In this document: positions 1 to 32,000 of the stretch, piece after piece | How the letters are laid out: each line of letters starts with the position of its first letter | Numbering within the stretch: the first letter of the stretch is position 1 | Made by a program: the position numbers and the translations under genes | NCBI GenBank assembly: GCA_016700375.1 | Contig: CP065016.1 | Location: 1,020,001 to 1,052,000 of the forward strand | Length of the DNA: 32,000 nucleotides | Origin: Candidatus Saccharimonadota bacterium | GTDB taxonomy: Bacteria > Patescibacteriota > Saccharimonadia > Saccharimonadales > UBA4665 | Reading direction: 5' to 3' | The notes under the pieces: model-generated | Databases searched by the model: none | What the model was told of the DNA's origin: nothing | The model's input: only the letters and a program-made list of their open reading frames with translations

Positions 1-1329
1 GGGGAGGTCAGTTGCCTCTATCATGCCGTCGTAACTCAGGAAATACAGCGAGTCGGCACCCACGTATGCACGTATTTCTGGCACGGTCATTTCCGAGGCA
101 ACGAGTTCTTTTTGTGTCGGAGTATTTATACCGTAGTAGTCGGGGTAGAGCACGGGTGGTGAGCTTATCATGAGGTGAACTTCAGTGGCGCCAGCGTCGC
201 GAAGCATTTGCACGGTTTTACGCATGGTGGTACCGCGCACAATTGAGTCGTCCACCAGGACAACGCGTCGACCGGATATGGCATCTACCAGCGGGTTAAG
301 TTTCATTTTGAGGTCGTGCTCGCGAAGTTCGGCCGTGGGGCGAATGAACGTGCGGTGTATGTAGCGGTTTTTTATAAGGTTCATTTCAAACGGTATACCG
401 CTAGCTTCGGCGTAACCGAGTGCGGCAGGAATAGCCGAGTCTGGAACGGGGATAACAACATCTGCTGCCACCGGTGACTCGTGTGCCATGATACGTCCGA
501 AATTCATTCGCACTTCATTGACACTTTTGCCGAGGATGATGCTATCGGGGCGTGCAAAGTAGACAAACTCGAAGATATCGAGCTTCTGTTCGCCTGGGAT
601 TACCTGACGAGACTCAATACCATCTGTTGTGATGACAACCATTTCACCTGGGGCAATTTCGCGCTCTACGGTTGCTCCTATGGTGTCGAGGGCGCACGTC
701 TCGCTAGCAACGATGTGGCTGCCATCTTCGAGTTTGCCGAGAGAAAGCGGCCGTATGCCGTGCTGGTCGCGGAAGGCAATTAGTGTATCTTGGTTCATGG
801 CCACGGCCGAAAACACGCCAGTGAAGAGTGGGTAGCATGCGGCTATTGCATCGGGCAGCGACAGACCCTGTTCGAGCTGGCAGGCGATTGCCGCTGCCAT
901 CATGCCGGAATCATTCAGCTTGCGCGTAGAGATATGGTGGCCCTTGAGGAACTCCTGAAGCTTGGTGGTGTCGGGGATGTTCCCGTTGTGCGCAAAGGCT
1001 AAGTCGTGCTTGTCGTCTAAGAATGGCTGGTTAAAACAGTCGTCGGTGCCACCAGAGGTAGAATAGCGGTTGTGACCGATGGCAATATGGCCAGGAAGCT
1101 TCACCAGGTCATCTTCGCGGTAGACAGTTGTCACGAGTCCAAAGTCACTGTGCAAGTGCAAGTTTTTGCCATCGCTGCTCGCTATACCCGAGCTTTCTTG
1201 CCCGCGATGTTGGAGTGCACATAGCCCATAAAACGACAAACGAGCCGCTTCTACTTCTGGGCTCGCTCCAAATATGCCAAAAACGGCACATTTTTCTTTT
1301 GGACGCATATAAGACTGGTTAATAACCAT
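1..1329 (-). CDS. purF: Amidophosphoribosyltransferase (glutamine-PRPP amidotransferase); C-terminus runs off the window
   Basis: Absent from the ORF track because it has no in-window stop. Manual translation of the minus strand from the ATG (revcomp of 1327-1329) gives MVINQSYMRPKEKCAVFGIFG..ALQHRGQESSGIA..GHNRYSTSG..VVLVDDSIVRGTTMRK. This shows a short propeptide with the catalytic Cys, the Ntn-glutaminase motifs and the PRPP loop. The frame stays open for all 443 codons. Confidence 0.9.
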   Translation of the reverse strand, partial: MVINQSYMRPKEKCAVFGIFGASPEVEAARLSFYGLCALQHRGQESSGIASSDGKNLHLHSDFGLVTTVYREDDLVKLPGHIAIGHNRYSTSGGTDDCFNQPFLDDKHDLAFAHNGNIPDTTKLQEFLKGHHISTRKLNDSGMMAAAIACQLEQGLSLPDAIAACYPLFTGVFSAVAMNQDTLIAFRDQHGIRPLSLGKLEDGSHIVASETCALDTIGATVEREIAPGEMVVITTDGIESRQVIPGEQKLDIFEFVYFARPDSIILGKSVNEVRMNFGRIMAHESPVAADVVIPVPDSAIPAALGYAEASGIPFEMNLIKNRYIHRTFIRPTAELREHDLKMKLNPLVDAISGRRVVLVDDSIVRGTTMRKTVQMLRDAGATEVHLMISSPPVLYPDYYGINTPTQKELVASEMTVPEIRAYVGADSLYFLSYDGMIEATDLP

Positions 1330-1442
1330 GTGTCGGAAATCCTCCGGGAGTAAACGCCAAACAGACAGCCCTACCATTATCTGTCCATTACATTCGCTCC
1401 GTACTTCCTATATAGTACCGCTTTTGTATAGTTGTACGCAAG

Positions 1443-2507
1443 CTACGGGAGGAGTTCGGGTTCTTGACAGAGGGTGATACCAAAGCGAGATTGGACGGCT
1501 TGGGTAATTTCATCGCGGAATTTCAGGAGGTCAGCGGTGCTTTTGGCGTGTTCGTTGACGAGTACAAGTGGTTGGGCGGGCCATGTTGCCATGCCAGTCC
1601 TGCTATCGTGCACGTCTTTGTAGCCCACTTGTTCAATCAGCCAGGCAGCGGGGATTTTGACGCCACCGCCTTCGCTTGGGTAGTTGGGCATGGTGGGGTA
1701 GGTTTCTATGAGTTCAATGAATGTTTTTCCGTCTACGATTGGGTTTGCGAAAAACGAGCCGTTATTTGCGACGAGCGCTGGGTCTGGTAGCTTGGTGCTG
1801 CGAATGTCAATGACGGCATCGCGAATGACCCTTGGGGTCACAGGCCCATTCACTGGGTGCTCGGCGAGGTACTTCTCGACAGCACTGTAGTAAGGCGGGA
1901 AGGGGTTTCCGGCTGTGAGGTGAAGTGTAATGGCAGTTATGAAAAACCGCTCGCGGTATTCGGTCTGAAACAGGCTATGGCGGTAGGAGAACCCGCAGGC
2001 CTCTGTTGGCACAGTGGTCAGCTGACCGGTGGTACGGTCAAATACTTCGACGCTAGTGATAGTTTGGGCGATTTCCTGGCCGTATGCTCCAACATTTTGT
2101 ACCGGTGTTGCCCCGGCAGTGCCCGGAATGAGACTGAGTGCTTCAATGCCCGTGAGCCCGGCAGCTACGCTGCGACCGACCACCGTATCCCAGATTTCGC
2201 CAGCCCCAACGGTTATGAAGTGGCTGTCGAGCGACACGTAATCTTCGTAGCCAAGTATACGATTTACCATAATGAGTCCCGGAAAACCTTCGTCCCGCCA
2301 GACGATGTTACTACCGCCTCCAATCATGAGCATGGGCAGCTCCTTCTCACTAGCCCAGCGGAAGGCTTCCTTTAGGTCTTCGCGCGTATGGATTTCGGTA
2401 AGATAGGCTGCCTCGCCGCCAAGGCGCATGGTAGAGTAGCTGGCAAGAGAAACGTGTTCGTTTATGGTGAGCATAACCCCAGTATACACCCAGTATCGCT
2501 CTTGCAC
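1443..2507 (-). CDS. murB: UDP-N-acetylenolpyruvoylglucosamine reductase
   Basis: 354-aa ORF with a MurB-like layout: MRLGGEA, IGGGSNIV, GIPGTAGATPVQNVGAYG, CGFSYRHS, NNGSFFANP, AAWLIEQ. The internal Met at 2474 (MLTINEHVSL) may be the true start. Confidence 0.85.
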   Translation of the reverse strand: MQERYWVYTGVMLTINEHVSLASYSTMRLGGEAAYLTEIHTREDLKEAFRWASEKELPMLMIGGGSNIVWRDEGFPGLIMVNRILGYEDYVSLDSHFITVGAGEIWDTVVGRSVAAGLTGIEALSLIPGTAGATPVQNVGAYGQEIAQTITSVEVFDRTTGQLTTVPTEACGFSYRHSLFQTEYRERFFITAITLHLTAGNPFPPYYSAVEKYLAEHPVNGPVTPRVIRDAVIDIRSTKLPDPALVANNGSFFANPIVDGKTFIELIETYPTMPNYPSEGGGVKIPAAWLIEQVGYKDVHDSRTGMATWPAQPLVLVNEHAKSTADLLKFRDEITQAVQSRFGITLCQEPELLP

Positions 2508-2539
2508 ATCGGCCCTAACAGGGATAGAATAGAAAGCCT

Positions 2540-3100
2540 ATGGCACAGAAAGATACGTCCGCACCATACAGCCTACTCGGCAAAAAGCTTCGCAAGCTCC
2601 GTGAAGCGCACCGCGAAAGTGTTGCAGAGGTATCTGGTGCAGTGGAAATTGAAGAAAAATATCTTTCAAACATAGAGGCGGGCAAAGACCGCCCCAGCGA
2701 AGACATACTCTTACTACTCATTAGTCACTTTGGACTAGAGGACGATAACGCAGATGAGCTCTGGCACTTGGCCGGCTACCATCAACATGAAGATAGCGAA
2801 CCGCACGCCCACACCGAGCAAGACGATGCTCGTCAGCGTACTGCCGCCATGATGATAATGCTTGACCCGCGAGTAATGTACAGCGATAGCGTGGAAGTTG
2901 TTTCCAACAAGCAGGGAGTTATAGTCAACTTCTCTCAGACAGCCGGGCCAGATGCGCCGCACCTGACTATTTCGCGGATTGGCATGAGCTACGACCAAGC
3001 AAAAGCGGTCATGGGCATTTTGCACCAAGTACTGTATAACCACGATAATCCTGGTAATACCCGTCGGCTTAGCGGCGGAAAAGCAAATAAACCCGAGTAG
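2540..3100 (+). CDS. XRE-family helix-turn-helix transcriptional regulator, divergent from murB
   Basis: The N-terminal segment LLGKKLRKLREAHRESVAEVSGAVEIEEKYLSNIEAGKDRPS matches the Cro/C1 HTH pattern. The C-terminal half is unassigned. Confidence 0.7.
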   Translation: MAQKDTSAPYSLLGKKLRKLREAHRESVAEVSGAVEIEEKYLSNIEAGKDRPSEDILLLLISHFGLEDDNADELWHLAGYHQHEDSEPHAHTEQDDARQRTAAMMIMLDPRVMYSDSVEVVSNKQGVIVNFSQTAGPDAPHLTISRIGMSYDQAKAVMGILHQVLYNHDNPGNTRRLSGGKANKPE

Positions 3101-3114
3101 TAAGCCCGAGGAAG

Positions 3115-4416
3115 CTACGGGTTGGCCGACTTCACGTCTATAAACTCTTGGCAAAACCGTTCAAACACGGCGTTTGTCCAGCCGAAGCCGGTTTGGCTGG
3201 GGTACACGCCTTTTTGCGGTGGTTTGTCGGGGCTAACCACATTGTATTTTTCCAGAAACACGCCATGTTCATTGAACCAGTCAAGGTTGGTGTGGAGCCA
3301 TTTCGTAGCAATTCGTTCAGCGTCCTCACGGTAGCCGTATTTCAACAGGCCTTCCACGACAATGAAGTGGAGCGGTGCCCAGCCATTCGGGAAGGCCCAC
3401 TGGACGGGCATGCTACCGGGCACAAACTGCCCAAGTGGTAAAGCGTCGGTTGTAGCGAGACCGCCTTTATTTTCAAATCGCCGCAGTGCTTTCACGAGAT
3501 TTGCAGCCCGTTTTTCGCTTACCATTCCAGCCCACATGGGGAAATATGCCGCTAGACTACTTATGTTACCGCGTCTCTGTTTTTTAAAGTCATAGTCGTA
3601 GTACAGGCCACGTAGTTGGTCCCACATGAGTTCATTCATGGTTTTTTTGCGGCTCTCGGCTGCCGTAAGCCATTTTTTTGCCCCCTCTTCGTTGCCAAAA
3701 ATTCTTTCAGCGCGGGCAAAATCGGTCTCATATTTATAAAGCAGCGCATTTAAGTCGACCGGAAGATAATGTAGCGCCCTGCGGTTAAACCGTGGGGTCA
3801 TATCCCAGCCGCTTTCGGCCTCGGCAAGGTCATGAAGGTGGTTAATATCGTAGTAGCGGCTGAGATTTTTGTACACAAGCCGTTCGTTGGGCTTCTTTGT
3901 GCCGCACCATACGACGCGATATTCTTCCTGCGCAACGGATATTGCTTTTTTTAACCAAGTTTCACTAAGGGAATAGGCACTGTAAACATCAAATATAAAA
4001 CTGGTTAGGAGCGGCGGTTGTGACCGCCCGGTTAGGTACGTTCGAGAAGCATTTGGGACAGCTCCAAACCGCTCAAACAAATACAGCAGATTCTCTAGTA
4101 TGCCGATGACTAAGTCTCGGTGCGGTTCATCTAATATGCCTTGTACCATAAAGTAACTATCCCAGTAGTACAGTTCGTTATAGTCAAAGCTGGCCGTTTC
4201 ATCGTAGCTGGGCACAAGGTATGGGTTTGGCATGCCGAGCAAGCTTTCATCATCTGCTGGATGGTAACGCTCCAGCTTTACCCAATAGTCGGCAATGTAA
4301 GATCGAGCAGTAGCAACATCTGTGGCCGACAATGGTACGTGTTTTGCGGGTAGTAGTTTTCGCGCCGCCTGTTCGGCCGCGGCCATTGCTTTGTCGAACA
4401 GCTCGTTATCTAGCAT
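3115..4416 (-). CDS. Trehalase, glycoside hydrolase family 37 (no signal peptide, probably cytoplasmic)
   Basis: Both GH37 signatures are present: ELYYWDSYF and VQWAFPNGWAPLHF. RSQPPLL, ESGWDMTPRF and GFGWTNAV are also present. Confidence 0.9.
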   Translation of the reverse strand: MLDNELFDKAMAAAEQAARKLLPAKHVPLSATDVATARSYIADYWVKLERYHPADDESLLGMPNPYLVPSYDETASFDYNELYYWDSYFMVQGILDEPHRDLVIGILENLLYLFERFGAVPNASRTYLTGRSQPPLLTSFIFDVYSAYSLSETWLKKAISVAQEEYRVVWCGTKKPNERLVYKNLSRYYDINHLHDLAEAESGWDMTPRFNRRALHYLPVDLNALLYKYETDFARAERIFGNEEGAKKWLTAAESRKKTMNELMWDQLRGLYYDYDFKKQRRGNISSLAAYFPMWAGMVSEKRAANLVKALRRFENKGGLATTDALPLGQFVPGSMPVQWAFPNGWAPLHFIVVEGLLKYGYREDAERIATKWLHTNLDWFNEHGVFLEKYNVVSPDKPPQKGVYPSQTGFGWTNAVFERFCQEFIDVKSANP

Positions 4417-4559
4417 ATGCTTTAAGCGTATGCTGTCGCCCCCGCCGCGTCAACGGTAAAACCGACATGTGTCCCTCGTAACGGGCGTGTACGTGATGCG
4501 CGAAATACTATCGTAGCCTCCGCCTCTCCCGCCAGTAACATATCACAACACATTTCCAA

Positions 4560-4584
4560 CCTTGGGAGGACTGTCCTCCCAAGG
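4560..4584. other. Perfect 11-bp-stem palindrome (CCTTGGGAGGA ctg TCCTCCCAAGG) in the 252-nt gap upstream of the trehalase gene
   Basis: Read directly from the sequence. There is no adjacent U-run, so it is not a classic terminator. Confidence 0.4.
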
Positions 4585-4668
4585 CTCCCGAAACTAAAGA
4601 TATGAGAGTTTTGTCCGCTCTGCAAGTGTTGCTCGATTGCAGTGGGTACAAGCTGGGGGAGGGTATGC

Positions 4669-4875
4669 CTAGGACTGCTTTTTTCGTAACATTGCTACGC
4701 CAGCGAAGATAATACAAATTCCAGTGAGGCTGAAAACTAGCTGCAAGATACGTAAGTACGCTGAAGGGTGAGCGTTCGTAATTATGATGACGAGCATACA
4801 GAGGCCAAGCGTAGTCAGGGAGGAACCAAGCAGGATTAATACAATCGGTTGTCGGGGCGGTGATTGCTTTTTCAT
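4669..4875 (-). CDS. Small hydrophobic membrane protein (68 aa, two predicted TM segments)
   Basis: The track ORF 4669..4938 starts inside the IS terminus. The plausible native start is MKKQSPPRQPIVLILLGSS at 4875. No recognisable family. Confidence 0.45.
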   Translation of the reverse strand: MKKQSPPRQPIVLILLGSSLTTLGLCMLVIIITNAHPSAYLRILQLVFSLTGICIIFAGVAMLRKKQS

Positions 4876-4894
4876 GTTTTTTACTATACGCCGC

Positions 4895-6282
4895 AGTATA
4901 TTCCAATCCAAGAATGAGCCTGAAGCTACCAGAAACAAACAGCTAGCGTTTTGTATATAGTGTCTTCAACAACTGGTCTTTTGCTTTGTTCATGGCTATC
5001 GCCCAAGCTGTATCACTTTCAGCATACGCCACTTCGTCTAGTTTCTCAAAACTGCTGCCTGTCTTCAGGTATTGTTTGGCGTCTGGCAATGACTTCAGCT
5101 TCTCGTACGGTACCATGTACCCATTGACTGGGTAGCGATGTGTCCTCTTGCCCGTCTTTGAGTCAACGCTCGTTATGCGGTAACCGCAGGGTCGGTGGAA
5201 GTTCAGGTAGGGCACAAACCACGTACAGTACCAGCTGTTAATATCCGGAGCATATTCCCTGGGTATATGCGCATAGCCTAGGGCTTTTCGGATAATGCTA
5301 CCATTCTTGGTTTCAACCAATCCATTGTCTCCGCTTTGGTAGGCTCGAGACTTACTGAGCTTGATGAGCATTGCTTTCAGGAGGGCAGCAACTTGTTTGT
5401 TGATGTACTCCGAGCCATTGTCGGCGTGGAATTCTACAATGACAAATGGGAACAGCACCAAAGCTGCTTCGAGGGCTGGCAGCATGTAACGCTCAGTGAT
5501 TCTCTCGACCGCGACCACCACCTCCCACTGGGTAACTTCATCAACCAGATTGATGTGGTACACACCCTTTTCTTTGTCCTTATCTCCCTGGTGGACAGTA
5601 TCTATACGGATGAAGCCAGGTTGACCGTTCGGGCGTGGTTTGCGGCGCTCGCCAATAGCTATTGTTGTTGCTTGCGTTTTGGTGAACGTATGGCTTTGGT
5701 TACGGTATGTTACGGTGCCACGTAGATTGTATATGTGGCTGACGGAGATTGCGCTAAGTCGTTCGTAGCGTGCATCGCCAAATGTCACAAAGGCTCGTTG
5801 GGCTAGAACTTTTGCCGCTTTGCCACTGAGCCGATCATGGGCATCATCCAGCTCTGCTAGCAGCCCAATGTCTTCACGCGTGTAGCGCAGTGCAAACTGG
5901 TTTCTCATGTTCACTGGCTCCAGCGCAATACAGCCAGTCCGCAGGTACTGTCCAATAAGCCGAGTCACCTGGGCACGGCTGTACCCCGTGACGGCTATGG
6001 CGTATTCTCGAACGACGCCTTTGTCTTTTTTGCCCAAGTGCTGGTAGTCAAGACGAACGACCAGTTGCTGTAACCAGGCATAAGCCTCTTGCTTATGTAC
6101 GATTGTAAGGTCAAGTGACTGAGTGCCTGAGACAAACTGTCTGAGTTCTTCAATAGTTGGTAGCGTGTGTTGCTGCATAGTAATAGTCATCCTCCCATGC
6201 TATGCCAGCTGTCGATATTTCAGGCTCATAGTATTTTAGAACCTGATAGGCGGTTCAGGCTCATTTTGCGTTGGATAAGAGT
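4895..6282 (-). mobile_element. Insertion sequence copy 1, 1388 bp, rve/DDE transposase type (IS481-like or ISNCY/IS1202-group-like)
   Basis: Flanked by the direct 5-bp duplication GCCGC (4890-4894 and 6283-6287). It has imperfect terminal inverted repeats of about 30 bp sharing the AATGAGCCTGAA core. The sequence matches the interrupted copy at 26528-28824 wherever I compared them. Confidence 0.9.
4943..6190 (-). CDS. DDE (rve/integrase-core) transposase, 415 aa
   Basis: N-terminal HTH-like region followed by a catalytic triad context: IRIDTVHQGD, EFHADNGSEY, NGLVETKNG. The D-to-E spacing is 36 residues counted by hand. Confidence 0.88.
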   Translation of the reverse strand: MTITMQQHTLPTIEELRQFVSGTQSLDLTIVHKQEAYAWLQQLVVRLDYQHLGKKDKGVVREYAIAVTGYSRAQVTRLIGQYLRTGCIALEPVNMRNQFALRYTREDIGLLAELDDAHDRLSGKAAKVLAQRAFVTFGDARYERLSAISVSHIYNLRGTVTYRNQSHTFTKTQATTIAIGERRKPRPNGQPGFIRIDTVHQGDKDKEKGVYHINLVDEVTQWEVVVAVERITERYMLPALEAALVLFPFVIVEFHADNGSEYINKQVAALLKAMLIKLSKSRAYQSGDNGLVETKNGSIIRKALGYAHIPREYAPDINSWYCTWFVPYLNFHRPCGYRITSVDSKTGKRTHRYPVNGYMVPYEKLKSLPDAKQYLKTGSSFEKLDEVAYAESDTAWAIAMNKAKDQLLKTLYTKR

Positions 6283-6340
6283 GCCGCTCGACGCCGCTCG
6301 ACAAGAGAAGTATAATGACACACATAAGCAAGGAATAAAC

Positions 6341-7966
6341 ATGAAAACCTGGAAAGATGTGAATGCGATTTACCAGATTTATCCGCGTAGCTTTCAGGAT
6401 AGCAATGGGGATGGTGTGGGCGACCTGCAGGGGATTATTCGTCGACTGCCGTACTTGAAGGGGGAGCCAGATTCACTTGGGGTAGATGCGGTGTGGTTCT
6501 CGCCTTTTTTTCCGAGCCCCATGGCCGACTTTGGCTATGATGTGAGTGACTACTGCAACATAGATCCACTGTTTGGCAGTCTTGATGACTTCAAGGAGCT
6601 TATAGCAAAAGCACACGAGCGAGACATTAAAGTCATGATAGATTTTGTGCCGAACCATTCATCTGACCAGCACCCGTGGTTTCAGGAGTCGAAATCTTCC
6701 CGTGATAACCCAAAACGTGACTATTATGTCTGGCGTGATGCCAAACCAGACGGCTCCCCACCAAACAACTGGATTAGCATATTCGGTGGCTCTGCCTGGG
6801 AGTGGGATGAAGCGACCGGGCAGTACTACCTACATACATTCCTCAAAGAGCAGCCTGACTGGAACTGGGAAAACCCAGACGTTCGCCGTGAAATGCAGCG
6901 AGTTCTGCGGTTTTGGTTTGACCTAGGCGTAGACGGAATGCGGGCAGATGCGGTGCGCTGGATTTCCAAGGATGAACACTTACGTGACGATCCGCTTAAT
7001 CCTGCATTTATAGAGACGCCCAGCGCGGATCCGTACTGGAGGCTGCTTCACGTGCACAGTCGTTTTGGACCGCACTTATTTGACTATTTGCGTGAGCTCA
7101 CCGATGTTGTCGAGCAGTATCCTGACCGAATTATGATATTTGAAGACTACCCCGACGGCGTCTTTACCACGCGCGACCAATATCTTGGCTTTTATGGGGT
7201 GAACCCGCGCGTGAGCATGCCATTTAATTTCGAAGGCATAAATGCTACCTTTACGGCGCAACATTTCAGAGGGTTCATAACTGAGTTTCAAGGCTTTATC
7301 GACCCATCGCAGCACACCCCTGTTTACTGTTTTGGCAACCATGACCAGCCGCGACTGGTTTCACGGGTTGGCGAGCGTCAGGCGAGCCTCATAGCTATAT
7401 TACAGACAACACTGCCGGGGCTGCCGGTTATGTACTATGGTGATGAACTTGGAATGAAAAATGCCTACATCGCTCCCGACGAAGAACAAGACCCACTCAA
7501 CGCTATTAAGCCTGGTTTAGGCCTAGGGCGTGACCCTGAACGTACGCCGATGCAGTGGGACGGCGGTCAGTATGCTGGCTTCAGTGATGCCAAGCCATGG
7601 CTACCCCTTGCTGGCCAGCATGAACAGTGCAACATTGCGACAATGTCGCAAAAACATGATACGTTTCTTTCGCTCTACCGTTGGCTTCTCGACTTCCGTT
7701 CTCGGAGCAACGTGCTCAAGCATGGTGGCTATGAAACACTCGATGCAACAAACCCGCACGTGTTTTCTTTTGCCCGGATGCTTGGTAATGAACAGCTGCT
7801 TATAGTCCTGAATTTTTCCAATCGACGCCGCAGTTATGACCTGCCACCGGGAAGCCATATTCTAATGTCCTCGATGCAGTCATGCTCGGCCGGTATATCT
7901 CGAAAAAATCAGCTTAAACTTCAGCCGTACGAGGCCGTGATAGTTGGGCAAATGCACTCCGCCTAA
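6341..7966 (+). CDS. GH13 alpha-glucosidase / oligo-1,6-glucosidase family
   Basis: Start trimmed to MKTWKDVNAIYQIYPRSFQDSNGDGVGDLQGI, with AAGGA 7 nt upstream and TATAAT at 6311-6316. The four GH13 regions are present: DFVPNHSS, GVDGMRADAV, the IFEDYP catalytic Glu region and FGNHDQPR. The track ORF start at 6167 lies inside the IS. Confidence 0.9.
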   Translation: MKTWKDVNAIYQIYPRSFQDSNGDGVGDLQGIIRRLPYLKGEPDSLGVDAVWFSPFFPSPMADFGYDVSDYCNIDPLFGSLDDFKELIAKAHERDIKVMIDFVPNHSSDQHPWFQESKSSRDNPKRDYYVWRDAKPDGSPPNNWISIFGGSAWEWDEATGQYYLHTFLKEQPDWNWENPDVRREMQRVLRFWFDLGVDGMRADAVRWISKDEHLRDDPLNPAFIETPSADPYWRLLHVHSRFGPHLFDYLRELTDVVEQYPDRIMIFEDYPDGVFTTRDQYLGFYGVNPRVSMPFNFEGINATFTAQHFRGFITEFQGFIDPSQHTPVYCFGNHDQPRLVSRVGERQASLIAILQTTLPGLPVMYYGDELGMKNAYIAPDEEQDPLNAIKPGLGLGRDPERTPMQWDGGQYAGFSDAKPWLPLAGQHEQCNIATMSQKHDTFLSLYRWLLDFRSRSNVLKHGGYETLDATNPHVFSFARMLGNEQLLIVLNFSNRRRSYDLPPGSHILMSSMQSCSAGISRKNQLKLQPYEAVIVGQMHSA

Positions 7967-8113
7967 GGTGGCTTTGCTAGTACGATCTATTGTCCCTGGC
8001 CTAATGCCGGTATCAAACAAGGGTTCTAGAGAATCAACAGAGTTTTTTTAGAGCACCAAACAATCACTACAGCAAATATCGTAATATAAAAAAATATGGT
8101 ATAGTATAGATAT

Positions 8114-8629
8114 ATGGAAATGACAGTCCCATCGCATATTGAGGAAGCGGCCAGGTATGCGGTGACTATCGCACGTGCAGCATGGGAACAGCGTGGTATC
8201 GATGTACCTGTCGGTGCGGTTGCTCTCTCTTCCGTATGGACGTGCGGGATTGGAGTAGCATCAGATAAAAGACTAAATGCCCCAGAGCTGCACGCTGAAA
8301 TATATGCAATCTTGAGCGCGAGCTTAGGCTTGCCTAGATCGAGTATTGATACAATCGTCTCGACAATGGAGCCGTGTCGCGCCTGCCGTACAAACATACC
8401 AAGACATGCTCCAAGCGTGACTACAGTATACTATCTGTTACCTCGTGAAGATCTGGAGGATTTAGGGCTCGTTAGGCGATATAGCGCTGCCGAGAGAGCA
8501 GAGCTGCCGCCCACCAGTTACGAGGGAATCGTACTGCCCTTAGAAGGTTTACGCGTTGAAATGCTCACTTTGCTAGGTCAGTTGACACGTGATCACACGA
8601 CCGGAGAAACGGTAGTAAGGAAAAAATAA
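8114..8629 (+). CDS. Cytidine/deoxycytidylate-deaminase-fold (CDA) zinc deaminase-like protein
   Basis: LHAEIYAI and EPCRACRT form the HAE...PCxxC zinc-binding pair with about 27-aa spacing. The C-terminal extension of about 60 aa is unassigned. Confidence 0.6.
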   Translation: MEMTVPSHIEEAARYAVTIARAAWEQRGIDVPVGAVALSSVWTCGIGVASDKRLNAPELHAEIYAILSASLGLPRSSIDTIVSTMEPCRACRTNIPRHAPSVTTVYYLLPREDLEDLGLVRRYSAAERAELPPTSYEGIVLPLEGLRVEMLTLLGQLTRDHTTGETVVRKK

Positions 8630-8674
8630 CTGGTTAGACGAAAACTAAACTGGCATTGGGGTACAATAACAGAT

Positions 8675-8848
8675 ATGGACGATAAAGATGAAGTAAAACT
8701 ACCCTGTGCAGACAAGATTGCCTTTGACACAAAAAAACAGGCTGCAGCCACGGCTACCACAAGTGAATACTGGTACGGCCGCCGCCCCCACGCCTATCAC
8801 TGCCGCCACTGCCACCTATGGCACCTCTCCACATCACCAAAAGACTAG
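8675..8848 (+). CDS. Small Cys/His-rich protein, 57 aa (below the ORF-track cutoff)
   Basis: Manual translation gives MDDKDEVKLPCADKIAFDTKKQAAATATTSEYWYGRRPHAYHCRHCHLWHLSTSPKD. It contains C..(30)..YHCRHCHLWH, a zinc-ribbon-like motif. It lies just downstream of the deaminase-like gene on the same strand. The overlapping track ORF 8706..8900 is in another frame and looks non-coding. Confidence 0.45.
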   Translation: MDDKDEVKLPCADKIAFDTKKQAAATATTSEYWYGRRPHAYHCRHCHLWHLSTSPKD

Positions 8849-8956
8849 CGTATACTTGCTAGTGCAACCGAAGCATCCTGTATCGTCAACGAGGCGATAG
8901 CCGAGCTTTAGGGCAGGAGGAGAGCAGTATTCGGATTTATTCCGAATCGGCGAAGA

Positions 8957-9052
8957 GGTGAGGATAGTCAGTGACTGTCGGCAAGGGAATGTTCCGGTGC
9001 AAACTTGTTTGCAACAGTGAACTTCCGGGGCCGCAGGATGCGGCTAGGCCTC
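8957..9052 (+). ncRNA. Structured repeat module, copy A0 (tandem, immediately upstream of the tRNA-like gene)
   Basis: GGTGAGGA, hairpin ATAGTC-AGT-GACTGT, CGGCAAGGGAA, hairpin TGCAAAC-TTG-GTTTGCA, GTGAACTTCCGGGG, hairpin GCCGCA-GGA-TGCGGC, TAGGCCTC. This is the same order of elements as copies A, C and D. Confidence 0.5.
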
Positions 9053-9059
9053 TTGGATA

Positions 9060-16786: not shown

Positions 16787-19700
16787 CTATTTAAACTCAA
16801 GCACACGATCGCGACGGTAGCGGATAGGGTAACTACCAGAGCCTTCCGAGTAGAGATAAGTACCGTCGTACTTGATTAAGTTGACACTTCGCCAATAATT
16901 ACCACTGCCAGGACGTGTGCTTTGGTATCTTATGTTTATCGTTCCGCCAGACCTAGCTTGCAAGTAGCCCTCAAATACTTCTTGGTCAACACCACGGTCT
17001 CCGACACTAAACTCTTTTTTTGTCGAAGTCTTAGCCTTCGTTCTAGTTGCTCGTGGTGCGGGTGTTGCGTTCACGGGACTCACATTATCAACCCGTTCAT
17101 CAGAGAAATCGGTAATATACGTGTCTTTTGGGGCATCTTCAGGTGCAACCGTTTCTTTTTCTAGCTCTTTAACGACACTCGTCTTGCCTGCATTATGCTC
17201 ATCATTAAAGAACTCTCCTAGATGCACCAGTAAGGCTTTCTCTTCTTCTGCCTGATCGTCAACCCAATCAAAGTAGGAAATACGATAAAAGGTCCATCCC
17301 GCTACCTCTAAGGCACCTTGACGTTCCCAGTCGTTCTGTACATAAACTTGCCCGTCTCCGCCTTCAAAGTGAGTCGGGCCATCACACTCGATGGCAAGCT
17401 TCCTGCCATTATGATGAACAACGAGGTCGATTTTAAACCCAAGTGACTCTGCTTGCGTTTCCAGTGTAAACTCATTCGCATCAAGTTGTTTCGATAAGTA
17501 GTTAAAAACTTGCTCTTCGAAGTGAGAATCAAAACGCTGTTCAGCTTTACTATGCCTTCTTGATATTGCTCCGTTCTTATCGACATACTCCAGGTACTTC
17601 TTAATCCAAATACCCTCAGGCCAAAGCTCTGTAGCAAGAGATGTCACACAATGGACTTGAAGTCGGGCACGACTAAACGCAACGTTCACACGGCCAGCAG
17701 CTATGTCTTTACGTATTTCGCCACCTTCGCCAGTTAACGCGATATAACGTCGCTTATCGCATGGGTCTTTGATGACAAATGAATAAATTACAATATCGCG
17801 TTCATCACCCTGGATGCCGTCAATAATCGAAACTTTGATGTCTTCATCCGGGATGGCTTTACGTATTTCTTCGGCTTGCTCGTTAAAGAATGTCAATATT
17901 GCTATAGACTTGTCTTTTAGAATTGGGTCTATCTTAATTTCTTCTACCAGCTGTTGGATTTTGTGTATTTCCGCAATGTTTGTTCTACTGCCCATCTCCT
18001 CATTATCATTTGGAGTTACCAAATGATTAAGCAAGACACGACCAGTATCTTTGTAGGGGACGATATTGTCGTTTACAGCTTCAAGCTTACGGCCGATAGG
18101 TTCGTAATATGCCTCATTAGAGAAGCCAATTAGTTCTTTAGGGGACCGATAGTGATACTTTAAAGTTGTGGTCTTAAACCCATTTAGATTTGCGATGTCC
18201 ATCACTGATTTAACTGTGTCTTCTTCAGCTTTAATCTGATAAACATCAGGAATCTTATGCTTCTTTGCTATTGCATTAAGCTGGTCATTAGACTTGAACA
18301 TAATGTTATCGTCACGCATTTGTAACGTATCCCCAAAGAATATTGTGTGCTCTGCACGGTACATTGCTGGAAACGCATAAGCAAAATTACACTGTGATGC
18401 TTCGTCAATAATCACGTAATCAAATGCGTTCATCTCCAATGGGACAATACGACTCACATCGTCCAAGCTCATCATCCAGATAGGCAGAACTTTTGACATA
18501 GCACTAAAGTTATCTTCATTATGCTTAAGCCTGTCAAAAGTTTTATTTGCTTTCTTGCTCTTTGAAAGGCTTCTGGCAACTTGTGCTAAAGTCGCTCTTA
18601 GCTCTTTGCTGTTATTAGCTTCACCAACTCTTGTTAGTATTCGGTTGCGGACATAGTTAGTAATGTTTTTTCTATAGAACTTTCGAATATCTTTGATTTC
18701 TCGGTTCAGCTCGTTTGCGGAGTATAACGACGCCTCGTCTATATGAGCAGAAATCTCACTATACCTTTCGAGGTCTTCGAATACTTTGTTCTCGCTACCG
18801 TGTTCGCTGACTATCTTTTTAAGGCTTGCGAGGGCAGTATGTGGCATATCTTTGTTCTGAAGAAATTCGTCGAGTTCTGAACGGGTATTCGCTAATATTT
18901 GGTTATCATTTGAATATACAAAGTATGCCTTAAGTCCATCTAGTAATTTTAGTTTTGCTGACTTTGTATTGTCGGAAAATAATATCTTTTCAAACTCTAC
19001 GTATATTTCTTGAGGGATGGATTTGCAGTGTTCTCTTAGTGCACTACGAAGCTTTAGGTCATTTACCTTGCTCGCAAAAAAGCCAGACCGTTCTGGCATA
19101 TGGGTTTTGAAGTAATCGTTTACGTTCTCTATGGAAGCAATAGTTCCTTGATAGTCAATTTCAAGGTCCTTAAATTTGGTATCAGCTGTTCTTATAAATT
19201 TACTGTGAGCATTCTCGAATTGTTTGATTGCAGACTCGAGATTCTCAATAGTCTTTTCAAAATCTAAACATTGGTTATAAAACTCTAGGTCGATACCGTA
19301 ATTATAATAAGGGTCGAGGTAGCCTAGGTTTCGACGTTCTTCATAAAGCGAGTAGAGTGAACGCTCAATGCTCATATTCTCTACGAAAATCTTTGAACGG
19401 TCAGCAAGCAACTCAAGCGGCTCTTTTAAGTCGCCGACTTTGCCTTTCTGAAACTCTCTATTTAACGCTATCAGCGTATTCGCAGCACTGTCTTTTTCGT
19501 CATCAGCCGTGTATAGCTTAGAGGTTTTATCGGGTATGTAGCCGAAGAGAAATGGTACATCAAGAGTTTTTAGCTTGTCCTTTACTCCACGTATCGCCTG
19601 GTCTTTTTGGCTAGCGAATAATATTCTTTTTCCTGTAGATGCTAAATGAACTAGTAGGTTTGAAATGGTTTGAGATTTACCAGTGCCAGGAGGACCTTCG

Positions 19701-20659
19701 ACTATGACGGCCTTATTGGCTGTAATGCCCAATACTTTAAGCTGGAACTTGTCATAATCGAATGGAAAGAATATCTCTGTACTGCCATCGTCTGATACGG
19801 CCTGTTCTATTGCCATATCTTCGTCAGATACCCAGCTTCCTAAGGAAGTCTCAATCAGGTCTTCATCTTCAAGAGCAGCAATCGCCCTAAGGTCTTCAGC
19901 TAAAAAGTGGTTAGTCTTATTCGTAATCGCAACTATGCTGGTATCAAAACTTGGTGATTCAGAAATGGACTTGGCATCTACTCTATCAAGTTGCACTCTA
20001 ATTGCTGACCACAAATCTTCAATAAACTCACTTCCGATTGGGAGGCTAGTCTTACCCTCAGCTTCCGAGTCGGCAACAAACTTAAAAACGTTATCGTAGT
20101 ATTGTTGCGGCAAGTAGTTTTTGAGTGGGCCGCTCAATACTTCTACATAGCTATCGGGTAGCTCAATGACTACATTAGCTCCATCGCTCGTGTATCTAAA
20201 GTTAATGGCAGCTACTGGAATTTGTAACAACGGTGCTTCGTAGTTTTCATACTCTTCACCGAACTCGGTCTCCTTGTAGCGTTTACCCTCAAAGGATATA
20301 AAGCCAGTCTGCAAGACGACCCTCTTTGTATATTCGTCAGTTTTTATCTTTGTGTCAATTTCTTGGATTTTATCGAAGATAGCCCTGTCGCGTACAACGC
20401 GATGCTCAGCCTGGAGCTGTTCGTCAGTCTTATCTTCACTCGATAAGTCTGGGTCATATTGGCTGCCCAATGAGGTGACTAGGTTGATTGTTGTCGAGTC
20501 GACTTCACTTTTAAAAATCAAATCGGCGACAGGCACGAGGCTGCCGTCCATAGGCTCAGTCTTAATCGGTCGACTTCTTGAGGCACTACTTGATATTAGG
20601 CTTACATAGTCAAGACCGTATTTTGCTAGTTGACTGATAGTTACTGGTATTTTTGTCAT
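16787..20659 (-). CDS. Giant SF1B (Upf1/Dna2-like, DUF4011-type) helicase fused to a Vsr/DUF559-like PD-(D/E)xK endonuclease and a WYL-like C-terminal domain (1290 aa)
   Basis: GPPGTGKS (19673-19696), YVIIDEASQC (18389-18418), FFGDTLQM, YHYRSPKEL, IDGIQGDERDIVIYSFV, GRVNVAFSRARLQV. Endonuclease signature KIDLVVHHNGRKLAIECDGPTHF (17366-17434). The tail INIRYQ..YWRSVNLIKYDGTYLYSEG..YPIRYRRDRVLEF lies at about 16790-17020. Confidence 0.8.
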   Translation of the reverse strand: MTKIPVTISQLAKYGLDYVSLISSSASRSRPIKTEPMDGSLVPVADLIFKSEVDSTTINLVTSLGSQYDPDLSSEDKTDEQLQAEHRVVRDRAIFDKIQEIDTKIKTDEYTKRVVLQTGFISFEGKRYKETEFGEEYENYEAPLLQIPVAAINFRYTSDGANVVIELPDSYVEVLSGPLKNYLPQQYYDNVFKFVADSEAEGKTSLPIGSEFIEDLWSAIRVQLDRVDAKSISESPSFDTSIVAITNKTNHFLAEDLRAIAALEDEDLIETSLGSWVSDEDMAIEQAVSDDGSTEIFFPFDYDKFQLKVLGITANKAVIVEGPPGTGKSQTISNLLVHLASTGKRILFASQKDQAIRGVKDKLKTLDVPFLFGYIPDKTSKLYTADDEKDSAANTLIALNREFQKGKVGDLKEPLELLADRSKIFVENMSIERSLYSLYEERRNLGYLDPYYNYGIDLEFYNQCLDFEKTIENLESAIKQFENAHSKFIRTADTKFKDLEIDYQGTIASIENVNDYFKTHMPERSGFFASKVNDLKLRSALREHCKSIPQEIYVEFEKILFSDNTKSAKLKLLDGLKAYFVYSNDNQILANTRSELDEFLQNKDMPHTALASLKKIVSEHGSENKVFEDLERYSEISAHIDEASLYSANELNREIKDIRKFYRKNITNYVRNRILTRVGEANNSKELRATLAQVARSLSKSKKANKTFDRLKHNEDNFSAMSKVLPIWMMSLDDVSRIVPLEMNAFDYVIIDEASQCNFAYAFPAMYRAEHTIFFGDTLQMRDDNIMFKSNDQLNAIAKKHKIPDVYQIKAEEDTVKSVMDIANLNGFKTTTLKYHYRSPKELIGFSNEAYYEPIGRKLEAVNDNIVPYKDTGRVLLNHLVTPNDNEEMGSRTNIAEIHKIQQLVEEIKIDPILKDKSIAILTFFNEQAEEIRKAIPDEDIKVSIIDGIQGDERDIVIYSFVIKDPCDKRRYIALTGEGGEIRKDIAAGRVNVAFSRARLQVHCVTSLATELWPEGIWIKKYLEYVDKNGAISRRHSKAEQRFDSHFEEQVFNYLSKQLDANEFTLETQAESLGFKIDLVVHHNGRKLAIECDGPTHFEGGDGQVYVQNDWERQGALEVAGWTFYRISYFDWVDDQAEEEKALLVHLGEFFNDEHNAGKTSVVKELEKETVAPEDAPKDTYITDFSDERVDNVSPVNATPAPRATRTKAKTSTKKEFSVGDRGVDQEVFEGYLQARSGGTINIRYQSTRPGSGNYWRSVNLIKYDGTYLYSEGSGSYPIRYRRDRVLEFK

Positions 20660-20689
20660 AGGTTATAAACGGGTTGAAATCCTAGCAAA

Positions 20690-20695
20690 ATTATA
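20690..20695 (-). promoter_or_regulatory. Candidate -10 box (TATAAT) for the helicase/OLD operon
   Basis: TATAAT lies on the minus strand 31 nt upstream of the ATG at 20659. The -35 is weak. Not validated. Confidence 0.3.
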
Positions 20696-20837
20696 CAACA
20701 GTCGTCCTACGTTAGCGAGGAGGTTATAAGAAGTTAATTGGTCTTACGAGGTTTATCCTCGCACAGGGGTGGTTAATGTGAATTTTCGTCTGGGACGGCA
20801 AAATAACAGGGGCGGGTTTAACCTGGGATATTTTTTA

Positions 20838-20984
20838 TGGTAAGGGGACTCTACCTACCTTCGGCAGGCTCGGAACTTCACGGCGTCAAGCATAGCTTGA
20901 CCCGGAAGATTCCCTTGCAAAGCACCACTGGTGCTTCTCAGCCTGGCCTCTACTCGGCCAGGCGTTAGAATCTCTCACGCCAGA
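20838..20984 (-). ncRNA. Structured repeat module, copy D, between the tRNA-Gly terminator and the helicase promoter region
   Basis: The minus strand reads TCTGGCGTGAGAGATTCTAACGCC..GAGGCCAGGC | TGAGAAGCACCAGTGGTGCTTTGCAAGGGAATCTTCCGGGTCAAGCTATGCTTGACGCCGTGAAGTTCCGAGCCTGCCGAAGGTAGG | TAGAGTCCCCTTACCA. It is near-collinear with copy A and shows compensatory stem changes. Confidence 0.55.
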
Positions 20985-20988
20985 CCAT

Positions 20989-21020
20989 ATAAAAAGCCTC
21001 ACTTTCGTGAGACTCTTTAC
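20989..21020 (-). terminator. Hairpin terminator directly after tRNA-Gly
   Basis: AAAGAGTCTCAC-GAAA-GTGAGGCTTTTT on the minus strand, starting 2 nt after the CCA. Confidence 0.7.
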
Positions 21021-21021
21021 A

Positions 21022-21098
21022 TGGTGCGGGTCAGGGGACTCTAACCCCTGGCCTCGTCCTTGGCAAGGACGCGCTCTAAACAACTGAGCTAGACCCGC
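21022..21098 (-). tRNA. tRNA-Gly (GCC)
   Basis: The reverse complement folds as GCGGGTC-TA-GCTC-AGTTGTTTA-GAGC-G-CGTCC-TTGCCAA-GGACG-AGGCC-AGGGG-TTAGAGT-CCCCT-GACCCGC-A-CCA. Confidence 0.93.
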
Positions 21099-21149
21099 AT
21101 ATGTGGTAAATATATTGTAAAGTACGGTGTGGTATTTGCGAAGCGCGCA

Positions 21150-21279
21150 CTTGGCCTGGCAAGGAACGGTCACATTCCGCGACCCCGTCGCCACATCTTT
21201 GCAAACTAGTTTGCAAGAGTGGGCTCCCTTGCGTACCGCCACTGGCGGTCCTCACTCTAAACAACTGAGCTAGACCCGC
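21150..21279 (-). pseudogene. tRNA-Gly pseudogene interrupted by a partial copy (E) of the structured module
   Basis: The first 25 nt, GCGGGTCTAGCTCAGTTGTTTAGAG, are identical to tRNA-Gly. Then comes TGAGGACCGCCAGTGGCGGTACGCAAGGGA plus hairpin TTGCAAAC-TAG-TTTGCAA. Then CGTTCCTTGCCA-GGCCAAG, which is the tRNA-Gly anticodon arm and variable region with a 7-nt deletion. There is no T-arm or acceptor 3' end. Confidence 0.6.
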
Positions 21280-21478
21280 TCGTCACACCTTGGCAGCGAC
21301 TTCCGCTGCGCCGAAAAAAAATAATTTTCTTTCGCCGAGCTCCAGTCTTAGCCAGGTGCTCCTCTCAAAATCACAAACGGTCGACTTCGCTCCCTAGTTT
21401 GTGATTTTGGTTAGAAACCAGTACGACTAACAGGGAGAGATTATACTTGTTTGTTGGCGTGGTTGCAACTGCCAAACG

Positions 21479-22792
21479 CTACGCAGCCAGTGAACGGAGA
21501 TTGCCGAGGCTGTCGCGTGTTTCGTCGTAGCCACGAGCAGTTGTCTTGAAAATTTGGCGCACCACTTGCTCGGTCACCTGTATGCGGCCCTTTTCGAACG
21601 GTAGAATTATTAGTCCGCTCATTTCGGCAAATGCGGGAGTGAGAGGGAAGGTAACGGGTTCAGGTTTGTCGCCCTCTCCGGTAGTCATACACTCAACTTC
21701 TGCTGAAGCCTCGTTTCTTGGGGTAAGTATGGCTTGAAAGACATTAGATTTTCCGTTATAGCGTGCCGTCACATTCATGCGTGCTTCCCGTTCGTTCGCT
21801 ACCCGTAATTTATCTGCTAGGCGGAGCATGGTATCTTGGACTGCCTTCGGCTCACTACCCCGCACGACAATTTGAGATGCAACGAGGCCTCCGGGCATGT
21901 ATATGTCTACGCCATTTCGGGAAAGGAGTGCTTTGCCCAAGCCACTTTTTGCCAAACCAGCTTCTATTGGAAGGCCTGGCACGATGTGCATGTGGGCATG
22001 TTCGGGGTTAGACGCTCCTCCGTTGACGGCACCGTTATAGCCGAGTGTACCGTTGCCCCGAATAGCCTTAGCTAGCGTAAGCATTGCAGTGAGCTGAGAA
22101 CCTAGTGTCTGTGGTTCATGGGTACGAGATGATACGACAAATTGCTCTGGTGAAAGCGGAAATGGATTCACGGAAATAAGTGCATTGCCTACGATGATTG
22201 CTCTCTCTTCCTCGGGCTGATTGCCTGGACTAAGAAAGCAATTTTCGGGTGTAATTTTCATGTTCGTGTGAGAATTTGGGCGCTGGCTTCTGCCTGGGTT
22301 AAACTGAACTAAAACATGGGCGCCTCCGACGGCGACTTGTTCATACTGTAACTTGTCTAGGCCGCCGACCCTTGTAGCATACTTTGGCCATGTTGCGAGC
22401 TGCTGTGCGCAAAGGACACCAAGTGCCAAGGTGAGTTTCTCGGGGTCTTGAGGCTTTCCCGTCGGCCATATCTCTGGGATGTCAAGTATGCGGCCTGGCA
22501 CCTCGACACCTTCATGTGGCCATGAACTGCATGTTCGTACGGTTTGGTCTATGCTAACGGGCATATGTTTGCTATTTGTAGATTTAGTTCCAAGAGCATT
22601 ATAACTGCATTCGGCAAATAATGTGCCTTTTTCAGCGCAAAGCGTCACCAATGATTCGTTCTGACTCAGGATGTTGGTAATTCTGCCTAAAATCAAACGT
22701 TTTTGGGTGCGGCTGAACATCCATAAAAAACCTATACTTGTGCTCAAACATTTCACAGAGCCACGAGTTTCGCACTTTGTACTCATGTGCAT
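21479..22792 (-). CDS. HIT/GalT-superfamily nucleotidyltransferase or phosphorylase-like protein (DUF4922 / Ap4A-phosphorylase-like)
   Basis: LVQFNPGRSQRP, CFLSPGNQPEEE, SVNPFPLSPEQFVV, YNGAVNGGASNPEHAHMHIV (a histidine-triad-like HxHxH). The start is uncertain; the Met at 22720 (MFSRTQK) is an alternative. Confidence 0.5.
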   Translation of the reverse strand: MHMSTKCETRGSVKCLSTSIGFLWMFSRTQKRLILGRITNILSQNESLVTLCAEKGTLFAECSYNALGTKSTNSKHMPVSIDQTVRTCSSWPHEGVEVPGRILDIPEIWPTGKPQDPEKLTLALGVLCAQQLATWPKYATRVGGLDKLQYEQVAVGGAHVLVQFNPGRSQRPNSHTNMKITPENCFLSPGNQPEEERAIIVGNALISVNPFPLSPEQFVVSSRTHEPQTLGSQLTAMLTLAKAIRGNGTLGYNGAVNGGASNPEHAHMHIVPGLPIEAGLAKSGLGKALLSRNGVDIYMPGGLVASQIVVRGSEPKAVQDTMLRLADKLRVANEREARMNVTARYNGKSNVFQAILTPRNEASAEVECMTTGEGDKPEPVTFPLTPAFAEMSGLIILPFEKGRIQVTEQVVRQIFKTTARGYDETRDSLGNLRSLAA

Positions 22793-22961
22793 TTTCTCCT
22801 TGAAGCACAGAACGAACCGTACCGAGGTACGGTGAAGTGAGTACTGGAAAGGAAAAATGTGCAGGAGTCAAAGAAGCCAGCGGTGTCAGATGCTCCGCAT
22901 CTCGGGCAGGCTGGCTGGTGCGAAATTCGTGAGAGCGTTTCGCGTGGTATACTGGTCGGGC

Positions 22962-23960
22962 ATGAATATATTATTTGCTGCCGAAACGACGGCAAACGAG
23001 GCTGTAACCTACGCGGTGCCGTGGTTTATGTATGCCGCAATCGGTGCTGCGCTAGTGCTCTATGCCATAATCGAATACATTCACGGACGCAGTGACCACG
23101 TGGTGAGCTTCCGTGAGGCTGTCAAATGGTCGGTGTTTTACATAAGTATCGCGCTGCTCTTTACTATCCCTATCTATATTTTTATCAGTGAGCGTGCCGC
23201 CGCCGAATACGTCGCGGCGTGGGCTGTCGAAAAAGCACTCAGTCTCGATAACCTTTTTGTGTTTGGTATCATATTTACCGCCTTCCATGTCGAGCAGCGG
23301 TATCGCCGGCGTATCCTGAACTACGGTATCGCTGGGGCCATTCTTTTCCGTCTGATATTTATTGTAGCGGGCTTGGAGCTGTTGCAGCGTTTTTCGTGGG
23401 TTAGCATTATTTTCGGGCTCATCTTGCTCCGGGCTGCGCTGCACGCCTTCCAGCAGGCTCGCTCGGCCGAACACCCAGAGCCCGATGATATTCTGAAAAC
23501 CAAAACCTGGAAACTTCTCGACCGACTATTGCCCATTCACCACAAATTTGATGGCAATAAACTTACCACTGTCGTAGGCGGTAAGCGCATGCTCACCATG
23601 ATGGCAGCCGTTATCCTCATGATAGAACTGACCGACATCCTCTTTGCAGTCGATAGCGTCCCGGCCGTGCTCGCAGTAACAGGGGACACTTACATTGCCT
23701 ATGCCAGCAATGTCTTTGCCATTTTGGGGCTGCGTTCACTCTTTTTCGTCTATGACGCCGTCTCATCGAAGTTCTGGGCCATCAACTGGGCACTGGCCGG
23801 CATATTGCTGTGGATTGGGCTAAAGATGATAGCCGCGCCACTTGGATTTCATCCGCCGATTGCTGTTAGCCTCGGCATCCTTTTCACGATACTAACGAGC
23901 GGAGTGGCTGCCTCACTCTTATTTAAAAACCCCGTCCCGCCACACCAGCCAGCCGCATAG
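22962..23960 (+). CDS. TerC-family integral membrane protein
   Basis: EKALSLDNLFVFGIIF and LTDILFAVDSVPAVLAV are the paired TerC motifs. Start trimmed to MNILFAAE (ATG at 22962), because the first 35 codons of the track ORF look non-coding. Confidence 0.85.
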   Translation: MNILFAAETTANEAVTYAVPWFMYAAIGAALVLYAIIEYIHGRSDHVVSFREAVKWSVFYISIALLFTIPIYIFISERAAAEYVAAWAVEKALSLDNLFVFGIIFTAFHVEQRYRRRILNYGIAGAILFRLIFIVAGLELLQRFSWVSIIFGLILLRAALHAFQQARSAEHPEPDDILKTKTWKLLDRLLPIHHKFDGNKLTTVVGGKRMLTMMAAVILMIELTDILFAVDSVPAVLAVTGDTYIAYASNVFAILGLRSLFFVYDAVSSKFWAINWALAGILLWIGLKMIAAPLGFHPPIAVSLGILFTILTSGVAASLLFKNPVPPHQPAA

Positions 23961-24021
23961 CGGTCAAACACTGTAACCAGGTAGCCAAAACTCGTCCCAC
24001 TCCTGTATAATCACACGGTAT

Positions 24022-24095
24022 GGCGCCGTGGCCGAGTGGTTAGGCAGAGCTCTGCAAAAGCTCGTACAGCGGTTCGAACCCGCTCGGTGCCTCCA
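24022..24095 (+). tRNA. tRNA-Cys (GCA)
   Basis: GGCGCCG-TG-GCC-GAGTGGTTA-GGC-A-GAGCT-CTGCAAA-AGCTC-GTAC-AGCGG-TTCGAAC-CCGCT-CGGTGCC-T-CCA. The U73 discriminator fits Cys. Confidence 0.9.
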
Positions 24096-24126
24096 TAAGT
24101 AAATTAGAAGAAGGGCTAGCCCCTCT

Positions 24127-24157
24127 GAATGTTTTTGAACTAAAATCAAAAACATTC
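24127..24157 (+). terminator. Perfect 12-bp hairpin downstream of tRNA-Cys (a second GC hairpin lies at 24106-24126)
   Basis: GAATGTTTTTGA-actaaaa-TCAAAAACATTC. Confidence 0.55.
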
Positions 24158-24216
24158 ACTCCCCCTAAAGCTCGTGCTAACGCACTCGTATAAGAAACTA
24201 ATTGCAGGGGCAATGA

Positions 24217-24621
24217 ATGACTATGAAATCTGTTGTTGTGTGCGGCAGTAAAAAGTATGCACCGGAAATTGCGGCGTTTTGTGCGAGGCTTGAGAAGCTG
24301 GGGGTGTTGGTGTTTGAGCCGAGTTTTCCGAGCGGCGGCGATATTGTGGCTGAAACCGATATGTTCCACTCAGCATTCATCACCAGCAAAGTTTTCAAAG
24401 GTCTGACGCTCGAGCACTTCGACTGGATACGCAAGGCGGAAGTCTGCTATGTGTATAACAAAGATGACTATGTCGGCGCGAGCGTGACTATGGAAATGGC
24501 CTATGCCTCGGCGCTGGGTAAACCTATTTTTGCGCTCAGTCAAAACACGGGCGACCCTTGCCGTGATGCGCTTATAGATAAGGTGATAAGAACGCCTGAG
24601 GCTCTCGCCAAGATACTTTGA
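24217..24621 (+). CDS. Nucleoside 2-deoxyribosyltransferase-like small Rossmann protein
   Basis: KSVVVCGSKKY and YVGASVTMEMAYASALGKPIFAL resemble the NDT-like family. From recollection only. Confidence 0.4.
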   Translation: MTMKSVVVCGSKKYAPEIAAFCARLEKLGVLVFEPSFPSGGDIVAETDMFHSAFITSKVFKGLTLEHFDWIRKAEVCYVYNKDDYVGASVTMEMAYASALGKPIFALSQNTGDPCRDALIDKVIRTPEALAKIL

Positions 24622-24707
24622 ACACGGGCTTTTGCACCCGCACCGCGACTTCCTCTTTTACCAGGAGAGAGTTGATGACCTGGTCGCTGAACGCTGGCTG
24701 TTGCGCC

Positions 24708-26483
24708 CTATTCCGCGACAGCCGTGCCAGCGGAATTCTTTGGCTTTGGGAGGCGCTTTGGAAGCGCAACCAGGGCCGTGACGATGACGGCCACGACCGA
24801 AAGCACAACGAGCACCATCTCACCACCGCCTATGCGCGTCTGGCTGGCGGCAGCGGCAACTTCGGCGGCCTTGGGAATCATCCAGGGCAGGTGATAGGCC
24901 TGTAGGTACGTAATTACACCTATGATGCTCACGAGCGCAAGGCTGTGCAAAATGGTAAACCGAAAGAGCGTTCCTTCTTGCCCGGTGAGGCCAGTCGCAC
25001 CCGTGGCGACGGCGATGCTTTGGGGCGAAATCATCTTTGCCGTCACGCCACCGCTGGTGTTTGCCGCAACGGTGAGGGTGGGGTCAATCCCCAGCGTATG
25101 CGCCGTTTGCTGCTGTATGCCGCCAAAGAGCGCATTAGATGACGTGTCGCTACCCGTAATAAAAACCCCCAACCAGCCAAGAAGCGGTGCAATGAGCGGA
25201 AACCAGTGTCCGGTCACTGTCAGGGCGTGACCGAGTGCAGCCGACATACCAGAAAAATTCGCAAGGTAGGCAAACCCAACTACTGCGGCAATAGTAAGAA
25301 GCGGTTTAGAAAGTTCGCGCAGTGTTTTTTGCACAGTTTCCCAAAATGCCCGCCACGGCATGTGCAGGAGCAGCGCCGACAAAATTGCCGCAAACAAAAT
25401 GGCCGTACCAGCAGCTGACAGCCAGCCAAAACTGTACACAATTTCTTTGGGTTTATCGCCAATCAGGATAGCGTGGTCAAGCGCGCCAAAGGGAATTTTT
25501 AGGCTTGTGTGGTCTAGGAGCGCCTTTATGCCCGTACTGCCCCAGTTGCCCACAAAAATCACCAGCAGCACAAACGGCGTCCAGGCACGCACAATGGTGC
25601 TGGTGGAATGATGGTGCGTTTTGGTGTGCGCTACCGCTGTTTCGGTGCGTTCACTAGGGAAGCGCCAAACCTTTTTTGGTTGCCAAAATTTAAGCAGAAT
25701 GACCATACATGCTATAGACACCACGGCCGAGAGAATGTCGGGAAGCATTGGGCCTATGAACGAAGCCGTTGCAAACATGGTAAGCGCGTACGAGCCGCCA
25801 GCGACGACGAGCGCTGGCCATATTTCTCGCGCCCCTTTCCACCCGGCAATGATGACGGTAAGCCACAGCGGGATAATGGCGGCAATAAACGGTAGCTGGT
25901 GTCCGACCATGCGGCTAATCAGGTTCGGGTCTATATTTGTCACCGTACCGGCCGTAATCACCGCTATGCCTATGCCGCCAAATGCCACTGGTGCGGTGTT
26001 GGCTATGAGGCATATCCCCGCAGCATACAGCGCATTGAAACCGAGGCCTACCAGCATGCCAGCGGTTATTGCCACCGGCGCGCCGAACCCGGCTGAACCT
26101 TCCAAAAACGCGCCAAAACAAAAGGCTATCAGGAGTGCCTGTAGCCGCCGGTCAACCGTAATTGATTCTATAGTGTCGCGCACAATGGCAAAACTGCCGG
26201 TGCGTACCGAAATGTTGTACAAAAGCACAGCATTCAGCACAATCCACCCAATGGGGAAAAGCCCCTGGAGGGCACCGTAGGCCGTCGATAGAAGCGCAAG
26301 GTGCGGCGGCATAGTAAAGGCAAATACCGCGACCAAAAGCGCAAGACCTAGCGTAACCAAGCTGGCTTTCCACCCCGCCATTTTGCGGCTAAGCAGTATG
26401 GCACACAGCGCTACGATTGGCACAGCAGCAACTGCTGCAGACAGCGCGGTATTTTCAAACGGATTCGTGAGTTGTACCCACAT
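24708..26483 (-). CDS. L-lactate permease (LctP/LldP family)
   Basis: 591-aa polytopic protein. The N-terminus MWVQLTNPFENTALSAAVAAVPIV is typical of LctP, and the protein has many TM segments. Confidence 0.85.
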   Translation of the reverse strand: MWVQLTNPFENTALSAAVAAVPIVALCAILLSRKMAGWKASLVTLGLALLVAVFAFTMPPHLALLSTAYGALQGLFPIGWIVLNAVLLYNISVRTGSFAIVRDTIESITVDRRLQALLIAFCFGAFLEGSAGFGAPVAITAGMLVGLGFNALYAAGICLIANTAPVAFGGIGIAVITAGTVTNIDPNLISRMVGHQLPFIAAIIPLWLTVIIAGWKGAREIWPALVVAGGSYALTMFATASFIGPMLPDILSAVVSIACMVILLKFWQPKKVWRFPSERTETAVAHTKTHHHSTSTIVRAWTPFVLLVIFVGNWGSTGIKALLDHTSLKIPFGALDHAILIGDKPKEIVYSFGWLSAAGTAILFAAILSALLLHMPWRAFWETVQKTLRELSKPLLTIAAVVGFAYLANFSGMSAALGHALTVTGHWFPLIAPLLGWLGVFITGSDTSSNALFGGIQQQTAHTLGIDPTLTVAANTSGGVTAKMISPQSIAVATGATGLTGQEGTLFRFTILHSLALVSIIGVITYLQAYHLPWMIPKAAEVAAAASQTRIGGGEMVLVVLSVVAVIVTALVALPKRLPKPKNSAGTAVAE

Positions 26484-26619
26484 GTTATTGTCACTATAGC
26501 ATGCATAAGCGGAATGTGAATAGCACTACTCTTATCCAACGCAAAATGAGCCTGAACCGCCTATCAGGTTCTAAAATACTATGAGCCTGAAATATCGACA
26601 GCTGGCATAGCATGGGAGG

Positions 26620-27873
26620 ATGACTATTACTATGCAGCAACACACGCTACCAACTATTGAAGAACTCAGACAGTTTGTCTCAGGCACTCAGTCACTTGAC
26701 CTTACAATCGTACATAAGCAAGAGGCTTATGCCTGGTTACAGCAACTGGTCGTTCGTCTTGACTACCAGCACTTGGGCAAAAAAGACAAAGGCGTCGTTC
26801 GAGAATACGCCATAGCCGTCACGGGGTACAGCCGTGCCCAGGTGACTCGGCTTATTGGACAGTACCTGCGGACTGGCTGTATTGCGCTGGAGCCAGTGAA
26901 CATGAGAAACCAGTTTGCACTGCGCTACACGCGTGAAGACATTGGGCTGCTAGCAGAGCTGGATGATGCCCATGATCGGCTCAGTGGCAAAGCGGCAAAA
27001 GTTCTAGCCCAACGAGCCTTTGTGACATTTGGCGATGCACGCTACGAACGACTTAGCGCAATCTCCGTCAGCCACATATACAATCTACGTGGCACCGTAA
27101 CATACCGTAACCAAAGCCATACGTTCACCAAAACGCAAGCAACAACAATAGCTATTGGCGAGCGCCGCAAACCACGCCCGAACGGTCAACCTGGCTTCAT
27201 CCGTATAGATACTGTCCACCAGGGAGATAAGGACAAAGAAAAGGGTGTGTACCACATCAATCTGGTTGATGAAGTTACCCAGTGGGAGGTGGTGGTCGCG
27301 GTCGAGAGAATCACTGAGCGTTACATGCTGCCAGCCCTCGAAGCAGCTTTGGTGCTGTTCCCATTTGTCATTGTAGAATTCCACGCCGACAATGGCTCGG
27401 AGTACATCAACAAACAAGTTGCTGCCCTCCTGAAAGCAATGCTCATCAAGCTCAGTAAGTCTCGAGCCTACCAAAGCGGAGACAATGGATTGGTTGAAAC
27501 CAAGAATGGTAGCATTATCCGAAAAGCCCTAGGCTATGCGCATATACCCAGGGAATATGCTCCGGATATTAACAGCTGGTACTGTACGTGGTTTGTGCCC
27601 TACCTGAACTTCCACCGACCCTGCGGTTACCGCATAACGAGCGTTGACTCAAAGACGGGCAAGAGGACACATCGCTACCCAGTCAATGGGTACATGGTAC
27701 CGTACGAGAAGCTGAAGTCATTGCCAGACGCCAAACAATACCTGAAGACAGGCAGCAGTTTTGAGAAACTAGACGAAGTGGCGTATGCTGAAAGTGATAC
27801 AGCTTGGGCGATAGCCATGAACAAAGCAAAAGACCAGTTGTTGAAACCCCAATCACGCATTAGCCACCAATAG
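26620..27873 (+). CDS. DDE (rve) transposase, copy 2, with its C-terminus rewritten by the nested insertion
   Basis: Identical to the copy-1 protein through ...NKAKDQLLK. The last 6 aa (TLYTKR) are then replaced by PQSRISHQ, read from the left end of the IS982-like element. Confidence 0.85.
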   Translation: MTITMQQHTLPTIEELRQFVSGTQSLDLTIVHKQEAYAWLQQLVVRLDYQHLGKKDKGVVREYAIAVTGYSRAQVTRLIGQYLRTGCIALEPVNMRNQFALRYTREDIGLLAELDDAHDRLSGKAAKVLAQRAFVTFGDARYERLSAISVSHIYNLRGTVTYRNQSHTFTKTQATTIAIGERRKPRPNGQPGFIRIDTVHQGDKDKEKGVYHINLVDEVTQWEVVVAVERITERYMLPALEAALVLFPFVIVEFHADNGSEYINKQVAALLKAMLIKLSKSRAYQSGDNGLVETKNGSIIRKALGYAHIPREYAPDINSWYCTWFVPYLNFHRPCGYRITSVDSKTGKRTHRYPVNGYMVPYEKLKSLPDAKQYLKTGSSFEKLDEVAYAESDTAWAIAMNKAKDQLLKPQSRISHQ

Positions 27874-28748
27874 ATAAAGCACGCTACAATTTCTCTTGTA
27901 AATCTTTCAAAACAAACAGGAGGAAAATATGCGTGCTTTACAGAGGAATAATATCGTAGATGTGTTTGTTTGGGTAGACGACATAGTCGTCCAACCAAAC
28001 AAACGAGGTCAGCATCCGGCCCTTAAAGACAGTGAACTCCTCACTATCCTCATATGGGATGGCCTCACCGAACCCCACAAAAACCTTTCGAGTTTGTACG
28101 GCTGGGCTTGCAGAGAGTACTCGGATTGTTTTCCTCATATGCCCAAGTACCAAAACTTTGTGGCTCACGTGCATCGATTACTGCCACAGATGGTTTGGTT
28201 GCTACAGACGCTTCTAGCAAGCGGAGCACCGCTCCGCTTTGTCGACAGCACAATGCTCCCCGTCTGTAAGCCCATACGTGCTAACAGACACAAAGTAGCC
28301 AAGGGTGTAGCCGACTTTGGCAAGAACTGGCAAGGGTGGCACTACGGGTTCAAGCTCCATGCGGCCATAGATTACAACAACAGGTTAGCAGCTGTTGTAT
28401 TTACTCCTGCTAATGAACACGACAATCAGCACATCGAACAACTCGTGAATGACCACACGAAGATACTTGTCGGCGATAGTCACTACGGTGGCAGCGTCAT
28501 GCGCAAGCGACTCTGGAAGAAACATAAAACTATAGTGATCGCACCACCGCATCATACTCAAAGAAAGAAATTAGCCGCAGACTGGCAAATGCTTTTGCTC
28601 CACATGAGACCAAAGATAGAAGCTACCTTCGGTAAGCTTAAGGAACACCACTTCCTGGTCACTTCGTTCCCAAGAAGTGTTAAAGGTTACTTTACACACT
28701 ATGTGCGGGTACTACTTGGTTACCAGATGGCTAATGCGTGATTGGGGT
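27846..28748 (+). mobile_element. IS982-family-like insertion sequence (903 bp) nested in IS copy 2
   Basis: Perfect 21-bp terminal inverted repeats: ACCCCAATCACGCATTAGCCA and TGGCTAATGCGTGATTGGGGT. 6-bp target duplication GTTGAA (27840-27845 and 28749-28754). The uninterrupted target is visible in copy 1. Confidence 0.9.
27929..28741 (+). CDS. IS982-family DDE transposase (270 aa)
   Basis: FVDSTMLPVCKPIRANRHK, GWHYGFKLHAAID, FTPANEHDNQ, VGDSHYGG, RPKIEATFGKLKEHH. This layout is typical of IS982/DDE_Tnp_1 transposases. Confidence 0.85.
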   Translation: MRALQRNNIVDVFVWVDDIVVQPNKRGQHPALKDSELLTILIWDGLTEPHKNLSSLYGWACREYSDCFPHMPKYQNFVAHVHRLLPQMVWLLQTLLASGAPLRFVDSTMLPVCKPIRANRHKVAKGVADFGKNWQGWHYGFKLHAAIDYNNRLAAVVFTPANEHDNQHIEQLVNDHTKILVGDSHYGGSVMRKRLWKKHKTIVIAPPHHTQRKKLAADWQMLLLHMRPKIEATFGKLKEHHFLVTSFPRSVKGYFTHYVRVLLGYQMANA

Positions 28749-28950
28749 GTTGAAGACACTATATACAAAACGCTAGCTGTTTGTTTCTGGTAGCTTCAGG
28801 CTCATTCTTGGATTGGAATATACTGCACTAGCACTTGGAATAGTCGCGCAGACGGGTAGGCGGAGCAGCTGAAAAATAATCTATCCGACTATTCCGACTC
28901 ATAACGAGTCTATTCGTGTATAGTTATATATACGTAATTGGAGGAAGTAT

Positions 28951-29541
28951 ATGAAACTATCAAAAGGCATGATGACACTTGGTATTGTGGGTGTATTATT
29001 GCTAAGCCTGCTCGGCTGGTTTGTCGGCGGCTACAACGGGCTCGTTACGCAGCGCAACAAAGTTGACCAAGCTGCGGCACAACTCGACAGCGCCTACCAG
29101 CGTCGGTTTGACCTTGTGCCGAACCTCGTCGAAAGCGTCAAGGGGGCACAAGCCCAAGAGCAAAAAGTATTTGGTGACCTCGCAGCGGCTCGCACGCAGT
29201 ATGGCGGCGCAAAATCCACCGAAGACCGGCTGGCTGCCTCGCAGCAGTACGAAAGTGCCCTGAGTCGGTTGCTGGTTGTCGTAGAGAACTACCCAGAACT
29301 GCGTAGTGTCGAAACCGTCCAGAACCTTATGGTTCAGCTAGAGGGCACGGAAAATCGCATAAAAGTAGAACGCGATAACTACAGCGCCGTCGCCACCACC
29401 TACAACACCATGATTCAGCGCTTCCCCAAAAACATTCTGGCTGGCATGTTTGGTTTTGACAAAAAAGACCTATACACTGCGCAAACCGGTGCCGAAAATG
29501 CTCCAAAGGTCAACTTAACCCAGCCAGCCGCTGCTCAATAA
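28951..29541 (+). CDS. lemA: LemA family protein
   Basis: N-terminal TM, then YNGLVTQRNKVDQAAAQLDSAYQRRFDLVPNLVESVKG and NYPELRS, the LemA hallmark motifs. Confidence 0.88.
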   Translation: MKLSKGMMTLGIVGVLLLSLLGWFVGGYNGLVTQRNKVDQAAAQLDSAYQRRFDLVPNLVESVKGAQAQEQKVFGDLAAARTQYGGAKSTEDRLAASQQYESALSRLLVVVENYPELRSVETVQNLMVQLEGTENRIKVERDNYSAVATTYNTMIQRFPKNILAGMFGFDKKDLYTAQTGAENAPKVNLTQPAAAQ

Positions 29542-29547
29542 AGACAC

Positions 29548-29643
29548 TGTCATCCTGAACTTGTTTCAGGATCCATGCGTTTCTTGCCGTGGCACGTTTT
29601 GGCGGAAAGCACCATGGATTCCGGCGCGATGGCCGGAATGACA
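29548..29643. repeat. 96-bp palindromic MITE/REP-like element between lemA and the TPM gene
   Basis: The inverted ends are TGTCATCC...GGATCCATG and CATGGATTCC...GGAATGACA. Each end forms its own hairpin: ATCCTGAA-cttg-(t)TTCAGGAT and ATTCCGGC-gcgatg-GCCGGAAT. Confidence 0.5.
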
Positions 29644-29659
29644 AAGTCATAAGGATGAA

Positions 29660-30568
29660 ATGAAACTAATCCGCTCCATCACCGCTGGTTTTCTGATTGC
29701 ACTTGCAGCTACTAGTGTATGGAATGTCACTGCTTCCGCGCTCGATATCCCGTCATCCCCAAAACAAACTGCCATACTTGACCAGGCAAATGTTATAGAT
29801 GATGCCACCGAAGCGCAGTTGAGTCAAAAACTCATCGACTATAAGGCGAAGACGGGAAACGAAATAGCCGTGCTGACCATAAAAAGTTTGCAAGGCGAAG
29901 ACGACTTCGACTACAGTTTCCGCGTAGCACAGAGCTGGGGAATTGGCAGTAAAGAAGCGAACAACGGGGCGCTCCTATTTATGGCGCTTCAGGACAGAAA
30001 AGTGCGTATACAGGTTGGGCGCGGGCTAGAACCGTACCTTACTGACCTACAAAGTAGCCTCATTATCCGTGAAAAAATAACGCCAGCGTTTAAACAAGGC
30101 AACTATACTGCCGGCATCACGAGCGGGGTCGACAGCATGATTGCCGTTATTGGCGGGGAACGACTAAGTGAGCCAAAGAAAACTCTGCCGAGCGGAGGAG
30201 TCCTAGAGTTCTTCGTCTACGCTGGCATTTTTGTTCTTGCCTACCTTGCTTCGTTCCTAGCGCGTACCAAGAGCTGGTGGGCAGGTGGCGTCATAGGTTC
30301 TATACCCGGTATAATCCTGTTTTTCACCGCGGCTGCCCTGTTGGCCTCTGTTGTGTTTAGCCTGGGATTGCTACTGGGCTTACTACTCGACTACCTGCTT
30401 TCCAAAAATTATCGGTCGCGGGCAGCCAGTGGCGATGACACTGGTTTCTGGGGAAGTGGCGGCGGTTTCTTTGGCGGCTCCGGTGGGTTTGGCAGTTCGG
30501 GCGGAGGCGGTTTTGGCGGCTTCAGCGGCGGCTCGTTCGGCGGTGGCGGCTCCGGCGGCAGCTGGTGA
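29660..30568 (+). CDS. TPM-domain (YgcG/DUF477-like) membrane protein with Gly-rich C-terminal tail
   Basis: Signal peptide and a TPM phosphatase-like domain (ILDQANVIDDATEAQL..EIAVLTI..NNGALLFMALQDRKVRIQVG). TM helices follow, then the GGGFFGGSGGFGSSGGGGFGGFSGG tail. It forms the conserved pair with lemA. Confidence 0.85.
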   Translation: MKLIRSITAGFLIALAATSVWNVTASALDIPSSPKQTAILDQANVIDDATEAQLSQKLIDYKAKTGNEIAVLTIKSLQGEDDFDYSFRVAQSWGIGSKEANNGALLFMALQDRKVRIQVGRGLEPYLTDLQSSLIIREKITPAFKQGNYTAGITSGVDSMIAVIGGERLSEPKKTLPSGGVLEFFVYAGIFVLAYLASFLARTKSWWAGGVIGSIPGIILFFTAAALLASVVFSLGLLLGLLLDYLLSKNYRSRAASGDDTGFWGSGGGFFGGSGGFGSSGGGGFGGFSGGSFGGGGSGGSW

Positions 30569-30610
30569 GGCTATTCTCGTGTCCCCATGTCTTTGGTACA
30601 ATGACGATAG

Positions 30611-30695
30611 GCGCGGGTGGTGGAATGGTAGACACTCAGCACTTAAAATGCTGTGACCAAAAGTCGTGCGGGTTCAAGTCCCGCCCCGCGCACCA
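30611..30695 (+). tRNA. tRNA-Leu (UAA), type II with long variable arm
   Basis: GCGCGGG-TG-GTG-GAATGGTAGA-CAC-T-CAGCA-CTTAAAA-TGCTG-TGACCAAAAGTCGT-GCGGG-TTCAAGT-CCCGC-CCCGCGC-A-CCA. Confidence 0.92.
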
Positions 30696-30718
30696 ATTCT
30701 GAGTAAAAATCCAAATAT

Positions 30719-30741
30719 TCGCCCTTCTGGGCGATTTTTTG
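30719..30741 (+). terminator. Rho-independent terminator after tRNA-Leu
   Basis: TCGCCC-ttct-GGGCGA followed by TTTTTT. Confidence 0.75.
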
Positions 30742-30752
30742 GTTCAGATTTC

Positions 30753-31115
30753 TTAGTTCCCGCCATAAGCAAAACCCACTTTCCGCCCCCTTTCAAAAAG
30801 TGGGTTTTGGGCTTTCGCCGTTTGGGTTTGGGTGAGGGTTTTGCTGAGCAAAAACAGGTTCAATCCAAAGATTTCAGACAAGACGGCTTTTTGTCCGCTA
30901 AAGTCGTCGGTTTCGCGCAAATAACAGATAGATTTTGCGGTTTTGAGCCAATTTTGCATAGGTTCTATCCACGAATTTTGGTTGGTTGTTATGTTCGTCA
31001 AACTTTCCTCTAAACTTTTCTTTTCGCTCAAAATCTCCGATTTTTTAGCGAGAAAGGTTTGGCGGTCTATGTCTTGGTCAAATATGTACGATGTTATAAT
31101 TGCAATATGACAATA
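30753..31115 (-). pseudogene. 5'-truncated ORF, possibly the C-terminal remnant of a (serine) recombinase-type gene next to tRNA-Leu
   Basis: The frame is open from an upstream TGA (31116-31118) with no ATG; the track used a TTG at 31031. The coiled segment ...FLAKKSEILSEKKSLEESL..NSWIEPMQNWLKTAKS..FGLNLFLLSKTL resembles recombinase C-termini from memory only. Confidence 0.3.
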
Positions 31116-31140
31116 TCAAGGATAACAAAGGCCTATAAAT

Positions 31141-31575
31141 ATGCTCATTAAAGCTAGATCGTTCGCAGAATATTTTGATAAAGCCGGTACTTTTGGTCCC
31201 GAACTTGCCGTAGTCGATTCGCTAATTCGTCTGCATGCTCCCGATATGCAACCCGTCCTATTCCCAACAAGCGGTGGTGTAAGCTTGGGTTACGGTGAGA
31301 TGCAGTATCAGCCGAAATCCGCCAAAACGCCGACAACCTGGCCGGTACTTGCGCTAGCGGCTCAGAAGCACTACATGGCTTTGTACGCATGTGCAATAGT
31401 CGACGACCAGTATGTGGCCGAAAAGTACGCTCCCGAGCTTGGCAAAGTCAACGTCGGCAAAAGCTGTATTCGGTTTAAGCGGCTGAGCGACATCCACGAA
31501 GAGGCACTTATGGCTATGCTGGAAGATATCAACATGCGATATAAAAATGGCGAACTTCACTACAGCCAGTGGTAA
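31141..31575 (+). CDS. DUF1801 (YdhG-like) domain protein
   Basis: 144-aa ORF containing WPVLALAAQKHYMALY and GKSCIRFKRLSDIHEEAL, which match the usual DUF1801 C-terminal pattern. Confidence 0.5.
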   Translation: MLIKARSFAEYFDKAGTFGPELAVVDSLIRLHAPDMQPVLFPTSGGVSLGYGEMQYQPKSAKTPTTWPVLALAAQKHYMALYACAIVDDQYVAEKYAPELGKVNVGKSCIRFKRLSDIHEEALMAMLEDINMRYKNGELHYSQW

Positions 31576-31590
31576 TTAAAGGAGGTATTT

Positions 31591-32000
31591 ATGAGCAGAG
31601 CAACAACTAAAGCAGAGCTCGTAAAAGCTTCTGAAGATCAATTTACGAAGATTTGGGAACTTGTCAACTCCTTGTCTGGCGATGAGCAAGAGGCTACCTT
31701 TGCCTTTGGCGATTTAGTTGCGAATAAAAAAGAAGCTCACTGGAAGCGCGATAAAAACCTGCGTGACGTGCTCGTACATTTGTACGAGTGGCATCAGCTA
31801 CTTCTTGACTGGATACAATCCAACCAACACGGCAAAAACCAACCATTTTTGCCCGAGCCGTACAACTGGAAGACATACGGCAAGATGAACGTAGAGTTTT
31901 GGGAGAAACATCAAACAACTACATATGTCATGGCGAGGACGATGGTGCTTGCCAGTCACAAAGAAGTAATGCAGTTGATTGATTCGCTATCTGACAAGGA
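31591..32000 (+). CDS. ClbS/DfsB-family (DUF1706) four-helix-bundle protein; 3' end off the window
   Basis: Absent from the track because it has no stop. AAAGGAGG lies 8 nt upstream of the ATG. Translation gives MSRATTKAELVKASEDQF..HWKRDKNLRDVLVHLYEWHQLLLDWIQSNQHGKNQPFLPEPYNWKTYGKMNVEFWEKHQ, which matches the ClbS/DfsB signature. Confidence 0.8.
   Translation, partial: MSRATTKAELVKASEDQFTKIWELVNSLSGDEQEATFAFGDLVANKKEAHWKRDKNLRDVLVHLYEWHQLLLDWIQSNQHGKNQPFLPEPYNWKTYGKMNVEFWEKHQTTTYVMARTMVLASHKEVMQLIDSLSDK

Follow-up and report, generated by a model that had tools for sequence, protein, structure and literature searches.

Upstream of an intact tRNA-Gly(GCC) gene in a Candidatus Saccharimonadota genome lies a second copy of the same gene, interrupted by a structured module. 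The question raised by this arrangement is whether the module arrived there by insertion or recombination, or was fused to a tRNA once in an ancestor. The window was the entire stretch of DNA analyzed, 32,000 nt of contig CP065016.1 (positions 1,020,001 to 1,052,000), and coordinates given without a contig or genome name refer to it. The analyzed genome is designated G000 and its relatives carry other G numbers; the module is termed R1, and X denotes the interrupted tRNA-Gly copy at 21099-21279 on the minus strand. The initial annotation, made from the letters of the window, had argued for insertion or recombination rather than for one ancestral fusion, and the relatives supported this view through the sites occupied, near-identical modules, and empty alleles. 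With a probability of about 65%, we read X as a small cassette that resides in tRNA-Gly(GCC) in its tandem form, and R1 as behaving like a non-autonomous mobile cassette that enters tRNA genes or scaffolds.

Anatomy of the interrupted tRNA-Gly copy

One tRNA-Gly(GCC) was called at this locus by ARAGORN and Rfam (Table 1). Read 5' to 3', X and its neighbor comprise a promoter-like site and leader, tRNA nt 1-25, R1, an anticodon arm that has decayed, a spacer containing another promoter-like site, and the full tRNA-Gly. The stub and the intact gene form a direct repeat of 25 nt with a start-to-start spacing of 181 nt. The minus strand from 21279 had been described as tRNA-Gly(GCC) for 25 nt, which was borne out exactly. 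The identity had also been said to run through the D-loop, but the actual break falls after linear nt 25 (standard position 24/25), within the D-stem on its 3' strand, and the base just 3' of the module is a C that would complete this stem. Only the 5' half of the module and hairpin H2 had been recognized at X. The module is instead complete, H3 included: the covariance model matched it end to end (86 nt, 87.4 bits, model positions 1-87), and there is a single true mismatch across H1, H2, and H3.

The 19 nt that follow the module share an exact 9-mer with tRNA-Gly(GCC), spanning the anticodon loop. tRNA-Gly(GCC) was the top match to this block among 42 tRNAs, and an equal score was reached in 57 of 5000 shuffles; a 7-nt deletion, as first proposed, and a 5-nt loop duplication tied in score as the best alignment. 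The earlier claim that the anticodon arm resumes after the module therefore appears modestly supported when judged from G000 alone. The claim stands through the orthologous copies in five other species, which keep the same block and argue convincingly for its tRNA origin.

The promoter-like site in the spacer has its -35 element at 21142-21137 and its -10 element, TACAAT, at 21119-21114, with a 17-nt spacing. This -10 element and its surroundings were also found in the orthologue of G017 and in the cassette of another type present in G003 and G018. Stub, module, and tRNA would be co-transcribed from the upstream promoter-like site. Two RNA libraries of one study yielded contigs that cover 21069-21284, bridging X and the tRNA, and that may be DNA carry-over. 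A joint in one RNA run that skips 152 nt was dropped because its shorter side is 28 nt and its size is unequal to the 181-nt unit. The public runs with G000 sequence derive from metagenomes of wastewater and sludge. A thermodynamic test of the full 181-nt unit was uninformative (z = -0.61). No recombinase or nuclease gene lies within or adjoining X, and there is no ORF or cargo between the repeats.

A long hairpin and a run rich in purines lie in the leader (21280-21440, minus strand), which was also found upstream of tRNA-Gly in G041, G017, G013, G022, G003, and G018, the last having two tandem units.

Position 7 is a derived C in both the stub of X and the intact tRNA-Gly of G000, whereas in most congeners stub and gene alike have G there. 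In G018, a stub with the ancestral G lies beside an intact gene with the derived C. This pattern suggests exchange between the repeats.

Table 1. Coordinates of the features described in the text, with the basis on which each was assigned. Coordinates are those of the window unless a locus is named.
Feature	Coordinates	Strand	Basis
Intact tRNA-Gly(GCC)	21022..21098	-	ARAGORN and Rfam RF00005, 67.5 bits
Stub of X, tRNA-Gly(GCC) nt 1-25, ending inside the D-stem 3' strand	21255..21279	-	100% identity to 21074-21098
Complete R1 module of X, subfamily I; H1, H2, and H3 hairpins and conserved purine-rich linkers	21169..21254	-	covariance model R1
Anticodon-arm remnant of tRNA-Gly; GCC anticodon loop retained, refolded as a 4-5 bp hairpin	21150..21168	-	exact 9-mer; block kept in five orthologous copies
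Spacer (51 nt) with promoter-like site, just upstream of the intact tRNA	21099..21149	-	9/12 matches
Upstream promoter-like site (21468-21440) and leader of ~160 nt	21280..21468	-	10/12 matches
Copy D, tRNA-like scaffold downstream of the tRNA-Gly terminator, with a tRNA-Gly-like 3' end	20837..20988	-	R1 at 20854-20940, in T-loop
Copy C, tRNA-Gly-derived scaffold	14815..14963	-	R1 at 14837-14922, in T-loop, 86.9 bits
Copy B, divergent; H1 and first linker in common, different continuation	13593..13679	-	47.7 bits
Copy A, tRNA-Val(CAC) pseudogene	9060..9223	+	R1 at 9115-9201, in T-loop, 100.6 bits
R1 as the 3' domain in a larger non-coding RNA, with a closing helix of its own instead of a tRNA stem	8959..9044	+	89.7 bits
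GIY-YIG ORF (~90 residues) between a tRNA-Gly stub and an intact tRNA; stop codon inside the tRNA	L042 (G018:C6) 203-560	-	

The R1 fold and its distribution

The covariance model was built from 14 copies of G000, for which RNAalifold predicted 33 pairs, 25 of them with compensatory changes. About 80 loci were fetched from relatives, and 111 copies were aligned. In this larger alignment, which was fitted to the model and favors structure in consequence, 97% of the pair cells were paired and 30 of the 33 pairs had double changes; slid controls were 28-45% paired. The fold is a four-way junction in which the unpaired bases are almost invariant and the junction purines invariant. The top pairs by mutual information were helix pairs, and no tertiary contacts were singled out in the alignment by this measure. 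One pair in H3 is G.U in 90 of 109 distinct copies; because conservation of a G.U pair is specific to one strand, it argues for RNA rather than a DNA cruciform. Taken with the covariation, in which the large alignment is model-fitted, the data point to a fold at the RNA level.

At the gathering threshold, Rfam 15 matched four tRNAs in the window and nothing else, and E-value scans of 20700-21400 and 8800-9300 gave chance-level matches only. Full-text literature searches yielded no description of R1 or of tRNA-nested cassettes in these bacteria. R1 is an undescribed, lineage-restricted RNA domain that is in no Rfam family.

The covariance model located 25 copies in G000 (1.26 Mb). R1 was present in 31 of 40 related genomes, the copy number ranging from 0 to 25 across the set: in 22 of the 23 others of the same genus and in 8 of the 16 from other families of the order. 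A phylum-wide sample contained it in only 2 of 151 genomes, both of the same order. A pattern scan of IMG/VR gave five matches, four of which scored 22-25 bits and one of which was not matched by the model; all were treated as chance, and the one match that was inspected lay in coding-looking sequence.

When the flanks of the 111 copies were classified, 55 modules were found in a T-loop, 13 in an anticodon loop, 5 in a variable loop, and 12 at the end of the D-stem, the position occupied at X (tRNA-Gly, 6; tRNA-Pro, 4; two others). Another 16 were domains of larger non-coding RNAs with a closing helix of their own, and 10 were unclassified. At the tRNA-Gln locus of G000, the module lies in the D-loop. 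Overall, the sites comprise at least six sub-sites in at least 12 tRNA types. The initial annotation had placed the module in the T-loop of copies A, C, and D, as was confirmed, and had counted two tRNA sub-sites for it, which was correct and understated. All G000 copies in or directly beside a tRNA or stub are on the same strand as that tRNA or stub. The junctions are uniform, with G before the module and C or U after it, and T-loop insertions have lost 1 nt relative to the intact gene. Comparison of the module ends revealed no terminal inverted repeats. Target-site duplications, which had been suggested as a possible mark of insertion, were absent on alignment of filled with intact alleles.

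In the tRNA-Pro stubs, the module occupies the same D-stem position as in X, and the tRNA's own anticodon loop is kept 3' of it. The anticodon stem of four such stubs (L063, L066, L073, and L001) differs from that of intact tRNA-Pro by a double, pair-preserving change. That this change is common to the stubs of four genomes hints at a structural constraint on the stub hairpin.

Elsewhere in the window, the module of copy D belongs to subfamily II (96.6 bits), and copy A has decayed D and anticodon arms with an intact acceptor stem and CCA. The R1 copy at 8959-9044 is also present in G041 and G002. It lies in a larger non-coding RNA (8640-9050, plus strand) in which the R1 3' domain is preceded by a hairpin with a conserved loop; paralogues of this RNA were noted at G000:C1:452062, 766431, 1057757, 1009265, and 1011764, the last of which is absent from G041. 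Between tRNA-Phe and tRNA-Gly, comparison of 11111-20913 with L132/L133 revealed accessory and defense genes (an OLD-type nuclease, an SF1 helicase-nuclease, and others) that are replaced by different DNA in G041.

Two compound arrangements were found in G000. At C1:677982-678139, a tRNA-Gly(CCC) stub contains an R1 that has a second one nested between its H2 and H3; at C1:1006568-1006827, in a tRNA-His array, the H2 loop of a module is split by an insert of ~95 nt. After T-loop copies, the T-loop remainder and an inverted complement of it just downstream often make up a short palindrome (e.g., G000:C1:256917-256935, L092, and L079), which could be a signature of fold-back repair or a selected hairpin.

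About 20 of the 42 tRNA genes of G000 have same-strand partial copies within 2.5 kb, either 5' parts upstream or parts from the T-loop to the 3' end downstream. Since many of these have no R1 nearby, other cassette types probably exist. The single G000 contig begins inside a tRNA-Gln(CTG) gene (C1:1-60), and because the contig end does not continue that gene, the assembly is not closed, at a tRNA repeat. When this unclosed assembly was screened for a tRNA present solely as a module-interrupted gene, tRNA-Asn was absent from the ARAGORN and Rfam calls.

Orthologous loci, empty alleles, and exchanged modules

Loci of tRNA-Gly(GCC) were collected from 22 congeners with the tRNA itself as the anchor; the neighboring DUF4922 gene was dropped as a synteny anchor because it is kept in only one congener. 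The arrangement of X (promoter, nt 1-25, R1, anticodon-arm block, TACAAT spacer, and intact tRNA) was found in G017, G015, G021, G002, and G035, of which G035 belongs to another family. As the same succession of stub, module, and remnant occurs in five other species, the X copy is old and not a fresh insertion.

The closest relative, G041, has a 40-kb contig that is syntenic with the window at about 90-96% identity. The empty sites that the initial annotation had proposed to seek in related genomes were found there. At X, the leader (97% identical) directly abuts the intact tRNA in G041, and the difference is exactly one 181-nt unit bounded by the 25-nt repeat; at the site of copy A, G041 has a canonical tRNA-Val(CAC), as called by ARAGORN. 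The empty X site of G041 probably reflects loss of the unit and not a pre-insertion state. At the copy A locus of G002, the tandem form was observed: a stub, R1, a remnant, a promoter-like site, and an intact tRNA-Val.

The X module is 90-91% identical to modules in the anticodon loop of tRNA-Leu (G008), the anticodon loop of tRNA-Pro (G003), and the variable loop of tRNA-Arg (G007); its identity to the module at the orthologous position in G017 is 88%. Its closest relatives include neither the X copies from G015, G002, G021, and G035 nor the neighboring copy D, and the H3 subfamily of copies A, C, and D is a different one. These relationships imply that modules were swapped at a fixed site. 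Elsewhere, pairs of modules were 93-98% identical although their flanks were no more alike than background; the members of one pair come from two families, and in another pair one module lies in an anticodon loop and its partner in a T-loop. Dispersed copies, near-identical modules in unrelated flanks, and variable copy number, all found for R1, are among the features by which MITEs and REP-like transposons are recognized. Sequence comparison supports the view that R1 is, or was, mobile.

Cassettes of other kinds occupy similar positions. In G003, G009, and G018, nt 1-22 of tRNA-Gly are followed by a different cassette, with two hairpins, at nearly the same position as X. The version in G018 has the same -10 motif and then a GIY-YIG ORF of 90 residues that ends inside the intact tRNA, and those of G003 and G009 are ORF-less or decayed forms. 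In G001, another, different insert precedes the same tRNA-Gly remnant. The tRNA-Ser locus of G018 contains an older stub with R1 in its T-loop and a second stub with a double hairpin and a GIY-YIG gene. A GIY-YIG ORF adjoins only 2-3 of the ~100 R1 copies sampled. There are seven PF01541 matches in G000, none of them at the X locus; a free-standing GIY-YIG gene beside tRNA-Arg in this genome was considered and is not a nested cassette.

Competing explanations and known systems

In tandem-form copies, an intact tRNA copy stands beside the stub. As we envision it, this form would be resolved by recombination. An event between the repeated 5' parts would leave an empty site, the state of both the tRNA-Gly and the tRNA-Val locus in G041, and an event in the shared 3' part would leave an interrupted tRNA, as at copy A. 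The element probably spreads as DNA, with the conserved D-arm and T-arm sequences common to tRNAs serving as the substrate for recombination or gene conversion; the uniform junctions, the absence of target-site duplication, and the 1-nt loss in the T-loop fit copying of this kind better than cut-and-paste transposition. A cut made in trans by a GIY-YIG nuclease is a plausible trigger. The fold would be retained through transcription of the module within tRNA precursors.

A different explanation, which we consider unlikely but which keeps real weight, is that R1 units are host non-coding RNA genes on tRNA-like scaffolds, spread by local duplication and given their tRNA-like flanks by gene conversion. 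The module would then be conserved for a cellular function, such as binding of a protein or ligand or service as a decoy. The very strong covariation and the invariant junction purines accord with this explanation, as do the downstream scaffolds with full acceptor stems and CCA ends that recur across families, the larger non-coding RNAs kept in relatives that have R1 as a domain, and the anticodon stem that tRNA-Pro stubs keep via compensatory change; the derived base common to the X stub and the neighboring tRNA would represent concerted evolution. However, a host module would still have had to enter at least six sub-sites in at least 12 tRNA types. Modules that are 93-98% identical have unrelated flanks, the copy number ranges from 0 to 25 among congeners, and many carriers are plainly truncated stubs; moreover, G041 has a functional tRNA-Val where G000 has a decayed, R1-bearing pseudogene. 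These observations favor the mobile cassette.

The strength of the covariation nevertheless hints at a function outside the mobile-cassette model, because a selfish DNA insert needs no conserved RNA fold. A purely selfish element also has no obvious need for a four-way junction; the RNA would either matter to the element or serve the cell. One may suppose that the R1 fold is itself the active part, either in its spread into tRNA loops (RNA-guided or RNA-templated insertion) or as a host-useful domain carried by the cassette, which may bind a protein or ligand or act as a tRNA-like decoy. With either version one could understand why the four-way junction and the invariant purines were kept through hundreds of compensatory changes; we hold the idea tentatively and judge it distinctly improbable.

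Very improbable, and disfavored for X, is the notion that the partial tRNA copies are attachment-site scars of integrase-driven islands at tRNA-Gly, with the module as a conserved island end. Copies C and D do end in tRNA-Gly 3' parts and bracket accessory and defense genes that are absent from G041, and many G000 tRNAs have downstream 3'-part repeats that start in the T-loop. At X, however, the stub lies upstream of the gene and repeats its 5' part, whereas it is the 3' part that integrase scars duplicate; only 181 nt separate the repeats, and these include neither cargo nor integrase. Insertions in the anticodon loop, the variable loop, and the D-stem with 5' duplication do not fit, and a conserved G.U pair with strand-specific covariation is not expected of sites at which a protein binds the arms.

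The idea of an intron, with X as a second tRNA-Gly that becomes functional once the module is removed, is hardly tenable. The insertion positions, in loops and at helix ends, resemble non-canonical positions of archaeal tRNA introns, but X has neither a T-arm nor a 3' acceptor strand, and no tRNA could be made from it, which refutes the idea for this copy. Removal of the module would leave a T-loop 1 nt short, carriers such as copy A have decaying arms, and Rfam contains no intron or ribozyme family that matches.

An origin of X by simple duplication of a local segment spanning the tRNA-Gly region and copy D, the outcome that the initial annotation had named as fatal to its claim, is refuted and retains next to no probability: X, the tRNA, and D do lie within 450 nt on one strand, but the best matches to the X module (90-91%) are in other genomes and D is not among its closest relatives, the two differ in H3 subfamily and sub-site, and the X arrangement recurs in five other species, several of them without an R1 match downstream of the tRNA.

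If the mobile-cassette reading is correct, a lineage-specific, folded RNA cassette colonizes the tRNA genes of these tiny bacteria and leaves a working tRNA beside its tandem-form stubs. It would account for the many "broken tRNA" fragments that are a source of confused annotation and broken assemblies in these genomes, and the link between R1 and the small GIY-YIG cassettes would suggest a broader, unpublished selfish-DNA lifestyle inside essential RNA genes. As a new RNA family with unusually rich covariation, R1 would be a good target for structural work, and the filled, empty, and tandem alleles at tRNA-Gly and tRNA-Val would make the pathway of insertion and resolution testable.

Among known systems, X resembles tRNA-nested GIY-YIG cassettes in having a 5' stub, a structured plug, a promoter-like spacer, an intact tRNA, and direct repeats of ~25 nt. 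It differs from them in the absence of a nuclease ORF, in a spacer of 51 nt, and in the plug, which is not a double hairpin but an 86-nt four-way-junction RNA with strong covariation; furthermore, R1 also occurs in the T-loops of complete scaffolds and in larger RNAs, without stub or duplication. Introns in tRNA genes include bacterial group I introns in anticodon loops and archaeal bulge-helix-bulge introns at D-loop, T-loop, and variable positions. R1 is likewise a structured insert at several alternative loop positions of tRNA genes, but there is no sign of its removal, its carriers are truncated or decayed, an intact tRNA is usually present alongside, and it is too small for a group I core. 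Genomic islands anchored at tRNA genes leave repeated partial tRNA ends, and at the tRNA-Gly hotspot (copies C and D) direct repeats of partial tRNAs do flank variable DNA. Unlike such islands, X repeats the 5' part and contains no cargo or integrase, and its repeated unit is an RNA-like fold.

The Correia/NEMIS, BOX/RUP, ERIC, and REP/REPIN families are small, non-autonomous repeats that are co-transcribed and fold as RNA. R1 is similarly short, non-coding, and multi-copy, keeps its hairpins, and varies in copy number between close relatives; it would also resemble them in being transcribed with neighboring genes. It differs from them in having neither terminal inverted repeats nor target-site duplication, in forming a multi-helix junction rather than one hairpin, in its strict preference for the loops of tRNA genes, and in its strand-specific G.U pair. 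Unlike recent, near-identical bursts of small repeats, the copies of R1 are old and diverged, with compensatory changes.
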